Shown here piece after piece: positions 1 to 64,000 of a stretch of DNA of 64,000 bases. The DNA is taken from positions 100,305 through 164,304 of the forward strand of contig CAYJRN010000001.1 in assembly GCA_964372915.1 (NCBI GenBank), read 5' to 3'. The notes under the pieces were generated by a model, which worked only from the letters and a program-made list of their open reading frames with translations, made no database searches and was not told the origin of the DNA. Made by a program: the position numbers and the translations under genes. Source of the stretch: an uncultured Planctomycetales bacterium. Its GTDB lineage: Bacteria; Omnitrophota; Gorgyraeia; Zapsychrales; JAHFFX01. Within the stretch, counting starts at the first letter, position 1, and the number at the start of each line of letters is the position of its first letter.

Positions 1-2
1 TT

Positions 3-407
3 CTGACGATTATTTTGACGAGCCTCATCGGCATTGAGCGGGAAATTCGGCAAAAAGACGCGGGGCTGCGCACGCATGTCCTTGTGGGAGTGGGGTCCTG
101 CCTCATCGTATTGACTTCATTTTACATTTCTGATATATATACAGCCAGTCTCACAGATCCAACCCGCATTATCTCCAACATCGTGACCGGTATCGGTTTT
201 TTGTGCGCCGGCGCCATCATCCGCGGTGGCAGGCAAGTTGTGGGATTGACAACGGCTGCCACCCTTTGGATCGTTTCGGGGATCGGGATGTCGGTGGGAG
301 CGGGAGATTACAACGCGGCGATCGTCGTCACTATCTCGGTCATGCTTGTCCTCATTGGTTTACGCGCGGCCGAACGAATATTGGCTAAAAAATTTCATAA
401 CCAATAA
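3..407 (+). CDS. mgtC: MgtC/SapB family membrane protein, 5'-partial (frame open to window edge; first in-window start-like codon is TTG at 15)
   Basis: The reading frame has no stop back to position 3. The motif SLIGIEREIRQKDAGLRTHVLVGVGSCL matches the MgtC N-terminal membrane domain (ExERE...AGLRT). Hydrophobic segments follow. Confidence 0.72.
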   Translation: MTIILTSLIGIEREIRQKDAGLRTHVLVGVGSCLIVLTSFYISDIYTASLTDPTRIISNIVTGIGFLCAGAIIRGGRQVVGLTTAATLWIVSGIGMSVGAGDYNAAIVVTISVMLVLIGLRAAERILAKKFHNQ

Positions 408-528
408 GTCCCACGCTGCTTCCCACAGGGGACGGCTTCGCGCGCCTACTCGTCGCAGCTTTGGGATAAATTCGCACTTACACCCACTCGTTCAACGACG
501 GGGTGTGTGCTCATTTAGGGAGGTGCTT

Positions 529-1044
529 ATGGCGCTCAGAGACCGCAGAGATGCAAAAGAAAAAGATCTCAAAAGCATCGAGATCAGTGCCCAGATGCAG
601 GGAACGCTTTCCTTCAAAGACCCGGTGAATCTCAAAATCAACGGCAACTTTACCGGAACCCTTGACACCAAGGGCACGCTCACCATCGGCCATTCCGCCA
701 ATGTCGAGGCTCACATCACCGGCGAAAATATCATCATCGAAGGAAAAGTGAAAGGAGACATCGTTGCTAAAAGAATGCTGGTTCTTCTGCCTACCGCCGT
801 TTTGACCGGGAACATTTCTACCCCGAAACTCAATATCGTCGAAGGCGCCACTTTTCAGGGCCGATGCCAGATGATGGAAGATTTTCTTGATCTCGATGAA
901 TTAAGCAAATACCTCGAGATCGACCAGCCAACCATCGTGGAGCTCGTGAATTCCGGTAAAATTCCAGCCACTAAAAACGGTGACAGCTGGGTTTTTGAAC
1001 GTAATCGGATCGACAACTGGGCCGCCGCGGGGAGAATCAAATGA
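529..1044 (+). CDS. Bactofilin-domain protein fused to a C-terminal HTH_17 (excisionase/MerR-like) DNA-binding domain
   Basis: ATG at 529 sits behind GGGAGG, so the ORF-track 346 start is probably an N-extension overlapping mgtC. Repetitive beta-rich segments (NGNFTGTL, TKGTLTIG, ITGENIIIEGKVKGDIV) are typical of the bactofilin DUF583 fold. The C-terminus LSKYLEIDQPTIVELVNSGKIPATKNGDSWVFERNRIDNW matches the excisionase-family HTH pattern. Confidence 0.55.
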   Translation: MALRDRRDAKEKDLKSIEISAQMQGTLSFKDPVNLKINGNFTGTLDTKGTLTIGHSANVEAHITGENIIIEGKVKGDIVAKRMLVLLPTAVLTGNISTPKLNIVEGATFQGRCQMMEDFLDLDELSKYLEIDQPTIVELVNSGKIPATKNGDSWVFERNRIDNWAAAGRIK

Positions 1045-1346
1045 CCTCCGACCAATTCATCAGCGTCCGCGAAACCGCTCAACTCTTGAGGATTTCGGAA
1101 AAAAAAGTCATGGACATGGTCACGGAAGGAAAGCTCAGGGCCTACCGTATCGCGGACCAATTCTTACGCCTTAAAAAAACCGAAGTCATCAGCATGCACA
1201 AAGCCGGAGAGGTTAAGGCCGAAAACTTTCAATTCTCCTATTCCGCCGGTGAAAAAATCAAAGATTTTTTCTATTTCAACGATTTTTACCTATTCTCGAT
1301 CCTCATCATCGCGGGACTTTTGTATCTTATTCTTCATCTCAGTTGA
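1041..1346 (+). CDS. HTH_17 (excisionase-family) DNA-binding protein with C-terminal transmembrane helix
   Basis: The N-terminus SVRETAQLLRISEKKVMDMVTEGKLRAYRIADQFLRLKKTEV is an HTH_17-like motif. The C-terminal FYLFSILIIAGLLYLIL is a predicted TM segment. Its ATG overlaps the upstream stop (ATGA). Confidence 0.5.
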   Translation: MTSDQFISVRETAQLLRISEKKVMDMVTEGKLRAYRIADQFLRLKKTEVISMHKAGEVKAENFQFSYSAGEKIKDFFYFNDFYLFSILIIAGLLYLILHLS

Positions 1347-1705
1347 TTTTTATGAAGACATTCCATTGTATCCTCATTATATTTTTTCTGACCCTAGGCT
1401 TGAGTCTGGGGGGTTGCGCCAGCGACACGAAGGCGCGGAAAGCGGTCGATGTCATCAAAGAGAAACAAAAGAATTACGATGAGCTCATCAAGGCTTTAGC
1501 TGAGGGGGCCCTCCGTAAAGGGACTCCCGCCGTCACCATTAAGACACTCTACGGGAATCCTGATGACACTTTTGCTTCCGGCTCAATGACCGGCAGTACC
1601 GATATCTGGACTTACCATAAAATCCCTGATCCCAAAACCTCTGAGGAAGCGAAAGCCGTTCGACTTTATTTCAGCAACTCCAAATTAATCGATTGGACAT
1701 ATTGA
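1343..1705 (+). CDS. Putative lipoprotein (signal peptide with LGGC lipobox), function unknown
   Basis: The N-terminal hydrophobic leader ends in LSLGGCAS, a lipobox-like L-x-G-C. There is no recognisable catalytic motif. Confidence 0.45.
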   Translation: MIFMKTFHCILIIFFLTLGLSLGGCASDTKARKAVDVIKEKQKNYDELIKALAEGALRKGTPAVTIKTLYGNPDDTFASGSMTGSTDIWTYHKIPDPKTSEEAKAVRLYFSNSKLIDWTY

Positions 1706-1846
1706 TCCCATACAATAGAACGATGATGGCGGCGTCCCAGACTGCTCAAACAAGTGGGACGAGCCCATACAATAGAACGATGATGGCGGCGCCCCGCTAG
1801 TGAACGAAAGGGGGGCGAGCCCAATAGTAGAACGATAACGGCGGCG
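1706..1846 (+). repeat. About 56-bp tandem direct repeat (about 2.6 units), each unit ending in the first 7 nt of tRNA-Met; the last unit runs into the tRNA
   Basis: The units are (ga)gcccatacaatagaacgatgatggcggcg at 1706-1734 and 1761-1791, and gagcccaatagtagaacgataacggcggcg at 1817-1846. GGCGGCG is the 5' acceptor strand of the tRNA that starts at 1840. Confidence 0.8.
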
Positions 1847-1912
1847 TAGCTCAGCTGATAGAGCATTCGGTTCATACCCGACAGGTCAGTGGTTTAAATC
1901 CACTCGCCGCCA
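1840..1912 (+). tRNA. tRNA-Met (anticodon CAT), elongator-type (1:72 G-C pair)
   Basis: Cloverleaf: acceptor GGCGGCG/CGCCGCC, D-arm GCTC..GAGC, anticodon loop TTCATAC, T-arm AGTGG TTTAAAT CCACT. CCA is not encoded. I cannot distinguish Met from lysidine-Ile. Confidence 0.78.
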
Positions 1913-2021
1913 CTCTACTTCCTTAAATTTTTTTTTAGAAAAGTAAGTGGCATGTACTTGTTACCTTAATTTTATACAGAAAAACACGTACGCCACTTTA
2001 AGATCGTGTTTAGAGAAATTT

Positions 2022-2075
2022 GGCGGCGTACCTTCTACCACAATGTAAATGCATAAGAATAGAAGGTACGCCGCC
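2022..2075. repeat. 16-bp perfect inverted repeat (GGCGGCGTACCTTCTA ... TAGAAGGTACGCCGCC) with a 22-nt loop, upstream of the DoxX gene
   Basis: Read directly from the sequence. The left arm starts with GGCGGCGTA, the same 9-mer as the tRNA-Met 5' end. Confidence 0.75.
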
Positions 2076-2115
2076 CCCCGTTACAATATTTCAAAAATCA
2101 GAGGAGGGGAGACTT

Positions 2116-2532
2116 ATGAACTTAAGCAAACATAGAGATCTCGGATTGCTCATACTTCGCGTAGGGATTGGGATCATGTTTGTTCTTCATGGTTATCCTA
2201 AAATCAGCGGTGGTCCGGCGATGTGGGAAAAAATCGGGATGGCCACAGGGGCTATTGGAATCCACTTTGCCCCTGTCTTTTTTGGTTTGCTGGCAGCCCT
2301 TTCGGAATTTGGGGGAGGCATTTGCCTTATCCTGGGATTTCTTTTCCGCCCGGCCTGTTTCTTTTTAACGATCACCATGGCCATGGCTGCTACCATGCAT
2401 ATTCTAAAAGGTGATGGCGTCTTAGTCGCATCTCATGCCATTGAATTAGGGATTGTCTTTTTAAGTCTTATCTTTATTGGTCCCGGATATTACAGTTTTG
2501 ATGAAAAAGTGAACATCTCGATAAAAAAATAA
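2116..2532 (+). CDS. DoxX family membrane protein
   Basis: ATG at 2116 sits behind GGAGGGG. The protein has four hydrophobic helices and the LLILRVGIGIMFVLHGYPK start typical of DoxX. The ORF-track start at 2020 would run through the inverted repeat. Confidence 0.7.
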   Translation: MNLSKHRDLGLLILRVGIGIMFVLHGYPKISGGPAMWEKIGMATGAIGIHFAPVFFGLLAALSEFGGGICLILGFLFRPACFFLTITMAMAATMHILKGDGVLVASHAIELGIVFLSLIFIGPGYYSFDEKVNISIKK

Positions 2533-2540
2533 AGGATGTC

Positions 2541-3083
2541 GTGCAACAGAAAATTTTATCGGCTGTGATCGGCTTGTCTCTGGGCATATTCACAACAAAC
2601 CTTACGATGAGAGAATCGGCAGCAGAATCTCTCTTCGGCCCCTCGGAGACTTATAACAAAGTCCCGGTGGCCCGGGTCCTTACGGTCGATACGTTTCTTT
2701 TGGAAAACGGAGAGAAGATCAAAATGATTGGGCTTAGCGCCCCGGCGAAACCGCGTAAAAAAGAAGTCAAAAAAGATAAATACGGATTTGTGATTGAAGA
2801 ATTCAATCCGGAAACACCCCTGGAGGAGAAGGCTTTTGATTTCGCAAAACAATTGCTGGAAGGCAAGGAGGTCCGGCTGGAATTCGACAACGAGAAAAAA
2901 TCGCCGGATTTCGAAACTTGGGCCTATGTCTTTCTTACCGATAAAACTTTTGTCAACGCCGAAATCCTGCGCCAGGGGTTCGCCAATTTGAATCTTACCC
3001 CTGCCAATCAAAAATACGACAAAGAATTAAGAGGAGCCTACCAGGAAGCCCATCGGGAAAAACGCGGGTTGCAGGGGCAATGA
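2541..3083 (+). CDS. Secreted SNase-like (thermonuclease fold) domain protein, active-site motif apparently degenerate
   Basis: An N-terminal signal-like segment is present. The VLTVDTFLLENGEKIKMIGLSAPA region aligns to the SNase VIDGDT...RLIGIDTPE core. The DTPE positions read SAPA here, so nuclease activity is doubtful. Confidence 0.55.
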   Translation: MQQKILSAVIGLSLGIFTTNLTMRESAAESLFGPSETYNKVPVARVLTVDTFLLENGEKIKMIGLSAPAKPRKKEVKKDKYGFVIEEFNPETPLEEKAFDFAKQLLEGKEVRLEFDNEKKSPDFETWAYVFLTDKTFVNAEILRQGFANLNLTPANQKYDKELRGAYQEAHREKRGLQGQ

Positions 3084-3090
3084 ACTTCGC

Positions 3091-4077
3091 ATGGATCTCT
3101 TTAAAAAAGTTCAACAAGCGATCGTTGACAACCATTTACTGAAAGCCGGAGACCATGTCCTTATCGGTGTCTCTGGCGGACCGGATTCCATGGCCCTTAT
3201 GCATATCCTCAAGGGTCTTCGCTACGAACTGGGAATCCAGATTTCCGTGGCCCATCTCAATCATAATTTGCGCAAAAATTCGGCGCGCGATGAAAATTTC
3301 GTCCGAACTCGCGCCTCAAGACTGAATCTTAAGTTCAGTTCTGGCTCTATCCGCATCAAAAAATCTCCAGGAAGATCTTCTTTAGAGGAAGCTGCCCGAC
3401 AGGCACGCTTCGATTTTCTCATCCACACCGCAAAAAAGCTCAAGGCGAACACGGTGGCCCTGGCGCACACGCGAGATGAGCTTGCCGAAACAGTTCTCAT
3501 GCGAATTCTGCGAGGCAGCGGCCTTGAGGGACTGCGGAGCATCTTGCCGAAGCGAGAGATTAGAGGGATGACATTTATCCGTCCATTCCTCTCGATTGAA
3601 AAAAAAGAACTCCTGGCCTTTCTTAAAAAAAATAGGATTCCGTTCCTCCTCGATTCCACCAACAAGAACACCGATTTTTTTCGCAACAAAATTCGACTCA
3701 AGCTTTTACCGCTTTTAGAGAAAGACTATCAGCCCAATATTAGAGAAGTCCTGTCGAATCTCGCGGATGTCAGTGCGCTCGATTATGATTTCATTGCTGA
3801 AACTGGGAAGGGGCTCTTGAAAAAAACCTTAAAGGCGTCCTCAAATCCTAAAATCACCTACCTCAATACGGAAATTCTGAAACGACAGCATCCGGCACTC
3901 GAGCGGTTTTTGATTCGAGAAACCCTCGCCATTCTTAAAAAAAGTCCATACAACTTCTCTCTTCATCATACCCAACAGGTGCAGAACCTTAGCAATAAAA
4001 AGGCAGGAAGTCAGCTGCTTTTGCCCAATGGCATCCTCCTCACCAAAAAAACCGGCTGTCTTAAATTTGTCGCTTAA
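3091..4077 (+). CDS. tilS: tRNA(Ile)-lysidine synthetase
   Basis: The PP-loop motif SGGPDS is at the N-terminus. The ~330-aa length and position immediately upstream of ftsH match the conserved tilS-ftsH neighbourhood. Confidence 0.85.
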   Translation: MDLFKKVQQAIVDNHLLKAGDHVLIGVSGGPDSMALMHILKGLRYELGIQISVAHLNHNLRKNSARDENFVRTRASRLNLKFSSGSIRIKKSPGRSSLEEAARQARFDFLIHTAKKLKANTVALAHTRDELAETVLMRILRGSGLEGLRSILPKREIRGMTFIRPFLSIEKKELLAFLKKNRIPFLLDSTNKNTDFFRNKIRLKLLPLLEKDYQPNIREVLSNLADVSALDYDFIAETGKGLLKKTLKASSNPKITYLNTEILKRQHPALERFLIRETLAILKKSPYNFSLHHTQQVQNLSNKKAGSQLLLPNGILLTKKTGCLKFVA

Positions 4078-4186
4078 GACCATCGGCTTCACCCGGAGGC
4101 GGACAGGCAGGCGAGCGGGCCGTCAATAGACGGGCCGTGAATAAAAGCTTGAATAAACCGTCTGATACGCTATAATCTTTTAACTT

Positions 4187-4375
4187 ATTGACGATTGTTC
4201 CTCTAAAGAGGGTTCTTCCAAGAGAACAATCGTCGAGATACTGACCTTCCTTAATGTTATTGGAAAGAAAAAGGTCAGTATACGGTAATTTTTATTTGCA
4301 GGAAAAACTACAGGCCTCCGCATAATGTACTGTAATATTTTTCGATTATTCTCGATGAACGGAGGCCAGTACCGT
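4187..4375. repeat. Dispersed intergenic repeat, family R1, copy 1 (hairpin modules)
   Basis: ttgacgattgttcctctaaagagggttcttccaagagaacaatcgtcg plus gagatactgacc...ggtcagta are shared with 24296-24475. The aGGCCTCCGcataa...CGGAGGCCagtac hairpin is shared with 39225-39292. Confidence 0.65.
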
Positions 4376-4386
4376 TCGCTATTGCT

Positions 4387-6306
4387 TTGAAGGATGTCTG
4401 TATGAACATGAACAAAAGTCAAAAACTCAAAATAAAAAGACCACACGGGCGAATCCCTCCTCAAGGCGAGACTCCCCCCAACAACAATTGGTTCTTGTGG
4501 GCGGGAATGGTTTTATTGGCACTGCTTTTTTTAAGCCAGCCGAATTTGAACTCGATGACGCCCAGGCAGGAAATGAAATACAGTGAATTTTACGCGCGCC
4601 TTGAGAAAAACAAAGAGACCAGCGACATTCAAAAGCTCTCCTTGACGGACAATATCATTACCGGAAGCCTCAAAAACGGAAACACCTTCACCGTCCATAT
4701 CCCCACCGACGACAAGGCTATTATGGATCTCATCCGAGAAAACGTGAACGACTTCGAGGTCGTACCAGCCAAGACATTTTGGGCGAACCTTTTCTTTACC
4801 TTTATGCCGGTCCTTGTCTTTGTCGCTTTGCTCTGGTTCGTCTCTTATCGCGGAGCGCAGGTGGGAAACAAGATTTGGTCGTTCGGCAAATCGCGGGCCA
4901 AGATGAACAACAAGAACATGACAATCACCTTCAACGACGTCGCCGGGGTCGATGAGGCCAAGGAAGAGCTGCAGGAAATCATTGAATTCTTAAAAGAGCC
5001 TAAGAGGTTTCAACGGCTCGGAGGAAAGATTCCCAAAGGCGTTCTCTTGATTGGCCCGCCGGGAACCGGCAAGACACTTTTGGCCAAGGCTGTCTCGGGC
5101 GAAGCCGATGTTCCATTTTTCTCTTTGAGCGGCTCAGATTTCGTTGAGATGTTCGTAGGGGTAGGCGCTTCGCGCGTACGCGACCTCTTTGAACAGGGCC
5201 GTAAGGCGTCAAAGACCTCCGGCAAAGGCTGCATTATTTTCATCGATGAGATTGATGCCGTAGGACGTTTACGCTTCTCAGGAATCGGCGGAGGACATGA
5301 TGAGCGGGAACAGACATTAAACGCACTTCTGGTCGAAATGGACGGATTCGACACGCAGCATGGTCTCATCATCGTTGCCGCGACCAACCGGCCCGATACC
5401 CTCGATCCGGCGCTTTTGCGCCCCGGGCGTTTCGATCGACAGATTGTCGTCAGCCTTCCGGACCTTGTAGGACGCGAAGCTATTTTGAAGGTCCACACCA
5501 AAAATATCAAACTGGCCGGGAATGTCGATCTTAAAAAAGTGGCTCGGCAGACGGTTTATTTCTCCGGTGCGGATCTGGCCAATGTTTGTAACGAGGGAGC
5601 TCTCCTCGCGGCCCGTCGCAATAAAGACGCCGTGGGACAGGAAGAAATGGAAGCCGCGATTGAACGCGTCATCATGGGGCCGGAAAAAAAGAGCCATGTC
5701 ATTTCAAAGAAAGAACGGGAGATTACCGCTTATCATGAAGCCGGACACGCGCTCTTATCTTTGCTACTGGAGGAAGTCGATACCTTCACGAAAGTCTCTA
5801 TCATTCCCCGAGGCATGGCCGGCGGCTATACTTTGACTCCTCCCATGGAAGACCGGCATTATTCCAGCAAAAAAGAATTGTTGGGGGCACTGTGTGTGAT
5901 CTTAGGCGGAAGGGCCGCGGAAGAAATTTGCTTACACGACGTCACAACGGGCGCCCAAAGTGATTTTCAAAACGCCACCCACACCGCCCGCAAAATGATC
6001 TGCGTCTACGGAATGAGCGAAAAACTCGGACCCATGACCTTGGGGCACCATCACCATCAGGTGTTCTTAGGCAGAGACATGATGGAGCAAAAAGATTACA
6101 GCGAAGAGACCGCCCGTCTCATTGATGAAGAAATCAAAGCCGTCATCGACTCGGCTTATGCCCGGGCCAAGAAACTATTATCCGACAACCGGGATAAGCT
6201 TGAGATTCTCACAAGGAAACTCATGGAAAAAGAGACGCTGGACATTGAAGAGGTCCGGGTGCTTTTGGGGATTGCAGACACCCAAAAGCAAACCGCCGAT
6301 ACCTAA
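4387..6306 (+). CDS. ftsH: ATP-dependent zinc metalloprotease FtsH
   Basis: N-terminal TM helices, Walker A GPPGTGKT, the AAA second region of homology, and the zinc motif HEAGHA. Confidence 0.95.
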
Positions 6307-6350
6307 TTTTATCTTTCCCGTCTTCCTAAAAACAATTAACCGCTAAAACC

Positions 6351-7277
6351 GTGCCCACCTTTACCCCTTTCAAAAGAAAGTCTTTTCTTTTAAAGGCCGG
6401 AGCTCACCGTATTGCCTTAGGTGAAAAAACCCGAATCATGGGAATCCTCAACCTGACGCCGGATTCTTTTAGTTTAGATGGTTGCCTCGCCCGCGGGAAA
6501 AATGACCCGGCGCGAAACGCTCAGCGGGCCCTTACAATGATTCTTGAGGGAGCCGACATCGTTGATATCGGAGGAGAGTCCACCCGTCCCGGAGCCAAAC
6601 CAATTTCGGCGAATGAAGAAATCCAACGCACGATTCCCACCATCAAACGCTTGAAGAAATTAACAAAGACCCCCATCTCCGTCGATACCTACAAACCGCA
6701 AGTGGCTCAAGCCGCCCTCGAAGCGGGAGCGAGTATCGTCAATGACATCCGGGGCACACAACCTGATCGCAAACTTCTGCGGTTAGTCGAAGGATACAAA
6801 GCGGCCGTCGTCCTCATGCACATCCAAGGGAACTCCAGAACCATGCAGAAAAATATTTCCTACCGGAATCTCATGGAAGAAATCATTTCCGCTTTAGAGA
6901 AATCTATCGAAATTTGCTTGGAAATCGGTATCAAATCGGATAGAATTATTATCGATCCAGGGATCGGATTTGGGAAAACCGTCGAACACAACCTCGAGAT
7001 CATCCGTCGTTTAAGGGAACTGTCCCGTTTGAATTTCCCGGTTCTCTTAGGACCATCACGCAAATCCTTCATCGGAGAAATCCTTAAGAAAGACGTGGGA
7101 GAAAGACTTGAGGGTACCGTTGCCGCGGTTTGTGCCGGGGTGATGAACACCGCGCATATCGTCAGGATCCATGACGTTGCTCAAATCCGGGATGCCGTCA
7201 CAATGATGGATGCCATCTTGAATGACCGGCCTGCCTACCGCAGGCCGGCCTTCGAGTGGGACAAAACCTTAACCTGA
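6351..7277 (+). CDS. folP: Dihydropteroate synthase
   Basis: MGILNLTPDSFS and DIVDIGGESTRPGA are pterin-binding DHPS motifs. It follows ftsH as in many bacteria. Confidence 0.9.
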   Translation: MPTFTPFKRKSFLLKAGAHRIALGEKTRIMGILNLTPDSFSLDGCLARGKNDPARNAQRALTMILEGADIVDIGGESTRPGAKPISANEEIQRTIPTIKRLKKLTKTPISVDTYKPQVAQAALEAGASIVNDIRGTQPDRKLLRLVEGYKAAVVLMHIQGNSRTMQKNISYRNLMEEIISALEKSIEICLEIGIKSDRIIIDPGIGFGKTVEHNLEIIRRLRELSRLNFPVLLGPSRKSFIGEILKKDVGERLEGTVAAVCAGVMNTAHIVRIHDVAQIRDAVTMMDAILNDRPAYRRPAFEWDKTLT

Positions 7278-7292
7278 AAACATTACTATAAA

Positions 7293-8063
7293 ATGCCCGT
7301 TGCCCTTTGGTTCACGATCATCAAACCCGTCATCGAGATTTTTGTTCTGTGGGTGGTTTTTTATCAAATCCTGATTTTCTTTGAAGGCACCCGCGCGTTC
7401 CAGGTCTTGAAAGGAATCACATATGTTTTGATTGCCTTTCTTGTATCTCAGATCCTGGGGTTCGACATCTTAAACTGGCTGTTGACCAAATTCTTCGGCA
7501 TTTCGATCATCGCCGTTCTCATCATCTTCCAGCAGGAATTGCGCCATGGGCTGGCAAGGCTGGGGCAACAACATCTTTTTAACATTACCTTGGAAGAGGC
7601 CGAGATTGTTGCCATCATCGAAGAAATTACCGAAGCGGCGTATCGTCTCTCCAAACGGAAAAATGGATGCATCATCGCGATCGAGCGTGATACCAAACTT
7701 AAGACCTACATCGAGAGCGGTGTCATGATCGATGGCAAGGTGAGCACTGAACTTTTAACAAGTATTTTTAATCCGTTGTCGCCGTTGCACGATGGGGGGG
7801 TTATTACCCGCGGCGAAAGGATTGTCGCGGCCGCGTGTCTTTTCCCGCTTTCGGAGAACCCGAATTTCAACAAGATCATCGGGACAAGGCACCGGGCCGC
7901 CATCGGCTTGACAGAGCAGACAGACGCGGTCGTCGTCTTGGTGTCGGAAGAGACTGGAGAAATTTCGGTTGCCACCGACGGCCGATTCATCCCCATCGTC
8001 AACAAAGAACGCCTCATCAACATTTTGAAGAATCTTTTGGTCGCGCCAAAGAAAAAGAAATGA
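7293..8063 (+). CDS. cdaA: Diadenylate cyclase CdaA (DAC domain, 3 N-terminal TM helices)
   Basis: The DAC core reads IIAIERDTKL...LHDGGVITRGERIVAAACLFPLSE...GTRHRAAIGLTEQTDAVVVLVSEETGEIS. Confidence 0.9.
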   Translation: MPVALWFTIIKPVIEIFVLWVVFYQILIFFEGTRAFQVLKGITYVLIAFLVSQILGFDILNWLLTKFFGISIIAVLIIFQQELRHGLARLGQQHLFNITLEEAEIVAIIEEITEAAYRLSKRKNGCIIAIERDTKLKTYIESGVMIDGKVSTELLTSIFNPLSPLHDGGVITRGERIVAAACLFPLSENPNFNKIIGTRHRAAIGLTEQTDAVVVLVSEETGEISVATDGRFIPIVNKERLINILKNLLVAPKKKK

Positions 8064-8170
8064 TCAAAAAGTGGGTCACGCATAATATTATCCTAAAGCT
8101 CATCGCCCTGGGACTTGCCGTCATCACCTGGATTTATGTCAATGATGAACTGGGCAGGCATATCCGATAG
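8060..8170 (+). pseudogene. cdaR: 36-codon stub resembling the N-terminal TM helix of CdaR (YbbR); CdaR appears truncated
   Basis: MIKKWVTHNIILKLIALGLAVITWIYVN resembles the YbbR/CdaR N-terminus. Its ATG overlaps the cdaA stop (ATGA), as in cdaA-cdaR operons. A stop follows after 36 codons, and no YbbR repeats follow in any frame. Confidence 0.5.
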
Positions 8171-8420
8171 CCGGACCTTCCTGAAAATGGAGCCCCACGG
8201 GCAAGCCCGTGGTACCAAAATATTCTGCTTCGCAGGAATTATCCGCCCGATTCTTTTGAGCTTGGCCGGGGGGGGAAATCTCGCCGAAGCAAGGCTCGCA
8301 TTTCCGCCAAAAATCTTCGATTTTTGGCGAGATCTCACCCCGCTTTGCGGGGCGGACATCCACCCCGCAGTACTTTTGCGGGGTGGTCTTTCGCGAAGGC
8401 GGATAAATTCCAATTCTTCC
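8171..8420. other. GC-rich non-coding segment packed with hairpins
   Basis: CCACGGGCaagGCCCGTGG; ATCTCGCCGAAG...TTTGGCGAGAT; CCCCGCtttgCGGGG; CCACCCCGCagtacttttGCGGGGTGG. No ORF here has recognisable similarity. Confidence 0.45.
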
Positions 8421-8421
8421 T

Positions 8422-9141
8422 ATGCCTAAATTAGGAGTCAATATCGATCACGTTGCCACCTTGCGTCAAGCCAGAAAAGGCTGGGAGCCCGACCCACTGC
8501 AAGCGGCCCGGATCTGTGAACAATCCGGGGCGCACGCTATCGTCGCGCATTTGCGCGAAGACCGTCGACACATCAATGACAGCGACATAACGCGTCTGCG
8601 CAAAACCGTCCGCACAAAATTTAATCTTGAGATGTCGCTCAATCCCAAGATTGTCAAAATCGCCGGCCGCCTTAAGCCGGACCAGGCCACCATCGTGCCC
8701 GAACGGCGCCAAGAAATCACCACCGAAGGCGGCCTCGATACCATCGCGAATTCCGAAAAAATTGAGAAAGTCCTCGGAGCCCTTCGAACAAAAAATATCG
8801 TTGTGAGTCTTTTTGTCGCGCCCGATAAAAAACACATCAAACGCTGTCGAGATTTAGGCATTGAGATGATCGAACTTCACACCGGATGTTACGCGCTGGC
8901 GAAAACGTCCTCCGCTCGTCGACGCGAGCTGAATCAACTCAAAGCCATGACTGAACTCGCCAGCCGATGGGGCATCACGGTGAACGCCGGCCACGGGCTC
9001 AATTATGAAAATACCCCGGCGGTTGCGAGAATTCCCGGAATCAAAGAACTCAATATCGGACACTCGATCATTGCCAGAGCCGTCTTTGTAGGTCTTAAAA
9101 AAGCGGTCCAAGACATGGTCAAACTTTGCGAGGGCAAATGA
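8422..9141 (+). CDS. pdxJ: Pyridoxine 5'-phosphate synthase
   Basis: LGVNIDHVATLRQAR...AHLREDRRHI are PdxJ TIM-barrel signatures; length is ~240 aa. Confidence 0.9.
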   Translation: MPKLGVNIDHVATLRQARKGWEPDPLQAARICEQSGAHAIVAHLREDRRHINDSDITRLRKTVRTKFNLEMSLNPKIVKIAGRLKPDQATIVPERRQEITTEGGLDTIANSEKIEKVLGALRTKNIVVSLFVAPDKKHIKRCRDLGIEMIELHTGCYALAKTSSARRRELNQLKAMTELASRWGITVNAGHGLNYENTPAVARIPGIKELNIGHSIIARAVFVGLKKAVQDMVKLCEGK

Positions 9142-9551
9142 GCAAGATCTTCGGCACCGGTATCGACATCATCGAAATTTCCCGTATCAAAGAGGCCATT
9201 GATCGCTGGGGTGATACTTTCTTAAGCCACGTTTTCACCAAAGAAGAAATTGTCTACGCCAAGAAACACCGCTTTCCTAATCAACATTTCGCCGCCCGCT
9301 TCGCCGCCAAAGAGGCGGTCTTGAAGGCCTTTGGCAATAATGCCCACATCAACTGGAAAGACATTCAGATCACCAACGATAAGCACGGCAAACCCGTCTG
9401 CATTTACCTGCCTTGCCGGCAGGCAGGCCCGCTTCGTCCGCGAAGCGAGGCGAGCCGGCAAAGTAAAGACAAGGAATTCAAAAAACAGATTCTGGTTTCC
9501 ATATCCCACACCAAGAATTATGCGGTTGCCAGCGCCATTATTACGTCGTAA
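9138..9551 (+). CDS. acpS: Holo-[acyl-carrier-protein] synthase
   Basis: GTGIDIIEISRI...FAAKEAVLKAFG are AcpS motifs. The ATG overlaps the pdxJ stop, matching the conserved pdxJ-acpS pair. An internal ~35-aa insertion (PCRQAGPLRPRSEASRQSKDKE...) is present. Confidence 0.8.
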   Translation: MSKIFGTGIDIIEISRIKEAIDRWGDTFLSHVFTKEEIVYAKKHRFPNQHFAARFAAKEAVLKAFGNNAHINWKDIQITNDKHGKPVCIYLPCRQAGPLRPRSEASRQSKDKEFKKQILVSISHTKNYAVASAIITS

Positions 9552-10386
9552 TCCCAATGTCCACAAGAATGACTTCGGCCACGTTTTTGTCCTGGCTGGA
9601 TCGCGCCACATGTTGGGGGCCGCGGCCTTGACTTCGCTCTCGGCCATGCGCTCCGGGGCCGGGCTCGTCACGCTTGGTACACCCCAAAGCTTAAACACAA
9701 CAGCGCAAAAAAAAATTTCTTCCGTCATCATGACCTTATCGTTGCCACAGACACGAGAACAATCGATTTCTTCAAAGGCTTTCAAAACCATTGAAAAAAT
9801 CTTATACCGTTTCGACAGCCTGGCCATCGGCACCGGCCTATCGATCAATAAAGACACGCAAAAATTTATCTTAAAAATGGTAAAAGAATGCGACAAACCG
9901 ATGGTCATTGATGCCGACGCATTGAATGCGTTGGAGGGACACGCGGCCGTCCTCCTTAAGAACCCAACAGAAAAAATCTTGACGCCCCATGTCGGAGAAA
10001 TGGCTCGCTTGACCGGACTCAAGAAAGAATTCATCGAAAAAAATCGCCTTAAAGTTGCCAAAGAGTTCGCGCAAAAAAATCGTTGTGTCATTGTTCTCAA
10101 AGGACACCGAACACTCGTCGCTTCACCGGAAGGAAAAACCTACATCAATACAACGGGAAACGCCGGGATGGCGACCGCCGGCAGCGGCGACGTGCTCACC
10201 GGAATGATTGCGGCGTTGCTAGCTCAAGGCATTGAGGCGTTTGAATCCGCCCGGTTTGGGGTTTATCTCCATGGCTTGGCGGGAGATTGGGCAGCTAAAG
10301 TACGATCAAAAGCAGCTCTTATTGCCACCGACATCATCGAGCAGATTGGTCCAACGATCTTGCGCTTAAGTAAGGAGCATAAGTAA
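9520..10386 (+). CDS. nnrD: ADP-dependent NAD(P)H-hydrate dehydratase (YjeF C-terminal domain)
   Basis: HKNDFGHVFVLAGSRHMLGAAALTSLSAMRSGAGLV and GNAGMATAGSGDVLTG match the YjeF_C carbohydrate-kinase-like fold. The likely start (ATG 9520) overlaps the acpS 3' end by 32 nt. The ORF-track start at 9331 is an out-of-frame overlap of acpS. Confidence 0.78.
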   Translation: MRLPAPLLRRNPNVHKNDFGHVFVLAGSRHMLGAAALTSLSAMRSGAGLVTLGTPQSLNTTAQKKISSVIMTLSLPQTREQSISSKAFKTIEKILYRFDSLAIGTGLSINKDTQKFILKMVKECDKPMVIDADALNALEGHAAVLLKNPTEKILTPHVGEMARLTGLKKEFIEKNRLKVAKEFAQKNRCVIVLKGHRTLVASPEGKTYINTTGNAGMATAGSGDVLTGMIAALLAQGIEAFESARFGVYLHGLAGDWAAKVRSKAALIATDIIEQIGPTILRLSKEHK

Positions 10387-10396
10387 GGAGCAATTT

Positions 10397-10425
10397 TCTT
10401 GACAGTCTATGGGAGACTTATTATA
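10397..10425 (+). promoter_or_regulatory. Near-consensus sigma70-type promoter (TTGACA-17-TATAGT)
   Basis: ttgacagtctatgggagacttattatagt lies 30 nt upstream of the 10457 gene. Confidence 0.45.
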
Positions 10426-10456
10426 GTAGTACCACACTTTAAATGCGGAGAATGAT

Positions 10457-10969
10457 ATGCTAGTATTTTTGTTATTGATCTTCGGAATGTTCTCACGTTT
10501 CATCGTTCATGTTCCCAACTTTACACCGGTCATTTCCATCGCCCTTTTAAGCGGCGCCTACCTTAATAAAAGATACGCCATAGTCGTTCCCGTGGCGTTG
10601 ATGATTTTGTCGGATTTGGTCATTGGACTGCATGAAACAATTCTTTTTACCTGGGGAAGTATGGCGCTCATCGCATTCATGGGCTTCTGCTTAAGAGGCA
10701 AAAAGAATTTTGTGAACATCGCGGGAATCAACCTCTGGTCAGCTATTCTTTTCTTTCTGGCAACGAATTTCGGGACGTGGTTGATGAGCGACTTGTACCC
10801 CAAAAACACTCAAGGCCTTATCGATTGCTTTATTCTGGCTGTCCCATTCTTTAGAACGACCCTTTGGAGTACTTTGATGTACAGCGCGCTTTTCTTTGGC
10901 GCTTATGAAATAATCGCCGCGCGGGTAAAATCATCCCGTTGGGCGACCGTTCTTTTAACCGCTTACTAA
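10457..10969 (+). CDS. Polytopic membrane protein, possibly ECF-transporter S-component-like; function unknown
   Basis: Five or six hydrophobic helices. The NFTPVISIALLSGAYL motif resembles substrate-capture S components. No strong family call. Confidence 0.35.
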   Translation: MLVFLLLIFGMFSRFIVHVPNFTPVISIALLSGAYLNKRYAIVVPVALMILSDLVIGLHETILFTWGSMALIAFMGFCLRGKKNFVNIAGINLWSAILFFLATNFGTWLMSDLYPKNTQGLIDCFILAVPFFRTTLWSTLMYSALFFGAYEIIAARVKSSRWATVLLTAY

Positions 10970-11011
10970 CTTTTTTCTTTCCAATGCGATTGGAAAGGCT
11001 AGTAAAATAAC

Positions 11012-11250
11012 CTATTCGGTGTCCCCCCGCCGTTTGCTTGTTTGCACTTTTTGAACAAATAGGGACAAGCAAACAAGCGGCGGGGGGATCAAAAGGGAAT
11101 CCTGTCCGCCCCAAAATTGGGGCGGGTTCAATCAGGAACGGTCCCGCCGCTGTAACTGAATTCTTTTCCTGTTTAAAGCCATTACTCTTTTAAGAGTGAG
11201 AAGGCAAGGGAAGAGAGTTTCATTCAGAAGTCAGAAGACCTGCCGAGTAG
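11012..11250 (+). ncRNA. Cobalamin (AdoCbl) riboswitch upstream of metE
   Basis: AAAAGGGAATCCTG..., CGGTCCCGCCGCTGTAACTG (B12-box-like GCCGCTG), GAGAAGGCAAGGGAAG and the 3' AGTCAGAAGACCTGCC motif match the Cbl riboswitch consensus from memory. An intrinsic terminator follows. Confidence 0.7.
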
Positions 11251-11313
11251 CTAGAGCGCATTCCTACTGCGAAGACAGTATCAATCGTGCGTATATTCTG
11301 GGATTTAAACGGG

Positions 11314-11350
11314 CCCAGTCCGCCATAATTTTGGCGGACTGGGTTTTTTT
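11314..11350 (+). terminator. Rho-independent terminator / riboswitch expression platform (CCCAGTCCGCC-loop-GGCGGACTGGG + T7)
   Basis: A perfect 11-bp stem followed by TTTTTTT, 23 nt before the metE ATG. Confidence 0.8.
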
Positions 11351-11372
11351 GTTAAAAAAGGATATTGAAATT

Positions 11373-13535
11373 ATGCAAACCTACGCTTACGGATTTCCTC
11401 GGTTAGGAGAAAACCGCGAATACAAAAAGGCTATTGAAAATTTCTGGAACGCTAAAGCTACCGAAACACAAACCAAAAATGAACTCGATCGCTTACAGGA
11501 GGAATTACTGAAGATTTATTCCCGGAGCGTGGACCAATTTCCGGTAGGGGAAATGACGGCTTATGATCCTATGCTGGATACGGCCATTATGCTGGGAATT
11601 CACCGGCCCAAGAACCTCAACGATTATTACAGTCTGTGTCGTGAGGAAAAGGCGCTGGAGATGACCAAATGGTTTAATACCAATTACCATTATTTGGTAA
11701 CTGACTTTGGGAGCATCAAGAAACCCAAATTGCGCTTAAATTGGAACAAATCGATGGAATATCAAAAACGGTTTCAAAAAGGGATTCCCTATCTTATCGG
11801 GCCGTTCACGTTTTTTAAACTCAGTAAAGGGCTTAGCCGAAACCGTTTTTTTGACTTGCTGGATACCGCTGCGGATATTTATGCCAAAATCATCGAGGAT
11901 TTGCCGGAAGTTCACGTCGACGAACCCGCTTTTGTCTTAGACCTCAACCAAGAAGAGATCAAGGCCATCCGCAAGGCTTACAAGAAAATGGACCCCACCA
12001 GCCGTAAAATCAATCTATTCACTTATTACGAGAGCGTTGACTGGATTAAAGACCTGCTTTCCTTACCGGTAAAATCCCTCGGACTTGATTTTATTCATGG
12101 CGCCGAACAATTATCAATGATCAAGAAGTACGGCTTCCCTAATGATAAAACGCTCATCGCCGGAATCGTGGACGGCCGCAGCATCTGGAAAACGAATTTA
12201 ACAAAAGTCATTACATTATTGCATGAACTTTCCCGACACACCTCATCCTTGATGATCAGCAACGCCGCCCCGCTTTACCATCTTCCCATCACACTTAAAG
12301 GTGAAAAGCTACCGACGGAACTTTTACAACGATTGAGTTTTGCGCGGGAACGCCTTGGAGAATTACAAACCATCGCCGAACTTTGGAAAAACGGCAAAAC
12401 ACCCGAAGCCTCTGTGTCTCTATCGCTGGGGGTCAACATGACCGTCCGCAAGAAAGTCGAATCACTTCAAACAAAAGACTTCATAAAAAAAGTTCCTTAT
12501 TCTAAACGGACCTCTTTACAAAATGGGTTACTGCGGCTTCCGCCGTTTCCGACGACCACCATCGGAAGTTTTCCGCAAACTTTCGAAATCCGCAAACTGC
12601 GCAGCGATTACCGCGGTGGTCAAATCAGCAAAGAGGTTTATGACGCGCACATCAAATCCAAGATCGCCGAACTCATCCGATTTCAGGAAGAATTGGGTCT
12701 CGATGTCCTGGTACACGGAGAATTCGAACGTACCGACATGGTGGAGTTCTTCGCCGAAAAACTGGAGGGGATTGCGACGACGCAGAAAGGGTGGATCATT
12801 TCCTATGGAACAAGGGCCTATCGACCGCCTATCATCTTTGGTGATGTTTCGCGTCCCCAGCCAATGACCATTGATGAGATTACTTATGCTCAGAGCCTGA
12901 CCAGTAAACCGGTGAAAGGCATGTTGACCGGCCCCGTGACCATCATTGCCTGGAGCTTTGTACGCGAAGACATTCCCGTCTCGCAAGTCGCCTATCAGAT
13001 TGGTCTGGCCCTCAAGGAAGAAATCCTGGACTATGAGAAAAAGGGGATTAAGATTGTCCAGATCGATGAGCCCGCTCTGAGAGAAAAAACTCCGATCAAA
13101 AGAAAAAAATGGAAAGAATATTTTGATTGGGCCATCAAGGCTTTCCGTTTGACGACCAACACGGACCCGACGACTCAAATCCACGCACACATGTGCTATT
13201 CGGAATTCGGCGATATCATCCGGGAAATTCGTCAGATGGATTTCGACGTTATTTCTATCGAAACTTCTCGTAGCCACGGCGATATCATCAAAGGGTTCGA
13301 AAAAATGAAATTTGACCGTCAGATCGGACTCGGGGTCTGGGATATCCACTCACCGGTTGTACCCAAAAAAAAGGAGATGGTCTCGATCGTGAGACGTGCT
13401 CTCAAAGTCATTCCCAAAGAGAATTTCTGGATCAATCCTGACTGTGGTCTTAAAACACGTAATTGGGAAGAAACCACAGCCTCGCTTAAAAACCTCGTGG
13501 CCTTAAGCCAAACCTTAAGAAAAAGGAGAAAGTAA
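11373..13535 (+). CDS. metE: Cobalamin-independent methionine synthase (5-methyltetrahydropteroyltriglutamate--homocysteine methyltransferase)
   Basis: ~720 aa with two MetE (beta/alpha)8 halves. The C-terminal IQIDEPAL...HMCYSEF zinc-site motifs are present. The ORF-track start at 11196 would run through the riboswitch and terminator. Confidence 0.9.
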   Translation: MQTYAYGFPRLGENREYKKAIENFWNAKATETQTKNELDRLQEELLKIYSRSVDQFPVGEMTAYDPMLDTAIMLGIHRPKNLNDYYSLCREEKALEMTKWFNTNYHYLVTDFGSIKKPKLRLNWNKSMEYQKRFQKGIPYLIGPFTFFKLSKGLSRNRFFDLLDTAADIYAKIIEDLPEVHVDEPAFVLDLNQEEIKAIRKAYKKMDPTSRKINLFTYYESVDWIKDLLSLPVKSLGLDFIHGAEQLSMIKKYGFPNDKTLIAGIVDGRSIWKTNLTKVITLLHELSRHTSSLMISNAAPLYHLPITLKGEKLPTELLQRLSFARERLGELQTIAELWKNGKTPEASVSLSLGVNMTVRKKVESLQTKDFIKKVPYSKRTSLQNGLLRLPPFPTTTIGSFPQTFEIRKLRSDYRGGQISKEVYDAHIKSKIAELIRFQEELGLDVLVHGEFERTDMVEFFAEKLEGIATTQKGWIISYGTRAYRPPIIFGDVSRPQPMTIDEITYAQSLTSKPVKGMLTGPVTIIAWSFVREDIPVSQVAYQIGLALKEEILDYEKKGIKIVQIDEPALREKTPIKRKKWKEYFDWAIKAFRLTTNTDPTTQIHAHMCYSEFGDIIREIRQMDFDVISIETSRSHGDIIKGFEKMKFDRQIGLGVWDIHSPVVPKKKEMVSIVRRALKVIPKENFWINPDCGLKTRNWEETTASLKNLVALSQTLRKRRK

Positions 13536-15532
13536 TGAAAAAAACATCTTGGCGTATAACACTTCTCGTTTTATTAATAATGCCTAAAATGGCATTCGCT
13601 CAAGAGGAACCGTTGACACCCATCGAATTGGAAAAAATTATTGTGACCGCCAGCCGCATGGCGCAGCATGATTATAAAGTCAGCGGCAACGTCAGCGTCA
13701 TTGATCGTTCTCAAATCGAATCCTCCACAGCCCAGAATATTCCCGACATCCTTAAAGACGCTCTGGGCGTTCACGTCGTCAACAACAGCAGCATAAAAAC
13801 GTCGGTCGTGGATATCCGCGGCTTCGGTGACACAGCCTCACGCAATGTGCTGGTCCTGGTCAATGACCGAATCCTTAATACCGTTGACATTTCCGGCCCG
13901 GATCTGCTGCAAATTCCTTTAAGTGCCGTGGAACGCATTGAAATTATCCGCGGGGCCGGCTCCGTTCTGTACGGGGACCGAGCGGTGGGAGGGGTCGTCA
14001 ACATCATCACCAAAAAAGGAAAGGGCAAATTGTCCGGCCGCCTGGGAACTCATATCGGCAGTTATGATGCCCGCGGAACCGACTTGGAAGTCTCCGGATC
14101 TCAAAAAGAATTCTCCTACTTTTTTTACTCCAAATACGACGATGCAAAGGGGTATCGGCAAAACAGCGACGTTTTAAGCAAAGACTTCAACACCCGCCTC
14201 GGATATGATTTGTCTGACAAGCTGTCTGCGGATATTGAATATTCCACCCACCGGGACGATTATGGACTCCCCGGCGGCTTAAGCGGGGCGAACCTCTCGG
14301 CGCTGGGGCCTAGGGCGTCCACGAATCTCAATGATTTTGCCAACAGCCGTGACCAGAACTTAAGATTGGGCTTCAATGTCACGCCTTGGCCGGCGGATCT
14401 TTATCTGGGACAACTGGCTTTGGATTTTTATGTTCGCGACCGCGATGTCTTTGATAGCTTCTCGGGGTTTGACACGACCCGTACCATCGATACCACCGGC
14501 ATTTCGGCGAAATACATTTTTGACCACACGGTTTTTAACAAAGAGGTGAACTTCGTTACGGGAATCGATTTTTACGATACCGAAAACCCGATCAAGGGAA
14601 GCGGCAGCAACACGGATGATTTGACCATTTCCAAAAAAGACATCGGCCTTTACGGTTTGGCCGAGGTTGAAACCCTGGAAAATCTTTTTGTCAACGCAGG
14701 AGGGAGATACTACAAGGCGGATTATGCCTTCAGCCAGCGCAACGGTGTCAACGTCGATGAGAAACAGCATCCGGATGTTTTTGTTTATACCGGAGGGTTA
14801 AAATACGAATATGCCCAGGGCTCCAACGCCCATATCAGCGTGCAGCGGACATTCCGGTTTCTGGCCACCGATGAGTGGTACAGTTCCTTTAGCGGGACGC
14901 TGGATACGAACCTCGATCAGCAAAAAGGGATTCAGTATGAGGCGGGAATTAAACACAATTTTAAAGACGCCATCTCTTTGAGCGTGACTCCCTACCTTAT
15001 TAACACCCATGACGAGATTTTCTTTGACCCGACGACTTTCACCAACAGCAATTACGATAAGACCCGGCGGGCGGGAGTGGAACTTGGGCAAGAGACGAAC
15101 TTGCTGAAATTCATCAACATTCCTCACCTTAACGAGCTGAAGCTTACGACCAACTACACTTATCAAAAACCGTATTTTAACGGCGGGCGTAGTAATAGAA
15201 AGTTGATTCCGCTGGTTCCCCGGCAACAAGTGAGCGGAGGGATCAGAACACAGTTCTTTAAAAATTATCACTTCGCCCTTACGGGCAATTACATCGGCTC
15301 TCAGTTTGCCATCAACGACGTCAACAACATCACCCCTAAGGTCGAGCCATACTTTACGCTGGATACCAAGCTCTCTTACAGAAAGGCAAATTATGAAATT
15401 TACGTAGGGATCAATAATATTAGTAATCAGAGGTATTCAACGACTGTCACCAAATCGGCCTCTTCCAATGCCAAAAGTTTTCTGCCGGCACCGGGAAGGA
15501 ATTTTGATGTGGGCGTCAATTGTAAATTCTAA
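13535..15532 (+). CDS. TonB-dependent outer-membrane receptor (candidate corrinoid transporter, BtuB-like by context)
   Basis: Signal peptide, TonB box IIVTASRM, plug then beta-barrel, C-terminal F. The start overlaps the metE stop (TAATG), so the gene lies under the Cbl riboswitch. Confidence 0.8.
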   Translation: MKKTSWRITLLVLLIMPKMAFAQEEPLTPIELEKIIVTASRMAQHDYKVSGNVSVIDRSQIESSTAQNIPDILKDALGVHVVNNSSIKTSVVDIRGFGDTASRNVLVLVNDRILNTVDISGPDLLQIPLSAVERIEIIRGAGSVLYGDRAVGGVVNIITKKGKGKLSGRLGTHIGSYDARGTDLEVSGSQKEFSYFFYSKYDDAKGYRQNSDVLSKDFNTRLGYDLSDKLSADIEYSTHRDDYGLPGGLSGANLSALGPRASTNLNDFANSRDQNLRLGFNVTPWPADLYLGQLALDFYVRDRDVFDSFSGFDTTRTIDTTGISAKYIFDHTVFNKEVNFVTGIDFYDTENPIKGSGSNTDDLTISKKDIGLYGLAEVETLENLFVNAGGRYYKADYAFSQRNGVNVDEKQHPDVFVYTGGLKYEYAQGSNAHISVQRTFRFLATDEWYSSFSGTLDTNLDQQKGIQYEAGIKHNFKDAISLSVTPYLINTHDEIFFDPTTFTNSNYDKTRRAGVELGQETNLLKFINIPHLNELKLTTNYTYQKPYFNGGRSNRKLIPLVPRQQVSGGIRTQFFKNYHFALTGNYIGSQFAINDVNNITPKVEPYFTLDTKLSYRKANYEIYVGINNISNQRYSTTVTKSASSNAKSFLPAPGRNFDVGVNCKF

Positions 15533-15546
15533 AAGTAAAGAGCAGA

Positions 15547-15587
15547 AAGGGCCGATTCCCCCGCCGACGGCGGGGGAATCGGCCCTT
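15547..15587. terminator. Bidirectional hairpin terminator between the convergent TonB-receptor and pfp genes
   Basis: AAGGGCCGATTCCCCCGCCG|ACGGCGGGGGAATCGGCCCTT, a 20-bp perfect palindrome. Confidence 0.75.
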
Positions 15588-15607
15588 TGAGGATATTTGA
15601 AAAAAAG

Positions 15608-16813
15608 CTATAAATGCCGCTCGACGGGCCCGTTGATCTTCTCAAAATGGAAGGACGTCTTGACCGGCGGGCGTCCGAAGCAAACGCCCAAAGTTTCGTA
15701 GAGTGACACGAGGTTCAAATCGACATAGCGTTGTTTGATGGCATCGGCCGTATTCATATAACGGATGGTATTACCGTTGACACCGGCGACGGTCACCCCG
15801 GTGATATTTTGAAGCAGCAATTGAACGGCCGCCGCGCCCGCTTCCTTGCCGAAGTTGACGTCGTAAGGGGAAGAGCGGCCGCAACGCACCAGATGCCCGG
15901 GCATGACCGCGCGAATCTCGGGAATCTCATTCATGCCCTTGACAAACATCATCGATCTCTTCATCATCTCGGCCGTAGAGGGGTCAGTTTTAAAACGTTT
16001 TGTTAATTCCTGGACCACATATTTCGCAGCGCCGGCGAGACGTTTATGTCCGAAAGAATCAACTCCAGCCGATTCATCCACGATCTCGCGCCCCGAGGCG
16101 TCTTTAAACCCTTCCGCCACGACAATCATGTAGGTGGCCCCGCGGATGTCGCTATTCATAATCTTTTCCCAATATCTGGCCTTGGCGTGGGCGTACAAAG
16201 CGTCAAAGTCGACCGGGACCTCCGGAATGAGCACGGCGTCGGCATCCGCCGCAATGCCTCCCCGAAAAGCGGTGTGCCCGGCATAACGACCGAACACCTC
16301 CATCGCAACGATCCGGCGATGCGTCACAGCGGTTGTTTTTAAATCTTCGATGAAATTTGCGATCCGCGCGATCGCGGAGTCGCCCCCGACCGAATACGTT
16401 TGCAGGTCCAAGTCCATGGTTTTGGGGGCATGAACGCACTTAAACCCTTGTTGACTCAAATCCACCATGACACTTGCGGAATCATCGCCACCGCTAATGA
16501 CTAACCCGTCAATCTTAAATTTTTCTATACCCTTTTTGATCCGTTGATATTTTTTTTCATCTTCGATTTTCTTGACCTTAACCCGGGAATGACCCGCCTC
16601 AGAGCCAGCCAGATTGGCATCAATTTGGTCGATCCTGTGGGCTGTCAACTCGACCAGTTGATCCATATCCACAAGATTGTAAAGCCCGGCATAGCCATGC
16701 GGAATCATAAAACAGGAAAGACCCTGCGAACGCGCCATGAGGGCGGCACCCTTGATGACACCGTTTAAGCCTCCACAATCTCCGCCGCTGGTAAGGATTC
16801 CGATACGCTTCAT
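15608..16813 (-). CDS. pfp: Pyrophosphate-dependent 6-phosphofructokinase
   Basis: PFK fold, GILTSGGDCGGLN. GGDDS (Asp replacing the ATP-PFK Gly) and PKTMD (Lys) are the residues that distinguish PPi- from ATP-dependent enzymes. Confidence 0.8.
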   Translation of the reverse strand: MKRIGILTSGGDCGGLNGVIKGAALMARSQGLSCFMIPHGYAGLYNLVDMDQLVELTAHRIDQIDANLAGSEAGHSRVKVKKIEDEKKYQRIKKGIEKFKIDGLVISGGDDSASVMVDLSQQGFKCVHAPKTMDLDLQTYSVGGDSAIARIANFIEDLKTTAVTHRRIVAMEVFGRYAGHTAFRGGIAADADAVLIPEVPVDFDALYAHAKARYWEKIMNSDIRGATYMIVVAEGFKDASGREIVDESAGVDSFGHKRLAGAAKYVVQELTKRFKTDPSTAEMMKRSMMFVKGMNEIPEIRAVMPGHLVRCGRSSPYDVNFGKEAGAAAVQLLLQNITGVTVAGVNGNTIRYMNTADAIKQRYVDLNLVSLYETLGVCFGRPPVKTSFHFEKINGPVERHL

Positions 16814-16825
16814 GGCAATACTCCT

Positions 16826-16960
16826 TTGATATATTAAATTATTAACCTTTTCTTCCTTAAAGCCGTAAATTTTTTTCCAGTCTCAAGGAGAGAAAAGGTA
16901 ATATTGACTTCCATATACGGCGCTAATAGCGGAAAGGTCAATAGTGAGAATATCGTATCA
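16826..16960. repeat. Dispersed leader repeat, family R2, copy A (immediately 5' of the pfp RBS)
   Basis: ttattaaccttttcttccttaaa...gagagaaaaggtaatattgacttccatatacggcgctaatagcggaaaggtcaata. Near-identical copies lie at 43528-43650, 50095-50170 (partial) and 52328-52510. Confidence 0.7.
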
Positions 16961-17009
16961 AACAATTACCATTTTGTGAAGAAATTAGTGATTTTCATTA
17001 AAATCTTCC

Positions 17010-17038
17010 TATGCAACTTTTGGGAATTCTGGTATAAT
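17010..17038 (+). promoter_or_regulatory. Candidate tRNA-operon promoter with extended -10 (TGgTATAAT)
   Basis: ctggtataat at 17029-17038 lies about 55 nt upstream of tRNA-Thr. The -35 region is weak. Confidence 0.4.
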
Positions 17039-17092
17039 TTTACAGTTTTTCAAACAATGATCGAAAAATTTTCCGGTCATTATTATTTTATT

Positions 17093-17165
17093 GCTGGCGT
17101 AGCTCAGTTGGTAGAGCAGCTGACTTGTAATCAGCAGGTCGGGGGTTCGAAGCCTCTCGCCAGCT
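17093..17165 (+). tRNA. tRNA-Thr (anticodon TGT)
   Basis: GCTGGCGTAGCTCAGTTGGTAGAGCAGCTGACTTGTAATCAGC...GGTTCGAAGCC...CGCCAGCT forms a standard cloverleaf. Confidence 0.9.
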
Positions 17166-17265
17166 TAAATTGAAATTACATAAGGGCAGTCCCCAGATAA
17201 TTTTACGAGTGGGGACAGCCCCTGACTTTTCTTGAGATAAAATTTTTTAATTTCTTGTAGTCAGG

Positions 17266-17348
17266 GGGCAGATACTCAAGTGGTCAACGAGAACAGACTG
17301 TAAATCTGTTGCGCTTGCGCTTCGGAGGTTCGAATCCTTCTCTGCCCA
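17266..17348 (+). tRNA. tRNA-Tyr (anticodon GTA), long variable arm
   Basis: GGGCAGATACTCAAGTGGTCAACGAGAACAGACTGTAAATCTGT + variable arm + GGTTCGAATCC + TCTGCCCA. Confidence 0.88.
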
Positions 17349-17358
17349 TTTTTTGTTT

Positions 17359-17392
17359 GCGGGCGTAGTTCAATGGCAGAACTCCAGCCTTC
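17359..17392 (+). pseudogene. 5' fragment (34 nt) of tRNA-Gly(TCC), identical to the complete copy downstream; not foldable as a tRNA
   Basis: GCGGGCGTAGTTCAATGGCAGAACTCCAGCCTTC equals the first 34 nt of the tRNA at 17473. The sequence then diverges with no anticodon or T-arm pairing. Confidence 0.6.
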
Positions 17393-17419
17393 TCCCGTGA
17401 GCACGAAGTGCGAACGGTA

Positions 17420-17456
17420 TCCCGCTTACCATAAAAGATTTTATGAAAAAGCGGGA
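17420..17456. repeat. Nested palindrome TCCCGCTT acc CATAAAAgatTTTTATG aaa AAGCGGGA
   Basis: An 8-bp outer inverted repeat encloses a 7-bp inner inverted repeat, between the tRNA-Gly fragment and the complete tRNA-Gly. Confidence 0.7.
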
Positions 17457-17472
17457 CAAGCTGGTTTTTATT

Positions 17473-17546
17473 GCGGGCGTAGTTCAATGGCAGAACTCCA
17501 GCCTTCCAAGCTGGTAACGTGAGTTCGATTCTCATCGCCCGCTCCA
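17473..17546 (+). tRNA. tRNA-Gly (anticodon TCC), CCA encoded
   Basis: GCGGGCGTAGTTCAATGGCAGAACTCCAGCCTTCCAAGCTGG...GAGTTCGATTCTCATCGCCCGCTCCA. Confidence 0.9.
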
Positions 17547-17570
17547 AAATATTTTACGAGGGCCACACAC

Positions 17571-18275
17571 ATGAAAGTCACTTTACTTATACCTACCTTA
17601 AATGAAATTGTGGGAATGAAGACCATTATGCCTCTGGTCAAAAAGGAATGGTACGACCAACTCTTGATCGTTGACGGACAATCGACCGACGGCACCATCG
17701 AGTATTGCAAACAGATGAAATATCCACTCGTCATCCAACAAAAGAAGGGAATGCGTAACGCTTATATGGAGGCCCTGCCGCACATCACCGGAGACGTGAT
17801 TCTCACCTTCAGCCCCGATGGAAACTCCATTCCTGAGCTCATCCCCAAATGCATTGAAAAAATGAGAGAAGGTTATGACATGGTGATCGTCTCCCGTTAC
17901 GCCGAAGGCGCCAAGAGTTACGATGATGACGCCGTCACCGCTTTCGGGAACAAACTCTTCACGACCTTAATCAACGTCTGTCACGGCGGGCGTTACACCG
18001 ATGCTATGGTCATTTATCGCGCCTATAAAAAACAACTGATCTACAAGCTTGACCTGCATAAGGATTCCAGCTACGAAATCGAGGAGAAGCTGTTCGGCAC
18101 CAACATCAGTTGGGAACCGCTGTTGTCCATCCGCGCCGCCAAGCGCAGATTGCAATCTGCCGACATTCCCGGAGATGAACCGGCCAGAAGCGGAGGGGAG
18201 AGAAAACTCCAGGTTTTGCGTTGGGGGGCGGCCTACATGTGGGAGGTCTTACGAGAAATCTTTGTCTGGAAGTGA
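17571..18275 (+). CDS. Family 2 glycosyltransferase (dolichyl-phosphate mannosyltransferase-like)
   Basis: LLIPTLNE...LIVDGQSTDGT...VIVSRY follows the GT-A fold DxD-type pattern. Confidence 0.75.
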   Translation: MKVTLLIPTLNEIVGMKTIMPLVKKEWYDQLLIVDGQSTDGTIEYCKQMKYPLVIQQKKGMRNAYMEALPHITGDVILTFSPDGNSIPELIPKCIEKMREGYDMVIVSRYAEGAKSYDDDAVTAFGNKLFTTLINVCHGGRYTDAMVIYRAYKKQLIYKLDLHKDSSYEIEEKLFGTNISWEPLLSIRAAKRRLQSADIPGDEPARSGGERKLQVLRWGAAYMWEVLREIFVWK

Positions 18276-18527
18276 TCTCACTAAAACGGTTCTTCCGGGC
18301 CTCGCTCATCTTTAAAATCGCCCCCAACGTGCTGTTTATCATTAGTTGCTCCCCGTTTCCAGTGGTACCCAGCCCCGTTCAATTAAAAACAAAATGCGCC
18401 TGAGTCGCCCCGAATTTTCCCTTGAATCCAAAGGCTTATCGTATATAATATTACTATTATTTATCTGAAAAATTCGTCGGTAGAACAGGTTTCAATAAAT
18501 TTCAGATTATAAAAAACGGAATATTGT

Positions 18528-19529
18528 GTGCGAGAAAGGTTTAAACATATAGCGATTCTTGGCGATGGTGGATGGGGTACCACTTTGGCTGTCCATCTGG
18601 CCCAAAAACACTTTCGCGTAAAACTTTGGGGGGCCTTCCCCGAATATATCCGCAAGGTTAGAAAAACGCGTCACAACTCTAAATTCCTGCCGGGGATCAG
18701 AATCCCTGCTTCCGTTAAACTCATGGAAGATTTGTCCAAGACGATTGAGGGGGCTGAGCTCATCGTACTGGCGGTGCCCTCTCAATATTTGATAGGGGTC
18801 TTGAAAAAGATTAAAACGCTCGGCCTTTCAAAAAAAGTTTTTTTAAGCGTCATTAAAGGCATCGATCGGGTCTCGCTCTTGCGCATGTCCCAGATCATTG
18901 AAAAGGAATTAGGCAAAGTTCCGATCGCCGTTCTTTCGGGGCCGACGATCGCGATGGAAGTCGCCCATGGAATTCCCACAACCGCCGTCATCGCGGCCAA
19001 AGATCGGCACCTGGCCCGAGAACTGCAGGCGGTGTTTCATTCTAAAAATTTTCGCATTTATACCAATGATGATACCGTGGGTGTAGAATTGGGGGGGAGC
19101 ATCAAGAATGTTATTGCCCTGGCCTGCGGGATCTGCGATGGACTTGGGTTCGGGACAAACGCCAAGGCCGCGGTTTTAACCAGGGGCCTGAATGAAATGG
19201 CGGCCTTAGGCGTCGCGTTAGGCGCTAAAAAACACACATTTTACGGATTGACCGGTCTGGGGGATCTGGTCACAACCTGCGTCAACCCCAGAAGCCGCAA
19301 CCGATCCGTGGGAGAGGCCTTAGGTCAAGGCAAAACCATCAAACAAATTCTGGCTTCGATGGAAATGGTGGCCGAAGGTATTGAGACCGTCAAAGGCGTG
19401 TATGACTTAAGCCGCCGACATAAAGTCCCAATGCCGATCACCGAAGAAATTTTTAAAATCATCTATCAAAATAAAAAACCACGAGCGGCTGTGATGGACT
19501 TGATGAACCGACAGAGGAGGGCGGAGTAA
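18528..19529 (+). CDS. gpsA: NAD(P)H-dependent glycerol-3-phosphate dehydrogenase
   Basis: GTG start. IAILGDGGWGTTLA Rossmann motif and GpsA-like length (~333 aa); the SGPTIAMEVA region is conserved. Confidence 0.88.
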   Translation: MRERFKHIAILGDGGWGTTLAVHLAQKHFRVKLWGAFPEYIRKVRKTRHNSKFLPGIRIPASVKLMEDLSKTIEGAELIVLAVPSQYLIGVLKKIKTLGLSKKVFLSVIKGIDRVSLLRMSQIIEKELGKVPIAVLSGPTIAMEVAHGIPTTAVIAAKDRHLARELQAVFHSKNFRIYTNDDTVGVELGGSIKNVIALACGICDGLGFGTNAKAAVLTRGLNEMAALGVALGAKKHTFYGLTGLGDLVTTCVNPRSRNRSVGEALGQGKTIKQILASMEMVAEGIETVKGVYDLSRRHKVPMPITEEIFKIIYQNKKPRAAVMDLMNRQRRAE

Positions 19530-19536
19530 AAGAATC

Positions 19537-19613
19537 CGGAGCGTAGCGCAGGTGGCTAGCGCACTTGAATGGGGTTCAAGAGGTCGACGGTTCAAATCCG
19601 TCCGCTCCGACCA
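19537..19613 (+). tRNA. tRNA-Pro (anticodon GGG)
   Basis: CGGAGCG TA GCGC..GCGC A CTTGA aTGGGGt TCAAG AGGTC GACGG TTCAAAT CCGTC CGCTCCG A CCA. Confidence 0.82.
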
Positions 19614-19725
19614 TGAACCACTCACTTCGTTCGGGTTCATGGTAAACCATTCTATTATGTTGAGTGGTTCATGAGTCCTATATCCGAGCGAAGCGAGTGG
19701 TATAGGACCATTTTCCCAACTTTAA
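19614..19725. repeat. Cluster of inverted repeats downstream of tRNA-Pro (ATGAACCACTCA...TGAGTGGTTCAT; GTCCTATA...TATAGGAC)
   Basis: A 12-bp and an 8-bp perfect inverted repeat, read directly from the sequence. Confidence 0.55.
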
Positions 19726-19742
19726 CTTAAAAAGAGGATCCT

Positions 19743-20105
19743 ATGAATACACGAGCTCAAGGACCAGAACGAAGACAGCACATCCGTATCAAAAAACATT
19801 TCATCCTAACCTATTACGACAAAGCAAACCCCCAAAAAAAGCGCGACGCGACCCAGATTAAGAACATCAGTGTTGGGGGAATGTGCATCCTGACTGCAGA
19901 GCAATTTCAATCTGGGGCAATCATCGGCATTGAGATGAAAACGCCGTATCTCTCGGGCACCGTCTCCCTGGAGGGGAAAGTCCTTCAATCGCACGAACGC
20001 TTGGCAGGTATTGTGTATGAAACACGCCTTACTTTTCAAAATTTGAACGCGCAGGCAGAATTTGTTCTTAAAAAAATCGTGGAATACTATAAAGAAAAAG
20101 GTTAA
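19743..20105 (+). CDS. PilZ-domain protein (putative c-di-GMP receptor)
   Basis: The RxxxR motif (RRQHIRI) and the D/NxSxxG motif (NISVGGM) are at PilZ-typical spacing; 120 aa. Confidence 0.65.
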   Translation: MNTRAQGPERRQHIRIKKHFILTYYDKANPQKKRDATQIKNISVGGMCILTAEQFQSGAIIGIEMKTPYLSGTVSLEGKVLQSHERLAGIVYETRLTFQNLNAQAEFVLKKIVEYYKEKG

Positions 20106-20107
20106 AT

Positions 20108-21403
20108 ATGAATCGACTCAACGTCGGGCTGATCGGTTATGGTGTTGTGGGCCAAGGGGTCACCAAACTCTTGAGGGTCCGGGAGAATTTCTTCTCTAAT
20201 AAATTCAACAGCGAATTTAACTTGAAGATCATCTGCGACCGGAGTATCCATAAAAAGAATACCCGGGGCCTGGGCAAGACCATCTTGACCACAAAATACG
20301 AAAATGTCTTGAAACAGAAAGACCTGGATGTGGTCATCGAACTCATCGGCGGCATCCATCCGGCCAAAGAAATAGTCCTCAGGGCCCTTAATGCCGGCAG
20401 ACACGTCATCACGGCCAACAAGGCGCTTCTAGCACAGCATGGGGAAGAACTCTTTCGCGTGGCCAAATCCAAAAACCGGAACATTTATTTTGAATCTTCC
20501 GTTGGGGCGGGAACGCCCATCATCAAGCTCATCACCGAGGGTATCGCCGGAAACAAATTCAATGGCTTCTACGGCATCATCAACGGCACATGCAATTTTA
20601 TCCTGACGGAGATGACGCGCACTCATTGCACGTTTTCCCAGGCTTTGCGCGAGGCGCAAAAACGCGGCTATGCCGAAAGAAATCCTTCGCTGGATGTCAA
20701 CGGCATGGATTCGGCTTATAAACTGGCAATCCTTGTCTTCTTGGCTCTGGGGAAATCCATTAAGATTTCCGATATGCACATTGAAGGGATCACGCACATT
20801 TCCCACGTCGACATTGACTACGCAGAAAGCCTGGATCTTTCCATTAAGTTGCTGGCGATCGCTAAACGGGTCAAGAACGAGATTGAGGTTCGTGTGCAAC
20901 CCACCCTCATTCCCAAAGAACATCCTTTGGCGTCGGTGAACGGCATCTTTAACGCCATTTTTCTCGATACGGATCCCTTGGGGGATATCCTCCTTTATGG
21001 ACAGGGAGCCGGACAAATGACGGCGGCCTCGGGTGTTATTAGCGATTTGATCAACTTGGCCGCGCGGCACGACGACCTTTTTGCCATGACGGTCGGAAAT
21101 TTGTTCCAGGACATCGCCACTTTTAAATTAAGAAAAATCGAAAAGGTTTACACAAAATACTATCTAAGATTTATGGCGGTGGATAAGCCCGGGGTCTTGG
21201 CCACGATCTCCGGAATCTTAGGCAAACACGGGATCAGCATTGAATCCGTCACGCAGAAAATCCAGGAGCGATCCTCGGTCGTTCCGGTTATCATTTTAAC
21301 AGATTGGGCACAAGAAAAAATGCTCCGGCTGGCTCTTGAGAAAATCTACAATCTCTCGGTCGTCAAAAGCAAACCCGTCGCCATTCGTATGGAGAAACTC
21401 TAA
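20108..21403 (+). CDS. hom: Homoserine dehydrogenase (with C-terminal ACT domain)
   Basis: VGLIGYGVVGQGV Rossmann motif, central catalytic domain, ACT-like C-terminus; 431 aa. Confidence 0.9.
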   Translation: MNRLNVGLIGYGVVGQGVTKLLRVRENFFSNKFNSEFNLKIICDRSIHKKNTRGLGKTILTTKYENVLKQKDLDVVIELIGGIHPAKEIVLRALNAGRHVITANKALLAQHGEELFRVAKSKNRNIYFESSVGAGTPIIKLITEGIAGNKFNGFYGIINGTCNFILTEMTRTHCTFSQALREAQKRGYAERNPSLDVNGMDSAYKLAILVFLALGKSIKISDMHIEGITHISHVDIDYAESLDLSIKLLAIAKRVKNEIEVRVQPTLIPKEHPLASVNGIFNAIFLDTDPLGDILLYGQGAGQMTAASGVISDLINLAARHDDLFAMTVGNLFQDIATFKLRKIEKVYTKYYLRFMAVDKPGVLATISGILGKHGISIESVTQKIQERSSVVPVIILTDWAQEKMLRLALEKIYNLSVVKSKPVAIRMEKL

Positions 21404-22453
21404 ATGGCTTGGGCCGGACTCATCCATCGGTATCGGGAATATCTCTGTGTCTCGGATAAAACTCCCATCGTGACCTTGAACGAAGGCAACACGCCTTTGA
21501 TTCATTCCACTGTGCTTTCTAAAAAATTGGGACTGGAGGTTTATCTCAAGTGCGAAGGCCTCAATCCCACGGGATCGTTTAAAGACCGTGGAATGACGAT
21601 GGCCATTTCCAAAGCAAAAGAGGCAAGGACCGAAACCGTCATGTGCGCCTCGACGGGCAATACCTCCGCCTCCGCAGCCGCCTACGCGGCCCGTTGTGGG
21701 ATGAAATGTATTGTTCTTATTCCCGAGGGTAATATTGCCCTCGGCAAATTGGCGCAGGCGATGATTCACAGCGCCCAAGTCATTGCCATCAAGGGAAATT
21801 TCGATGAAGCGCTCAACCTTGTGAAAGAGATCACTTCGAAATATCCTGTGGCGCTGGTCAATTCCCTCAATCCGCACCGCATTGAGGGCCAGAAGACCGC
21901 CGCGTTTGAAATTTGCGACGCGCTGGGGGACGCGCCGGAGTTCCATGCGATCCCCGTCGGCAATGCCGGCAACATCACGGCCTATTGGAAAGGATATAAA
22001 GAATATAAGGCTGCCGGTAAAGCCAAACAACTTCCCAGAATGCTTGGTTTCCAAGCCGCGAAAGCGGCGCCGATTGTTAAGGGCAAGATTGTGCAACATC
22101 CTGAAACGATCGCCACCGCCATCAAGATCGGAAATCCGGCCAGTTGGAAACACGCCGAGGCCGCCCGCGACGAATCCAAGGGACTGATTGAGGCCGTTAC
22201 CGATAAAGAAATCATCGCGGCCTATAAAATTTTAGCGGCGGAAGGGGTTTTCGTTGAACCAGCCTCGGCGGCCTCCGTTGCCGGAATTTTAAAGCTGTAT
22301 AAAAGCGGTTATTTCAAAGAAAAGCGGGGGAGCATCGTTTGCACATTGACCGGGCACGGGCTCAAAGACCCTGACATCGCCATCAAAAACATCCGAAAAC
22401 CCACGCTCATAAAAGCAGAACTCAGGGCGATCCTGAAACACATTGGCTATTAA
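21404..22453 (+). CDS. thrC: Threonine synthase
   Basis: PLP-enzyme motif GSFKDRG, ~350 aa, adjacent to hom. Confidence 0.9.
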
Positions 22454-23090
22454 ACATTCATTGAAAAATAAAAAGATCATGGTGACCTGCGGACCCACCT
22501 GGGTACCCATTGATCCGGTGCGCGTCATTAGTAACCGCTCGAGTGGGGAACTGGGACACCGTATTGCCAAGGAACTGAAAAGAGCCGGGGCGAAGGTGAC
22601 CCTCATCGAAGGACCAGTTACCGATGCATTAAAAGCGAAGAGCATTAAAATCATTAAATTCAACTTCTTTGCTGATTTGAAGAAAGTGCTTCGCAAGGCC
22701 TTGCAGCGGCCCTGGGACTGCATCATTCACGCCGCGGCGGTTTCGGATTATCAGCTTTCGAGAGTGTTCTTAGGCAAGTTAAACTCTCAAACGCCGGAAC
22801 TTACTCTCAGGCTCATCCCAACGGAGAAGCTCATCCAGCTTATCAAACGCATTGATCCCAAGGTCTTTCTTGTAGGCTTCAAGCTGGAGGGAGGAAATAA
22901 ACAATCTTTACGTCGCGAAGCTCGTAAACTTTTTGAAGAAGCGGATTGTGATTTGGTCGTCGCTAACACAAGCCGTAATGCGAAATATTCGGGTTTTATT
23001 TTTGATAAAAATACGAAGCTCGTAAAGAAAGCTCAATCCAGAACTCAGATGGCAAAAACATTGGTAAAAGTACTCAAAAAAAATCTATGA
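22443..23090 (+). CDS. coaB: Phosphopantothenate--cysteine ligase (stand-alone CoaB domain)
   Basis: [25 protein letters not shown] and the C-terminal DLVVANT match the DFP/CoaB C-terminal domain. There is no CoaC flavoprotein domain. The start may be the internal ATG near 22479. Confidence 0.65.
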
Positions 23091-24289
23091 AATACGTCGT
23101 GATCGTCCCTGACGGGATGGCGGATGAACCCGTGAAAATCCTAAAAAATAAAACTCCTCTGGAAGAGGCGGATACGCCGAACATGGATTATTTGGCCCAA
23201 AATGGATTGACGGGACTCGTTAAAACCATTCCCGATGGCATGGACCCTGGTTCGGAGATCGGGAATTTGGCGCTGTTAGGCTATAACCCTCAACAATGTT
23301 TCTTTGGCCGTGCTCCGCTGGAGGCGGCCAGCCAAGACATCATGCTGGCCGAAGATGAAGTCGCGTTTCGCTGTAATCTTGTGACCGTTCAGGATGACAT
23401 TATGATGGATTACAGCGCCGGTCACATCACCACCAAGGAGGCCGCGGTTTTTATCGATGAACTTAATAAAAAACTGACGCTTCCCAACATTAAATTTTAC
23501 CTTGGGAAAAGTTATAGGCATCTCCTGATCCTTAAGACAAAATTTGCCAAGGACTTTTTTGAGATCCACTCCACGCCTCCGCACAATATCCAGGGACAAA
23601 ATATCAAGAAATATGTGCCGCGCGGTAACCGGTCGGAACTCTTGGGTGATCTTATGGAAAAATCCCGATCGATTTTTGCAGGACATCCCATTAATCAGGT
23701 CAGGATTGACCTTAAAGAAAATCCGGCCACCATGATTTGGCTCTGGGGGCAGGGGATTAAACCTAAGCTTCCTCAATTCACTGAGAAGTTCGGCGTTAAA
23801 GGCGGGATCATTTCCGCCGTTGACCTGGTGACGGGTATAGGGAAACTCACCGGACTGAAAGTCATTAACGTCCCCGGCATCACCGGATATTATGACACCA
23901 ATTATTTGGGCAAGGCAGAATATGCGCTTAAGTTTTTACAAAAAAATGATTTCGTTTACATCCATATCGAAGCGCCGGACGAGGCAGGGCACAATGGGGA
24001 TGTGCGCATGAAAATCGCTTCCATCGAACATATTGACAAAGACATCGTAGGCACTATACTAAAATATTTCAAAGACAAAGAGAATGTCCGGATCCTCGTT
24101 GCCTCGGATCATCCCACTCCGGTGGAAAAACGCGCGCATACCCGTGAACCCGTCGGGTTTGTGATGTTCGGCAAAGGCATTACGCCCGATGGCGCGGCCA
24201 AGTTCAGCGAGTCCCTCGCAAAAGAAAAGGGACTCAAATTCCAAAGCGGCGAAGAACTGATGCGGCATTTTATGCGTAAGCCCTATTGA
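23087..24289 (+). CDS. Cofactor-independent phosphoglycerate-mutase-like protein (ApgM family; member of the clade proposed to act as homoserine kinase in thr operons)
   Basis: [15 protein letters not shown] metalloenzyme N-terminus, 400 aa, ApgM-type. It sits between thrC and lysC, and no thrB is seen in the operon. Confidence 0.7.
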   Translation: MKYVVIVPDGMADEPVKILKNKTPLEEADTPNMDYLAQNGLTGLVKTIPDGMDPGSEIGNLALLGYNPQQCFFGRAPLEAASQDIMLAEDEVAFRCNLVTVQDDIMMDYSAGHITTKEAAVFIDELNKKLTLPNIKFYLGKSYRHLLILKTKFAKDFFEIHSTPPHNIQGQNIKKYVPRGNRSELLGDLMEKSRSIFAGHPINQVRIDLKENPATMIWLWGQGIKPKLPQFTEKFGVKGGIISAVDLVTGIGKLTGLKVINVPGITGYYDTNYLGKAEYALKFLQKNDFVYIHIEAPDEAGHNGDVRMKIASIEHIDKDIVGTILKYFKDKENVRILVASDHPTPVEKRAHTREPVGFVMFGKGITPDGAAKFSESLAKEKGLKFQSGEELMRHFMRKPY

Positions 24290-24295
24290 CGATTG

Positions 24296-24475
24296 TTCCT
24301 CTAAACAGGGTTTTCTTAAGAGAACAATCGTCGCCCCTGTTTTCCTTAAAATATATTCAGAGGAAACTGGGGCAGTCCTCGCTTCTTCTAAAAAATTTTC
24401 AAAGGAAAGCGAGGGCGAGATACTGACTACCACAAATGCTATTGGTAAAGAAAAGGTCAGTAAACACTATTTTCA
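24296..24475. repeat. Dispersed intergenic repeat, family R1, copy 2 (5' leader of lysC)
   Basis: ttgacgattgttcctctaaacagggttttcttaagagaacaatcgtcg ... gagatactgac...ggtcagta, with an ~80-bp insertion relative to copy 1. Confidence 0.65.
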
Positions 24476-24497
24476 AAAAGGAATTATAGAAACACTG

Positions 24498-25721
24498 ATG
24501 GAAAAGCAAATCATCGTCATGAAGTTCGGCGGGTCTTCGGTGGCCAACCCCGAAAGAATCAAGGTCGTGGCCGAACGCGTCATCAGTTATAAAAAACCCC
24601 AGTATGATTTGGTTGTCGTGGTATCGGCTCTAGGCGACACAACCGATGAGTTGATCGATCTGGCCGCACAAGTCACTTCCGATCCCCCAAAAAGGGAAAT
24701 GGATATGCTGATGGCAACCGGCGAACAGATTGCTTCCGCGCTCTTGGCCATGGCCATTAAAGATCAAGGACATGATGCCGTGTCCTTGACCGGTGGACAA
24801 GTGGGAATCAAAACGGACAAAGCCCATACGCGCGCGCGCATTCAAAGGATTGAAACCAAACGCATCAAAAAAGCGATCAGCAAAAATCAAATTGTCATTG
24901 TTGCGGGATTTCAAGGGGTCACTCGCGACGATGAAATCACGACCTTAGGACGAGGCGGTTCGGACTTAACCGCGGTCGCATTGGCTAAAACCTTGAGCGC
25001 TAAGGTCTGCGAAATCTACACGGACGTTGAGGGCATTTATACTACCGATCCGCGCATCGAAAAGTCAGCCCGAAAGATCAAAGCCATCACCTTCGATGAA
25101 ATGCTTGAAATGTCGGCTCTGGGCGCGCAAGTGATGCAATCCAGATCCATTGAAGTCGCCAGAAAATATAACATTCCGCTGCATGTCAGATCCAGTTTTT
25201 CCAAGGAGGAAGGAACCATGATCGTCAAAGAAACCGATAAGATGGAAGAGGTCGTTGTTCGCGGCATTACCTGCAATAAAAACGAGGCCAAGCTCACGAT
25301 TTGCAGCGTTCCCGATAAACCCGGGGTCGCGGCAAAAATCTTTACAGAAATCTCCAAGGCCGGCATCAACGTCGACACGATTGTTCAAAACGTCAGCCAC
25401 ACGCGCCTCACGGATATCTCCTTCACCGTCCCCAAGGGATCGTTACATAACGCCATCGCCAGCACCCAGGCGATTGCCAAAAAAATTGGGGCGGGGGAAG
25501 TTCTGCACGACAAGAACATCGCGCGCGTTTCGATCGTTGGCGCCGGGATGCGTTCGCATCATGGGATCGCCGCCAAGATGTTCCGGACACTGGCTGAAAA
25601 TAAAATCAACATTGAAATGATCACGACGTCGGAAATCAGTATTTCGTGCCTCATTAATCAAGCCTTGGCCGACCAAGCGGTCAAGACCTTACACAAGACG
25701 TTTAATCTGGATCAATACTAA
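24498..25721 (+). CDS. lysC: Aspartate kinase (two C-terminal ACT domains)
   Basis: KFGGSSVAN amino-acid-kinase N-terminus, 407 aa, ACT repeats at the C-terminus. Confidence 0.9.
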   Translation: MEKQIIVMKFGGSSVANPERIKVVAERVISYKKPQYDLVVVVSALGDTTDELIDLAAQVTSDPPKREMDMLMATGEQIASALLAMAIKDQGHDAVSLTGGQVGIKTDKAHTRARIQRIETKRIKKAISKNQIVIVAGFQGVTRDDEITTLGRGGSDLTAVALAKTLSAKVCEIYTDVEGIYTTDPRIEKSARKIKAITFDEMLEMSALGAQVMQSRSIEVARKYNIPLHVRSSFSKEEGTMIVKETDKMEEVVVRGITCNKNEAKLTICSVPDKPGVAAKIFTEISKAGINVDTIVQNVSHTRLTDISFTVPKGSLHNAIASTQAIAKKIGAGEVLHDKNIARVSIVGAGMRSHHGIAAKMFRTLAENKINIEMITTSEISISCLINQALADQAVKTLHKTFNLDQY

Positions 25722-25788
25722 CTTTTTCCTTTAAGGAAAAAGTAGTACTGCCTTCCTCTAAAAAACGGTTAAGGAAAAGGCTAGTAAA

Positions 25789-27447
25789 ATGTCAAAAATC
25801 ACCATCTACGACACGACCCTCAGAGACGGTTCCCAAACCGAAGGTGTGTCGTACAGTGTCAATGATAAAATGAAGATCGCCCAGAAACTCGACGATCTGG
25901 GTGTGCATTATATCGAAGGAGGATGGCCCGGATCGAACCCTAAAGATCAAGAGTTCTTTCGTCGGATGCAATCGGTCAAACTTAAAAATTCGATACTGGC
26001 CGCCTTTGGTTCCACTCGCCGGGCCCATATCCAGGCGAGCGAAGATCAGAACCTGAACGAGCTTATCGCCTCCCAAGCTCGGACGATCACCATCTTTGGA
26101 AAATCCTGGGACTTGCATGTCACGGACATTTTAAAGGCAACGCTCGAGGAAAATCTTCAGATGATTCACGACTCCGTCAACTTTTTGAAAACTAAAAAAC
26201 GCGAGGTTTTTTATGACGCGGAACATTTCTTTGACGGATACAAGAGAAACCCTCAATACGCGCTCAAGACCATCGAGGCCGCGCACCAAGGGGGAGCGGA
26301 GTGCATCATTTTATGCGACACGAACGGCGGTTCGCTGCCGGAAGAGGTGCGTCGCATCGTGACGCAGGTCCAAGAAAAAATCCCTACGCCTTTGGGAATC
26401 CATACCCATAACGATATGGGACTCGCCGTTGCCAATAGCCTTGCGGCCGTCGAGGCGGGCTGCGTTCAGGTTCAGGGAACTTTGAACGGTTTTGGCGAAC
26501 GCTGCGGCAATGCCGATATCGGCATTATCGTGGCGGTTCTCGCTACAAAAATGAAACAAAAAACCATTCCCGATGCGAATCTCAAAAAATTAACGGAAAC
26601 CTGTTATTACTTAAGCGAGGTGAGCAATATCAAACTCGCGGACAATCATCCATTCGTCGGACATTCGGCGTTCGCGCACAAAGGTGGGGTGCACATTGAT
26701 GCGATGCTCAAGAACCCTCTGGCGTACGAACACCTCGAACCCGATGCCATCGGGAATCATCGCCGGTTTGTGACCTCCGAGCTCGCCGGCAAGATGCCGA
26801 TCGTCCTTAAGGCAAAGGCGTTTGGGTTTGAATTGGACAAAAAATCCGCGCAGACAGCGGACTTGTTGAAAGCCCTTCAGCTTAAAGAACACGAAGGTTA
26901 TCAATTTGAAGCGGCGGACGCGTCGTTCGAACTTTTTCTTAAACGAAAATTAAAACGCTATGTCGAGTTCTTCAAACTCGAAGGCTTTAAAGTTCATACG
27001 GAAAAACGTTACGACGGTAAAGTCTTTGCCGAAGCGACCGTGCGCATCAATGTCCGCGGCAAGGAAGAGTTCCGCGCTTCCGAAGGCCAAGGGCCCGTCG
27101 ACGCGCTGGATAAGGCCCTTAGAAAAGCCCTCACCAAATTTTATCCGACCCTGGCGAAGATGTATTTGACGGACTACAAGGTCCGGGTCCTTGATACAAA
27201 ATCCGGGACCGCCGCTAAAGTCCGCGTTCTTATCGAATCCCAGGATGAAACCGACGCCTGGACGACCGTCGGCGTGCATGAGAACGTCATCGAAGCCAGC
27301 TGGGAGGCTCTAATCGACTCTATCGAATACAAGCTCCTTAAGGACGGAAAATCCCCTCCTAAGCCCAATCCTTCGACTCCGCTTAAGGTAGGCCTGAGCA
27401 AGCAAAGCGCGTCGAAGGCCAAAGCACTTTCCAAGAATAAAAAATAG
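25789..27447 (+). CDS. cimA: Citramalate synthase / LeuA-family HMGL-like enzyme with LeuA-type C-terminal dimerisation domain
   Basis: IYDTTLRDGSQ and HTHNDMGLAVAN are pyruvate carboxyltransferase motifs. The 552-aa length with a C-terminal regulatory domain fits CimA. Discriminating it from LeuA would need alignment. Confidence 0.7.
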   Translation: MSKITIYDTTLRDGSQTEGVSYSVNDKMKIAQKLDDLGVHYIEGGWPGSNPKDQEFFRRMQSVKLKNSILAAFGSTRRAHIQASEDQNLNELIASQARTITIFGKSWDLHVTDILKATLEENLQMIHDSVNFLKTKKREVFYDAEHFFDGYKRNPQYALKTIEAAHQGGAECIILCDTNGGSLPEEVRRIVTQVQEKIPTPLGIHTHNDMGLAVANSLAAVEAGCVQVQGTLNGFGERCGNADIGIIVAVLATKMKQKTIPDANLKKLTETCYYLSEVSNIKLADNHPFVGHSAFAHKGGVHIDAMLKNPLAYEHLEPDAIGNHRRFVTSELAGKMPIVLKAKAFGFELDKKSAQTADLLKALQLKEHEGYQFEAADASFELFLKRKLKRYVEFFKLEGFKVHTEKRYDGKVFAEATVRINVRGKEEFRASEGQGPVDALDKALRKALTKFYPTLAKMYLTDYKVRVLDTKSGTAAKVRVLIESQDETDAWTTVGVHENVIEASWEALIDSIEYKLLKDGKSPPKPNPSTPLKVGLSKQSASKAKALSKNKK

Positions 27448-27457
27448 AAATAAAGCA

Positions 27458-30106
27458 ATGACCGAATTATCCACGCGTTACAATCCGCAGGAAGTCGAAG
27501 ACAAATGGCGTCATTACTGGGAAGAGCATAATCTCTTTCAGGCTGTTCCAAATTCTCAGAAGAAACCTTTTACGATTGTCATTCCTCCTCCTAATGTGAC
27601 CGGCATCCTGCACATGGGACACGCCCTCAACAATACGCTGCAGGATATCCTCGTACGCTATAAACGCATGAAAGGGTTTGTTACCCTCTGGATGCCGGGC
27701 ACCGACCACGCCGGTATCGCCACGCAGAATGTCGTTGAGAAGCAACTGGCGAAAGAGGGGAAGCAACGCCAAGACTTGGGCCGCGAAGAATTCTTGAAAA
27801 AACTTTGGGAATGGAAACGCCAATACGGCGACACGATCATTCATCAGTTAAAAAAACTCGGCGCTTCCTGCGATTGGTCCCGCGCGCGCTTTACCATGGA
27901 CGATCCCTATAGCCAAGCTGTTACTCATGCTTTTGTCGAACTTTACAAGCAGGGCCTTATCTATCGCGGGCGGTACATCATCAACTGGTGCCCGCGCTGC
28001 CAAACGGCGCTTTCCGATGAAGAAGCCGAACACAAAGAGATTAAGGGGCACCTTTATCATTTGCGTTATCCTTTTAAAGATGATCCAAAAAAATTTGTGA
28101 CGGTGGCCACAACCCGTCCGGAAACCATGCTGGGCGACACGGCGGTTGCGGTTAATCCCAAAGATAAACGCTACAAAGGCCTTATTGGCAAAACGCTGAT
28201 TCTTCCCTTCTTGAAGCGGGAAATCCAAATCATTACTGATAGTTTTGTCGATCCCAAATTCGCAAGCGGAGCGGTTAAAGTCACGCCGGCCCACGATCCC
28301 AACGACTTTGCGATGGGCATCCGACACAAATTACCATTCATCAATATCCTGCATCCCGACGCGCGTCTGAACGAAAACGCCGGGGCGTTCGCGGGCAAGG
28401 ACCGTTTCGAAGGCCGTACGGCCGTCATCGAAGCCCTCAAGGAAAAAGGATTGCTGGAAAAAATCGAACCGCACACGCACGCCGTCGGACACTGTTACCG
28501 CTGCCATACGATCATCGAACCTTACCTGTCCAAACAATGGTTCGTCAAAATGAAACCTCTGGCCAAGCCGGCAATCGAAGTGGTCAAAAAAGGGAGGATC
28601 AAGTTCCATTCCAGCCGTTGGACTAAAGTCTACTTGAACTGGATGGAAAATATCCGCGACTGGTGTATTTCCCGCCAGATTTGGTGGGGCCATAGAATTC
28701 CGGTGTGGTATTGCGTGGGGGATTCGGCATGCAAATTGGAATGCCATCAGCCAATCGTTACTGAAACCAAACCCGAACGATGTCCTCATTGCGGATCTAA
28801 AAATCTCCAACAGGACGAGGATGTTTTAGACACGTGGTTCTCATCGTGGCTCTGGCCTTTCACGACACTCTATTGGCCGCAAAAAAGCAAAGACCTTGAG
28901 TATTTTTATCCGACCTCAGCGCTTTTCACGGCGCCGGAAATCATTTTCTTCTGGGTCGCGCGCATGATCATGGCAGGAATAAGATTCATGGGCGATATCC
29001 CATTCTCCGATGTCTATATCCACGGAACGGTGCGCGACAAAGAAGGCCGCAAGATGTCGAAGTCTTTGGGCAACGCCATCGATCCATTGGAAGTTATCAA
29101 AGAATTTGGGGCGGACGCGCTGCGCTTTAGCCTTATCGTCAACTCCGGCCAAGATATTTTTATCTCGAAAGAAAAATTTGAGATCGGTCGGAATTTCGCC
29201 AATAAAATCTGGAACGCCTCGCGGCTTGTTTTGATGAACGCCTCCCCCAAAGCACTTCAAAAAGACGCCTTCGAAAAACTCGACATCCAGAAGCTCGATA
29301 TCTACTCGCGCTGGATCATTTCGCAACTCCACTCGACGATTGAGAAGGTGAGTAAGTCCATTGAAAAATACCGTTTCTCCGAAGCGGAGACACTGCTTTA
29401 CGATTTCTTCTGGAAAAATTTCTGTGACTGGTATCTCGAAATGGTCAAGGATCGATTCGCAGAGATACAAACCCAAGCGGTGGCGGTGTACATTCTCAAA
29501 TCCTCGCTCAAACTCATGCACCCCTTTACGCCCTTTGTCACGGAAGAAATTTTCAACAAATTTTCATCTCAAAAAGGTTCGCTCGTTAAAGAAGAATGGC
29601 CGGCCGTTCAGAAAGAATTGATTAATAAAAAAATCAACGCGCAAATCAACCGGTTGATTGAAATCATCACCGTCATTCGAAATTTACGCTCCCAGTGGAA
29701 TATCGCCCCGCAGGAAAACATCGATGTGACGCTGGCTTGTTCGACAAAATCCGAAATCGCGTTCTTGAAAGAAATCTCCTCCAGTATTCAAAAACTCGGA
29801 AAAGTCAGGAACCTGTCGCTGACGAAAGAAATCCCGGCTCCCCCAGAAAGCGCTACCGGCCTCGTGGGAAAATTTAAAATCTTCATCCCCTTAAGCGGCA
29901 TTATTGATCTGGCCCAAGAAAAAGAAAAAATCTTGGGACAGCTCCAGGAGCAAAGGCAGGCGAGTAAAAACCTCTCTAACCGTCTCAAAAATAAAGAGTT
30001 CCTTAAAAAAGCCCCCCCGGAGGTGGTAAAAAAAGAGAGGGACCGCCTTACCACTCTCCAAACCAGAATCAAAGAACTCGAAAAAATCATCCTGGGCCTA
30101 AACTAG
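27458..30106 (+). CDS. valS: Valine--tRNA ligase
   Basis: HMGH (HIGH) and KMSKS motifs, ~880 aa, C-terminal coiled coil. Confidence 0.95.
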   Translation: MTELSTRYNPQEVEDKWRHYWEEHNLFQAVPNSQKKPFTIVIPPPNVTGILHMGHALNNTLQDILVRYKRMKGFVTLWMPGTDHAGIATQNVVEKQLAKEGKQRQDLGREEFLKKLWEWKRQYGDTIIHQLKKLGASCDWSRARFTMDDPYSQAVTHAFVELYKQGLIYRGRYIINWCPRCQTALSDEEAEHKEIKGHLYHLRYPFKDDPKKFVTVATTRPETMLGDTAVAVNPKDKRYKGLIGKTLILPFLKREIQIITDSFVDPKFASGAVKVTPAHDPNDFAMGIRHKLPFINILHPDARLNENAGAFAGKDRFEGRTAVIEALKEKGLLEKIEPHTHAVGHCYRCHTIIEPYLSKQWFVKMKPLAKPAIEVVKKGRIKFHSSRWTKVYLNWMENIRDWCISRQIWWGHRIPVWYCVGDSACKLECHQPIVTETKPERCPHCGSKNLQQDEDVLDTWFSSWLWPFTTLYWPQKSKDLEYFYPTSALFTAPEIIFFWVARMIMAGIRFMGDIPFSDVYIHGTVRDKEGRKMSKSLGNAIDPLEVIKEFGADALRFSLIVNSGQDIFISKEKFEIGRNFANKIWNASRLVLMNASPKALQKDAFEKLDIQKLDIYSRWIISQLHSTIEKVSKSIEKYRFSEAETLLYDFFWKNFCDWYLEMVKDRFAEIQTQAVAVYILKSSLKLMHPFTPFVTEEIFNKFSSQKGSLVKEEWPAVQKELINKKINAQINRLIEIITVIRNLRSQWNIAPQENIDVTLACSTKSEIAFLKEISSSIQKLGKVRNLSLTKEIPAPPESATGLVGKFKIFIPLSGIIDLAQEKEKILGQLQEQRQASKNLSNRLKNKEFLKKAPPEVVKKERDRLTTLQTRIKELEKIILGLN

Positions 30107-30211
30107 CCTTTCACTAAAATACTTCAAAATACTTCTAGCTTTTCAAATCCGCAGATGTTTTTATTTATTTCTATATGCTATACTTACAGCAGATAATAAA
30201 AGGCAAACTGC

Positions 30212-30239
30212 TTGAAAGAGCAGGACATCCCGCTATAAT
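30212..30239 (+). promoter_or_regulatory. Strong sigma70-type promoter (TTGAAA-16-TATAAT) with an AT-rich UP-like tract upstream
   Basis: cttgaaagagcaggacatcccgctataata. No protein-coding gene follows before the terminator at 30397. Confidence 0.5.
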
Positions 30240-30245
30240 AAAAAT

Positions 30246-30434
30246 GTTAGGTGGGATCGCTCCGATAGAAAAATGGAGTGGCAAAGCCACAGGTCTTCAA
30301 ACAGGATTGTGAATTAAGACAGCTGGGTTGCATTATTGAATAAGGTCTTCCATTCAACAGATTTCTACTGAATGGAAACGGAGTCTTGATAAACACAATC
30401 CTGTCCGGCAATAAAAAATGGACAGGATTTTTTT
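30246..30434 (+). ncRNA. Candidate small RNA (~190 nt) bounded by the promoter at 30212 and the terminator at 30397-30434
   Basis: Inference from a consensus-like promoter plus an intrinsic terminator with no ORF between them. Internal hairpins include ACAGGATTGTG...CACAATCCTGT. There are several GGA-containing motifs (CAGGATTG, ACGGAG). Confidence 0.35.
30397..30434 (+). terminator. Rho-independent terminator (AATCCTGTCC-loop-GGACAGGATT + T7)
   Basis: A 10-bp stem followed by TTTTTTT. Confidence 0.72.
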
Positions 30435-30526
30435 ATGAGCACTTAAGTTACGGAGCCTATGGCGACGGGACTTAATCGTGCGAATAACCCTCGAAGAGGG
30501 TTACACCATGGGAGAAAACGAGTTTA

Positions 30527-30913
30527 ATGTTTCGCGTAAAAAGAAAAATAGGATTCAGCCTCGCGGAATTGCTCATGGCAGTATTCATTCTATCGATTGG
30601 GATTGTGAGCTCGCTTTTTTTCTTTACGAGCGCGCTGATATCATCGGAATTCGCGCGGGACATGACGGAGGCCACAACCCATACGGAACATGTTCTGGAA
30701 GAAATGAAGACGCGCAGCTCTTTGTCGAACATCACGGGCACCAATTGGAGCAGTTGGGCATCGGGACAAAACGTGTTCACTCTGCCTAGTGAAACTTTAA
30801 CGGTGGCTTACGTGAACTCATCTGCCGATCCTTTAGACGTCCAGGCAACAACCTCCTGGACCAAGAAAAACAGGACGAACAACGTCTCTTTGAGAACACA
30901 GGTTCACAAATAA
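30527..30913 (+). CDS. Prepilin-type N-terminal cleavage/methylation domain protein (type IV pilin / pseudopilin-like)
   Basis: KIGFSLAELLMAVFIL is the class III signal peptide motif (G|FxLxE) followed by a hydrophobic helix. Confidence 0.7.
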   Translation: MFRVKRKIGFSLAELLMAVFILSIGIVSSLFFFTSALISSEFARDMTEATTHTEHVLEEMKTRSSLSNITGTNWSSWASGQNVFTLPSETLTVAYVNSSADPLDVQATTSWTKKNRTNNVSLRTQVHK

Positions 30914-30917
30914 GGTT

Positions 30918-31394
30918 ATGAACATCAAAAACGAAAAAGCCGTAACGCTCATTGAATTGATGGTCGCCACCTTGATTTTCAGCTTCCTGGTGGCCGGCAT
31001 CTACGCCGCGTTTCTAGCCGGGAACAGATCCTGGTCAACGCATGAGAACAACGTGGCTTTACAGCGAGATGCGCGGGGAGCCCTTTGGGTCATGGTGCCT
31101 GACTTAAGAGAGGCCAAGAGTGTTGTCATCACCCAAAGCTCAGGAAACACGGCGATCAGTTTTACAACTTTAACTTTGGGAAGCGTGTCGTACGCATGGA
31201 GCAACACGGGCGCCAGCGCCAACCAGATTATCCGAACCGTTGGTTCGAACACAAGAATCCTGGCAAGAAACATTAGCGCCATGGCCTTTACCGATCTGTC
31301 CAGCGCTATTCTCGTTGATATTACCTCCACGCGATCTGATTCGCTGGGAAAATCGGCAAACTTTAACTTAAAGGAAAAAATAGCGTATCGATAG
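30918..31394 (+). CDS. Pseudopilin-like protein with variant prepilin motif (Ala at -1)
   Basis: KAVTLIELMVATLIFSFL resembles the prepilin N-terminus, but the -1 position is Ala rather than Gly. Confidence 0.5.
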   Translation: MNIKNEKAVTLIELMVATLIFSFLVAGIYAAFLAGNRSWSTHENNVALQRDARGALWVMVPDLREAKSVVITQSSGNTAISFTTLTLGSVSYAWSNTGASANQIIRTVGSNTRILARNISAMAFTDLSSAILVDITSTRSDSLGKSANFNLKEKIAYR

Positions 31395-31416
31395 AACATA
31401 TTGAAGAAAGGAAGGA

Positions 31417-32553
31417 TTGTTGAATATGAAAAAAATTAATGATAAAGGTGTCGCGCTCATCTTTGGTTACTTTGTCATCTCGGCGCTTCTGACGCTCTCG
31501 GCTGGGTTTGCCTTATCGACAGTCAATGAATTGAACAACGCCCGCCGGTACAAGGATTCCGCAACCGCCTTTTGGACCGCCGAAGCGGGCCTCAACAAAT
31601 TCCTTGCCGATACGAATTTACTCAATACCACCAACCCGCAATCTTTTAGCGTTGGAAATTATTCGGTGACCCTGACTAAAACCGATGCCTCGAACAAACG
31701 CACGCTTGTGGCCACCAGCACCGCGGCGGGAAGCACGCGAGATTTGCAGATGGAATTTCCCGCCAACCCGCCTCCTATTTTTGATAACACTATGTCTTCC
31801 GGAGGAAATATCACCTTGAGTGGACTTCTGGGACAAATCAGCGTTTATGACAAAACCCGCCTGACCGGAAGTTTCTCAAAATCTGGCGCGGGAACATCGG
31901 CTTATTTCGAAGATAAAGTGGAAGGGGTCGCCAGCAGTTCGACGACCTTGACCTATCCAGATTCCGACAACAACGGGACCGCCGATCAATTCAACGATTT
32001 TGTTACGTTTAACCGGAATCTCCTTTCCACCTATAGTCCCAGCGAAGTCCTGTATATCCAAACAAACTCCACAACGACGATTACGCCCAGTCCCGCGCTG
32101 GCCGGAAAAAAAATCATTTATGTGGAAGGGACCTCCGCGGGAGCTGCGGACGTCAACCTCATTTTCGGCGCCACCTGGGCCGACAATCAAAATCTAACGG
32201 TTATTACAACGGGAACCCTTAATTACATTCAGCCCCTAACGGTTGCCACCAATTCGAAACTCAACACGATCGGATGGGAACGATATTATGAACCGTCCAT
32301 TCTTTTGAGCACTCACAAAGGTGTCACATACTCGCACGGTTCCGCCGATTATAAGGAACTTTTTGCTATCTCCACAACCATAGGAAGCGTTATCGGCAAG
32401 ACTGGTATAACCGCCAACGAAACAATCGCTCATAAAAAATTCTATTATGACCCGGCCCTCCAAGGCTCAGTTGTCCCTCCCGGCTTTGAAGGGCTGGTCA
32501 CCACCAGTAGCTCTGGCTATCAATCAACGCCGAGCACATGGAAGGAAATTTAA
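31417..32553 (+). CDS. PilX-N-like minor pilin / pseudopilin, Thr/Ser-rich, 378 aa
   Basis: KGVALIFGYFVISALLTLSAGFALS resembles the PilX N-terminal domain; the remainder is low complexity. Confidence 0.45.
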   Translation: MLNMKKINDKGVALIFGYFVISALLTLSAGFALSTVNELNNARRYKDSATAFWTAEAGLNKFLADTNLLNTTNPQSFSVGNYSVTLTKTDASNKRTLVATSTAAGSTRDLQMEFPANPPPIFDNTMSSGGNITLSGLLGQISVYDKTRLTGSFSKSGAGTSAYFEDKVEGVASSSTTLTYPDSDNNGTADQFNDFVTFNRNLLSTYSPSEVLYIQTNSTTTITPSPALAGKKIIYVEGTSAGAADVNLIFGATWADNQNLTVITTGTLNYIQPLTVATNSKLNTIGWERYYEPSILLSTHKGVTYSHGSADYKELFAISTTIGSVIGKTGITANETIAHKKFYYDPALQGSVVPPGFEGLVTTSSSGYQSTPSTWKEI

Positions 32554-32581
32554 ATTAAAAAAGTAACGCTGCCCCCAGAAT

Positions 32582-33124
32582 ATGTTTAAAAAAAACCCGA
32601 TTGCTTTATTATGCCTCGTCACCGTTGTGATCCTTTTTGCCACGCTTATTATCAATTCTTTGATCGAAAAGAATATGGCGCCCACTGCCGTGTCCCAATC
32701 CGCCATTCCTGTCTTGAAGGAAAAAGAACCTAAGGCCACCGGAGCCCAACAACCGGTTACGCATGAACTCATAGCTGAAAAAGATCCAGCCAAATACGGA
32801 ATCATTATCCAAGACGCGGCGGAGGTTCCCCGGACTCCAGCTCAATGGGACCGGTTTATGACGGAAGCCATCATCAAAAATAAGGTCCTGGAGCAACCCG
32901 GGGCTCAGCCGGCCGTTGAAGTGATGAAAAAGTCTCCGGAAGATTTCGAGGCTAGACAAAAAGAAATTGATGATCGGATCGCTCTATTTGAGAAAAAAAC
33001 ACAGGAAAATCCCAGCGATGCGGATGCCGAACATCATTTACAAACTCTTTACATGTTAAAAGCCTTAGGTAAAGTTCTCAAAAATAAGGTCACCGAGCCG
33101 CCTCTCAACTTACCCTCGCCTTAA
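32582..33124 (+). CDS. Membrane-anchored hypothetical protein (N-terminal TM, acidic coiled C-terminal region)
   Basis: ORF with an N-terminal hydrophobic anchor, co-directional with and close to the pilin-like genes. Confidence 0.35.
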   Translation: MFKKNPIALLCLVTVVILFATLIINSLIEKNMAPTAVSQSAIPVLKEKEPKATGAQQPVTHELIAEKDPAKYGIIIQDAAEVPRTPAQWDRFMTEAIIKNKVLEQPGAQPAVEVMKKSPEDFEARQKEIDDRIALFEKKTQENPSDADAEHHLQTLYMLKALGKVLKNKVTEPPLNLPSP

Positions 33125-33167
33125 CCCGCCATCACGGTATTGACTTCTCTCTCCATGGAGAATTATC

Positions 33168-34094
33168 TTGAAAGAACCATTCCCCGATACTATAATCCCT
33201 CTAAACCAAAAATTTCTTTCCATGAATAAACTCAACATCGATGAAATCATTACGCGGGCGCTCAAAGAAGACATTGGGGCCCGTGATATTACAACTGAGC
33301 TTTTAATCCCGCCTCAAAAAATTTCACGGGGTTTTATTATCTGCAAAGAAGAGGCGGTGATCTGCGGGCTTGAGATCGCCCGTTTGGTCTTTCAAAAGCT
33401 TGATCCTCGAGTAAAATTCCACTCTCGCTTTCGGGACAGCGACAAGGTTCCGGCATGGACAAAGGTTGCGGATCTGGAAGGAAAAACCCGGGGTCTCTTG
33501 ACGGCAGAAAGAGTCGCCTTAAATTTCTTGAGCTACCTTTCCGGCATCGCCACCAAGACCAGAAAATTTGTTGAACGGACTCGTCTTTATAAAACAAAAA
33601 TTTTGGATACAAGAAAAACCACGCCCACGCTGCGGGCCCTAGAGAAGTTCGCCGTAAAAAAGGGGGGAGGCACCAACCACCGTTTTGATTTAAGTGAGCA
33701 AGTCTTCCTGAAGGATAACCATTGGACAGCGTTAAAAGGGGCCGCCTCCCTTGCAGGGCTCGTTCAGAAAATCAAGAATTCCTCCTCAAAATCCATTTGC
33801 ATTGAGACCGCCAATCTCAAAGAATTCAACAAAGCTTTAAACGTAAAACCGGAAATTATCCTTCTGGATAATATGGATTTAAAATCAATGAAAGCAGCCG
33901 TGAAGATAGTAAGATCCATCAAAGGAAAAAAACCGGCGCTCGAGGCCTCAGGCGGGGTTACGCTTTCGAATGTCCGTTCAATCGCCCAAACCGGAGTAAA
34001 CCGTATTTCCGTTGGTGGACTGACGCATAGCCGAGAGGCCGTCGACTTTTCTCTGGAACTTGACCCATTCGACGTTGCTCAGGGTCAATCCTGA
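33168..34094 (+). CDS. nadC: Nicotinate-nucleotide pyrophosphorylase (quinolinate phosphoribosyltransferase)
   Basis: ALKEDIGARDITT N-terminus and QAPRTase fold length. The true start may be ATG 33222 (MNKLNIDEI...). Confidence 0.85.
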   Translation: MKEPFPDTIIPLNQKFLSMNKLNIDEIITRALKEDIGARDITTELLIPPQKISRGFIICKEEAVICGLEIARLVFQKLDPRVKFHSRFRDSDKVPAWTKVADLEGKTRGLLTAERVALNFLSYLSGIATKTRKFVERTRLYKTKILDTRKTTPTLRALEKFAVKKGGGTNHRFDLSEQVFLKDNHWTALKGAASLAGLVQKIKNSSSKSICIETANLKEFNKALNVKPEIILLDNMDLKSMKAAVKIVRSIKGKKPALEASGGVTLSNVRSIAQTGVNRISVGGLTHSREAVDFSLELDPFDVAQGQS

Positions 34095-34139
34095 GCGGTA
34101 CAAGTGTTTACGACAAGAGTCGAAGGATTGACTCATAAA

Positions 34140-34829
34140 ATGAATAATATCAAATACATATTTTTTTCCTTAATCTTCTTGGCAATGAGCATCGTCCCGC
34201 TGGGGGCCGAGAAAGCGGACCCGGCGGAAGGCGCCGGAACTGCTTCGAACACCGTGTTCGACGACAAACAGCTCCTGGATGGATACGCTCAAAGGTTTGA
34301 AAATGAACCTAAGGAAATCATCCTCGCGATGATCAAGGATGACACGCTGGCCTCGTACAAAACAGCCGCGGCCGTGAGGGTATTCAGACAAAAATACAGC
34401 GGCGAAGTTTTCCGTCGAGAAAAAAACTTGATCGAAAAATATTTACTGCGCCGGCTCAACATTACGGATTCCAGTTTTGTCCAAGTCGAAATCATGAATA
34501 CCCTTTGCGTTATGGATCGTTATAAGTACTTCAGTTCGATGGTCCCGGCCTTGCTGCAAAAGCTGGATCACTACAACAGCACGGTCAACGAGCTGGCTTA
34601 CAACGGCTTGACGGATATTTTTGAGAAAGGCAACAACCGGGCCGCGGAAGCGAAGCTTGTTTTTAATACTCTGCGAAAAGTTCTTTTCTTATCGCGCAAG
34701 CGACTCGCCAACATCAAGGAACCCACCCCCAGACTAAAACAGAAACTGGAGCTCCTGCGCTGGTCAATCAAAATTTTAGGCACTGAAGAACTTCAGCGTC
34801 TCCCTCCAGAGGTCATTAATCTCCTATAA
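34140..34829 (+). CDS. Secreted hypothetical protein (helical, function unknown)
   Basis: The signal peptide MNNIKYIFFSLIFLAMSIVPLGA begins at an internal ATG of the 34104 ORF. Confidence 0.35.
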   Translation: MNNIKYIFFSLIFLAMSIVPLGAEKADPAEGAGTASNTVFDDKQLLDGYAQRFENEPKEIILAMIKDDTLASYKTAAAVRVFRQKYSGEVFRREKNLIEKYLLRRLNITDSSFVQVEIMNTLCVMDRYKYFSSMVPALLQKLDHYNSTVNELAYNGLTDIFEKGNNRAAEAKLVFNTLRKVLFLSRKRLANIKEPTPRLKQKLELLRWSIKILGTEELQRLPPEVINLL

Positions 34830-34928
34830 AAATCTCAAAGATATAGTAAAATTTTACTACTTTTTCCTTGCAAAAACCGTTAATTCTGTTATATTTAGTT
34901 CAATATTTAGAAGATTCTTATCATCAAA

Positions 34929-35783
34929 ATGCTACTGAACCCCTTAACATTTTATGCCCCGCGGACGCTGCCTGAAGCCACCCAGCTCTATTCGAGCTTA
35001 GGGGAGGTCCGCCTACTGGCAGGCGGAACATTTTTACTCAACAGCCTCAAGCTGCTTAAAAAAAGGGGCATCAAAACACCTAAAAATATCATCAGTTTAA
35101 GGAAGCTTGAAGAACTCAAAGGCGTTTCGAGCGATGGCAATACGCTCTTAATCGGCTCCATGACGGTCATTAACGACCTTTTTAGTTCGCCTTGTCTTAA
35201 GGATAATCTCGCTGTCCTTAAGATCGTCTGCAGGAATATTTCGACGAACCCTATAAGAAATATGGCCACCGTGGGAGGGAACTTGACCAGCCGCTACACT
35301 TGGACCGAGCTTGGGAGCCCTTTAATCGCCTTGGAGGCCATGATGCATTTTGTCGGTCCCAATAACGAAAAAGAGGAATTGAGCGTCGAACAATTCTTCA
35401 AGAATGCGGCCAAAACCAACAAGATCTTGACGCATTTGACCATTGAGCGCGATGAGACAGCGACAGTGCGTTATCAACGCGTAAAAAAGTTGTCCGATGT
35501 TGATGTTCCGCTTTTAGGGGTGTGCCTAAGAACCCATTTTGACAAGAACCGTTTTACGAACACCCGGGTTTCTATTAACAGTGGCGTCATTTTCGCTAAA
35601 AGAGATTTGATTTTGGAAGAGTTCTTGAATGGTAAAACAGCCGATCCCAAGATTGCCCTTGAAGCCCTTGACCATCTCGACGTTTCGATTTATGATAACC
35701 GTAGCGACGATTACAAAAAAGCCATGTTTCGCGTAGCCATCAAAAATGTCATTTTGGATACGGTAAAGGGGAGGACATCATGA
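34929..35783 (+). CDS. Molybdenum hydroxylase FAD-binding (medium, CoxM/XdhB-like) subunit
   Basis: RLLAGGTFLL...ATVGGNL are FAD_binding_5 motifs; ~285 aa. Confidence 0.8.
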   Translation: MLLNPLTFYAPRTLPEATQLYSSLGEVRLLAGGTFLLNSLKLLKKRGIKTPKNIISLRKLEELKGVSSDGNTLLIGSMTVINDLFSSPCLKDNLAVLKIVCRNISTNPIRNMATVGGNLTSRYTWTELGSPLIALEAMMHFVGPNNEKEELSVEQFFKNAAKTNKILTHLTIERDETATVRYQRVKKLSDVDVPLLGVCLRTHFDKNRFTNTRVSINSGVIFAKRDLILEEFLNGKTADPKIALEALDHLDVSIYDNRSDDYKKAMFRVAIKNVILDTVKGRTS

Positions 35784-36280
35784 TTCTAAATATCAATAAA
35801 AAACAATTTACCGTGGACATCTGTGGCCACGAGACACTCCTTGAGGTCTTGCGCGACAAACTGGGAATGACCGGAACAAAAACCAGCTGCATGGAATCCG
35901 AATGCGGAGCCTGCACCGTCATCATCAATGAAAAGGCGGTCCTTTCCTGTATCACACTCGCGGCCAATGTCGCTGGGGAGGAGATCACCACCATCGAAGG
36001 CCTCGCTGAGGGAGAGAATCTTCATCCGGTCCAGCAAGCCTTTTTAGACAAAGGGGCTGCCCAATGCGGATTCTGCATTCCCGGGATGATCATGTCATGC
36101 ACAGCTTTGTTAGACCGAAATTCTCGGCCAACCCAGGAAGAGATTGAATACGCATTGGATGGAAACATTTGCCGCTGCACCGGCTATTTGAAGGTCTTCG
36201 AAGCCATCCGGGACGCCGGCGGGAAGATGCAGCACATTGAAGAGCCCAGAGAAGCCACACTTTATCAATATACTCCTTAA
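35780..36280 (+). CDS. Molybdenum hydroxylase [2Fe-2S] (small, CoxS-like) subunit
   Basis: CxxGxCGAC (CMESECGACT) plus the second cluster motif CGFCxPG...CRCTGY. Confidence 0.85.
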   Translation: MILNINKKQFTVDICGHETLLEVLRDKLGMTGTKTSCMESECGACTVIINEKAVLSCITLAANVAGEEITTIEGLAEGENLHPVQQAFLDKGAAQCGFCIPGMIMSCTALLDRNSRPTQEEIEYALDGNICRCTGYLKVFEAIRDAGGKMQHIEEPREATLYQYTP

Positions 36281-36318
36281 AATCTCTTCCTCTCGATAAT
36301 CAAAATAAGGACCAGCTC

Positions 36319-38643
36319 ATGATCCAAGCCATTAATAAAGATTTTGTCAACCCCGTCGGCAAAAGCGTCCCCAAAATCGATGGCAAGGCGATTGTCACGG
36401 GACAGGCAAAATACGTTTTTGATCTCAGCCTCCCCAATATGCTCGTTGGCAAAATGCTGCGTAGCCCTCATCCGCACGCCCGTATCCTCACTATCGATAC
36501 TTCCAAAGCCCAAAAACTGCCCGGTGTCAAGGCCATCATCACCTCCAAAGACACGCATCTTATCAAATACGGATCCAATGAATATTTTTTCCCCCACACG
36601 GTCGATCAAATGCCGCTCGAAGACGAGAAAGTTCGCTATATCGGCGATGAGATCGGCGCTGTGGCCGCTGTTGATGAAGAGACGGCCGAAGAAGCATTGA
36701 AACTTATTGACGTCAAATATGAAATTTTGCCGGCCGTTTTTGATATGGTGGAGGCGATGAAGCCGAACGCCCCTCAGATCCACGAGGCGATGAACAATAT
36801 TGCCGTCATTTTGCCGGTGAATTTCGGCAACGTGGATCGCGCGCTTAAGGAATCGGATTACGTACGGGAAGACACTTTCTATTCCCAGGCGGCCTCCCAT
36901 TGTTCGATGGAGCCGCATGTTTGTGTCGGACAGTTTGAAATGTTTTCCAATAAAGTGACCCTTTGGTCCTCCAGCCAGGCGCCGTTCAAATGCCGTGAGG
37001 CCTTGGCCAAATGTTTAAAGATGGATTTAAACGACGTGCGCGTCATCAAGCTGGCGGTGGGAGGAGGGTTTGGAAGTAAATTAGAAATGCTTCCCATGGA
37101 TTTTGCTTCCGTGTTGCTGTCGAAAAAATGCGACGGACAACCGGTCAAAATTACCTATACCCGCGAAGAGGAATTTTCTTTCTCACGCCGCAAACACCCG
37201 ATGATCTACAAAGTCAAATCCGGCGTCAAAAAAGACGGCACCCTCATGGCCATCTCCGGAGAAGTCATTGCCGATGGGGGCGCCTATTGCAGCTACGGAC
37301 CGACGGTGATCGCCGCGGCCATCATGCGCATCTTCATGGTTTATAAGATCAAAAATTTTCGCGTTAACGGTTATCGCGTTTATACCAATAACCCCATTAG
37401 CGGAGCGATTCGGGGATTCGGCGGTGTTCAGTCCGGATTTTCCATCGAATCGCACATGGATTTACTGGCGCAGGGCATCGGAATGGATCCGGTGGAATTC
37501 CGTCTTAAGAACATCACGGAACCCAACATGATCACCATCAACAAAATGGTCCTGACCTCCAATGGCCTTAAGGAATGCATCGAGAAGGGCATTGAGGCGG
37601 CGGACTGGAAGAATAAGCGGGGAAAAATGAAACATCTTTGCCGCGGGATCGGGATTGGCATCGCCGCGGACGTCATGGGTTCTAAAATGTACAAGTCCCA
37701 CGAGTCCGCCGGGGCCATTGTCAAAGTGGAAGAGGACGGGTCCGTCTACCTTTTTACCGGCGCGGCCGACACCGGGCAGGGTTCCAATACTGCCTTGGCC
37801 CAAATCGCCGCGCACGAGCTGGGAGTCAGCTACAGCCGCATCCGTATCAAATCCGGGGACACAGAGATCACTCCTTTTGATACCGGAAGCTTTGCCAGCC
37901 GCGTCACCTTCATCTCCGGGAATGCCGCCAAAAAAGGCGCGGCGGACGCCAAGAAACAAATCTTAAGCGTGGTCGCTGAAGAACATAAACTCTCGCCAGA
38001 TGATTTGGACATTATTGCCGAGCAAGTGGTGAACAAAAAAGACGATTCAGTCCTTATGAATTTCGACAAAGCATTGGAGCTGTGCTACTCCTTCAATTAC
38101 GGACGGCAGATCATCGGCCGGGGAAGTTACAACCCCAAGACGACTCCCGTGGATTTCCGTACCGCCGAAGGAAACGTTTCAGGAAGTTACGGCTTCGAAG
38201 CGCAAATCGCCGAGGTGGAAGTCAACAAGGAAACCGGCCATGTCAAAATTCTTAAAGTCTGGGATGCCCATGATATCGGCAAAGCCATCAATCCTCAAGG
38301 GGTCGAGGGGCAAATTGAGGGCTCCATAGCCATGGGGATCGGTTACACTCTCTACGAAGACCTCAAGTTCAAAAACGGCCGGGTGGTCAATCCCAATTTT
38401 GCCAATTACCGACTACCCAAATCCATCGGCACGGTACCGGTCGAAACAATTCTGATTGAGACCAACGACCCCGAAGGCCCTTTCGGGGCCAAAGGAATGG
38501 GGGAGGCCTCGCTCTTGCCTACCGCCGCAGCCATCGCGAACGCCATTGAAGATGCGGTGGGTGTACGGATGAAGGAATTGCCGATCACTCCCGACAAAAT
38601 CCTCAAAGCCCTCCGCGAGAAGGAAAAACGTGATTTTTCTTAA
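36319..38643 (+). CDS. Molybdopterin-binding large subunit of a xanthine dehydrogenase / aldehyde oxidoreductase family enzyme (substrate unknown)
   Basis: 774 aa with the Ald_Xan_dh_C / C2 architecture. The active-site loop reads GAIRGFGG rather than the CO-dehydrogenase VAYRCSFR motif. Confidence 0.8.
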   Translation: MIQAINKDFVNPVGKSVPKIDGKAIVTGQAKYVFDLSLPNMLVGKMLRSPHPHARILTIDTSKAQKLPGVKAIITSKDTHLIKYGSNEYFFPHTVDQMPLEDEKVRYIGDEIGAVAAVDEETAEEALKLIDVKYEILPAVFDMVEAMKPNAPQIHEAMNNIAVILPVNFGNVDRALKESDYVREDTFYSQAASHCSMEPHVCVGQFEMFSNKVTLWSSSQAPFKCREALAKCLKMDLNDVRVIKLAVGGGFGSKLEMLPMDFASVLLSKKCDGQPVKITYTREEEFSFSRRKHPMIYKVKSGVKKDGTLMAISGEVIADGGAYCSYGPTVIAAAIMRIFMVYKIKNFRVNGYRVYTNNPISGAIRGFGGVQSGFSIESHMDLLAQGIGMDPVEFRLKNITEPNMITINKMVLTSNGLKECIEKGIEAADWKNKRGKMKHLCRGIGIGIAADVMGSKMYKSHESAGAIVKVEEDGSVYLFTGAADTGQGSNTALAQIAAHELGVSYSRIRIKSGDTEITPFDTGSFASRVTFISGNAAKKGAADAKKQILSVVAEEHKLSPDDLDIIAEQVVNKKDDSVLMNFDKALELCYSFNYGRQIIGRGSYNPKTTPVDFRTAEGNVSGSYGFEAQIAEVEVNKETGHVKILKVWDAHDIGKAINPQGVEGQIEGSIAMGIGYTLYEDLKFKNGRVVNPNFANYRLPKSIGTVPVETILIETNDPEGPFGAKGMGEASLLPTAAAIANAIEDAVGVRMKELPITPDKILKALREKEKRDFS

Positions 38644-39213
38644 GTGCTTCAAATTCTTCCTCTGTGCTGAAGGTCTCCAAAATCCCACGGTCATCCACCG
38701 GAAATAAAACAATCTCCGATTCAAACTTATGCTCAATGGCGTTGACGCCTGTGTCCACATCCATTTCATTGAAGACTTTTCTCATACCCGCATCAAAAAT
38801 AGGCGGATGGCCTTTCTTACGTTCATACGTCGGGATAAGAATACGAGGCGAAGTCGAAAGAGAACAATCAACGAGGGCATCGATGGTAGCGCCTGCAATG
38901 AAGGGAAAATCGATCGGCAGAAGCATGATACCCAGAGCATGACTGGAAACGGCTGCCACACCGGTCTTAAAAGACGAAGTTTGTCCAAGATTGTAATCTT
39001 TGTTATAGACAGAAGTTACCTTCTTGTGGTTTAATATATGCGGCTTGATTTCCTCGACGTGAGCGCCTAGAACCACAATGATTTCAGCAAGTTGTGTGGG
39101 GACCAATCGAAAAATCAACTGTTCTATGAGGATTTGTCCATTAACAGGGGCAAGTGCCTTGGGGCTCCCAAAGCGCGAACTGAAACCGGCAGCCAGAAGA
39201 ATGCAGGAAATCA
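38603..39213 (-). CDS. mocA: MobA-like NTP transferase (molybdenum cofactor cytidylyltransferase MocA-like)
   Basis: ILLAAGFSSRFGSPKAL is a nucleotidyltransferase motif. I place the start at the internal ATG at 39213; the ORF-track N-extension covers the repeat hairpin. Confidence 0.65.
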
Positions 39214-39224
39214 TATTCCCATTA

Positions 39225-39292
39225 TACAGGCCTCCGCATAAGTAACGCCAATATTTTCCTGTATTATTATCAAAGAGCGGAGGCCAGTACTG
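39225..39292. repeat. Family R1 hairpin module (aGGCCTCCGcataa...CGGAGGCCagtac), third copy
   Basis: The same arms and flanks as 4307-4372, in the same + orientation, although the neighbouring gene here is on the - strand. Confidence 0.55.
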
Positions 39293-39371
39293 GCTACCAC
39301 TACTTTTTTTAGGAAAGTCAGTAAATATCTTCAAAAAAAAGTCAACCCTTCGACAAGTTCAATAGGACCCT

Positions 39372-40304
39372 ATGGATAATTTTTATTTATATGCATCAGT
39401 CATCGGCATTGGAGTTGGTATCGTGCTTGTCCTTATGGTCATTGAGCTAACTAAGGAAAAGAAAACAAGCCTTTCCAAACCTGCTTCAAAACCTACTCAA
39501 AATAAGGGGCGTTCTCCTTTAGATATTTTAACCAAACTGGGATTGCACCATAAACAATCACCCCAATTACCTTCCCAGTTGCGTAAAGACATGGAACCTC
39601 AAAACACCCTGAACACCATAGCGACACCGGAAGAGATCTCCCGCCCCGCATCTTCTACAAAGATGGAACCGGTCATTATCACCCAACCTGCCACAGAATC
39701 TGAGGAATATTTGGATCTCAAAAACAAATATGAGAAGCTGGAAAGTCTCTTTCAAGAAAAAAGCAACGAGCTGGAAAAAAAAGAGATAGCGTTTGTCAAT
39801 GAATCCAAAATTCGAAAAGACTTTAATAAAGTTAAGGATATCCTAGAAAAGGAGCTCAAGGACACAAAGGACAAGTGCCACAAGATCACCTTGGAGCTGG
39901 CGGCCGCTAAACCAGAGATCGAAAATCAGAAAAACCGCATCGATCAGCTCCAAGAGATGATCAACAGGAAGAATAAAGATATTGTGGAAAAAGAACACAG
40001 CATATCTGAATTGACCAAGCAACTGGCAAATATTACGGCTAAGGCTGCGGAGCCCACGGTACCACCATCAGCTCAACCTGAGCCTCCGGCGCCTTCTGAA
40101 ATGCCGCCGGCCGATCTTGCACCAGTTCAAGAATCATCGCCGCCGCTGGAACCTCAGGCTCAACCTCAAATTCAAGAACCAAAAGTCATTGCTAAACCTG
40201 CGGAGGAATCTGTGCCTGCTACGCCTGTACCGGAAACCCCAGCGGAACCAAACAAACCACAAGCTGAACAGCCACCGCCTACTGCAGATGAGAAACCAGC
40301 TTAA
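39372..40304 (+). CDS. Membrane-anchored coiled-coil protein with Pro/Ala/Glu-rich C-terminal tail
   Basis: N-terminal TM helix, heptad-rich middle (KNKYEKLESLFQEKSNELEKKE...), PEPPAPSEMPPADLAP... tail. Confidence 0.4.
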   Translation: MDNFYLYASVIGIGVGIVLVLMVIELTKEKKTSLSKPASKPTQNKGRSPLDILTKLGLHHKQSPQLPSQLRKDMEPQNTLNTIATPEEISRPASSTKMEPVIITQPATESEEYLDLKNKYEKLESLFQEKSNELEKKEIAFVNESKIRKDFNKVKDILEKELKDTKDKCHKITLELAAAKPEIENQKNRIDQLQEMINRKNKDIVEKEHSISELTKQLANITAKAAEPTVPPSAQPEPPAPSEMPPADLAPVQESSPPLEPQAQPQIQEPKVIAKPAEESVPATPVPETPAEPNKPQAEQPPPTADEKPA

Positions 40305-40330
40305 AATCCTAACATCCTAACAATTGAACA

Positions 40331-41131
40331 ATGGAAGACCTTTTTCTAAAAGCCTATCAAGCCGCCCTTAAAGGCCAGAGTTACGCCTTTGCGACCATCA
40401 TAGACTCCACCATCAAAGGTACCCCCCGTAAAACAGGTGCAAAAATGGTGGTCTTGGAAGATGGCTCCATTTGGGGATCGATAGGAGGGGGGCGTAATGA
40501 GAAAAACGCCCAGCTTGAGTGCTTCAAGGCCATCAAGAGTCGAAAACCCTCCGTTGTGACCTATAAATTCGATGAAAAACCGGGGAACTCCATCTGCGGA
40601 GGGGAAATCAAAGTCTTTATCGAACCTTTTGCCGGCAAAAAACACCTCATCATCTGCGGGGCCGGTCATATTGCTTTGCCGCTTTCTGCCATCGGCAAAA
40701 TGCTCAATTTCAAGGTTTCCATCTTAGATAACCGGCCGGAGCTGGCCAACATCAAGAGATTTCCGCATGTGGATGACATTCACCTGGGAGAACATGCCCA
40801 AGAGCTCAAAAAACTCAAGGTCACGCAGGACACGTTCGTTGTCATTGTCACGCAGGGTTATGAACATGATTTAAACGCCCTTTTGGTGGCCCTCAAAACC
40901 AAGGCGTCTTATATTGGATTCATTTCGAGCAAGGTCAAGAAGGTCAAATTCTTTCGTCGCTTACGCGAACAAGGCATCTCTGAAAAAAACATCAGCCGGA
41001 TCCATGCGCCTATGGGGATTGATATCGGGGCCCAGACACCGGAAGAAATTGCGGTGTCTATCGCCGGTGAATTGATTGCGGTCAACAACAACGATTTTAC
41101 GGGATCAAGCAAGTATAAGGTCAATTATTGA
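40331..41131 (+). CDS. xdhC: XdhC/CoxI-family molybdenum-hydroxylase maturation factor
   Basis: N-terminal XdhC_CoxI domain (ATIIDSTIKGTPRKTGAKMVV...GSIGGG) plus a C-terminal Rossmann domain (LIICGAGHIA). Confidence 0.78.
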   Translation: MEDLFLKAYQAALKGQSYAFATIIDSTIKGTPRKTGAKMVVLEDGSIWGSIGGGRNEKNAQLECFKAIKSRKPSVVTYKFDEKPGNSICGGEIKVFIEPFAGKKHLIICGAGHIALPLSAIGKMLNFKVSILDNRPELANIKRFPHVDDIHLGEHAQELKKLKVTQDTFVVIVTQGYEHDLNALLVALKTKASYIGFISSKVKKVKFFRRLREQGISEKNISRIHAPMGIDIGAQTPEEIAVSIAGELIAVNNNDFTGSSKYKVNY

Positions 41132-41167
41132 TAAAAATACAACGCTTCGATTCGATAGGGAGGTTTT

Positions 41168-41608
41168 ATGGACAACAAGGATGTTTTGAAAAGAAATTGG
41201 ATTATCGACCTCATTAAAGATGCCGGGTTTGGATGCATGGCAACCTCGGAAGGGAATCAGCCACGCGTGCGTCCCATGATGCCACATTTAGCGGATGATG
41301 GAACGCTTCTTTTGGCGGTTTTAGGGCAGGCTCGAACCATCAAACAGATCAAAGAAAACCCCCGGGTTGAAATCTGCTATATTGACCGCAAAATGTGCTA
41401 CTGCCGGGTCACCGGAACTGCCAAAGTCAGCGAAGATCCGAGTAAAAAAGAAACCGTCTGGAATAATATCCCAATGTTGAGGCAATACTTCGGCAGCCCG
41501 AGTGACCAAAATTTCATCCTTTTGGAAATCGATTCCAACTCCATCGAATCCATGACACCCGCCCAAAAAGCCCCCGATATCGTCAACTTTAAACTGGTAT
41601 CCGAGTAG
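41168..41608 (+). CDS. Pyridoxamine 5'-phosphate oxidase-like FMN-binding split-barrel protein
   Basis: 146 aa; GFGCMATSEGNQPRVRPM...LLLAV follows the PNPOx-like fold pattern. Confidence 0.6.
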   Translation: MDNKDVLKRNWIIDLIKDAGFGCMATSEGNQPRVRPMMPHLADDGTLLLAVLGQARTIKQIKENPRVEICYIDRKMCYCRVTGTAKVSEDPSKKETVWNNIPMLRQYFGSPSDQNFILLEIDSNSIESMTPAQKAPDIVNFKLVSE

Positions 41609-41634
41609 CTTTAGACCTATAAAATACTGCAAAA

Positions 41635-41673
41635 AAACACCATTTCTAAGAGTTAGAAAGGGTGTTTTCGTTT
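41635..41673 (+). terminator. Rho-independent terminator (AAACACC-loop-GGTGTTT + T-rich)
   Basis: A hairpin then TTTCGTTT, 27 nt after the stop at 41608. Confidence 0.6.
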
Positions 41674-42035
41674 ATTCGACTTTTCTTCTTTTCTTCATCA
41701 AAATCCGCAAGACATCTCAATAAAAGGCCAATTCTAGCAAGAAGAAAGCATAATGCAGTACTTTTCTAGAAAGGACAAGAATTTCTGCCAGAAACCTGTT
41801 TAAGGCAGGAAATGGACTATATTCTAAGTAAGTTTAAAAGCACTTTTCCACAGGAAAATCCCTAACTAACCTAAAATAAGCGAATCTAGCCCCTTACAAG
41901 AGTATTCTCTAATTCATATAGTTGACATAACATATATTATAGGAAGTTATAATAATAGTTAAAATAGAACAAAAATCGCACATACGAGCTCCCGTTAAGG
42001 AACTCTTTGAAGCAAAGCTTTCAATTGATCTCTTT

Positions 42036-42341
42036 CTATTTTTTCGACTGCACATTTCCACCGGCAATGCGGATGATTTTCCCATTAACAACAGCATCAG
42101 CGATACGCCTTCTGGCCTCTCTCAAAATCCTCCCCAAAGTGGCTCTTGAAACACCCATTTGCTGGGATGCCTGAGCCTGATCGAGCCCCTGATAGTCAGC
42201 CAATTTTAAAGCCTCCCAATGGTCAAGTCTAAGCTCAAGTTCATCAGGCCTGCCTGGCTTACCTCTGGGGCTAAATTGCACAATCTTCGGCTCATCAGAC
42301 ACATACCTAACCTTTTGCGGCCTCCCGAAGCTTGCCATCAC
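42036..42341 (-). CDS. DUF134 / UPF0251 family putative DNA-binding protein
   Basis: 101 aa; RPQKVRYVSDEPKIVQFSPRG...LELRLDHWEALKLADYQGLDQAQASQQMGVSRATLGRILREARRRIADAVVNGKIIRI matches the DUF134 pattern from memory. RBS AAGGAGAGG. Confidence 0.7.
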   Translation of the reverse strand: MMASFGRPQKVRYVSDEPKIVQFSPRGKPGRPDELELRLDHWEALKLADYQGLDQAQASQQMGVSRATLGRILREARRRIADAVVNGKIIRIAGGNVQSKK

Positions 42342-42359
42342 ACCTCTCCTTAAAGACTA

Positions 42360-42413
42360 AAACAACCCCTATGTTATTATGAACATATGCTCATAATAAC
42401 ATAGGGGTTGTTT
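42360..42413. repeat. 23-bp perfect inverted repeat with 8-nt loop (AAACAACCCCTATGTTATTATGA acatatgc TCATAATAACATAGGGGTTGTTT)
   Basis: Read directly from the sequence. It lies between the GAF-gene stop (42436) and the DUF134 RBS. Confidence 0.85.
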
Positions 42414-42435
42414 AAATCAAATCAATTTTATCAAA

Positions 42436-43512
42436 TTAAGTGGTGGTGGAAGTTTTTTGCTGCAAATTGAGCATAGCGACTGCGGTCAATTTGGAAAGAT
42501 GCGAAAGAATTTCGAGGCTTTCCTGATCCGATATGATATCTTCCGTTTTTTTGGTGTGAAGATTCATGATGCCGAAAACATTGTTTTGGGAAAAAAGCGG
42601 CATCACAAGAGCCCTTTTAATATCCGGGCGTTTTAGAAGATGCTTGATCTTATCATCCCCGTCTGTCCCGCTAATGACAAAAAGTTTTTTCTGCTTAAAG
42701 GCAACCCCCGCCACCCCCTCCCCGAATTTCAACCTGGTGTTTCGAGCCCGCGACTTATCAATGCCCCTGGAAACCTTAATGACGAGGTCTCCTTTCTCAT
42801 TGTCTAACACCATAATCGATCCGCATTCGGCCTTGGTCATACTCAGGGCCACATCCAAAAGGGTCACCAAAAGTTCATCAAAATAAATAGAAGAATAAAT
42901 GTCCTGAGCTGTCTCATTAGCCTCCTGAGACAAGACCTCCTTATTAAGGCACATTTTTTCCAACCCCTGCCTTTGCAGGTTAAGTTCAATGCCATATTTC
43001 ACTATCTCTGATAAAAGATCCAAGATCGACTTCAAGGTAATGCTGGATAAGGCTCTCACCTCATTGAGGGTGTCTAATATTTCGGTAACCGGCAGATTCA
43101 GAGTTTTAGCTATTTTTTGATATTCTTGCTGATCCAAACGTTCATTCAGGATGATGGGGCCTAGAATGAAATAAGCAAAGACACTTTCCTCCGTGTCTTT
43201 GGCTGTGATAGGAATGGCAAAGCTATGCAGATTAAAAGTGAACTGATGCTCAAGGTAAGACCCGTATTTTCGAAACTTAGAAATGAGAATTTCCGGTTCA
43301 TTGAATAGATTAGCGGTCACGGCCGGCTTATTGAAAAATTCGCTGCCATAGCGTCCCTTAACCGGAGGCAGAAGGATACGGCCCTCAAAGTCGACAATAA
43401 AAATGTTGATTTTGAGAACCTCAATGAAATGGGTCAAAATTCCAGACCATTTTTCGCGGTTCCCCATGTTCAAAATGTTCAAAACCAACTTTTTAAGTTC
43501 TTCTGGCTTCAT
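42436..43512 (-). CDS. Sensor protein with C-terminal GAF domain and N-terminal PocR-like region; no output domain
   Basis: The C-terminal ~150 aa (LLDVALSMTKAECGSIMVLDNEKGDLVIKVSRG...GEGVAGVAFKQKKLFVISG) looks like a GAF domain. The N-terminus is uncharacterised, and a PocR-like assignment is tentative. Confidence 0.55.
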   Translation of the reverse strand: MKPEELKKLVLNILNMGNREKWSGILTHFIEVLKINIFIVDFEGRILLPPVKGRYGSEFFNKPAVTANLFNEPEILISKFRKYGSYLEHQFTFNLHSFAIPITAKDTEESVFAYFILGPIILNERLDQQEYQKIAKTLNLPVTEILDTLNEVRALSSITLKSILDLLSEIVKYGIELNLQRQGLEKMCLNKEVLSQEANETAQDIYSSIYFDELLVTLLDVALSMTKAECGSIMVLDNEKGDLVIKVSRGIDKSRARNTRLKFGEGVAGVAFKQKKLFVISGTDGDDKIKHLLKRPDIKRALVMPLFSQNNVFGIMNLHTKKTEDIISDQESLEILSHLSKLTAVAMLNLQQKTSTTT

Positions 43513-43527
43513 TATGAATAAATAATA

Positions 43528-43650
43528 AATGAACTATTAACCTTTTCTTCCTTAAAACCATAAGCTTTTCTCCAACTTTGAGGTTTGAGGAGAGAAAAAG
43601 TAATATTGACTTCCATATACGGCGTTAATAGTAGAAAGGTCAATAATATC
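43528..43650. repeat. Family R2 leader repeat, copy B (5' of the GAF gene)
   Basis: ctattaaccttttcttccttaaaaccataagcttttctcc...gagagaaaaagtaatattgacttccatatacggcgttaatagtagaaaggtcaata. Confidence 0.7.
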
Positions 43651-44590
43651 TATTTTTAAAATATTCAACCGTCTTTTTAAGACCATTTGTGAAACTCACG
43701 AGCGTCTTATACTTCAAGATCCGGCTGATCTTAAAAATATCCGCATGGGTCCTAAAAACGTCGCCGGCTCGCACAGGCAAAAACTTAGGTGCAATTGTTT
43801 TGCCGATAATGCGGTTTAAATCCGCGACCAATTCCAAAACGGTGCTGTCCTTACCGTTGGCCACATTAAACACTTCATGTTTGATGCCGGGCGTGGTCGC
43901 GGCCAAAATATTCGCGCTGATGACATTGTCAATAAAGGTGAAATCCCGCGATTGCTGACCCGTACCGAAAATGGGCGGCGGCTCATCATGCAAGACGCAA
44001 TGAATGAATTTTGGGATGACGACCGCATATTCATCGTCCAGCGCTTGTTTGGGACCGAAGACATTGAAGTAACGCAAAGCTACGGTTTCTACAGCAAAGA
44101 ATTCAGAAAAAATCCGGCAGTAATATTCGCCGGTCAACTTGCTTAAAGCATAAGGAGAAATCAAAAGCGGCAGATGTTCCTCTTTTTGCGGAAATTTGTC
44201 GGTGTCCCCGTAAATGGAGCTCGAGGAAGCAAAAACAAAACGCTTCACCTTCTGTTTGGAAGCCGCCTGTAGCATGAACAAAATCCCGTTAATGTTGACG
44301 TTGTTGTAGCTCTCTGGATCGTTCATGGATTTAGGAACCGACCGAAGCGCGGCTTGGTGAAGAACATAATCCATGCCCCGAGCGGCCTTCTGGCAATCTT
44401 CTTTGTGACGAATGTCACCCCTCATAAGCTCGAACTTATCCTTGCCAAGCCCTTGGGCAAATTCGAGGTTGGACTCTTTTCCTGAATAAAAATTATCCAA
44501 CACTCGGACGAAATGGCCTTGCTTTATCAACTGTTCTGCGATGTTAGAACCGATGAATCCGGCTCCGCCCGTAATCAAAAATTTGGACAT
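43640..44590 (-). CDS. NAD-dependent sugar-nucleotide epimerase/dehydratase (GalE/WbpP-like SDR)
   Basis: ITGGAGFIGSN Rossmann motif and a YxxxK-type SDR; 316 aa. Confidence 0.8.
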   Translation of the reverse strand: MSKFLITGGAGFIGSNIAEQLIKQGHFVRVLDNFYSGKESNLEFAQGLGKDKFELMRGDIRHKEDCQKAARGMDYVLHQAALRSVPKSMNDPESYNNVNINGILFMLQAASKQKVKRFVFASSSSIYGDTDKFPQKEEHLPLLISPYALSKLTGEYYCRIFSEFFAVETVALRYFNVFGPKQALDDEYAVVIPKFIHCVLHDEPPPIFGTGQQSRDFTFIDNVISANILAATTPGIKHEVFNVANGKDSTVLELVADLNRIIGKTIAPKFLPVRAGDVFRTHADIFKISRILKYKTLVSFTNGLKKTVEYFKNRYY

Positions 44591-44611
44591 TTCTCTTCTC
44601 TCCTGCTTCTG

Positions 44612-44968
44612 TTACTTTCGCTCGTAATCATCCTGTAGACGCACAATATCATCTTCCGCCAGGTAGCTGCCGGTCGCGACCTCTATAAAAATGAGAAGGT
44701 CCTGGCCCTCATTGCCCATGCGATGAACCGCGCCCAAAGGAACATCCACAACGCTCCCGCGCTTGACCGTCATTTCCTCACCGCCTACCACCGCCAATCC
44801 GTGACCTTGAATAATGATCCACTTCTCGGATCGTTGATTGTGTTTTTGTAAACTCAAGCGGCATCCGGGATTGACCTCGACTCTTTTCACCCACACGCCG
44901 GGCTCTTGAAAAAGCTTCCTGTAGTTTCCCCAGGGACGGACAACGCAATGAGATTCGGGATTGCTCAT
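44612..44968 (-). CDS. Cupin-domain protein (mannose-6-phosphate isomerase type II C-terminal-like)
   Basis: 118 aa with cupin_2 motifs (QKHNQRSEKWIIIQGHG...GAVHRMGNEG). Confidence 0.55.
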   Translation of the reverse strand: MSNPESHCVVRPWGNYRKLFQEPGVWVKRVEVNPGCRLSLQKHNQRSEKWIIIQGHGLAVVGGEEMTVKRGSVVDVPLGAVHRMGNEGQDLLIFIEVATGSYLAEDDIVRLQDDYERK

Positions 44969-46263
44969 AAGATCCTCACGGAGTTCATACGAAAAAATCT
45001 TTTCAAGGCCTGCGACAAATAAACGAGATCCTGGTCGCCATGCGCTCCCGAAATAAAAAATGCTTCCAAATCCGCGGGTGGCCAGTAAATCCCTTGCTTC
45101 AAAAGCCGCCAGAACAAATCACTGTACATTCGCGGGGACGAAGCGGCCTGCGCTTGGCCATAATCCGTCACGGGCCCGGCTTTAAACCGGATACTCATCA
45201 TGGATTTGTAGGCCGATAGATAGGCTGGAACTTTTTGGAAAACGAAATATTGATTGAGCTCTTGAGCAAATTTCTCGCCTTTACGATTCAATTGCCGGTA
45301 AAAAGAAGTATTGAGGTTTTTCAATGTAACCAACCCTGCATTTAAAACAACCGGATTGCCGGAGAACGTCCCAGCCTGATAAACGCCGCCTAAAGGTGCC
45401 AGGCATTCCATAATATCCTTTCTTCCTCCATAAGCCCCGACCGGAAAGCCGCCGCCGATAATTTTTCCCAGACACGTCATGTCCGGAACGATGTTCAGTT
45501 CGGACTGAACACAACCTAAACTCGTTCGAAAACCCGTCATGATTTCATCAAAGATTAAAACGATATCATGCTTCTTGGTAAGATACCGGAGGACCTTGAG
45601 AAAATCTTTGCTCGCCGGAACCACCCCCATATTGCCCGCCACCGGCTCAATGATAACACAGGCGATTCTCTTATGAAAACGCTTCAGCGTGTCTGTCAAA
45701 ACAGCCGTATTATTATAAGGAAGGCTGATGGTATTTTGAATATGATTCTTGGGTATCCCCTGACTTGAGGATTCCCGCAGTTTGGCGACCCCCGATCCCG
45801 CTTTGATTAAAAGATCATCAAAATGTCCGTGGTAGCAGCCATCGAATTTAACGATCCTGCTCTTTTGAGTAAACCCGCGGGCCACCCGGATAGCGCTCAT
45901 CGTCGCTTCGGTACCGGAATTGACAAAGCGAACCAGATCGATCGAAGGAACGTGTTTGACAATGAATTGTGCGATTTCTATCTCAAGGCGAGTGGTCGTC
46001 CCAAAACTGGAACCGCCTGCCATCGCGGCGTTGACTGCCTTGACCACATCTTTGTGCGCATGTCCTAAGATCAACGCGCCCCAGGACAGACAATAATCCG
46101 TATAGGCGTTGCCATCCACATCAAAAAATCGCGCCCCCTCCCCTCTCTCCGCCACAAAGGGATTACCGCCCACGGAAACAAAGGAACGCGCCGGACTGTT
46201 AACGCCGCCAACCATCACTTCTTTGGCTTGTTGAAAAAGTTTTACGGACCTTCGGTAAGCCAC
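44965..46263 (-). CDS. hemL: Glutamate-1-semialdehyde 2,1-aminomutase
   Basis: Class III aminotransferase; the N-terminus GGVNSPARSF and 432-aa length are typical of HemL. Confidence 0.9.
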   Translation of the reverse strand: MAYRRSVKLFQQAKEVMVGGVNSPARSFVSVGGNPFVAERGEGARFFDVDGNAYTDYCLSWGALILGHAHKDVVKAVNAAMAGGSSFGTTTRLEIEIAQFIVKHVPSIDLVRFVNSGTEATMSAIRVARGFTQKSRIVKFDGCYHGHFDDLLIKAGSGVAKLRESSSQGIPKNHIQNTISLPYNNTAVLTDTLKRFHKRIACVIIEPVAGNMGVVPASKDFLKVLRYLTKKHDIVLIFDEIMTGFRTSLGCVQSELNIVPDMTCLGKIIGGGFPVGAYGGRKDIMECLAPLGGVYQAGTFSGNPVVLNAGLVTLKNLNTSFYRQLNRKGEKFAQELNQYFVFQKVPAYLSAYKSMMSIRFKAGPVTDYGQAQAASSPRMYSDLFWRLLKQGIYWPPADLEAFFISGAHGDQDLVYLSQALKRFFRMNSVRIL

Positions 46264-47210
46264 CGCATCGCCTCCTGGGCGTAATAGGTAATGATGATGT
46301 CGGCCCCGGCGCGTTTCATCGCCGTCAGGGATTCCAGAACCGCGTCTTTCTCATTCAACCACCCGGCCATCGCGGCGGCCTTGATCATGGAGTATTCGCC
46401 GCTGACGCTAAAAGCGGCTATCGGAAGAGTGGTGTGATATTTGATCAGGGAAATGACATCGAGGTAAGCCAAGGCGGGTTTGATCATCAAGATATCCGCC
46501 TCTTCGCAGACATCCTGCCAGGCTTCTTTGAGAGCCTCTCTTGTGTTGGCATAATCCATCTGATAGGATTTGCGGTCCCCGAATTGCGGAGTGGAATCAA
46601 CAGCCGCGCGAAACGGCCCATAAAACGCCGAGGCATATTTTACCGCGTACGAGAGAATCGGAATGTGAATAAAATTATTTTTATCCAGACCTTGACGAAT
46701 CTCTTTCACCCTCAAATCCATCATGTCCGATGGCGCGACAATGTCGGCGCCGGCTTCGGCATGAGAAAGGGCGATCTTGGCTAAAACCGGTAAGGTTCTG
46801 TCGTTGTCCACTTGGCCGCCAACCACAATCCCGCAGTGACCATGGGTGGTATAGGCGCATAAACAAACATCGGTGATGACGAGGAGTTTCGGAAAAGTTT
46901 TTTTGATGGCTTTGAGGGCTTTTTGTACGATGCCGCCGGCAGAATAGGCCTGGCTTCCTTTAAAATCTTTCTTACTGGGAATGCCAAAAAGGATAACGGC
47001 TCGCCCGCCGACGGATTGATAGTGTTCAACGGCCCTAAGCAATCGATCGACCGAATAACGGTTAATGCCCGGCATGGAGTCGATCGCCTGTTTTTTTTGT
47101 TTTCCTTCCATAACAAAAAATGGCTGGATAAGCTCTGCGGTCGAGAGCCTCGTTTCCCGTACTAATGCGCGCAATGTTTCGGTTCTTCTTAATCTTCTAA
47201 ATCGTGACAT
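46242..47210 (-). CDS. hemB: Porphobilinogen synthase (delta-aminolevulinic acid dehydratase)
   Basis: RRLRRTETLRALVRET N-terminus, active-site lysine region, ~320 aa. Confidence 0.9.
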   Translation of the reverse strand: MSRFRRLRRTETLRALVRETRLSTAELIQPFFVMEGKQKKQAIDSMPGINRYSVDRLLRAVEHYQSVGGRAVILFGIPSKKDFKGSQAYSAGGIVQKALKAIKKTFPKLLVITDVCLCAYTTHGHCGIVVGGQVDNDRTLPVLAKIALSHAEAGADIVAPSDMMDLRVKEIRQGLDKNNFIHIPILSYAVKYASAFYGPFRAAVDSTPQFGDRKSYQMDYANTREALKEAWQDVCEEADILMIKPALAYLDVISLIKYHTTLPIAAFSVSGEYSMIKAAAMAGWLNEKDAVLESLTAMKRAGADIIITYYAQEAMRWLTEGP

Positions 47211-47257
47211 AAATTCTTACCCTTCATTGGGCTACCCAGTTAAATTCTCCTTTAAAA

Positions 47258-49375
47258 TCATCCGTAAACAACGGCAGAATTTTTATAGCCGGCTTGCCTT
47301 AAGGCTTTGCTTGTGGTCGGCCCTTTACTTAAAATCCGCCAGCCTGGGGGGATGGATCCATAATCCGCCAAAAAATTTTTAACCGTCGAAGGACTGGTAA
47401 AAAATATGGCATCGATTTCTTTAAGCGGCAAATCTTTTTTCCCGGGCTTAGTATTCTTGTAAATAGTCAGCTCCGTCACGTCCGCTCCGCGTTTAGTCAA
47501 TTCATTTTTAAGAAATGGATTGGGAAGCGAAGACCTTGGGAAAAGGATTTTCTTATCCTTAAGATTATACTTTTTAATCAGCTCTTCCAACAACCCTGCG
47601 CTCGTTTGAACGGCCGCAACAACCTTAGGCGTGACGCTGTGTTTTTTTAAAGCTGCGGCCGTCCCCTCGCCGATGACCGCAAAGTCAAACCTTAGAAGAT
47701 TGGCCAAATCCCCAGCGCTTCTTTTCAAAAATTCAAAAAAATGTTGGACAGCGTAAGGGCTGGTCAAAAGGATCAGGTCATACTTCTGTAACCTGTTGAC
47801 GATTCTTTGCGAGGTCCTGCGATCAACTTTCACGCTGGAAATCTTGATCAGCGGAAAATGAACGATGTGTCCCAGGGAACGGTACCTCTTAGGATGTGTT
47901 CCCAAATAAAGGATGTGATGATTGGGGAAAAGATTTCTCTCGCGCCCTTCGCGACCTCTCATTTCTACAACCGGCGGAACAATCGGGCGGCGCGAGAACT
48001 TAACCGTTTCTCCCACAATAATAAGAGCCGGCGGTTCAAGCTTATGTTCCAAAACAATCTTTTCAATATCAGCAATGCAGCCGGAAACGATTTTTTCTTG
48101 AAGAGTTGTGCCTTTGGAAACCACCATAACCGAAGCTTGAGAGCTCCAGCCGTTGCTCAAAAGTGACTTCACAATGATATTGAGTTTCGTGAGTCCCATT
48201 AAGAATACAATCGTATCGGCCGACGGGATCTTGACCTGTTTGGGATTCGCGCGGTCTTCGGCCTCTTCATGACCGCTGACAAACGCCACGGAGGAAGCCA
48301 CGCCCCGGGCGGTCAAAGGAATCCCTAACCCCGACGGAATTCCGGTCGCTGAACTGACTCCCGGAACGACTTCCACCTCAATGAAAAAAGAGCGCAGGTA
48401 ACCGAGCTCCTCCGCCCCGCGGCCAAAGATCAAAGGATCGCCGCCTTTTAGGCGCACCACATTCTTCCCGGCCATGGCCTTTTCTTTGAGCATCCGGGAA
48501 AGCTCCTCTTGCGGCAAGGCATGCTCTCCCTTTCTTTTACCGACGTAAATTTTTTGAGCTTTCTTGGCGTACCGCAAAAGCCTTTGATCAATCAGATAAT
48601 CATAAAAAACACAATCGGCGTGTTTCAAGGCGTTGATACCCTTGAGGGTGATGAGATCCGGGTCTCCGGGGCCGGCGCCGACAAGGGAAACCTTTCCATA
48701 GGTTTTACAAACATCAATAGCGGAGACTTTCGCCATCAAAATCCTATCGGCCGTACGGCCCACCACTGCCAACTGCCCTTGCAAAGGACTTGCCTCCCAC
48801 GGCATAATTTCGGTAATCAAATGCTCTAAGCCCAAACGTTTTAAAGCACAGGCGGCCACAATAAGCCCCTCAACAACACCGTGATCTAAAAGCGCCAGCC
48901 GTTCTTCAATCGTCCCGCGTACATCCACAAGTTGAACACCCGGATTCACGGCTTTCACGGCCCGCTGCCTTAAAAGACTGCTCGCCCCTACTTTCGCCCC
49001 GGCGGCCAATTGTGACAATTTCTTTTTTCCCACAAAGGCATCGGTCTTATCCAGCGCGGCAGTTAAAGCGAAAAGGCTCAAATCCGCTCTTAAGACCTCC
49101 GGCAAATCCTTGGCACTGTGAACCGCCAAGTCAATTTCGCCTTTTAAAAGCGCCTCATCCAAAGTATCGGTAAAGAAATCATCCGCCGGGCTCAAAGAAA
49201 GTGGCGTTGTTTTATCCCTATCCCCTTTCGTTTGATAAACCACGTGTTCGAAAATGAGTTTGACGCCCTTAGCCTTCAAAAAAGACAAAACTTCCTTGAC
49301 CTGCAGACAAGCCAGATGGCTGTCGCGCGATCCGATTTTGACAATCTTGGAGAGATTGATAAGGCCAGGACGCAT
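47258..49375 (-). CDS. Fusion protein: HemC-like N-terminal domain + uroporphyrinogen-III C-methyltransferase (CobA/SUMT) + uroporphyrinogen-III synthase (HemD)
   Basis: HemC-like part: KIGSRDSHLACLQ...GASSLLRQRAV...PLQGQLAVVG. SUMT part: GKVSLVGAGPGDPDLITLKG...VVRLKGGDPLIFGRG...VPGVSSA. C-terminal HemD part: ~245 aa. I place the start at the internal ATG 49375, because the 49504 start would overlap the upstream gene. Confidence 0.7.
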   Translation of the reverse strand: MRPGLINLSKIVKIGSRDSHLACLQVKEVLSFLKAKGVKLIFEHVVYQTKGDRDKTTPLSLSPADDFFTDTLDEALLKGEIDLAVHSAKDLPEVLRADLSLFALTAALDKTDAFVGKKKLSQLAAGAKVGASSLLRQRAVKAVNPGVQLVDVRGTIEERLALLDHGVVEGLIVAACALKRLGLEHLITEIMPWEASPLQGQLAVVGRTADRILMAKVSAIDVCKTYGKVSLVGAGPGDPDLITLKGINALKHADCVFYDYLIDQRLLRYAKKAQKIYVGKRKGEHALPQEELSRMLKEKAMAGKNVVRLKGGDPLIFGRGAEELGYLRSFFIEVEVVPGVSSATGIPSGLGIPLTARGVASSVAFVSGHEEAEDRANPKQVKIPSADTIVFLMGLTKLNIIVKSLLSNGWSSQASVMVVSKGTTLQEKIVSGCIADIEKIVLEHKLEPPALIIVGETVKFSRRPIVPPVVEMRGREGRERNLFPNHHILYLGTHPKRYRSLGHIVHFPLIKISSVKVDRRTSQRIVNRLQKYDLILLTSPYAVQHFFEFLKRSAGDLANLLRFDFAVIGEGTAAALKKHSVTPKVVAAVQTSAGLLEELIKKYNLKDKKILFPRSSLPNPFLKNELTKRGADVTELTIYKNTKPGKKDLPLKEIDAIFFTSPSTVKNFLADYGSIPPGWRILSKGPTTSKALRQAGYKNSAVVYG

Positions 49376-49397
49376 TGGGAAGGCTTTAAAATAGATT

Positions 49398-50081
49398 TTA
49401 CGCCTGCTCTGCTTTAGCAGGGATGGGTTCATGTGTACAACCGCGATGAGCGCAAAAAAGAGGAAAGGCGATGCCGCTGGCACAGCAAGGGACCATGACG
49501 GCAAAAACTACAATGATAAGAACTATTCCTAGGGAATGGATCCAATCCTGGACCCCAAAGGCCGTGAGATAAAGAATCGCCGAGAGACTGCTAAAAAGCA
49601 CATGGCCTGAATGCGAATACTCCGTGGATTTTTCAATGGCGCCCGGAATAAGAAAGCCCGTAATGACGCCCATCATCGCGAAAGGAACAACGATCCCGGG
49701 ATGTTCAATAAGGCAGATATGAACGGCCATATCCCCGTGGAGCAAAAAACGTCCGCCCAGATAAGGGAAGACGGCATCGCTCAAACCGCACACCACCAAC
49801 GACCCGCAGAATCCGACGAAAACGGCCTTTAAGAACCTCTTCTCATGTTTCCAGAACATGGCGGTCGTTGTCACCGCACTCAATAAAATATGACTCGCGT
49901 GAGAGACATGAAAGAATTCGCGAGCGGCATCTGCCAGAGAATCTTCCGCCCGCATCAGTATAGCGAAAAAGGTAAAAATCCCCATGAGCATGAGTCCCAT
50001 GGTAACCCCAAAGATGGTATAGGGAAGATGATGCCCCAGTTCCAGCAGAATATAGTTGAGTTTACTGTCCTTGCTGTTCAT
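49398..50081 (-). CDS. His-rich polytopic membrane protein, first gene of the heme-branch operon; function unknown
   Basis: Six hydrophobic helices with conserved-looking His/Cys (GHHLPYT, HVSHASH, HGDMAVHICLIEHPG). No confident family call. Confidence 0.35.
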   Translation of the reverse strand: MNSKDSKLNYILLELGHHLPYTIFGVTMGLMLMGIFTFFAILMRAEDSLADAAREFFHVSHASHILLSAVTTTAMFWKHEKRFLKAVFVGFCGSLVVCGLSDAVFPYLGGRFLLHGDMAVHICLIEHPGIVVPFAMMGVITGFLIPGAIEKSTEYSHSGHVLFSSLSAILYLTAFGVQDWIHSLGIVLIIVVFAVMVPCCASGIAFPLFCAHRGCTHEPIPAKAEQA

Positions 50082-50094
50082 TGACGCTCTTTTT

Positions 50095-50170
50095 GATTAT
50101 TAACCTTTTCTTCCTTAAAACCGTAAGCTCTTCTCCAGCTTTAGAGAGAGAAATTGAAATAATGGTGTCT
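50095..50170. repeat. Family R2 leader repeat, copy C (partial; 5' of the His-rich membrane protein gene)
   Basis: attattaaccttttcttccttaaaaccgtaagctcttctccag, then divergent. Confidence 0.6.
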
Positions 50171-50241
50171 ATTCTATTAAAAATCCCTTCCTCTTGCAAT
50201 GGAAACCTTGAGACGCCCATTGCCGCAAATTCGTGCAAAAT

Positions 50242-52326
50242 TTATTCCGCGATGAGTTTTTTAATTTCCGGCAGGGCTTTATAAGCGGCTTCTTCTCCGG
50301 CTCTTAAGAGCTTGTTGACTTGATAAAGCTCAAACCAATTAATGCCGGAAAGATCGGGATGGATGATGATGTCGGCCTGAAGGGCGCTTTGCTGGGCGAT
50401 GACATATTCAGTAGCCTGGAGCGTACGCACGATAATATCAGGGATGTTCGGCCAGAACACCCTGTAAAAAAATCTATTGATCCGAAAGCTCAGGTATTGT
50501 CGCGGCGATTTCAAAAATGGGATTTTCTCTTCTTCCTGGGCTTTTGCCCTGGCGAGCTCGTAGCCCTTCGCCACATCCACGGGCGACTGCAAGACATTGA
50601 CGGCAATGATCTTCTTGATGCCTAAAGCGGTCAGGACATTGGTCGGCAAAGGATTTAAAACGCCCCCATCGATGATGAGCCGATTTTTCTGCAAGACCGG
50701 TTTAATAACGCCCGGAATGGAAACACTTTTACGAACGGCATCAACCAGCTGTCCCTCTGAAATCACCAGCTCCTCCCGGTGCAAAAGGTCATAGGCTATG
50801 ACTTTTAAAGGAAAACGCGTGGAATGGAAGGTTTTATTCCCTAAATGTTTCTTAAGCCAACGCTCAATGCCCCGGCCTGACACAAAACCGGCTTTTGAAA
50901 TGACCAGATCAACGATCTTCCCCATTGCCTTTTTGCTTTCGAATTCTCGGGCTATTGTTTCCAGCTCATCGGCATTATTGCCAACGGCCCAAAGACTGGC
51001 GAGCAGAGCGCCCATACTGCTGCCAACGACGACATCGATAGGAATTTTTTCCTTTTCAAGAACGCGAATGACCCCAATATGGGCCACCCCCAAAGCCGCG
51101 CCGCCGCCTAAAACCAATCCCACGAGGACCCCTCCCACCCGACGGGCCAGTTGGGTCAGGGTCTTTGCGTATTCGCTCTGGGGGCTCGGCGTCAAAACCG
51201 TCATCAGATTTGAAACAACCGGTTGATTCAATTCGCCCGGGCTGATAAAAGGCAGCACGGCTGTGACTTGATAGTCGAGGACTTTGTTGACTTCTTCAAA
51301 GGAAAGATAACACTGGAGCTTAAGGCCACTGGTCAGCACCTGCACTTTTTCTTTATCGAAGTTTCCCTTTAGGACTCCTTTAAGCCTTTTGATGACATGC
51401 CCCGCCAGAAGTAAATCCTCTTTCTGATCGATGGTAATCAAATAAACATAGTCCGACTGCGTCAAGGTCTCCAGAACGACATCGTCCATATCATTGGGAA
51501 GGTCCACGACGACATAATGGTACTCATTGGCGAGGCTGCTGATAAATGTGCTGATCTGCCGAACTATTCTTTCATTTTGCGGGTTGATGAAGACGTTCAA
51601 GAGATCGACTTCGATATCGGCCTTGGTAATAGCCTGAGCGATTTTTTGATAATCCCCCACGATATCTTCGAGGTTAACGGCCGCCTTTTTCCATCGAGGA
51701 GTCGCGTCCGTCTTTTGAGAATTTTCTGTAGAAAACACATGCGGGCCGTTAGAGATGCTGACAAAAATAATTTTCCGAGTGGTTTCTTTCGCCAAAGCCA
51801 GAGCCAGGTTGACGGCGAACGTGGAGCTCCCCGAGCCTTTCACCGGACTGTACACGGAAATGACGGTGCTTTCGAAAATGGATTTGGAACGAACCACCTG
51901 ACTGCGGACCCGGCGGGAAAGACTACGGCTGAATTCAATGCCAAGATGGGGAATACTTTTGAGGATATTGAGAAAATCATCCTTGTTGATTTTAAGGATC
52001 ACGGAATCGTTGAGGGCCTCAAAGGTCAAAGAATGCTCTTCCCCGGTCAAAAGCGAGATGATCCCGAAATGCATTCCGCGCAAGAGAAGCTCAACGTTTT
52101 CTTTGCTACCGTTGGGGCGGGTCTTGTAAGCCTGCAGACGTCCCGAGACCAGGCAATACAGAGCATCCGGGGGCGCCCCCTCCCGGGAGATGATCTCGCC
52201 TTTTTTATATTCCGCAAAACTGCATTTGGCGGCAACCGCGTGCAACTCAAACCAATTCAATTTGCTGAAAATGGGTATTTGCTTGACGACGGAATATTTA
52301 TGAGTGATTTGTAAAAAAGAGGACAT
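50242..52326 (-). CDS. Three-domain protein: cyclic-nucleotide-binding domain + degenerate ParA/CpaE-like domain + patatin-like phospholipase
   Basis: N-terminal cNMP motifs (FAEYKKGEIISREGAPPDALYCLVSGRL). Middle domain: VISVYSPVKGSGSSTFAVNLALAL with a non-canonical P-loop, plus YVVVDLPND. C-terminal patatin motifs: GLVLGGGAALG...GSSMGAL (GxSxG), with the catalytic Asp further on. Confidence 0.72.
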   Translation of the reverse strand: MSSFLQITHKYSVVKQIPIFSKLNWFELHAVAAKCSFAEYKKGEIISREGAPPDALYCLVSGRLQAYKTRPNGSKENVELLLRGMHFGIISLLTGEEHSLTFEALNDSVILKINKDDFLNILKSIPHLGIEFSRSLSRRVRSQVVRSKSIFESTVISVYSPVKGSGSSTFAVNLALALAKETTRKIIFVSISNGPHVFSTENSQKTDATPRWKKAAVNLEDIVGDYQKIAQAITKADIEVDLLNVFINPQNERIVRQISTFISSLANEYHYVVVDLPNDMDDVVLETLTQSDYVYLITIDQKEDLLLAGHVIKRLKGVLKGNFDKEKVQVLTSGLKLQCYLSFEEVNKVLDYQVTAVLPFISPGELNQPVVSNLMTVLTPSPQSEYAKTLTQLARRVGGVLVGLVLGGGAALGVAHIGVIRVLEKEKIPIDVVVGSSMGALLASLWAVGNNADELETIAREFESKKAMGKIVDLVISKAGFVSGRGIERWLKKHLGNKTFHSTRFPLKVIAYDLLHREELVISEGQLVDAVRKSVSIPGVIKPVLQKNRLIIDGGVLNPLPTNVLTALGIKKIIAVNVLQSPVDVAKGYELARAKAQEEEKIPFLKSPRQYLSFRINRFFYRVFWPNIPDIIVRTLQATEYVIAQQSALQADIIIHPDLSGINWFELYQVNKLLRAGEEAAYKALPEIKKLIAE

Positions 52327-52327
52327 G

Positions 52328-52510
52328 ATTTATTAACCTTTTCTTCCTTAAAACCGTAAGCTTTTCTCCAGCCGCCAGAAGAGAAAAGGTAATACATGGC
52401 TTCCCTAGAAACATATTGTGGAAGCCAGTACTGCCTTCCATAAATTCCTTTTTTGAGAGAAGGCATGTATTGACTTCCACATACGGCGCTAATAGTGGAG
52501 AGATCAATAA
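52328..52510. repeat. Family R2 leader repeat, copy D, with a nested R1-type hairpin insertion (GGCTTCC...GGAAGCCagtac)
   Basis: atttattaaccttttcttccttaaaaccgtaagcttttctccag ... (insertion) ... gtattgacttccacatacggcgctaatagtggagagatcaata. Confidence 0.65.
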
Positions 52511-52513
52511 AGG

Positions 52514-54358
52514 CTATTTGATGATATCGTTCTCAAGCCAGATGAACTCATCGAGCAGGACTTTTTTAGCGACCTGTAAATTGTCTTTTTCAGTCGAATT
52601 GCCTTCATATTTGAAATGCTCTTCGATGCGTTGACGCGCTTGTTGACAAAAAAGATCGGCAAGCTCCAAAGCATTCGCCTGCCCTTTTTTTATCAAATGG
52701 TCGGCGTAGGTACAAACCGAAGAGATGGCAAAAAGCTCGCACCCTATATCGACAACGCGGTTGAGAACGCTTTGCCGGCTTTCCAATTTTTTCTGATAAC
52801 GCAGCATCTGATGAAAGATATTCCTGGCCAAATGTCGAGAGGCAGAAGCGGCATAAGTCATGTGACGAGCCAAGGGTTGAGGCAGATCGTAATGAGGAAA
52901 GGATGGCAGCCATAGTTTTGGATACCAGGTCGCGTAATAAACGGCCGCCGCCCAAAAGGCTTTCAATTTCTCGCCGCCGGAAGTCCTTGAGCTTAAAAAA
53001 ACCTTGCCGCGCGAAAGATGCGGGTCCAGCGCTTCGCGGGCAATGAAAAGATGCATAATCTCCGAAGTTCCTTCAATGATAAGATTGATGCGAACATCGC
53101 GCATCACCCTCTCCACGGGCCAATAATCCGCGCCGCGGCCCTTCAGCGATGAAGACTGTTCATATCCCGAGCCGCCGCGGATCTGCAAAGTCTCGTCGAC
53201 AATCTTCCAACTGTGCAGCGTGCAGAAATATTTGGCGATCGCCGCCTCAAGACGAATATCTTTTTTCTTATCATCGGCCATGGCGGAGGTAAGCCAGTTC
53301 ATGGCATCCATCGCGAAGGTGTGGCTGGCGATAGTACCGATCTTGAGCGCAATACTTTCGTGTTCGCCGATCGCGGCTCCCCATTGTTTGCGTTTCTTGG
53401 ACCACTGACGGGCGACGTACAGACACCATTTCGAAATTCCCGTTGAGGCAGCCGGAAGCGTGAGTCTGCCCGTATTGAGCGTCATCAAGGCAAGCCTTAA
53501 CCCTTCTCCTTCGCCGAGGATAATATTCTCCCTGGGGACTTTCACGTTTTTAAAACGGATGAGCCCATTTTGGATGCCGTGCAAACCCATGAACTGGCAA
53601 CGGTGCACAATTTCAAAGCCCGGAGAATTGGTTTCGACAATAAAAGCCGTGATTTGTTTTTGTTCTTTGCCGTGAATGATTTTGGGAGGGGTCACGGCCA
53701 TGACGACAATAACGCCCGCCACCGGGCCGTTGGTACACCAGAGTTTTTCTCCGTTAATGAGGAAAGATTTGCCGTCTTCGGTTGGGATGGCGGTGGTTGT
53801 CATCTGACGAGGGTCTGACCCCGCCTCTAACTCAGTCAAGGCAAAGGCGGAAATCACCCCATCGCCGAACATCGGTAGATATTTATGTTTTTGCTGGGGG
53901 GAACCAAAAAGTTTCAAAGGCTGCGGGACGCCAATACTTTGATGAGCGGATAACAGAACGGCCGTGGAGCCGCAGTAGCTCGCCACTAGATGAATGGCGC
54001 GGTTGTAATTGATTTGACTAAAGCCCAGGCCTCCGTATTCTTTGGGGATCTTGATGGCAAAGGCCTTAAGACTCCCTAGACCCTTATAAACTTTTTCCGG
54101 GATAAGACCGGTGCGATCCACTTCATCGGGGTCAAGGTTTTCTCTTAAAAAAGCTTCAAGTTTTTTAAGATACACATCACCGGCCCGGCGATCGTCGGCG
54201 GGTTGTTCGGGGAACGGGTGAATGAGCGGCCAATCGATAATGCCGTGAAAAAGTTTTAAGGCAAAACTGGGATACTTCCATTCGGTTTCCCTGGATGCCT
54301 CGGCGAATTCCAAGGATTCTCTTTTCTCGGCGCTGATATTCTTGTCGAACATGCTCAT
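52514..54358 (-). CDS. Long-form acyl-CoA dehydrogenase (FadE/AidB-like, 614 aa)
   Basis: ACAD N, middle and C domains, plus an extended C-terminal region. Confidence 0.78.
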   Translation of the reverse strand: MSMFDKNISAEKRESLEFAEASRETEWKYPSFALKLFHGIIDWPLIHPFPEQPADDRRAGDVYLKKLEAFLRENLDPDEVDRTGLIPEKVYKGLGSLKAFAIKIPKEYGGLGFSQINYNRAIHLVASYCGSTAVLLSAHQSIGVPQPLKLFGSPQQKHKYLPMFGDGVISAFALTELEAGSDPRQMTTTAIPTEDGKSFLINGEKLWCTNGPVAGVIVVMAVTPPKIIHGKEQKQITAFIVETNSPGFEIVHRCQFMGLHGIQNGLIRFKNVKVPRENIILGEGEGLRLALMTLNTGRLTLPAASTGISKWCLYVARQWSKKRKQWGAAIGEHESIALKIGTIASHTFAMDAMNWLTSAMADDKKKDIRLEAAIAKYFCTLHSWKIVDETLQIRGGSGYEQSSSLKGRGADYWPVERVMRDVRINLIIEGTSEIMHLFIAREALDPHLSRGKVFLSSRTSGGEKLKAFWAAAVYYATWYPKLWLPSFPHYDLPQPLARHMTYAASASRHLARNIFHQMLRYQKKLESRQSVLNRVVDIGCELFAISSVCTYADHLIKKGQANALELADLFCQQARQRIEEHFKYEGNSTEKDNLQVAKKVLLDEFIWLENDIIK

Positions 54359-54414
54359 GCGGGGGACCCTTTTATGTTCAGTATAGAAGCTTTGAGGATA
54401 AAATCAACGCTGGC

Positions 54415-54705
54415 CTACTCTTTCTTTAAATACTGTTGGGCGAGCTGCGGCACATCTTCTATTCTCACGCCGCTGTGCCAAACGTCATCAGGATAACTCA
54501 TGATGTTGACGCCTAGGCTGCATTGGCCTAAACATTTGGCTTGGGCCACACGCACTTTGGGGTGAAGCCCTCGTTCTTTGGCAATCCGACGGAACTCTTT
54601 AAAGACGGCCTCGGCTTGATGATCGCCACAGCTGGGGCTTTCTCCTTTGCGGTCATTGGTGCAGACGAAGATCTGTTTTTGGAAAGGAACCTTGTCGGTT
54701 TTCAT
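54415..54705 (-). CDS. Thioredoxin-like [2Fe-2S] ferredoxin
   Basis: 96 aa; CTNDRKGESPSCGDH...CLGQCSLGVNIM fits the thioredoxin-like Fdx cysteine pattern (C..C...C..C). Confidence 0.55.
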   Translation of the reverse strand: MKTDKVPFQKQIFVCTNDRKGESPSCGDHQAEAVFKEFRRIAKERGLHPKVRVAQAKCLGQCSLGVNIMSYPDDVWHSGVRIEDVPQLAQQYLKKE

Positions 54706-54720
54706 TCGTTCACCTCGATT

Positions 54721-55785
54721 TTAGCGGTTAGCCTGCCGGACGGGCAGGCTAACCGCTTTTTGTTTCAGCCATACTAGCGTCTCGATATGCTTCGTCTTCG
54801 GAAAAAAATCAAACGGCATAACCTGCACAATCTTCCAGTTACCATTCATGAGAACTTTAAGATCTCGCAGGAGGGTTTGAGGATGACAGGAAAGATACAG
54901 GATATTGTTTAAGGCCGCCGACTCATTGAGAGTCTTCAGGACCTCCGGCGATAAACCAGCCCGAGGCGGATCGATCATCACAGCCTTGGAATTTCCGGCC
55001 TCATGCGCAAGAACAGACGGCAATTCGTCTTCAACTCGACCGGCCTTCATCGAAACATTTTTAAAATCCTGATACTGAAGATTATGCTGTGCCAGCTTGA
55101 AAGAAGCCTTCGATTCCTCAATCATAACAACCTTTCTTACTTTGTCCGCCAGCATCAAGCCAAAGAACCCGACCCCTGAGTACAAATCAAAAAAAACTGT
55201 TTCCGAAGACCAGATGTTGAGGGCTCGAATCCTTTCAATCAGCAGCGGTAAAATCGACAAATTCGCCTGAAAAAAAGTGTCCAGAGAATAGAAAATCCGC
55301 CGGCCGTTCACTTGGGTCCAAAGATAATCCTGCGGATCAAGTCTTAACGAGTGCCGTCCAACCCCGCCCCAGAACACACGATTGTCATCGCCGGTTCGCA
55401 CAACCAGATTGGCCACATGGTAACGGCTGGGCAGTTTTTCCGTAATCTCTTGCTTAAGCGCCGGGATAAACCCTGAGATCGATTTTTTGGCGATAGAACA
55501 AGCGCTAATGGGAACCATCCGATTGCGGCCTGGGGGTGAAAACCCGACGAAGATCTGATTTTCTTTGGTCTTCAAGAGCTTGAGATCCAGACGATTGCGG
55601 TAATGATACGCTTGAGGAGACGGCAAGATCGGTTCGAGAAAATGGGCTTCTAACCCAATTTCTTCTTTAAAAAGCGATTCCAGCTGGATTTGTTTGATGT
55701 TAAGCTCATCCTCATAAGCAATATCCTGATACTGGCATCCACCGCATTCACCAAAAACCGGACAAAGAGGTTGAGTATTCGTCAT
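54721..55785 (-). CDS. rlmD: 23S rRNA (uracil-C5)-methyltransferase RlmD/RumA family (TRAM + Fe-S + MTase)
   Basis: N-terminal CPVFGECGGCQYQ cysteine cluster; SAM-MTase motifs LYSGVGFFGL; C-terminal nucleophile region. Confidence 0.78.
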   Translation of the reverse strand: MTNTQPLCPVFGECGGCQYQDIAYEDELNIKQIQLESLFKEEIGLEAHFLEPILPSPQAYHYRNRLDLKLLKTKENQIFVGFSPPGRNRMVPISACSIAKKSISGFIPALKQEITEKLPSRYHVANLVVRTGDDNRVFWGGVGRHSLRLDPQDYLWTQVNGRRIFYSLDTFFQANLSILPLLIERIRALNIWSSETVFFDLYSGVGFFGLMLADKVRKVVMIEESKASFKLAQHNLQYQDFKNVSMKAGRVEDELPSVLAHEAGNSKAVMIDPPRAGLSPEVLKTLNESAALNNILYLSCHPQTLLRDLKVLMNGNWKIVQVMPFDFFPKTKHIETLVWLKQKAVSLPVRQANR

Positions 55786-55799
55786 AGAAACCGCGGGGC

Positions 55800-56363
55800 C
55801 TATTTTGTTAACCGGAAAGAATTGACCATCCCCATCACCGCCAAGAGATTGTCATCGAATTGTTGGGATTGAGCGGTGAAAAATATGGAATAAAAGGAGT
55901 TCTCCCCCGCCATGATAACCACCGTCATTATCTTAAGCGGACTATTTTCCTTGGCCGCGTAGATGATCCTGTAGGCCGAAAGACCGTTAACATTAACAGG
56001 AATGTTTTCGATGATATTCATGTCCTGGAAGGTGGCGCTCAGCTGACTCACCGCTCGATCCGCAAACTGCTTTAAGGTCAACGGATCCGCCGACATATCC
56101 TGATAGACAATGTTCACGTTCTCCAGGAATTGATCCATTTCCGTTTCCTTAGGAGAAACAAAAGCCACAATGGTGCCCCCTTCCCCTTCTACAATTGAAT
56201 AACCGCTAGGATATTTCATGCTGAAACCATAATCCTTATTTTCATAAATGGCATAGCCGCCCAAGAACTTCGAATACAAATATATCCCCACAATGAAGAA
56301 TAAAATTATGAGCGGAACAATGATATAAATGTTCGTTATGGGACTCTTGTTTTTCTCAACCAT
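55800..56363 (-). CDS. Membrane-anchored hypothetical protein (DcrB/PsbP-like fold suspected)
   Basis: N-terminal TM helix then a ~150-aa beta-rich domain; no motif I recognise. Confidence 0.3.
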   Translation of the reverse strand: MVEKNKSPITNIYIIVPLIILFFIVGIYLYSKFLGGYAIYENKDYGFSMKYPSGYSIVEGEGGTIVAFVSPKETEMDQFLENVNIVYQDMSADPLTLKQFADRAVSQLSATFQDMNIIENIPVNVNGLSAYRIIYAAKENSPLKIMTVVIMAGENSFYSIFFTAQSQQFDDNLLAVMGMVNSFRLTK

Positions 56364-56374
56364 AAGACGAACCC

Positions 56375-58519
56375 TCAGCTCTTAAAAAACTTCTCGTTTT
56401 TCTCATTTAAGATTAAAAGATAGCGGCAGGGCTTAAATCGCTCGGCCTGCAGCTCAAGGGCCAAGCGTTCCAAATCCTCAACGACGTTCTTAATACCAAC
56501 ACGATCCGCGTAACGCAGAAGCCCGCCGCGAAACGGCGGAAAACCCGTACCCATTATCATCCCGATATCCACCGCGCCCGGATCATCGACGATTTCTTCC
56601 TCCAGACATCGTGCCGCTTCGTTGATCATCACGTACATCATTCGCTTAAGACTCTCCTGGGAATCGAATCGGCGCCGGTTTTTGACAGCTACCAAAGGAC
56701 CAATCATCGGATTGACGGAACGATTCCGGCCGTAAAGATAAAAACCTTTGCCTGATTTTTTGCCCAAAAGCTTTGCCTCAAAAACGCGCTCAAACGTTTC
56801 AACGGCCTTGAATCGGACTCCCAGGCCATGTTCAAGAATATGCAAGACCTTGAGCCCTACGTCTAAGCCCACCTCATCACTTAACGCCAAAGGCCCCATC
56901 GGCATCCCGAAAGCCGTCACTACTTGATCAATGGTTTGAATGGCGGCTCCCTCCTCCAGCAGATGTCCCGCCTCGTTCATATAGGCAAGAAGAATTCTGT
57001 TGACCAAAAACCCACAGGAATCTTTGACGAGAATCGGTGTTTTTCCTAAAAGCTTGACGAGAAACAGCGTCAAAGCAATCGTTTCTTTAGAAGTTACCTC
57101 GGTCTTGATGACTTCAATCAAAGGCATCCGGTGGACGGGATTGAAAAAATGCAGACCGATGACCTGGGAGGGATCGCGCGTCTCTCGGGCCATCTCGGTG
57201 ACGGAGAGTGCCGAGGTGTTTGTGCACAGAATGGTATCCGCGCTGACAACACCGCTTAGTTCGTGAAAAATTTTTTTCTTAACCTCCCTATTCTCAACAA
57301 CCGCCTCGATCACAACGTCCGCATTCTTGAATCCGCTGTAGTCAAGAGTCGCGGTGATCGCGGACATCCTCACATTGGCCTGCGCCTGGGTCAAACGTTT
57401 TTTCTGCACGGCTTGGCTGGTGATTTTACTCGCCGCCTTCAAGCCTTGCGCGATCGCCTCATAATGAACATCCTTCAAGCGAACACGAATACCGTTGTCA
57501 CTCAACAACTGTGCGATGCCCCCTCCCATGACCCCCGCTCCCAATACGGCAGCCTTGCGAATTTTCTTCAAGGGAAGATTCTCGGTGCCGGGGAAGGTCA
57601 GTTTCTTATATTTCTCCGAGAGATAAAACACTTTGACCAAATTTTTTGAAACCTCCGTGATGACCATTTCACTAAAACCTTTGGCTTCCAGATCCAGAGC
57701 TTGCTGACGGGGACGGCCGTAAGCCTTTTGCATGACCTCAAGCGCTTTTAAAGGCGCCGGATAAAACCCTTGAGCGGCCTGCAGAATCGACTTGCGGGAT
57801 TCGCTAAAAAGAAGCCTGCGGCCGATGGAAAAATCCTCAAGAAGCTTTTGCCGAAGATTCTCTTTGGGCTTTTGAGGAAGTCTGTTTTCCTTAATATCTT
57901 TCAAAAATTGGCGCAACTGACTCTCGATCCCTTTTTGCGGCACCAAACGGTCAACGAGCCCCATCTTCAGAGCTTCCTGGCTCGAAACAACTTTGCAGGT
58001 GACGATCATCCGGATGCCCCGTTCCAGCCCCACAACTTTCGGCAGGCGGTATGTGCCGCCGAACCCGGGAATGATGCCTAGGTTCACTTCCGGCAGTCCG
58101 ATTCTTACCTTTTCACTGAAGGTCGCGACGCGGTAACGGCAGGCGAGCGCCAATTCGCAGCCTCCTCCCAACGCCGCGCCGTCAATCACGGCCACCGTCG
58201 GGATGGAAAGATCCTCGAGTTTATTGAAAATCCTTTGTCCGGCCCTGGATTTACCTTCGCCATCCTCACGGGTCACGATCCCATCGATCTCTTTGATGTC
58301 CGCTCCGGCAATGAAGATGTCTTTTTTCTTGCTGACAAAAAAAACGGCTTTTAGAGACGCGTTGTTTTTCACTTGATCGAGAGTTTCCTCCAATCGCTTT
58401 AAAACCTCCGAGGTCAGGATATTGACCTTGGCCTCAGGGTGATCGAACTCGATGGTGCCGATGTTATCGTCTTTGTAAAAATTAACGGACATTGTTATTT
58501 CGCTTACACCTATTGTCAT
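56375..58519 (-). CDS. fadB: Fatty-acid oxidation complex alpha subunit (enoyl-CoA hydratase / 3-hydroxyacyl-CoA dehydrogenase)
   Basis: Crotonase N-domain and 3HCDH Rossmann (AAVLGAGVMGGGIA). I place the start at the ATG (58519) overlapping the fadA stop (ATGA). Confidence 0.85.
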   Translation of the reverse strand: MTIGVSEITMSVNFYKDDNIGTIEFDHPEAKVNILTSEVLKRLEETLDQVKNNASLKAVFFVSKKKDIFIAGADIKEIDGIVTREDGEGKSRAGQRIFNKLEDLSIPTVAVIDGAALGGGCELALACRYRVATFSEKVRIGLPEVNLGIIPGFGGTYRLPKVVGLERGIRMIVTCKVVSSQEALKMGLVDRLVPQKGIESQLRQFLKDIKENRLPQKPKENLRQKLLEDFSIGRRLLFSESRKSILQAAQGFYPAPLKALEVMQKAYGRPRQQALDLEAKGFSEMVITEVSKNLVKVFYLSEKYKKLTFPGTENLPLKKIRKAAVLGAGVMGGGIAQLLSDNGIRVRLKDVHYEAIAQGLKAASKITSQAVQKKRLTQAQANVRMSAITATLDYSGFKNADVVIEAVVENREVKKKIFHELSGVVSADTILCTNTSALSVTEMARETRDPSQVIGLHFFNPVHRMPLIEVIKTEVTSKETIALTLFLVKLLGKTPILVKDSCGFLVNRILLAYMNEAGHLLEEGAAIQTIDQVVTAFGMPMGPLALSDEVGLDVGLKVLHILEHGLGVRFKAVETFERVFEAKLLGKKSGKGFYLYGRNRSVNPMIGPLVAVKNRRRFDSQESLKRMMYVMINEAARCLEEEIVDDPGAVDIGMIMGTGFPPFRGGLLRYADRVGIKNVVEDLERLALELQAERFKPCRYLLILNEKNEKFFKS

Positions 58520-59790
58520 CTCTCCACGATCGCCGCCGCCCCTTGCCCGCCGCCGACGCACAAGGAAATGAGACCCACGTTGAGATTTTTTCTTTTGAGA
58601 TGTTTGAGCATCGTCAAGATAAGGCGCGAGCCGCTCGCCCCTACGGGATGACCCAGCGCAATCGCTCCTCCGTTCACGTTCAAAATGCCGCGGTCAATGG
58701 GGCCTGCGTATCCTTCGTAACCAAACTCGCGGGCGAATTCATTGGAATCCAGAGACCGCAGGACGGCGAGCACCTGCGCGGCAAACGCTTCATTGATCTC
58801 GATGGCCTGCATCTGTCTTAAACTCATTCCCGATTTTTTAAGGACTTTGGGAATCGCGTGCGCCGGGCCGATTCCCATCCGCGCGGGCTCCACCCCGGCA
58901 AACGCGAAGGCTTTTAAATATCCCAAGGGTTCCAATCCCAATTCGCGAGCGCGCCCCTCCGAGGTGACCAAAAGCGCCGCCGCTCCATCGGTCACCTGAC
59001 TGGAATTGCCGGCCGTTACCGTACCACTGTATTTGTCAAAAATGGGCTTAAGTTTAGCCAAAGCCTCCAGCGTTTGATTCTCGCGCGGGCCGTTGTCGAA
59101 CTCGACGACTTGTTTGAATTTGGGGGAGGGAATAACCGGAACAATTTCTTCTTGAAGTACCGCTCGTCCCCTCATGGCCCGTTGATGGCTCATCAAAGCA
59201 AATTCATCCTGTTCTTCTCTGCTGATTCCGAACTCCTTGGCCAAAACTTCCGCGGTCTGGCCCATATTCAATCCGCAGACGGGATCGGTGAGTCCCAAGT
59301 TGAGCCCAATCCGAGGAGAAAAATGTTTCGGCCGCAATCGGATGATGGCTTGAAATTTTTCCAGCACCGATTTGGCGCGGTTGACTTTGGTCAAAATTTC
59401 CTGCAAGTCTTTGCTTAAAAAAAATGGAATGTTGCTCATCGATTCCGTCCCGCCGGCCAAGAGGCATTGCGCTTCGCCGGCCTGAATCCGCAGAGCCGCC
59501 GTGACCAGGGATTCAAGGCCCGAGGCGCAATTACGGTTCACCGTAAAGGCCGGCGTTGTTTTGGGAATTCCGCTCAACAAGGCAATGACTCTGGAAATAT
59601 TAGCCGCGTCCGGCGGCTGCGCGACGTTCCCGAAGATGACCTCATCGATATTTTGAGGCTCAAGGCCGGTGCGCTCCAAAAGTTCACGGGTGGCCGCGAC
59701 CGCCAGTTCCTGCGCGCTCATATCGTTAAAAAGCGTCCCCATTTTGCAGAAGGGAGTTCGTATGCCGTCGACAATCACGATGCGTTCCAT
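58516..59790 (-). CDS. fadA: Acetyl-CoA C-acyltransferase (3-ketoacyl-CoA thiolase)
   Basis: Thiolase N- and C-domains with the active-site Cys region (NRNCASGLE) and C-terminal GLISLCVGGGQGAA. Confidence 0.9.
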   Translation of the reverse strand: MERIVIVDGIRTPFCKMGTLFNDMSAQELAVAATRELLERTGLEPQNIDEVIFGNVAQPPDAANISRVIALLSGIPKTTPAFTVNRNCASGLESLVTAALRIQAGEAQCLLAGGTESMSNIPFFLSKDLQEILTKVNRAKSVLEKFQAIIRLRPKHFSPRIGLNLGLTDPVCGLNMGQTAEVLAKEFGISREEQDEFALMSHQRAMRGRAVLQEEIVPVIPSPKFKQVVEFDNGPRENQTLEALAKLKPIFDKYSGTVTAGNSSQVTDGAAALLVTSEGRARELGLEPLGYLKAFAFAGVEPARMGIGPAHAIPKVLKKSGMSLRQMQAIEINEAFAAQVLAVLRSLDSNEFAREFGYEGYAGPIDRGILNVNGGAIALGHPVGASGSRLILTMLKHLKRKNLNVGLISLCVGGGQGAAAIVER

Positions 59791-59800
59791 AGTCGTATCT

Positions 59801-59870
59801 CCTCAGCGGTAAGCGTATAGCGGTTAGCGGATAGTACAACAAAAAGAATTAATTCACTGACCGCTATTCG
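59801..59870. promoter_or_regulatory. Imperfect 19-bp inverted repeat (AGCGGTAAGCGTATAGCGG ... CCGCTATTCGCTGTCCGCT) upstream of fadA
   Basis: 16 of 19 positions complementary with a 32-nt spacer, in the fadA promoter region. Confidence 0.35.
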
Positions 59871-59884
59871 CTGTCCGCTGTACG

Positions 59885-61369
59885 CTATTTCGGCCTCGTG
59901 TCCAAAATCCTTTTCTCTTTATTCGCCGTCTCCAAATCAAGGCGTTTGACAAGTTCATCCAGAGGCAAGAAGACGATGCCGTTGGGCGCGACTTCTGTCC
60001 CTATCTTGATTTTATTGCGGACATCCGACTCCAGCTTCAGGCGATCCGCGTCCGGTTTGGAAGCAATATAAACAACCAGCTCATCAACCTCATGGGGATC
60101 ATTGTTTTTCTTCCGGATTTCGATCTGCCATTCCACAATCGAACCAAAATCATTCAAGATGGCGGCAAAGTCATTAAGATTGACCAGAGACCCTTTGATC
60201 TTGGAAAGTTGCAGGCCTTGAATATCGGAAATGCGCGTGATGTCACTCGAGAGTCTCGCGACGGTACGCCCACAGTAGGAACAAGGCGCGTAAGAGACCC
60301 CGCCTTTCAGGTAATCCCCCGTGCGGTAACGGACGACCACAGAACAGCGGGAATTCAAAGCTGTGTAAACGATCTCGCCGTCCTGGCCTTCGCCTTTCAC
60401 CTCGCCGGTCTTAGGATCGATGATCTCAATGATCTCTTGATCCGGATAAAGATGATAGCCGCTGGAGATTCCGGGCTTCGTGGGGCATTCGGCCCACGCG
60501 GCGCGCGCTTCGGTAAAACCATAGGTTCCAAACACTGAAACGCCGGTGGCTCCCATAGATTTTAGAAGCTCGATGATCTTTTCCTTAAATCCTTCCGTGA
60601 CCCGGGCCGCCCCCAGAACGATTTTCTTCACGTACTCCATTCGGCAGCCTTTTTCCTGCGCGAGTCTCAAGACGTGATAGACGTAACTGGGAACACCCAA
60701 AATCACCGACGGTCTCATCCGCACAATAGCCGAAATGTTCCCTTCCGTTCCCATCACCTTCCCGCCGCCGGAGCTAAAGATCATGACACAGGAGGAAAGT
60801 CCGCCAAAAACCACTTGCCAGAAAGCCAGGTGCGGGGCGTACGGGAAGATGTTCATCACGCGCTCATCGTTCTTGATTTCAAAAAGGCTGAGCATTCTGG
60901 AACCAGAGAGATGAAGGTTCTGCATGTCATGGTGGCTGTAAAGAAAGGACACCGGCTTATTGGTGGTGCCGGTGGTGAAGGTGATGAAACATGGCCGATA
61001 CTGTCGGGACAATTTCTCCTGAGCTTCGGCTCTTCCCAAGATAACGGAATCAGTCAACAAACCCAGTTTCTTCTCAATGGGCCAGAACCGCGTGATCTTT
61101 TCCTGATCCGGCTGCAGGACAAATTCCTTGAATTTTTCGGGATGTGCGGGGGTGGCGATAAAATCGTTTTTGCTGGTGAAAGGAATGTGTTTCAGATCTT
61201 CGACGGTACGAATGTCGCGAGGATGAATCTTGTGATCATCGAAAAGCTTGCGGTAATAAGGACTGAAGGGATAAACTTCTTCATTGATAAACTCACGGAG
61301 CTTTCTATTTTGTAAAGCACGAATCTCTTCTTTGTTAAGACCTGCCAGTGTTCCCCATGGATCCAGCAT
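59885..61369 (-). CDS. Adenylate-forming enzyme of the phenylacetate-CoA ligase (PaaK) / coenzyme F390 synthetase family
   Basis: 494 aa; N-terminal LQNRKLREFI, AMP-binding core TSGTTNKP-like (TTGTTNKP) and the family hinge region. Confidence 0.65.
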   Translation of the reverse strand: MLDPWGTLAGLNKEEIRALQNRKLREFINEEVYPFSPYYRKLFDDHKIHPRDIRTVEDLKHIPFTSKNDFIATPAHPEKFKEFVLQPDQEKITRFWPIEKKLGLLTDSVILGRAEAQEKLSRQYRPCFITFTTGTTNKPVSFLYSHHDMQNLHLSGSRMLSLFEIKNDERVMNIFPYAPHLAFWQVVFGGLSSCVMIFSSGGGKVMGTEGNISAIVRMRPSVILGVPSYVYHVLRLAQEKGCRMEYVKKIVLGAARVTEGFKEKIIELLKSMGATGVSVFGTYGFTEARAAWAECPTKPGISSGYHLYPDQEIIEIIDPKTGEVKGEGQDGEIVYTALNSRCSVVVRYRTGDYLKGGVSYAPCSYCGRTVARLSSDITRISDIQGLQLSKIKGSLVNLNDFAAILNDFGSIVEWQIEIRKKNNDPHEVDELVVYIASKPDADRLKLESDVRNKIKIGTEVAPNGIVFLPLDELVKRLDLETANKEKRILDTRPK

Positions 61370-61468
61370 TTTGTTCTGATCTCTCTCGTTTTATTGATTA
61401 ACGGCTACTGCCGGTGTTTGAAAGTGGTTTTATTATAACAATATCCGAAGAGAGTCACAAACAAATCA

Positions 61469-61894
61469 TTAAGATTCTACGCCAATTCCGTATTCATAGA
61501 CCAGGCGCCCGCCGTTGTAGGCGGCCAGGGAAACCGAGGCAACGATCATGGCCAGCAAAATCAAAAACACAACTCTAAAGTATGGGGTGATTTTCTTTTT
61601 AAAGAGCCACAAAATCGGCAAGGAAAGAAGAGAGGTCCACATCGTCAGGTAGGCGAATCTCTGATGGGTATCCAGAACCGGATGGTGGATTTTATGTTCT
61701 TGCGCCTCTTGTAAACCGGTCCAGACCACCAGAGGAGTAACGATGACCGCGAGAATATAAAGGCAAAATGCAGTCTGATGAAGAACTTCCCTTCGAGTGA
61801 TCCAACACATCAACTCGAACAACAGCGCGCTGATAAAAAGGGCTATCGGGAAATGCACCACCGCCGGGTGCAGGTGAATGTCAATGCCGAACAT
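61469..61894 (-). CDS. DUF2231-like membrane protein
   Basis: HPAVVHFPIALFISALL motif. The start is the ATG at 61894, behind AAGGAGGGG; the ORF-track start at 61921 abuts the terminator hairpin with no RBS. Confidence 0.5.
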   Translation of the reverse strand: MFGIDIHLHPAVVHFPIALFISALLFELMCWITRREVLHQTAFCLYILAVIVTPLVVWTGLQEAQEHKIHHPVLDTHQRFAYLTMWTSLLSLPILWLFKKKITPYFRVVFLILLAMIVASVSLAAYNGGRLVYEYGIGVES

Positions 61895-61920
61895 CGTGTC
61901 CCCTCCTTTAAATAAGCACA

Positions 61921-61960
61921 TAAGTTACGTCGTCCGCCTTTGGCGGACGACGTAACTTAT
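61921..61960. terminator. 18-bp perfect inverted repeat hairpin (TAAGTTACGTCGTCCGCC tttg GGCGGACGACGTAACTTA)
   Basis: It lies between the stop of the 62009-62353 gene and the start of the 61469 gene, both on the - strand. Confidence 0.7.
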
Positions 61961-62008
61961 AAGTACGAATTTACCCCAAAGCTGCGACGAGTAGGAGCAG
62001 CGTGGGGT

Positions 62009-62353
62009 CTAATACTTCCCATGATCGTGATCATGGGCGTCCGCTGCCGGGGCTTCTTTGCTCAGTTCCTCCAATTTCTTAATGGCGGCTTCGGGATCCT
62101 TTTTAAAATCCTTCTCGCACATCTGGCAGCAAAGGTTGTAGATTTTGCCGTTGTGTTCCATCTTGCCGGCCTTGGCAAGATCCTTGATCTTCTCGCCGGT
62201 GATCGGACAGATTGCGTTGCCGACCTCAACGGGTACAGCCGTTTCCACAGCCGGGGCCATGGTCGTGGCATCGCCAGCCTTTTCCTCCGCGTACAAAAAA
62301 CCAGCGGAAGCACATAATAGAATTGCTGCTAGAACCAATGAACCATACTTCAT
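62009..62353 (-). CDS. Small secreted Cys/His-rich putative metal-binding protein (YHS/TRASH-like)
   Basis: Signal peptide; CPITGEKI...KIYNLCCQMCEKDF; C-terminal HDHDHGKY. It is downstream of an RND pump gene. Confidence 0.4.
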   Translation of the reverse strand: MKYGSLVLAAILLCASAGFLYAEEKAGDATTMAPAVETAVPVEVGNAICPITGEKIKDLAKAGKMEHNGKIYNLCCQMCEKDFKKDPEAAIKKLEELSKEAPAADAHDHDHGKY

Positions 62354-62406
62354 GTCGCTACTCCTTCCATTAACTTCTGCCTCCTCTTGTTTTCTAAAAC
62401 AAGATA

Positions 62407-64000
62407 TTAAGAAGCAGTTTTCTTCATTTCAAAGTTCCATTTCCAAATAGCGTAGATGACCGGATACACTAACAATTCAAGGATGAATGACGTGAAAAGC
62501 CCGCCGACCATCGGAGCCGCGATCCTTTTCATTAAGTCCGCCCCCGCTCCCACCGACCACATAATAGGCAGAAGCCCGATGAACGCCGCCATCACCGTCA
62601 TCATTTTGGGGCGCACGCGCTTGACCGCGCCATAGACGATGGCCTCTTCCAAATCCTTTTCCGTCTTCATCTTTCCGGCTCTTTTAGCTTCTTCATAAGC
62701 CAGGTCCAAAAACAGCAACATAAAAACACCCGTTTCGGCATCCAGTCCCATTAAGGCGATCATCCCCACCCAAACGGCAATGGAGACATTATACCCCAAT
62801 ATCCACAAAAGCCAAACAGCGCCGATCAAAGAAAAAGGAACCGCCAGAAGAACAATCAAGGTCTTGACCATCGACCGTGTATTGAAATATAACAGCATAC
62901 AAATGATAAAAAGAGTCAGAGGAAGAACAATTTTTAAGCGTTCTTTGACACGGAGCATATTTTCGTATTGGCCGCTCCAGATCAACCCATAACCTTGGGG
63001 AAGTTTGAGTTCTTTGGTGACCTTGGCCTTGGCTTCCTCGACATAACTGCCGATATCACGACCCGTCATGTCCACAAAAACATAGCCGGCCAGGAGTCCG
63101 TTTTCGTTACGGATCATCGACGGCCCCGAACGCACCACAATGTCGGCAATCTGGGCAAGAGGAATCTGCTGGCCTGAAGGTGTTGGAACCAAAACTCTTT
63201 TCAAATGTTCAACGTCGTCACGCAAATCGCGCGGATAGCGAACATTGATGGGGTACCGTTCCCTCCCTTCGATCGTTGTGGAAATATTCTCTCCGCCGAT
63301 TGCCGATAGTATGACCATCTGCGCGTCCTCAACTGAAAGGCCATAACGCGCGAGCTCTTCGCGTTTAAGGTCAAAGTCTAAGAAATATCCTCCCACCGCG
63401 CGCTCGGCAAAAACACTTCTAGTTCCCGGAATATCCTTGATGATCATTTCGACGCGAGCGCCAATCTCTTCGATCTTTTTGAGATCATCTCCAAGGATCT
63501 TAATGCCAACGGGAGTGCGTACGCCCGTTGATAACATATCGATCCGGTTCTTGATGGGCATGGTCCAGGCATTGGTGGTCCCTGGAATCTTGAGCGCCTT
63601 GTCCATCTCATCAATCAATTCTTCATGCGAGATATTGTCCGGCCAAAACCGACGGAACAACCCCTGTGCCCCATTCGGCAGTCCAGAGTAAAAGCGTTTT
63701 ACCTTGCGCCACTCTTCTTTGGGTTTGAGCATCACCACTGTTTCCATCATGGAAAATGGGGCCGGGTCCGTAGAACTTTCAATCCGGCCGGCCTTACCAA
63801 AAACTTTTTCAACTTCCGGAAAACTTTTGAGGATTTGGTCCTGTGTTTGTAAAAGCTTTTGAGCCTCGGTCACGGAAATGCCCGGCAAGGTGATCGGCAT
63901 GTAAAGAATATCCCCTTCCCATAACGGCGGCATGAATTCCGATCCTAATTTCAGATAAACGGGAATCGTCGTGAGAACCAGAATCAACGCCGTAATGATG
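62407..64000 (-). CDS. RND efflux permease (AcrB/CusA/CzcA superfamily), C-terminal ~530 aa; N-terminus beyond window
   Basis: The ORF is open to the window end. Periplasmic subdomains and TM7-12 are typical of RND permeases. Confidence 0.8.
   Translation of the reverse strand, partial: IITALILVLTTIPVYLKLGSEFMPPLWEGDILYMPITLPGISVTEAQKLLQTQDQILKSFPEVEKVFGKAGRIESSTDPAPFSMMETVVMLKPKEEWRKVKRFYSGLPNGAQGLFRRFWPDNISHEELIDEMDKALKIPGTTNAWTMPIKNRIDMLSTGVRTPVGIKILGDDLKKIEEIGARVEMIIKDIPGTRSVFAERAVGGYFLDFDLKREELARYGLSVEDAQMVILSAIGGENISTTIEGRERYPINVRYPRDLRDDVEHLKRVLVPTPSGQQIPLAQIADIVVRSGPSMIRNENGLLAGYVFVDMTGRDIGSYVEEAKAKVTKELKLPQGYGLIWSGQYENMLRVKERLKIVLPLTLFIICMLLYFNTRSMVKTLIVLLAVPFSLIGAVWLLWILGYNVSIAVWVGMIALMGLDAETGVFMLLFLDLAYEEAKRAGKMKTEKDLEEAIVYGAVKRVRPKMMTVMAAFIGLLPIMWSVGAGADLMKRIAAPMVGGLFTSFILELLVYPVIYAIWKWNFEMKKTAS

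Follow-up and report, generated by a model that had tools for sequence, protein, structure and literature searches.

Four related segments in one 64-kb stretch of DNA from an uncultured Omnitrophota bacterium (the whole stretch analyzed here, hereafter the window) raise the question of what a repeat found ahead of several different genes is doing there. A sequence-only reading had termed the repeat R2 and had offered two answers: a mobile, promoter-carrying MITE, or a cis-regulatory leader that defines a small regulon.

Copies and architecture of the R2 repeat

A repeat search returned one four-member and one three-member family that jointly make up the R2 module. BLASTN and nhmmer resolved them into four related copies within the window, all on the minus strand and at the places first proposed (E = 1e-12 to 1e-28 between copies with BLASTN; E = 1e-13 to 1e-22 with nhmmer profiles of R2 modules A and B). 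Copy lengths are 64, 104, 111, and 179 nt, and the limits given here include the flanking TA at each side. Copy 1 (16840..16943, minus strand; repeat search, BLASTN, nhmmer, and fold) is a full composite with its unit A at 16902-16943 (TA-TTGACCTTTCC...GGAAGTCAA-TA) and its unit B at 16840-16903 (TA-TTACCTTTTCTCTCCTT...AAGGAAGAAAAGGTTAA-TA), both on the minus strand. It lies between two divergent genes, tRNA-Thr (+) and pfp (-), and ends 26 nt before the pfp ATG. Copy 2 (43535..43645, minus strand; BLASTN, nhmmer, and fold) is likewise a full composite, carries 7 extra nt in the loop of unit B, and ends 22 nt before the PocR/GAF ATG. Copy 3 (50098..50161, minus strand; BLASTN and nhmmer) consists of unit B only, the 3′ half of the composite (TA-TTTCAATTTCTC...GGTTAA-TA), with a weakened 5′ arm, and lies 16 nt from the ATG of a 227-aa protein that heads the heme genes. 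Copy 4 (52331..52509, minus strand; BLASTN, nhmmer, and fold) comprises unit A (52468-52509), a nested insert, and unit B (52331-52394), and starts 4 nt past the stop codon of an acyl-CoA dehydrogenase gene. The names first given to the downstream genes agree with Pfam, which identifies PFK, PocR/GAF, cNMP-patatin, and heme genes; the 227-aa protein encoded before the latter matches no Pfam family.

The copies had been described as near-identical, which is accurate for the 3′ ~45 nt of copies 2-4, the segment to which 93-98% identity is confined. Identity ranges from 80 to 98% by segment, but copies 1 and 2 share only 82% over 114 nt (BLASTN). Similarly, a distance of 10-15 nt between the end of each copy and the ribosome binding site was found for copy 1 but for none of the others: copy 2 has no visible SD, copy 3 is followed directly by a weak AAAGAG, and copy 4 ends 4 nt ahead of the patatin ATG. 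Copies 2 and 4 are as much at the tail of one gene as at the head of the following one: the upstream stop codon lies within copy 2 and 4 nt ahead of copy 4. Open reading frames that cross the copies vary in frame and sequence from copy to copy. A candidate conserved small peptide (MEVNITFSLL...) was rejected, as its frame is lost after loop indels and it has no SD.

Copies 2, 3, and 4 are matched base for base in independent Logan assemblies of three sequencing runs (contigs L025/L026 for copy 2, L018 for copy 3, and L023/L024 for copy 4). Because these assemblies reproduce them exactly, the three copies are not assembly artefacts. The de Bruijn contigs of the three runs end inside conserved R2 segments, as expected of a multi-copy repeat.

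The composite is built from two hairpin units, A and B, each bounded by TA, in the layout TA-TTGACCTTTCC...GGAAGTCAA-TA-TTACCTTTTCTCTCCTT...AAGGAAGAAAAGGTTAA-TA. Its outermost arms are mutually complementary, and the composite therefore has terminal inverted repeats, TATTGACCTTT and AAAGGTTAATA, complementary at 10 of 11 positions. The centroid fold of copy 2 pairs both ends of the whole element. The element otherwise folds as two hairpins, with RNA folding z-scores of -4.5 for copy 1, -2.35 for copy 2, and a weak -1.4 for copy 3; copy 4, folded as DNA, gives z = -4.4. A hairpin joining a CU-rich to a purine-rich arm is present as predicted; in copy 1 it has 16-17 pairs with bulges. An energy-window hairpin scan was non-discriminating, coding DNA folding about equally well.

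The nested insert of copy 4 spans 73 nt (52395..52467, minus strand) and was delimited by alignment, sequence, and self-complementarity. It consists of two mutually inverted hairpins, CATGCCTTCTCTC...GGAAGGCAG and CTGGCTTCC...GGGAAGCCATG, joined by TA, and it sits exactly at the TA that forms the A/B junction of copies 1 and 2, with TA on both sides. Relative to those copies, copy 4 thus contains the 73 nt and a second TA.

Sister arrays and TA junctions

The window holds five further arrays of similar units, and a related genome (L014) has two. Their arms follow the consensus TA-YTGRC-CTTTYC, with pyrimidines prevailing in the 5′ arm and purines in the 3′ arm. The arm consensus TAYTGRCYTTYC has 12 matches against 4.6 expected, a number reached in none of 100 shuffles, and all four exact matches fall within arrays. 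Two of the sister arrays, those at 10964 and 25716, were exposed by a loose stem finder, which was otherwise noisy.

The array at 4186..4371 (+) contains the units TA-TTGACGATTG..., TA-CTGACCTTCC...GGTCAG-TA, and TA-CAGGCCTCCGC...GGCCAG-TA, and lies between a promoter-like TTGAAT-16-TATAAT (4149-4176) and the ftsH start (4387). A single unit at 10964..11004 (+; TA-CTAACTTTTTTCTTTCC...GGAAAGGCTAG-TA) is found upstream of a cobalamin riboswitch and gives the DUF6580 gene the ending TAC-TAA (Tyr and stop). The array at 24284..24462 (+) has end units as in 4186-4280 plus two extra internal hairpins; it gives a phosphoglycerate-mutase-like gene the ending TAT-TGA and stops 35 nt short of the aspartate kinase ATG. 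Two units at 25716..25786 (+) fill the entire spacer between aspartate kinase and a LeuA-like gene, giving the upstream gene the ending TAC-TAA and leaving 2 nt to the next ATG. The remaining two-unit array, at 39225..39323 (+; TA-CAGGCCTCCGC...GGCCAG-TA-CTGGCTACCAC...GTCAG-TA), occupies the divergent spacer between a MobA-like gene (-) and ORF 39372 (+). The arrays at 4186 and 24284 have their end units in common and differ by two internal hairpins, which is the modular pattern seen in R2.

In the related genome, one unit arm shares an 18-nt stretch with copy 2, and a second arm has 11 nt in common with the copy 4 insert. These units occupy non-orthologous places, one in a tRNA-Tyr/tRNA-Thr spacer and the other 34 nt past the DUF6580 stop codon. 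This is the pattern of a dispersed, putatively mobile family in which the ends are kept while the loops can vary.

All nine arrays (four R2 and five sister) are intergenic, and their G+C content is 31-40% compared to 48% for the window. TA is found at all 18 array ends. The two extra hairpins of the 24284 array were inserted between G and A rather than at TA, so the TA rule is not universal. Because the TA dinucleotide is palindromic, only empty-site and stop-codon reconstructions, or a true ancestral allele, can tell a target TA that was duplicated from one that is part of the inverted repeat.

Empty sites and stop codons in comparison with relatives

The best matches of the window's proteins are encoded by Candidatus Omnitrophota MAGs, with the next relatives at 76% identity for PFK and 70% for patatin. 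About 190 kb of related DNA around orthologous genes served as the basis for comparison. The acyl-CoA dehydrogenase/patatin spacer, 187 nt long in the window with copy 4, measures 8, 6, and 10 nt in three relatives (L022, L019, and L021, respectively). Deletion of copy 4 together with one TA leaves CCTT-TA-AATC, a 10-nt spacer. No R2 copy was found in the pfp leaders of three relatives (L014, L015, and L016), and nhmmer searches with modules A and B across the 190 kb recovered only the window copies and Logan contigs of the same organism. The invariant 20-mer TTAAGGAAGAAAAGGTTAAT, searched against public genome and metagenome contigs, gave 13 matches of 20-29 nt; because these are so short and lie in unrelated taxa, we attribute them to chance.

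A second line of evidence comes from stop codons. The start of copy 2 gives the upstream epimerase gene the ending TAT-TGA, an added Tyr codon followed by the stop (43640-43642). In copy 2 and the arrays at 10964, 24284, and 25716, the upstream ORF ends in TAY-TRA, the last four bases of which belong to the element. When the element and one TA are removed, an in-frame stop is restored in each case (TAG for copy 2; TAA at 10964, 24284, and 25716). Counting copy 4, either a short spacer or an in-frame stop is recovered at five sites. The TAY-TRA endings fit what insertion into the TA of an original stop codon would produce. Protein C-termini agree: the DUF6580 protein ends ..LLTAY* in the window vs. 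..LLMS* in L014, the phosphoglycerate-mutase-like protein ends ..FMRKPY* vs. ..FMQR*, and among 120 epimerase homologues the only terminal Tyr is that of the window's own protein.

Together these comparisons show that the composite, single units, and unit pairs were inserted into gene spacers, at TA and with TA on both sides. The spacers are predicted to be transcribed. The upstream stop codon is a frequent target, in which case the Y-TRA start of the element adds one Tyr codon and restores the stop. The TA junctions within the elements also accept, and draw, further insertions. Conservation tied to particular genes, or a function common to the neighbors, was not found.

Nature and spread of the repeat

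We conclude that R2, which belongs to one Candidatus Omnitrophota lineage, is probably a modular, MITE-like mobile repeat that is non-autonomous and targets TA. The earlier suggestion of a mobile MITE is thus upheld by empty sites in three relatives, TA flanks, terminal inverted repeats, low G+C content, a nested insertion, and restriction to a lineage. Bacterial MITEs are defined as elements of <200 bp with terminal inverted repeats, a terminal 5′-TA-3′, A+T-rich sequence, target site duplications, and co-transcribed stem-loops (PMC2229807), and the properties of R2 match this definition.

The closest parallels are the TA-ended MITEs ERIC/IRU (RU-1), Correia/NEMIS, and RUP. Like R2, these are about 100-180 nt, non-coding, and A+T-rich, have TA-ended terminal inverted repeats, and insert at TA with apparent duplication; they are also strictly intergenic and co-transcribed, fold end to end as stem-loops, and show filled and empty sites between relatives (PMC2229807). 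R2 has no sequence similarity to any of them, and it differs in being made of independently occurring 40-65-nt hairpin units stacked in arrays, in its strongly pyrimidine-rich (5′) and purine-rich (3′) arms, and in its host, an uncultured Omnitrophota bacterium. The modular pattern resembles that of the pneumococcal and streptococcal BOX element (boxA-boxB(n)-boxC), which combines fixed end modules with a variable number of internal modules. The layout of R2 is A, then zero or two extra hairpins, then B; that of the sister family is D8-(0 or 2)-D6. In both BOX and R2 the internal modules fold alone and leave the end modules undisturbed (PMC3049150). Unlike BOX, R2 has TA junctions between its units, and its internal units are unrelated hairpins, where BOX repeats a single boxB in tandem; the sequences and the phylum also differ.

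Under the MITE-like reading, a transposase encoded elsewhere in the genome would recognize the conserved arms and insert the elements at TA dinucleotides, duplicating the TA. Our best guess is an IS630/Tc1-type TA-targeting enzyme, as proposed for RUP, which is thought to be mobilized by IS630-Spn1 (PMC2229807). No transposase domain was detected in the 39 window ORFs scanned. A search of the window and related loci for a parent insertion sequence, as inverted arm pairs 0.3-3 kb apart, gave nothing credible, and no full-length parent element with matching ends was found in either. Because each unit is itself flanked by TA, new units may land at old TA junctions and so build tandem hairpin arrays. 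Insertions would persist only where genes stay unbroken, for example at the TA of TAA or TAG stops, a site likely to tolerate insertion because the Y-TRA start of the element re-creates the stop after one Tyr. Once in place, an element would be co-transcribed with its neighbors and would form stable stem-loops in 5′ UTRs or between cistrons. Judging from ERIC, Correia, and BOX elements, such transcribed stem-loops probably affect how stable the mRNA is or how it is processed, and in places they would occlude a purine-rich SD-like tract. Terminator function was considered and rejected: the units have no U-tract, and real T-run terminators occur elsewhere in the window.

The proposal that R2 is a cis-regulatory RNA leader (a riboswitch, attenuator, or SD-sequestering switch) that places pfp, heme synthesis, the patatin lipase, and the GAF regulator under one signal is favored by the position of all four copies, which lie in mRNA sense directly 5′ of a start codon. 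The sense strand also folds somewhat better than the antisense in all four (-32.7/-30.4, -30.9/-26.3, -15.6/-14.2, and -60.1/-52.4 kcal/mol for copies 1-4), and the CU arm contains CUCCUU, the complement of the pfp SD AAGGAG. As in known SD-sequestering leaders and riboswitches, a CU-rich strand pairs with a purine-rich, SD-like strand near the start codon. Unlike in those leaders, R2 is missing at orthologous genes, namely from the pfp and patatin leaders of relatives; it has no favored alternative fold and no Rfam family. With gathering thresholds, Rfam identified only the cobalamin riboswitch and tRNAs in the whole window, and a permissive search of 16780-17000 returned only chance-level matches (E above 0.9). 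The minimum-energy fold pairs the CU arm with its own GA arm (a 17-bp partner) and leaves the authentic SD unpaired. Patatin orthologues have no SD, so R2 need not supply one for patatin. The copies are also too alike for a riboswitch, being related through recent descent rather than structural constraint: their differences are non-compensatory, with an invariant 3′ arm and a drifting 5′ arm. Copy 3 does without half of the element, and copy 4 tolerates the 73-nt insert. The sense-strand advantage fails across the wider family, where the antisense strand gives the better fold for the arrays at 4186, 10964, and 25716; as no consistent bias was seen across all nine arrays, we claim no RNA-level selection for the family. 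Sister arrays precede unrelated genes, and the genes that follow the nine arrays (ftsH, a TonB-dependent receptor behind the B12 riboswitch, pfp, aspartate kinase, a LeuA-like enzyme, a hypothetical gene, PocR/GAF, the heme genes, and patatin) have no common theme. A true regulatory leader is therefore essentially excluded, and a common signal for the four genes is highly improbable. Another possibility, that unit A of a MITE carries a working outward promoter and gives the downstream gene new transcription starts, we regard as unlikely. The promoter-like pattern ascribed to every copy, TTGACC-N17/18-GTATAT/TATATG, occurs in copies 1 and 2, where the -35 hexamer matches at 5/6 positions, but copy 4 keeps only a degraded form (TTGATC...TATGTG) and copy 3 has none. 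A sigma-70 scan of the four regions, which asked for a -35 hexamer and for a -10 hexamer whose second base is A and whose sixth is T, called no internal site; GTATAT is without the A at position 2 and TATATG without the T at position 6. The L014 genome has an A-like unit that reads TTGACC-N16-TAATAA, copy 3, which has no unit A, is preceded in nearly the same register by TTGCAA-17-TAGAAT (50171..50199, minus strand; a consensus match only, ending 9 nt before the copy 3 TA), and putative promoters have been reported in Correia elements (PMC2229807). However, sites elsewhere in the genome and in relatives have a near-canonical TATAAT, the A-like unit in L014 is antisense to both neighboring genes, and TTGAC is part of a hairpin arm common to many units that have no -10. 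Better promoter-like sites, consensus matches only, lie 8-10 nt upstream of the element at copy 1, copy 3, and the 4186 array. The one at copy 1, TTCACA-17-(TG)TACGAT (16952..16980, minus strand), ends 8 nt before the copy 1 TA and is a consensus match of a kind found 2 times vs. 1.3 expected by chance; with this site in use, the pfp mRNA would begin with unit A.

Two further alternatives concern how the units move and whether they have acquired a use. The units could be REP/BIME- or REPIN-type palindromes moved on single-stranded DNA, in which case the enzyme would be a RAYT (an IS200/IS605-like tyrosine transposase) and not a DDE transposase that duplicates TA. Like REP elements, the units are short extragenic palindromes in mosaic arrays between genes: they are imperfect palindromes of 40-70 nt arranged head to tail in BIME-like fashion, the copy 4 insert is a REPIN-like doublet of inverted hairpins, and a conserved short motif, TAYTG, adjoins each stem. 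REP sequences are nevertheless defined by a GT(A/G)G head next to a GC-rich palindrome (PMC2817692), whereas these units begin with TA-YTGRC, are AT-rich, and are flanked by TA with an apparent target duplication. Neither a RAYT gene nor a Y1 transposase domain was seen among the scanned window ORFs. The REP/RAYT mechanism is accordingly less likely than a TA-duplicating transposase, and we consider it quite unlikely. There is also a small chance that the TA-flanked CU/GA hairpin units have been domesticated in an Omnitrophota clade as portable RNA modules, beyond selfish DNA. Orientation is relevant here, as R2 is in sense in 4/4 copies and the sister family in 2/2 relative to flanking genes (chance about 1/16), and six of six in sense, which random insertion would not predict, also counts against the MITE-like reading. 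Three arrays are not within operons, and at each of them the first hairpin follows the end of a promoter-like -10 by 8-10 nt, which would place a stem-loop at the very 5′ end of the mRNA. A stem-loop in that position protects transcripts from 5′-end-dependent decay. Every unit opens (5′) with a stop codon of its own and closes (3′) with a purine-rich, SD-like tract. These three features, the six sense copies, the 5′-terminal hairpin position, and the built-in stop with SD-like tract, fit the domestication reading. If it were true, insertions would change how stable housekeeping mRNAs are and how they are translated throughout the phylum.

The MITE-like reading removes a false lead, as no regulon joins PPi-PFK, heme synthesis, the lipase, and the GAF protein. 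A literature search found no description of a MITE-like repeat family in Omnitrophota; one is documented here for this little-studied phylum, although the kind of element is itself ordinary. In practical terms, the repeats break short-read assemblies of the lineage, and gene callers make spurious small ORFs inside them. For the biology of such elements, the window offers a clean view of their behavior in a compact genome, in which they land in the TA of stop codons and the damage is repaired by the element's own stop. Arrays grow because each copy brings fresh TA targets, and it is this combination of stop-codon targeting and modular array growth that is most instructive.

Small ORFs and genes around the repeat units

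Gene callers predict small ORFs inside copies of R2, the TA-flanked, MITE-like hairpin repeat, both in the window (43512-43620, minus strand) and in the Logan contigs that reproduce copy 2 (L025/L026, 2-118) and copy 4 (L024, 2262-2387). Copy 2 contains a 34-codon ORF (MEVNITFSLL...), whose TAA overlaps the ATG of the PocR/GAF gene (TAATG). Because its frame is not kept in the other R2 copies, this ORF is probably spurious. Around copy 3, the gene order differs in two relatives (L021 4244-4881, L022 12086-12611), where the patatin gene is separated from the membrane-protein/heme genes by a Fur-family gene; the corresponding place in the window (50082-50241) is only a 160-nt spacer with a promoter-like site and copy 3.

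A cobalamin riboswitch (11061-11261, plus strand; Rfam RF00174, 74.6 bits) precedes two genes for TonB-dependent receptors (11196-13535 and 13535-15532). The sequence directly upstream of the riboswitch holds a hairpin unit as well as a 24-bp stem rich in GC (11021-11089). Near the window end, a 526-aa AcrB-family ORF (62407-63987, minus strand) matches its Pfam profile solely at positions 631-1019 of 1021, and the gene looks truncated or split.

Repeats associated with tRNA genes

The 5′ part of tRNA-Gly is present twice on the plus strand, with a partial copy (17351-17392) that precedes the intact gene (17465-17546) by 114 nt. The anticodon stem of this partial copy (CCAGCCTTC ... CAAGCTGG) is interrupted by ~64 nt of unrelated sequence. 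Fragments of tRNA-Gly are likewise repeated in a related locus (L014 8600-9100). At 1704-1850 (plus strand), a 35-nt segment (CCCATACAATAGAACGATGATGGCGGCG...) occurs three times in tandem with a spacing of ~56 nt, each copy being followed by a small hairpin; the 3′ end of the segment corresponds to the first bases of tRNA-Met (1840-1913).

Palindromes and long hairpins

Four perfect or near-perfect palindromes (15546-15588, 41634-41668, 42355-42418, and 61920-61960), with arms of 16-32 nt and loops of 0-3 nt, look like bidirectional terminators, and at least two are found between convergent genes. The TA-flanked units differ from these palindromes. Also unrelated to the TA-flanked units are long intergenic hairpins whose arms consist of short periodic motifs (CAGCGG/TAAGCG, CACCAAA, CAGCTA, GGGACGT, and AGGTTAT), found in the window (59804-59880) and in loci of related Omnitrophota (L015 9890-9990; L016 1590-1660; L019 3464-3738, 6427-6642, 17144-17287, and 19797-19926). 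Two spacers of L019 share a ~75-nt segment in inverted orientation. Long periodic-arm hairpins seem to differ from one Omnitrophota lineage to the next, with a separate set in each.

Follow-up and report, generated by a model that had tools for sequence, protein, structure and literature searches.

The leader interval lies between valS and a series of prepilin-type genes, the first of which begins at position 30527 of the window, the whole 64,000-nt stretch of DNA that was analysed. The features of the interval and of the genes next to it are displayed in Table 1. An initial annotation had described this region as a candidate small RNA, and all of the features that it listed are present in the sequence, among them a GGUCUUC repeat (30292 and 30344), a GAGUCUUG motif (30381) and the spacer hairpin, for which no sequence conservation was found in relatives. 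The predicted fold of the 189-nt stretch was better than that of 200 out of 200 shuffles (z = -3.0). The view of a structured non-coding transcript ending at a strong intrinsic terminator is borne out.

Two open reading frames overlap the region, one of 45 aa (30175-30312) and one of 54 aa on the minus strand. The 45-aa frame starts within the promoter box, and in the closest relative, L160, the same frame reaches a stop after 5 codons. It was considered as a leader peptide and rejected because of this stop and because it is not conserved. In the public gene calls a 45-aa protein is placed at L001:1231-1368, corresponding to window 30175-30312, where it covers the promoter as well as the aptamer's 5' half; this call is almost certainly spurious.

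Table 1. Positions of the leader features and neighboring genes in the window
Feature	Position	Strand	Remarks
valS	27458-30106		gene 5' of the leader interval
Extended -10 box TGCTATACT	30176-30184	+	TATACT at 30179-30184; 7 nt upstream of P1; conserved in relatives
Predicted expanded c-di-GMP-I (GEMM-I) aptamer	30192-30337	+	146 nt; cmscan match to clan CL00126, models R1 and R2, covariation, RNAalifold
P1	30192-30197/30332-30337	+	aptamer helix
2-bp helix	30203-30204/30281-30282	+	G21-C22 with G45-C46
P2	30208-30213/30218-30223	+	GAAA loop at 30214-30217
Promoter-like site	30212-30239	+	TTGAAA (30212-30217), 16-nt spacer, TATAAT (30234-30239); 11/12 match
Two-hairpin insert	30227-30280	+	54 nt, exactly between C44 and G45; covariation and RNAalifold
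P2a	30227-30233/30251-30257	+	loop at 30234-30250 (17 nt)
P2b	30258-30263/30275-30280	+	
P3	30285-30297/30316-30329	+	aptamer helix
Core equivalents	30202, 30226, 30283, 30322, 30331	+	G20, C44, A47, G83 and C92, respectively
Antiterminator 5' strand	30301-30320	+	ACAGGAUUGUG in the distal loop of P3, and AUUAAGAC (30313-30320), the 3' strand of P3
Spacer hairpin	30350-30375	+	CCAUUCA (30350-30356)/UGAAUGG (30369-30375); inside the expression platform, in every predicted fold
Antiterminator 3' strand	30383-30404	+	GUCUUGAU-AAA-CACAAUCCUGU; overlaps the 5' arm of the terminator
Intrinsic terminator	30397-30434	+	11-bp stem, 11-nt loop, U7 tract, -15.7 kcal/mol
PilV-like prepilin	30527-30913	+	N_methyl motifs in the cluster; weak TIGR02523 PilV match
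Prepilin-type protein	30918-31394	+	
PilX_N-related protein, 378 aa	31417-32553	+	some homologues carry PF14341/PilX_N
180-aa protein annotated without a function	32582-33124	+	

The proposed expanded aptamer and its family

According to the evidence below, window 30176-30434 very probably comprises the promoter of a type IV minor-pilin-like operon together with its 5' leader, the leader acting as a transcription-terminating c-di-GMP-I riboswitch. At the Rfam gathering thresholds, cmscan of the whole window gave nothing at the locus and returned only a cobalamin riboswitch and tRNAs. In the E-value mode (E <= 10) the best match at the locus was to the GEMM-I clan (CL00126), with E = 4e-5. It spans 30193-30336 and every position of the model, and a single 73-nt gap in the P2 region absorbs an insert. 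The window copy scores 30 bits against a gathering score of 59 for RF03167, the best-scoring model, and is therefore below every Rfam gathering score; its RF01051 score is hidden by clan competition. The low score reflects the penalty for the insert of 54-73 nt and not mismatches in the core. Relatives of the window copy reach RF01051 scores of 45.3 (L160), 44.2 (L090), 39.2 (L103) and 34.9 bits (L089), the gathering score being 35, and the family assignment therefore holds despite the sub-threshold window copy. Weak Rfam matches to ncr1575, gltS and miRNA models (E = 0.6-10) were dismissed as look-alikes of a terminator or hairpin.

The aptamer can also be read directly from the sequence. Its 5' part is GAUAAU-AAAAG-GC-AAA-CUGCUU-GAAA-GAGCAG-GAC, followed by the hairpins AUCCCGC...GUGGGAU and CGCUCC...GGAGUG, and the 3' part then reads GC-AAAGCC-A-CAGGUCUU ... 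AAGAC-AG-CUGGGUU-GC-AUUAUU. Full-length model alignments contain the conserved junction (AAAGGCAAA, GAC, GCAAAGCC and AGC..GGG.UGC) and the three-helix junction of P1, P2 and P3. G20, G21-C22, C44, G45-C46, A47, G83 and C92, together with the GAAA loop of P2 and GCAAAGCC, are all kept in these alignments (Vc2 numbering, with G20, C92, C44 and G83 numbered as in PMC11705072). The equivalents of G20, A47 and C92 are invariant across all aligned copies. In this class a GNRA tetraloop on P2 docks into P3, and C44 forms an inter-helix pair with G83. The GAAA loop, C44 and G83 are likewise conserved in all copies, and P3 of the window shows no evident canonical receptor (CUUC, not CUAA). We take A47 to be a ligand-contacting nucleotide. 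From these sequence features, the identity of the element as an expanded c-di-GMP-I (GEMM-I) riboswitch leader can be proposed with high confidence, and c-di-GMP is its probable ligand.

Exactly where the canonical fold joins C44 to G45, the window RNA carries two additional hairpins, P2a and P2b. Neither hairpin has a single unpaired linker nucleotide on its flanks, so the internal loop of P2 becomes a four-way junction. The initial annotation had proposed covariation in homologous intergenic regions of relatives as a check, and the helices were found to covary in a six-sequence alignment of their leaders. All 7 pairs of P2a and all 6 pairs of P2b show double changes, and 100% of the alignment cells in these two helices are paired. 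Over the whole aptamer 97.8% of the cells pair and double changes occur in 17 of 39 pairs, with P1, P2 and P3 being 94-100% paired; these values rest on six sequences (six to eight copies overall) in an alignment fitted to the model. None of 500 shuffles reached these values, and pairing fell to 31-44% when the partners were slid by 1-3 columns. Additionally, RNAalifold, which predicts its own structure, recovered P1, P2, P2a, P2b and P3.

Loop sequence and loop length (3-17 nt) differ freely among the copies of P2a and P2b, and no conserved loop or stem sequence can be seen. This free variation suggests that the module is a structural element and not a sequence-specific site. The P2a loop of the window, at 17 nt, is AT-rich and much larger than in relatives (4-10 nt). 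A bolder proposal is that the Omnitrophota carry a distinct structural subclass of GEMM-I that has not been described before, in which a linker-less module at C44/G45 gives an RNA of five helices with a four-way junction. The module may then be functional and not neutral, with a possible effect on c-di-GMP affinity, folding kinetics or specificity, or a role in attracting a partner; we consider this proposal rather unlikely. A literature search found no GEMM-I forms with extra hairpins and no riboswitch work on Omnitrophota, which is weak evidence of novelty and not proof. Most likely, the biology is ordinary (a c-di-GMP-I riboswitch and pilus genes) and only the shape of the RNA is new.

Several known systems can be compared with this leader. 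The c-di-GMP-I family (RF01051), for example Vc2 of Vibrio cholerae, shares the three-helix junction, the core of GGCAAA...GAC, GCAAAGCC and AGC...UGC, the GAAA tetraloop of P2, the equivalents of G20, A47, C92, C44 and G83, the position in a 5' leader with a terminator, and the association with pilus genes. The window RNA differs from it in the two covarying, linker-less hairpins (54 nt) that turn the C44/G45 site into a four-way junction, in its score below the gathering score and in its host phylum, Omnitrophota; the internal loop of P3 is CUUC in most copies here, whereas the consensus is CUAA. The c-di-GMP-I-GGC model (RF03167) belongs to the same clan with the same overall fold and aligns end to end with the window, which scores 30 bits where 59 are needed. 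However, its consensus at the position-47 site is GCGAAGCC, whereas the window and all relatives have GCAAAGCC, and this variant was rejected because position 47 is A and not G. GEMM-Ib of Geobacter, which responds to 3',3'-cGAMP, is similar in that a GEMM-I scaffold precedes pilin and surface-protein genes in an anaerobe and works by transcription termination. GEMM-Ib carries A at position 20 and is not known to have the P2a/P2b insert; in contrast, G occupies position 20 (30202) in the window and in all other copies, so a cGAMP riboswitch was likewise rejected.

Promoters, terminator and the predicted switch

In the window and in L160, L089, L090, L164, L165 and L103, P1 is preceded at a distance of 7-14 nt by an extended -10 box of the form TG(N)TATA(C/T)T. 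Judged from this conserved box, transcription most likely starts at about 30191-30192, the first base of P1. The earlier boundaries were not confirmed, as the structured RNA that is conserved has its first base at 30192, 20 nt upstream of the earlier start (30212) and upstream of the promoter that had been proposed there. As for that promoter, its hexamers exist and match the consensus at 11 of 12 positions, but they lie within P2 and P2a: TTGAAA combines the last bases of the 5' strand of P2 with the GAAA tetraloop, and TATAAT makes up the first six bases in the loop of P2a. None of the relatives compared has a counterpart of TATAAT, whereas the upstream -10 box is conserved. In the 64-kb window, 4 promoter matches of at least 11/12 were observed against 0.37 expected from a first-order Markov simulation, and the match at 30212 is therefore not a trivial chance event. 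The three other sigma-70-type matches of 11/12 are at 33168-33196, 10399 and 24033, all on the forward strand.

The terminator consists of the arms AAUCCUGUCCG (30397-30407) and UGGACAGGAUU (30419-30429) around an 11-nt loop, with the U-run at 30428-30434. A simple terminator scan missed it because the loop is longer than 8 nt. A hairpin with a U-tract follows all 8 of the expanded aptamers, and the AUCCUGUC...GACAGGAUUUUUU type of terminator sequence is common to the window, L089, L090 and the aptamer-less L162.

The 11-bp long-range pairing of ACAGGAUUGUG (30301-30311) with CACAAUCCUGU (30394-30404), noticed in the initial annotation, proved to be real and conserved, and it corresponds to an antiterminator. 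In the minimum-energy fold of a window transcript that ends before the 3' arm of the terminator, 30301-30320 pairs with 30383-30404, the antiterminator being extended by the pairing of AUUAAGAC in the 3' strand of P3 with GUCUUGAU (30383-30390). For all 7 copies folded in this way, the minimum-energy fold pairs the 5' arm of the terminator with nucleotides of P3. In L160, as in the window, the partner of the terminator 5' arm is the distal loop of P3, and compared with the window the antiterminator of L160 (GCAGGAUUUUC/GAAAAUCCUGC) shows 3 compensatory double changes and 0 disruptions. In L089, L090, L103 and L165 the partner of the terminator 5' arm is the invariant 3' half of the aptamer, GACAGCUGGGUUGCAUUAUC, which pairs with GAUAAUG(C)AA(U/C)CC(U)GUC; in L103 a change of GACAG to GAUGG is matched by a change of CUGUC to GCCAUC.

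These competing pairings account for the repeated motifs. The two copies of CAGGAUU reflect the competition of the P3 loop and the 3' arm of the terminator for AAUCCUG, and the three copies of GUCUU are explained by the ability of each to pair with AAGAC. A CsrA-type reading of the GGA motifs is not supported, the repeated CAGGAUU and GUCUU sequences being strands of P3, of the antiterminator and of the terminator that compete with one another.

In the window, the antiterminator fold has a predicted energy of -69.6 kcal/mol compared with -54.8 kcal/mol for the ligand-free aptamer fold, and read-through would thus be the default. Without ligand, the 5' arm of the terminator would pair with the distal loop and the 3' strand of P3, and RNA polymerase would read through the antiterminator into the pilin genes. 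Binding of c-di-GMP would lock P1 and P3 and release the 5' arm, so that the terminator could form and transcription would stop, and the remaining leader RNA, about 243 nt long, would pass for a small RNA in RNA-seq. That ligand binding would exclude the antiterminator is argued from sterics, with an 11-nt strand in the P3 loop, and from the 8-bp extension that uses the 3' strand of P3. The minimum-energy fold of the full-length window RNA already contains the terminator and a near-aptamer fold, which indicates that the switch would depend on co-transcriptional kinetics. On these folding models, an OFF switch, in which c-di-GMP turns the pilin genes off, seems fairly likely. A c-di-GMP-II riboswitch before pilA1 of Clostridioides difficile likewise lets c-di-GMP control transcription of a type IV pilin through a leader terminator. 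However, its aptamer fold is unrelated, and it is an ON switch, whereas the window leader is predicted to be OFF.

Relatives and the pilin genes

For the 378-aa protein encoded by the third cluster gene, 55 homologues with identities of 31-100% were found, and the named sources are all Omnitrophota or Omnitrophica. The pilin loci that were fetched (655 kb) were searched with a model of the window aptamer (R1) and a model of the six sequences (R2). Eight distinct expanded aptamers were recognized: the window copy, L160, L103, L090 (identical to L166), L164, L089, L165 and L168. Homologues score 74-118 bits with these models, L160 reaching 88 (R1) and 118 (R2). Apart from three canonical GEMM-I elements, no other match to R1 or R2 was found over the 655 kb. 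Every expanded aptamer lies on the coding strand directly upstream of the first gene of the same minor-pilin cluster. The gene order of this cluster is conserved in L160-L166, and the full order of valS, leader, pilins and nadC is kept in L160 and L166.

An Rfam scan of 40 further pilin loci at gathering thresholds gave no match, even for L164 and L165, which carry expanded aptamers. Among valS neighborhoods of 185,579 species genomes, the closest valS genes were 56-60% identical and came from Omnitrophota MAGs, which places the window in this phylum, and none of 9 such loci had a GEMM-I match.

Larger aptamers are found before the same pilin cluster at L165:1649-1970 and L168:1861-2016. Besides P2a and P2b, both have two more hairpins in the 5' strand of P2, and L165 contains a further insert of about 150 nt with long hairpins in the P3 loop. 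Syntenic relatives without an aptamer also exist, at L161:2957-3082, L162:1147-1290 and L163:2018-2080 (the same as L085:3048-3110). The GEMM-I aptamer is absent from these loci, and a TGYTATACT promoter box and a terminator are kept, which indicates that the terminator can exist without a GEMM-I sensor. The terminator of L162 is the same AUCCUGUCC...GGACAGGAUUUUUUU sequence as in the window. The leaders of L161 and L162 (about 100 nt) gave no Rfam match and no convincing similarity to each other, and in L163/L085 only about 30 nt separate the promoter from the terminator.

On another Omnitrophota contig, two canonical c-di-GMP-I riboswitches of about 69 bits each (L147:3833-3926 and L147:5745-5840) flank a homologous PilX-like gene, with a terminator behind the upstream one. 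The c-di-GMP signal is thereby linked independently to these genes in the phylum. A further canonical c-di-GMP-I copy is present at L086:85-167, about 3.8 kb upstream of the cluster.

The four genes from 30527 to 33124 appear to form one operon on the forward strand. The 11/12 promoter match at 33168-33196, just before the likely start of nadC, suggests that the regulated unit ends at 33124. This match includes the TTG chosen by the ORF finder as the start of nadC; it is probably a separate nadC promoter, and the real start is probably the ATG 18 codons downstream, as in the L001 call of 290 aa. In two relatives a PilZ-domain gene is located a few genes downstream of the pilin cluster (L165:6382-6759 and L166:6374-6763), and at the corresponding position the window has a xanthine-dehydrogenase-like cluster from 34929. 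A crude regular-expression search for GGDEF, HD-GYP and PilZ motifs found none in the 64-kb window, the search being too crude and the window too short for a conclusion.

Alternative readings and implications

The gene model of the initial annotation, a stand-alone and trans-acting small RNA of about 190 nt running from 30212-30239 to the terminator and possibly acting as a CsrA/RsmA sponge, is extremely improbable. A promoter-like site and a terminator do exist, in favor of that model. Against it, the conserved structure is a riboswitch aptamer that begins upstream of the 30212 promoter, and the element always lies directly upstream of the same operon. The RNA is non-coding, ends at a terminator and contains a small number of GGA motifs, of which one lies in the loop of a small hairpin, as a sponge of the CsrB/RsmZ type would; however, there are only about 5 such motifs, mostly within helices, whereas CsrB-type RNAs present many GGA in loops, and the repeated motifs are accounted for as competing helix strands. 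The Rfam check for 6S, CsrB/RsmZ and others that had been recommended was run with cmscan and gave no match to 6S, CsrB or RsmY/RsmZ at E <= 10, and a CsrB/RsmZ-type RNA was rejected, the window element also being cis-linked to one operon. Terminated riboswitch leaders do act in trans in some bacteria, which speaks for a possible role of this kind. An independent gene is not supported, as the RNA comprises a c-di-GMP-I aptamer with its expression platform, and relatives retain it in front of the same pilin operon. The initial annotation had itself named the contrary case, in which the region is simply the 5' UTR of the pilin gene with read-through at the terminator, and this is essentially what the evidence shows, the read-through being predicted to be regulated.

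Two other readings accept the aptamer and differ in what it does. The internal promoter may be genuine, so that the conserved upstream promoter would give the full riboswitch and TTGAAA-16-TATAAT would serve as a second, strain-specific promoter; the enlarged P2a loop of this strain may have evolved it as a bypass of the sensor. A transcript from about 30246 would be without the 5' strand of P1, P2 and half of P2a, could not sense the ligand and would default to the antiterminator, giving basal pilin expression independent of c-di-GMP. The rarity of 11/12 matches (4 in the window, 0.37 expected) agrees with this, as does the location of TATAAT in a 17-nt loop that measures 4-10 nt in relatives, as if AT-rich sequence had been added, and an RNA unable to form the aptamer is more stable when folded as the antiterminator. 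However, TTGAAA is nearly a free by-product of the conserved GAAA loop of P2 and the internal site is not conserved in relatives, the sole other sample with the locus being identical and thus uninformative; we regard this reading as quite unlikely. It is also conceivable, and in our judgment very unlikely, that the element is a decayed or re-purposed GEMM-I relic, in which the insert inactivates binding, or another cyclic dinucleotide is sensed or a protein bound to P2a/P2b, and the terminator is a constitutive or otherwise controlled attenuator. In favor of this, the window copy is below the Rfam thresholds, the terminator persists in relatives that have no aptamer, further large expansions occur in L165 and L168, and the insert breaks the backbone beside C44, the nucleotide that makes a tertiary pair in Vc2 (PMC11705072). 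Against decay, the ligand-contacting and tertiary-contact nucleotides are invariant across the aligned copies, and compensatory changes in all helices make purifying selection visible. Against a changed ligand, G20 in place of A20 argues against cGAMP specificity, and the absence of conserved loop or stem sequence in P2a/P2b argues against a sequence-specific second ligand.

A c-di-GMP-I riboswitch leader is thus the preferred reading, and it has consequences for annotation. The 54-nt insert drops the riboswitch below the Rfam thresholds, so that standard pipelines leave the locus unannotated or call a spurious 45-aa ORF, as in L001, and a first-pass reading sees a promoter and a small RNA where the aptamer sits. 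In the uncultivated phylum Omnitrophota, surface appendages are believed to be important for lifestyle, and the prediction from this locus is that c-di-GMP represses a minor-pilin set in this phylum. Moreover, the natural series of aptamers from canonical to five-helix and seven-helix forms could reveal how a riboswitch core takes up peripheral modules while its ligand pocket stays undisturbed.

Other RNA elements were observed elsewhere in the window. A full-length cobalamin riboswitch aptamer lies at 11061-11261 on the forward strand (74.6 bits), and five tRNA genes are present on the same strand, at 1840-1912, at 17093-17543 (three, clustered at 17.1-17.5 kb) and at 19537-19610.

Follow-up and report, generated by a model that had tools for sequence, protein, structure and literature searches.

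The four genes at positions 30527-33124 of the window (the whole 64 kb stretch of Omnitrophota DNA that was analysed) probably form an operon encoding the core minor-pilin complex, for priming and for the tip, of a type IVa pilus with its machinery encoded elsewhere, under the control of a c-di-GMP-I riboswitch. The first-pass annotation had reported three prepilin-type genes and a membrane-anchored partner here, and four co-directional ORFs (g1 to g4, all on the + strand) are recognized in the ORF list at exactly the same coordinates. The intergenic gaps g1/g2, g2/g3 and g3/g4 are 4, 31 and 28 nt, respectively, which is compatible with an operon, and a regular-expression search of all six frames found the class III motif with Glu at +5 only in g1 and g2. 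Antisense ORFs over the cassette (e.g., 31001-31399 on the minus strand) were taken as shadows of the coding frames. The earlier observation that the cluster stands without pilus machinery also holds, since a Pfam scan of the remaining ORFs of the 64 kb window (150 aa or longer) revealed housekeeping genes only, and none for T2SSE, T2SSF, secretin, PilM/N/O or peptidase A24. The pilus motor, platform, alignment complex and secretin of this genome are presumably encoded outside the window. Separation from the machinery is normal for minor-pilin operons, as in the case of fimU-pilVWXY1E of P. aeruginosa.

The first two genes encode minor pilins of familiar classes. The predicted g1 product (30527..30913, + strand; 128 aa) is of the PilV/GspI class and has the N-terminus MFRVKRKIG-FSLAELL, with predicted cleavage between G9 and F10, Gly at -1 and Glu at +5, whereas the predicted g2 product (30918..31394, + strand; 158 aa) is of the PilW/GspJ/ComGF class and has the N-terminus MNIKNEKA-VTLIELMV, with predicted cleavage between A8 and V9, Ala at -1 and Glu at +5. 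Their prepilin nature is supported by the Pfam N_methyl profile (PF07963; gathering score 21.2 bits), which g1 matched with 21.6 bits and g2 with 29.1 bits. In the comparison with TIGR02523 (PilV), g1 scored 31.2 bits (E-value = 2.6e-7, residues 8-101), below the equivalog cut-off of 52.2 bits, and g1 thus seems to be a relative of the PilV/GspI class and no equivalog. Among the 21 members of its family, 14 matched PilV (E-value below 0.01), eight XpsI and four GspI, and ComGE was also matched. The score of g2 against GspJ (TIGR01711), 13.9 bits, is likewise below the cut-off (64.85 bits); 10, 11 and 12 of the 19 members of its family matched GspJ, ComGF and Verru_Chthon cassette protein C, respectively (best E-value for GspJ/ComGF = 2.5e-8), and judging from these sequences the likeness of g2 to GspJ/PilW is one of class level only. 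The Ala at -1 of g2, which the first-pass annotation had regarded as unusual for cleavage, was over-weighted there, because Ala occupies this position in nine of the 19 g2 orthologues (Gly in the other 10) and in two of the 21 g1 orthologues. It appears to be a tolerated state of the family and no quirk of the window gene, and the alternation of Ala and Gly argues that both forms are processed. Glu at +5 is invariant across both families. When the family profiles of g1, g2 and g3 were compared with PDB sequences, they matched just the N-terminal pilin helix, or ComZ weakly.

The third gene, g3 (31426..32553, + strand), encodes a predicted tip pilin of the PilX/GspK type with 375 aa. In the ORF list it starts at a TTG (31417; 378 aa), but the database protein P0001 starts at the ATG at 31426 (375 aa), which was taken as the true start. 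The N-terminus (...NDKG-VALIFGYFV, with predicted cleavage between KG and VALI) has a leader, Gly at -1 and a hydrophobic helix, and it lacks Glu at +5; this absence, and that of any match of g3 to Pfam N_methyl, are expected for subunits of the GspK/PilX type. The first-pass annotation put too much weight on the likeness of g3 to PilX_N (PF14341, cut-off 25.5 bits), which the window protein itself did not match; in its family, five of the 29 members matched this model (best E-value = 3.6e-7), and hhalign aligned the g3 family with a PilX_N/DUF7305 paralogue over residues 2-107 with 93% probability. In the AF2 model (pLDDT 87), a helix (6-61) and four strands are followed by a beta-solenoid (123-340) and a last strand (371-374), so that the solenoid interrupts the pilin fold between its penultimate and last strands. 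The best PDB match in a Foldseek search was ComZ of Thermus thermophilus (6QVI; E-value = 1e-6, probability 1.0, identity 12%, TM-score only about 0.3), in which a triangular beta-solenoid is inserted between the same two strands, and the next matches were DUF3494 ice-binding solenoids. ComZ is described as a GspK-like tip pilin, with the same pair of relatives as g3, ice-binding-like solenoids included (PMC6561018). As far as the model goes, the match to ComZ points to a shared architecture and not to close similarity.

The fourth gene, g4 (32582..33124, + strand), encodes a predicted bitopic membrane protein of 180 aa, which consists of a TM helix (6-30), a disordered linker (33-54), a conserved P-x-x-Y-G motif and a four-helix bundle (86-171). 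Its AF2 model (pLDDT 79) had no significant match in the PDB, and its sequence showed nothing significant in Pfam and no match in NCBIfam. A homologue search with the single sequence returned two proteins, and with an alignment as the query the family grew to about 480 cluster representatives, in which all of the members bearing a name belong to Omnitrophota. In more than 35 loci g4 directly follows g3.

Based on tblastn searches, the order g1-g2-g3-g4 is kept in 17 genome loci and in most of 37 metagenome loci (together put at more than 50), with g3 identities as low as 34%, and the cassette is therefore no chance arrangement. In several lineages besides that of the window it stands isolated among housekeeping genes, and in one lineage group a gene for a large secreted carbohydrate-binding protein precedes it and exosortase/EPS genes follow it. 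In distant Omnitrophota, the cassette is found within type IVa pilus clusters with the order PilB-PilC-pilins-cassette-PilMNO-secretin. Locus L014 has PilB (T2SSE and MshEN domains), PilC, two pilins, a PilX_N/DUF7305 gene, g3 and g4, followed by five genes that were matched to pilM-Q by size alone; L010 has pilin genes before the cassette and, after it, PilM_2, PilN, PilO, a T2SSB-like gene and a secretin; and the downstream neighbours of the cassette in L012 are a GGDEF gene, two PilB genes and PilC. This position inside the type IVa clusters of distant relatives suggests that the window holds a detached core minor-pilin priming module. Of the readings offered in the first-pass annotation, that of a minor-pilin set for a type IV filament encoded elsewhere is thus the one favoured, both by the linkage of pilB, pilC and pilin genes, cassette, pilM-N-O and secretin in distant Omnitrophota and by the likeness of the three pilins to PilV/GspI, GspJ/ComGF and PilX_N/ComZ. 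In nearly every class of Omnitrophota, type IVa pilus genes are reported from most of the genomes (PMC10066038).

The proposed course of assembly is as follows. A prepilin peptidase would process g1, g2 and probably g3, and the three would assemble in the inner membrane as a trimer like that of GspI-J-K, which would prime the polymerisation of the major pilin and finish at the pilus tip. The solenoid of g3 would cap the fibre and probably offers an adhesive or ligand-binding surface in place of PilY1, which is not in the cassette, and g4, a phylum-restricted periplasmic helical bundle, may help to assemble or dock the pilin complex. The fimU-pilV-pilW-pilX-pilY1-pilE operon of P. aeruginosa and the minor-pilin clusters of M. 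xanthus share with the cassette the V-W-X order, the class III signal peptides and an X subunit without Glu at +5; type IVa minor-pilin operons are likewise separate from pilBCD and pilMNOPQ, and their presumed role is also in priming and at the tip. The cassette differs from these operons in that it has no FimU/PilE-type genes and no PilY1, its g3 has a beta-solenoid, the non-pilin membrane protein g4 is always present, and the scores are below the equivalog cut-offs.

Upstream of g1 lies a leader of 420 nt (30107-30526), unmentioned in the first-pass annotation, in which an extended -10 promoter, then a c-di-GMP-I aptamer and finally an intrinsic terminator are predicted. The promoter element TGCTATACT (30176..30184, + strand) was predicted from the sequence consensus and would place the transcription start a few bases before the aptamer. 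In seven of the eight riboswitch-bearing leaders, a TGnTATAyT element precedes the aptamer match by 2-30 nt, the remaining one (L058) has the similar TGGTATATT, and the element also exists in the leader of L004, which is without an aptamer. A sigma-70 match at 30212-30239 was rejected as the promoter, and the conserved TGnTATAyT preferred, because the former falls inside the aptamer, its first hexamer overlapping the P2 GAAA loop and its second being in the first inserted hairpin.

The aptamer (30187..30345, + strand) is assigned to the c-di-GMP-I (GEMM-I) class, with predicted helices P1 (30192-30197 with 30332-30337), P2 (30208-30223, with a GAAA tetraloop) and P3 (about 30283-30329) and the conserved core AAAGGCAAAC...GGAC...GCAAAGCCACAGGUC...GACAGCUGGGUUGC, in which the GGC, GCAAAGCC and UUGC segments are invariant and canonical. 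The presumed ligand is c-di-GMP, judging from the conservation of the core nucleotides of the Vc2 structure. Between GGAC and GCAAAGCC, two extra hairpins (30227..30280, + strand) are present in all eight copies; with them, the P2 internal loop becomes a multi-helix junction, and compensatory changes were recognized in two of the three pairs of the first and in all six pairs of the second. The aptamers of V. cholerae Vc2 and C. difficile Cd1 (GEMM-I, RF01051) share the core, the P2 GAAA tetraloop and the arrangement of P1, P2 and P3 followed by an intrinsic terminator, but they do not have the two conserved hairpins in the P2 junction. Canonical-length GEMM-I copies without the extra hairpins were also found, in L005, L006, L009 and L024. 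In Rfam clan CL00126, the best model for the window aptamer is the variant family RF03167 (30 bits, E-value = 2e-5), below the gathering score because of the 54-nt insertion of two hairpins, whereas the orthologous leaders of L003 and L008 reach 45.3 and 39.2 bits, respectively, above the gathering score of RF01051 (35 bits). Other Rfam matches of the leader (ncr1575, gltS, miRNAs and CRISPR repeats) were far below gathering and were regarded as chance. A custom model, R1, recovered eight aptamer copies, every one immediately before g1, in three distinct genomic neighbourhoods. In the alignment of these eight sequences, which favours the structure because it was fitted to R1, 94% of the cells are paired and 17 pairs have changed on both sides, as compared with none of 500 shuffles as high and at most 47% in slid controls.

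The intrinsic terminator (30397..30434, + strand) consists of the stem UCCUGUCC...GGACAGGA (30399-30427; -13.1 kcal/mol) and seven U (30428-30434), and every one of the eight leaders has a terminator with its U-run. All of the terminator lies 3' of the aptamer, and with P3 enforced it forms in 8/8 leaders; in the unconstrained minimum-energy fold it is kept in six and replaced in L003 and L063. The terminator 5' arm with the bases before it (30393-30407) can pair either with the P3 loop (30300-30312; -17.7 kcal/mol) or with the P3 3' strand (30317-30331; -10.2 kcal/mol), which is the predicted antiterminator, although the duplex energies of the single sequences are only modestly better than those of shuffles, and in L060 no better. 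This pairing with the P3 region is recognized in seven of the eight leaders and, for the P3 3' strand, covaries in L058 and L008. Because the terminator lies beyond the aptamer and its 5' arm competes with P3, the modelled architecture predicts an OFF switch. Transcription from the extended -10 promoter would run through the aptamer with its extra hairpins; when c-di-GMP is bound, the P3 and P1 helices would be locked and the downstream terminator would presumably form, and when it is unbound, the P3 loop or the P3 3' strand would pair with the terminator 5' arm, with read-through into g1-g4. So, a high level of c-di-GMP would shut off pilus priming.

This direction is at odds with the MshEN-type PilB found in relatives, since PilB of this type is activated by c-di-GMP in Vibrio. 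The leader might instead be a c-di-GMP ON switch, or its extra hairpins might alter the ligand (e.g., to cGAMP), so that the cassette would be induced by the signal. Besides the MshEN domains, the GGDEF gene that abuts the cassette in L012 and the variant family RF03167 as the best Rfam model of the window copy could be read in this way, and the six minimum-energy folds that keep the terminator without ligand would suit an ON switch. A precedent exists in the type IV pili of C. difficile, which are induced by c-di-GMP via a class II ON riboswitch upstream of pilA1; the leader described here shares with it the control of a pilus gene, but the predicted sign is opposite and the target is a minor-pilin priming operon, not the major pilin (PMC6366702). 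However, aptamer and terminator share no bases, the terminator forms in all eight leaders once the aptamer has folded, the P3 region of the aptamer is the sole other partner recognized for the terminator 5' arm, in a pairing that covaries, and the core segments are invariant and canonical. In C. difficile, moreover, the functional class I switches, Cd1 among them, all follow the OFF logic that is predicted for the leader (PMC6366702). Induction by the signal is thus regarded as rather unlikely, and the OFF switch as the preferred reading.

As to the type of filament, it is improbable that the cassette primes a competence (DNA-uptake) pilus with g3 as a tip DNA receptor, as proposed for Thermus ComZ with PilA2. 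ComZ, the best structural match of g3, does bind DNA and is proposed to be located at the tip (PMC6561018), the g2 and g1 families match ComGF and ComGE, respectively, and a distinct PilV/PilX set for competence pili has been described in cyanobacteria (bioRxiv 10.64898/2026.02.12.705559). The likeness between g3 (375 aa) and ComZ (534 aa) is, however, at the fold level only, as the 12% identity and the TM-score of about 0.3 indicate, and solenoid-bearing PilX also exists in motility and adhesion pili (bioRxiv 10.64898/2026.02.12.705559). Neither comEA nor comEC nor dprA was found near the cassette in any of the loci examined, and these thus offer no competence context.

It is still less probable that g1-g3 are the equivalents of GspI, GspJ and GspK at the tip of a type II secretion pseudopilus, serving protein secretion. 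The sizes (about 128, 158 and 375 aa in the cassette) and the order are comparable, XpsI/GspI and GspJ models match the g1 and g2 families, and g3 resembles GspK as the largest subunit, without Glu at +5 and with an inserted domain; the pilin domain of ComZ, too, is nearest to GspK (PMC6561018), and the secreted carbohydrate-binding protein and exosortase/EPS genes of one lineage group would suit a secretion system. The insert of GspK is an alpha-domain, however, whereas that of g3 is a beta-solenoid between the last two strands, and PilV is the commonest match of the g1 family. Where machinery adjoins the cassette in relatives, it belongs to the type IVa pilus (PilM_2, PilN and PilO, a secretin, MshEN-bearing PilB, and PilC), no genes for GspC, GspL and GspM were seen at the loci, and a GspH-like fourth pseudopilin and GspG are absent beside the cassette in the window.

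A new filament system with class III signal peptides, independent of type IV pilus machinery, which the first-pass annotation had also considered, is most improbable, since no sign of it was found and distant members of the same families sit in complete type IVa clusters, with all three pilins of the standard V/W/X classes, although the cassette lies among housekeeping genes in the window and several lineages, g4 has no known relatives, and Verru_Chthon cassette protein C, which the g2 family resembles, comes from an uncharacterised PVC cassette.

The preferred type IVa reading finds a further parallel in cyanobacteria, in which PilX has the same solenoid insertion as g3, proposed to replace the PilY1 plug, and in which PilV/PilW/PilX sets may be encoded apart from the machinery, as in the cassette (bioRxiv 10.64898/2026.02.12.705559). 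The cassette differs from those sets in having no FimT-family member, in having g4 and riboswitch control, and in belonging to another phylum. Going further, it is conceivable, and we propose it only tentatively, that the priming module was cut loose from the pilus cluster in several Omnitrophota lineages and acquired its own promoter and an expanded c-di-GMP-I riboswitch that gates piliation at initiation through c-di-GMP-dependent termination of transcription, with g4 as a new phylum-specific assembly factor and the g3 solenoid as a replacement of PilY1. In short, the pilin set is ordinary, and a modest degree of novelty attaches to the riboswitch variant, to its target and to g4.

The Omnitrophota are uncultured and mostly ultra-small, and are thought to be attached to or to prey on other cells, with type IVa pili among the candidate organelles of host contact (PMC10066038). 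With the identification as a tip and priming module, four genes that across the phylum mostly carry the annotation "hypothetical" receive names, and the modelled solenoid of g3 would be the surface most likely to be in contact with a host or substrate. That a c-di-GMP riboswitch precedes this module suggests that pilus number is set by minor-pilin supply. The aptamer variant indicates that the P2 internal loop of GEMM-I tolerates a conserved insertion of two hairpins, and because this insertion drops real riboswitches below the Rfam threshold, similar copies have probably been missed in metagenomes.

The four genes of the cassette lie on the forward strand at 30527-33124, where the ORF list and the sequence place them exactly as the first-pass annotation had described: g1 (30527-30913, +; 128 aa), g2 (30918-31394, +; 158 aa), g3 (31417-32553 as an ORF, +, with the database protein P0001 starting at the ATG at 31426; 375 aa) and g4 (32582-33124, +; 180 aa). 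All are co-directional, with intergenic gaps of 4, 31 and 28 nt. The first three have prepilin-like N-termini (KRKIG/FSLAELL, NEKA/VTLIELMV and NDKG/VALIFGYFV, respectively), and g4 encodes a hydrophobic N-terminal anchor. In a six-frame regular-expression scan of the window, class III motifs with Glu at +5 were found in g1 and g2 only. The neighbors are valS upstream (ending at 30106) and a quinolinate phosphoribosyltransferase gene (nadC) downstream. Pfam scans of all other window ORFs of at least 150 aa returned housekeeping genes only and no T2SSE ATPase, T2SSF platform protein, PilM/N/O, secretin or A24 peptidase, as the same annotation had stated for the pilus machinery.

By tblastn searches and ORF maps, the order g1-g2-g3-g4 is shared by 17 genome loci, the majority of 37 metagenome loci and another seven contigs, while g3 identity falls to about 34% across the cassette-bearing loci; the unit thus consists of four genes, g4 included. 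The names attached to g3 homologues are of Candidatus Omnitrophota only, and the related genome loci are mostly titled as Omnitrophota MAGs, with a few automated titles of "uncultured Planctomycetales" or "uncultured bacterium". In the window's own group (homologous loci L003, L004, L057, L059, L061 and L063), the cassette is located between valS and nadC. In L059, a close relative with this synteny and no riboswitch, the place of g4 (7146-7689) is taken by a short gene of 63 aa and another of 87 aa, which probably reflects a frameshift in g4 or a mistake in the assembly. A small gene for a PilZ-domain protein (a c-di-GMP receptor) exists two genes downstream of nadC in L057 (13374-13763) and L061 (9382-9759); this gene and the Rce1-like gene following it in the syntenic relatives are missing from the window.

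With the pilin trio, the known core minor-pilin/GspIJK class gains a new member. The g1 product only just clears Pfam N_methyl, and its match to TIGR02523 (PilV), over residues 8-101, stays under the cut-off; its orthologues match PilV (14 of 21), XpsI (8 of 21) and GspI (4 of 21). The g2 product clears N_methyl too, and its 19 orthologues match GspJ (10), ComGF (11) and "Verru_Chthon cassette protein C" (NCBIfam TIGR02599; 12). The last is a member of an uncharacterized pilin-like four-gene cassette of Verrucomicrobia, and the match may reflect an evolutionary link within the PVC superphylum. Because the trio stays below the equivalog cut-offs of PilV, GspJ and PilX_N, it is classed as related to those named families, not as part of them. 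Glu+5 is invariant in the g1 and g2 families. The Ala at -1 of g2 had been flagged as unusual in the first pass, but Ala occupies this position in nine of the 19 g2 orthologues (Gly in the other 10) and in two of the 21 g1 orthologues. That the two residues have been exchanged repeatedly in a conserved family speaks for a cognate peptidase that accepts either; in 1991 work by Strom and Lory, PilD of P. aeruginosa reportedly tolerated Ala at -1 partially.

The g3 product of the window has no Pfam or NCBIfam match, and PilX_N is matched by five of 29 family members. The g3 family profile could be aligned, with 93% probability, to the first 105 residues of a PilX_N/DUF7305 paralogue from locus L014. 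In the AlphaFold2 model (pLDDT 87), a 55-residue N-terminal helix is followed by a sheet of four strands, then by a beta-solenoid (about 123-340) and a single final strand. The best PDB match of this model was the Thermus tip pilin ComZ (E-value = 1e-6, probability 1.0), with ice-binding solenoids of DUF3494 next. ComZ itself was reported to be related to a GspK-like pilin domain and to an FfIBP-like solenoid, so that g3 and ComZ share the same two kinds of relatives, and a subunit of this type was argued to fit only at the fiber tip (PMC6561018). The solenoid subunit of the trio is of the ComZ/cyanobacterial-PilX type; in cyanobacterial PilX, the same insertion is present in all and has been proposed to replace the PilY1 plug (2026 preprint, bioRxiv 10.64898/2026.02.12.705559).

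In distant lineages, the cassette is enclosed by complete type IVa pilus clusters. Locus L010 reads pilin, pilin-like gene, g1-g4, PilM_2, PilN, PilO, a T2SSB-like gene and secretin, and L014 contains PilB (T2SSE and MshEN), PilC, two pilins, the PilX_N/DUF7305 protein, g3 and g4, with five further genes assignable to pilM-Q by size only. In L012 (9701-16284), g4 is followed directly by a GAF-GGDEF gene, two PilB paralogues (T2SSE plus MshEN, a domain that binds c-di-GMP) and PilC, which constitutes a second, protein-level tie of c-di-GMP to this pilus system, besides the leader RNA. Judged from sizes only, the gene pattern of a pilus cluster recurs downstream of the cassette in L011, L028, L032, L033, L038 and L039. 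A second group (L005, L006, L024 and the contig of protein P0032) harbors a gene for a large secreted DUF4215/CBM60 protein ahead of the cassette, with genes for GT2, exosortase EpsH/EpsI (EpsI/DUF3485) and a sugar transferase behind it; in L036, the upstream gene encodes 838 aa without a Pfam match, and the pattern of gene sizes downstream is similar. Most genomes of nearly all Omnitrophota classes are reported to have type IVa pilus genes (PMC10066038). The cassette is best read as the core minor-pilin module of a type IVa pilus, detached from the other pilus genes. Such detachment is ordinary in itself; the minor-pilin operon of P. aeruginosa likewise lies apart from the machinery.

The first-pass annotation, whose pilin cluster and lack of nearby machinery both stand, overlooked the 420-nt leader between valS and g1 (30107-30526), with its predicted riboswitch, promoter and terminator. 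Rfam, in E-value mode, gave a c-di-GMP-I clan match at 30193-30336 with 30 bits, below the gathering score and with a large insertion, whereas the orthologous leaders of L003 and L008 clear the gathering score of RF01051. From 5' to 3', the aptamer of the window has the canonical AAAGGCAAAC, then P2, a hairpin capped by a GAAA loop, and then GGAC. The two additional hairpins (30227-30280) come next, ahead of GCAAAGCCACAGGUC, the P3 tip, which is variable, GACAGCUGGGUUGC and the 3' strand of P1. A covariance model that we built from three copies found eight, each directly upstream of g1 (the window, L003, L008, L057, L058, L060, L061 and L063). Since the flanks of L058 and L060 are unrelated, the RNA travels with the cassette. 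Across the eight copies, 94% of cells are paired and 17 pairs changed on both sides (in an alignment fitted to the model, which favors the structure); none of 500 shuffles scored as high, and slid controls did not exceed 47%. In the second inserted hairpin, all six pairs covary. Seven of the eight leaders have an extended -10 element, TGnTATAyT, 2-30 nt upstream of the aptamer, L058 has a near-match, and an intrinsic terminator with a U-run precedes g1 in all eight.

Wherever the cassette sits inside a pilus cluster, our model found no aptamer copy. Canonical-length GEMM-I aptamers exist ahead of the large upstream gene in L005, L006, L023, L024 and L025; those in L005, L006 and L024 score 59-63 bits and precede a gene, just upstream of the cassette, for a secreted protein of 920-1030 aa with DUF4215 repeats and CBM60, and a beta-helix in L024 (aptamer and gene together: L005 3151-6067, L006 5721-8957, L024 1628-4948). 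The copy in L061 (4644-4978) is 335 nt long and has large additional insertions in P2 and P3; extra helices seem to be repeatedly accepted or recruited by the aptamer scaffold. In L004, the second-closest relative, a TGCTATACT promoter and a terminator are found right before g1 (3300-3400) with no GEMM core, which points to loss of the aptamer or to another kind of leader element. The ligand of the aptamer is predicted to be c-di-GMP rather than cGAMP from the invariant core segments, mapped onto the Vc2 structure. The window also contains a CdaA-type diadenylate cyclase gene (7293-8063, +; DAC and CdaA_N domains), so the organism makes c-di-AMP as well.

The layout would be that of an OFF switch, in which c-di-GMP leads to termination. 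With P3 enforced in folding, the terminator, all of which is located 3' of the aptamer, forms in all eight leaders; a folded, ligand-bound aptamer is thus compatible with termination. In seven of the eight, the terminator 5' arm is complementary to the P3 3' strand, and this pairing covaries (GACAG with CUGUC, GAUGGC with GCCAU, GGUAG with CUACC); the arm also pairs with the P3 loop (-17.7 kcal/mol in the window, -34.8 kcal/mol in L003). The duplex statistics of individual sequences are modest, and the unconstrained minimum-energy fold displaces the terminator in L003 and L063 and retains it in the other six leaders. Taken as a model, an OFF switch is reasonably probable. In C. difficile, all functional class I switches are OFF, and the class II switch of pilA1 is ON (PMC6366702).

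Three features are modestly new, and a specialist would not be astonished by any of them: the conserved g4, without a recognized fold family; the GEMM-I aptamer with a conserved two-hairpin insertion, which escapes Rfam in the window; and predicted riboswitch control exerted on the priming module instead of the major pilin. The g4 protein is modeled (pLDDT 79) as a TM helix (6-30), a disordered linker and a four-helix bundle, and it carries a conserved P-x-x-Y-G motif; neither structure nor profile searches gave a significant fold or family match. The family comprises about 480 cluster representatives, and every named member is from Omnitrophota.

Elsewhere in the window, two conserved ORFs have no Pfam match: one of 241 aa directly after nadC (34104-34829, +), and one of 310 aa between MobA-like and XdhC genes (39372-40304, +). 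The latter has a TM segment and a Pro-rich tail and is predicted to form a coiled coil. A bactofilin domain is fused to a C-terminal HTH_17 DNA-binding domain (346-1044, +), an unusual pairing. A cobalamin riboswitch (11061-11261, +; Rfam, 74.6 bits) is located ahead of metE (11196-13535), encoding the cobalamin-independent methionine synthase, and a TonB-dependent receptor gene (13535-15532). Because the listed GTG start of metE at 11196 falls inside this aptamer, the true start is probably further downstream.
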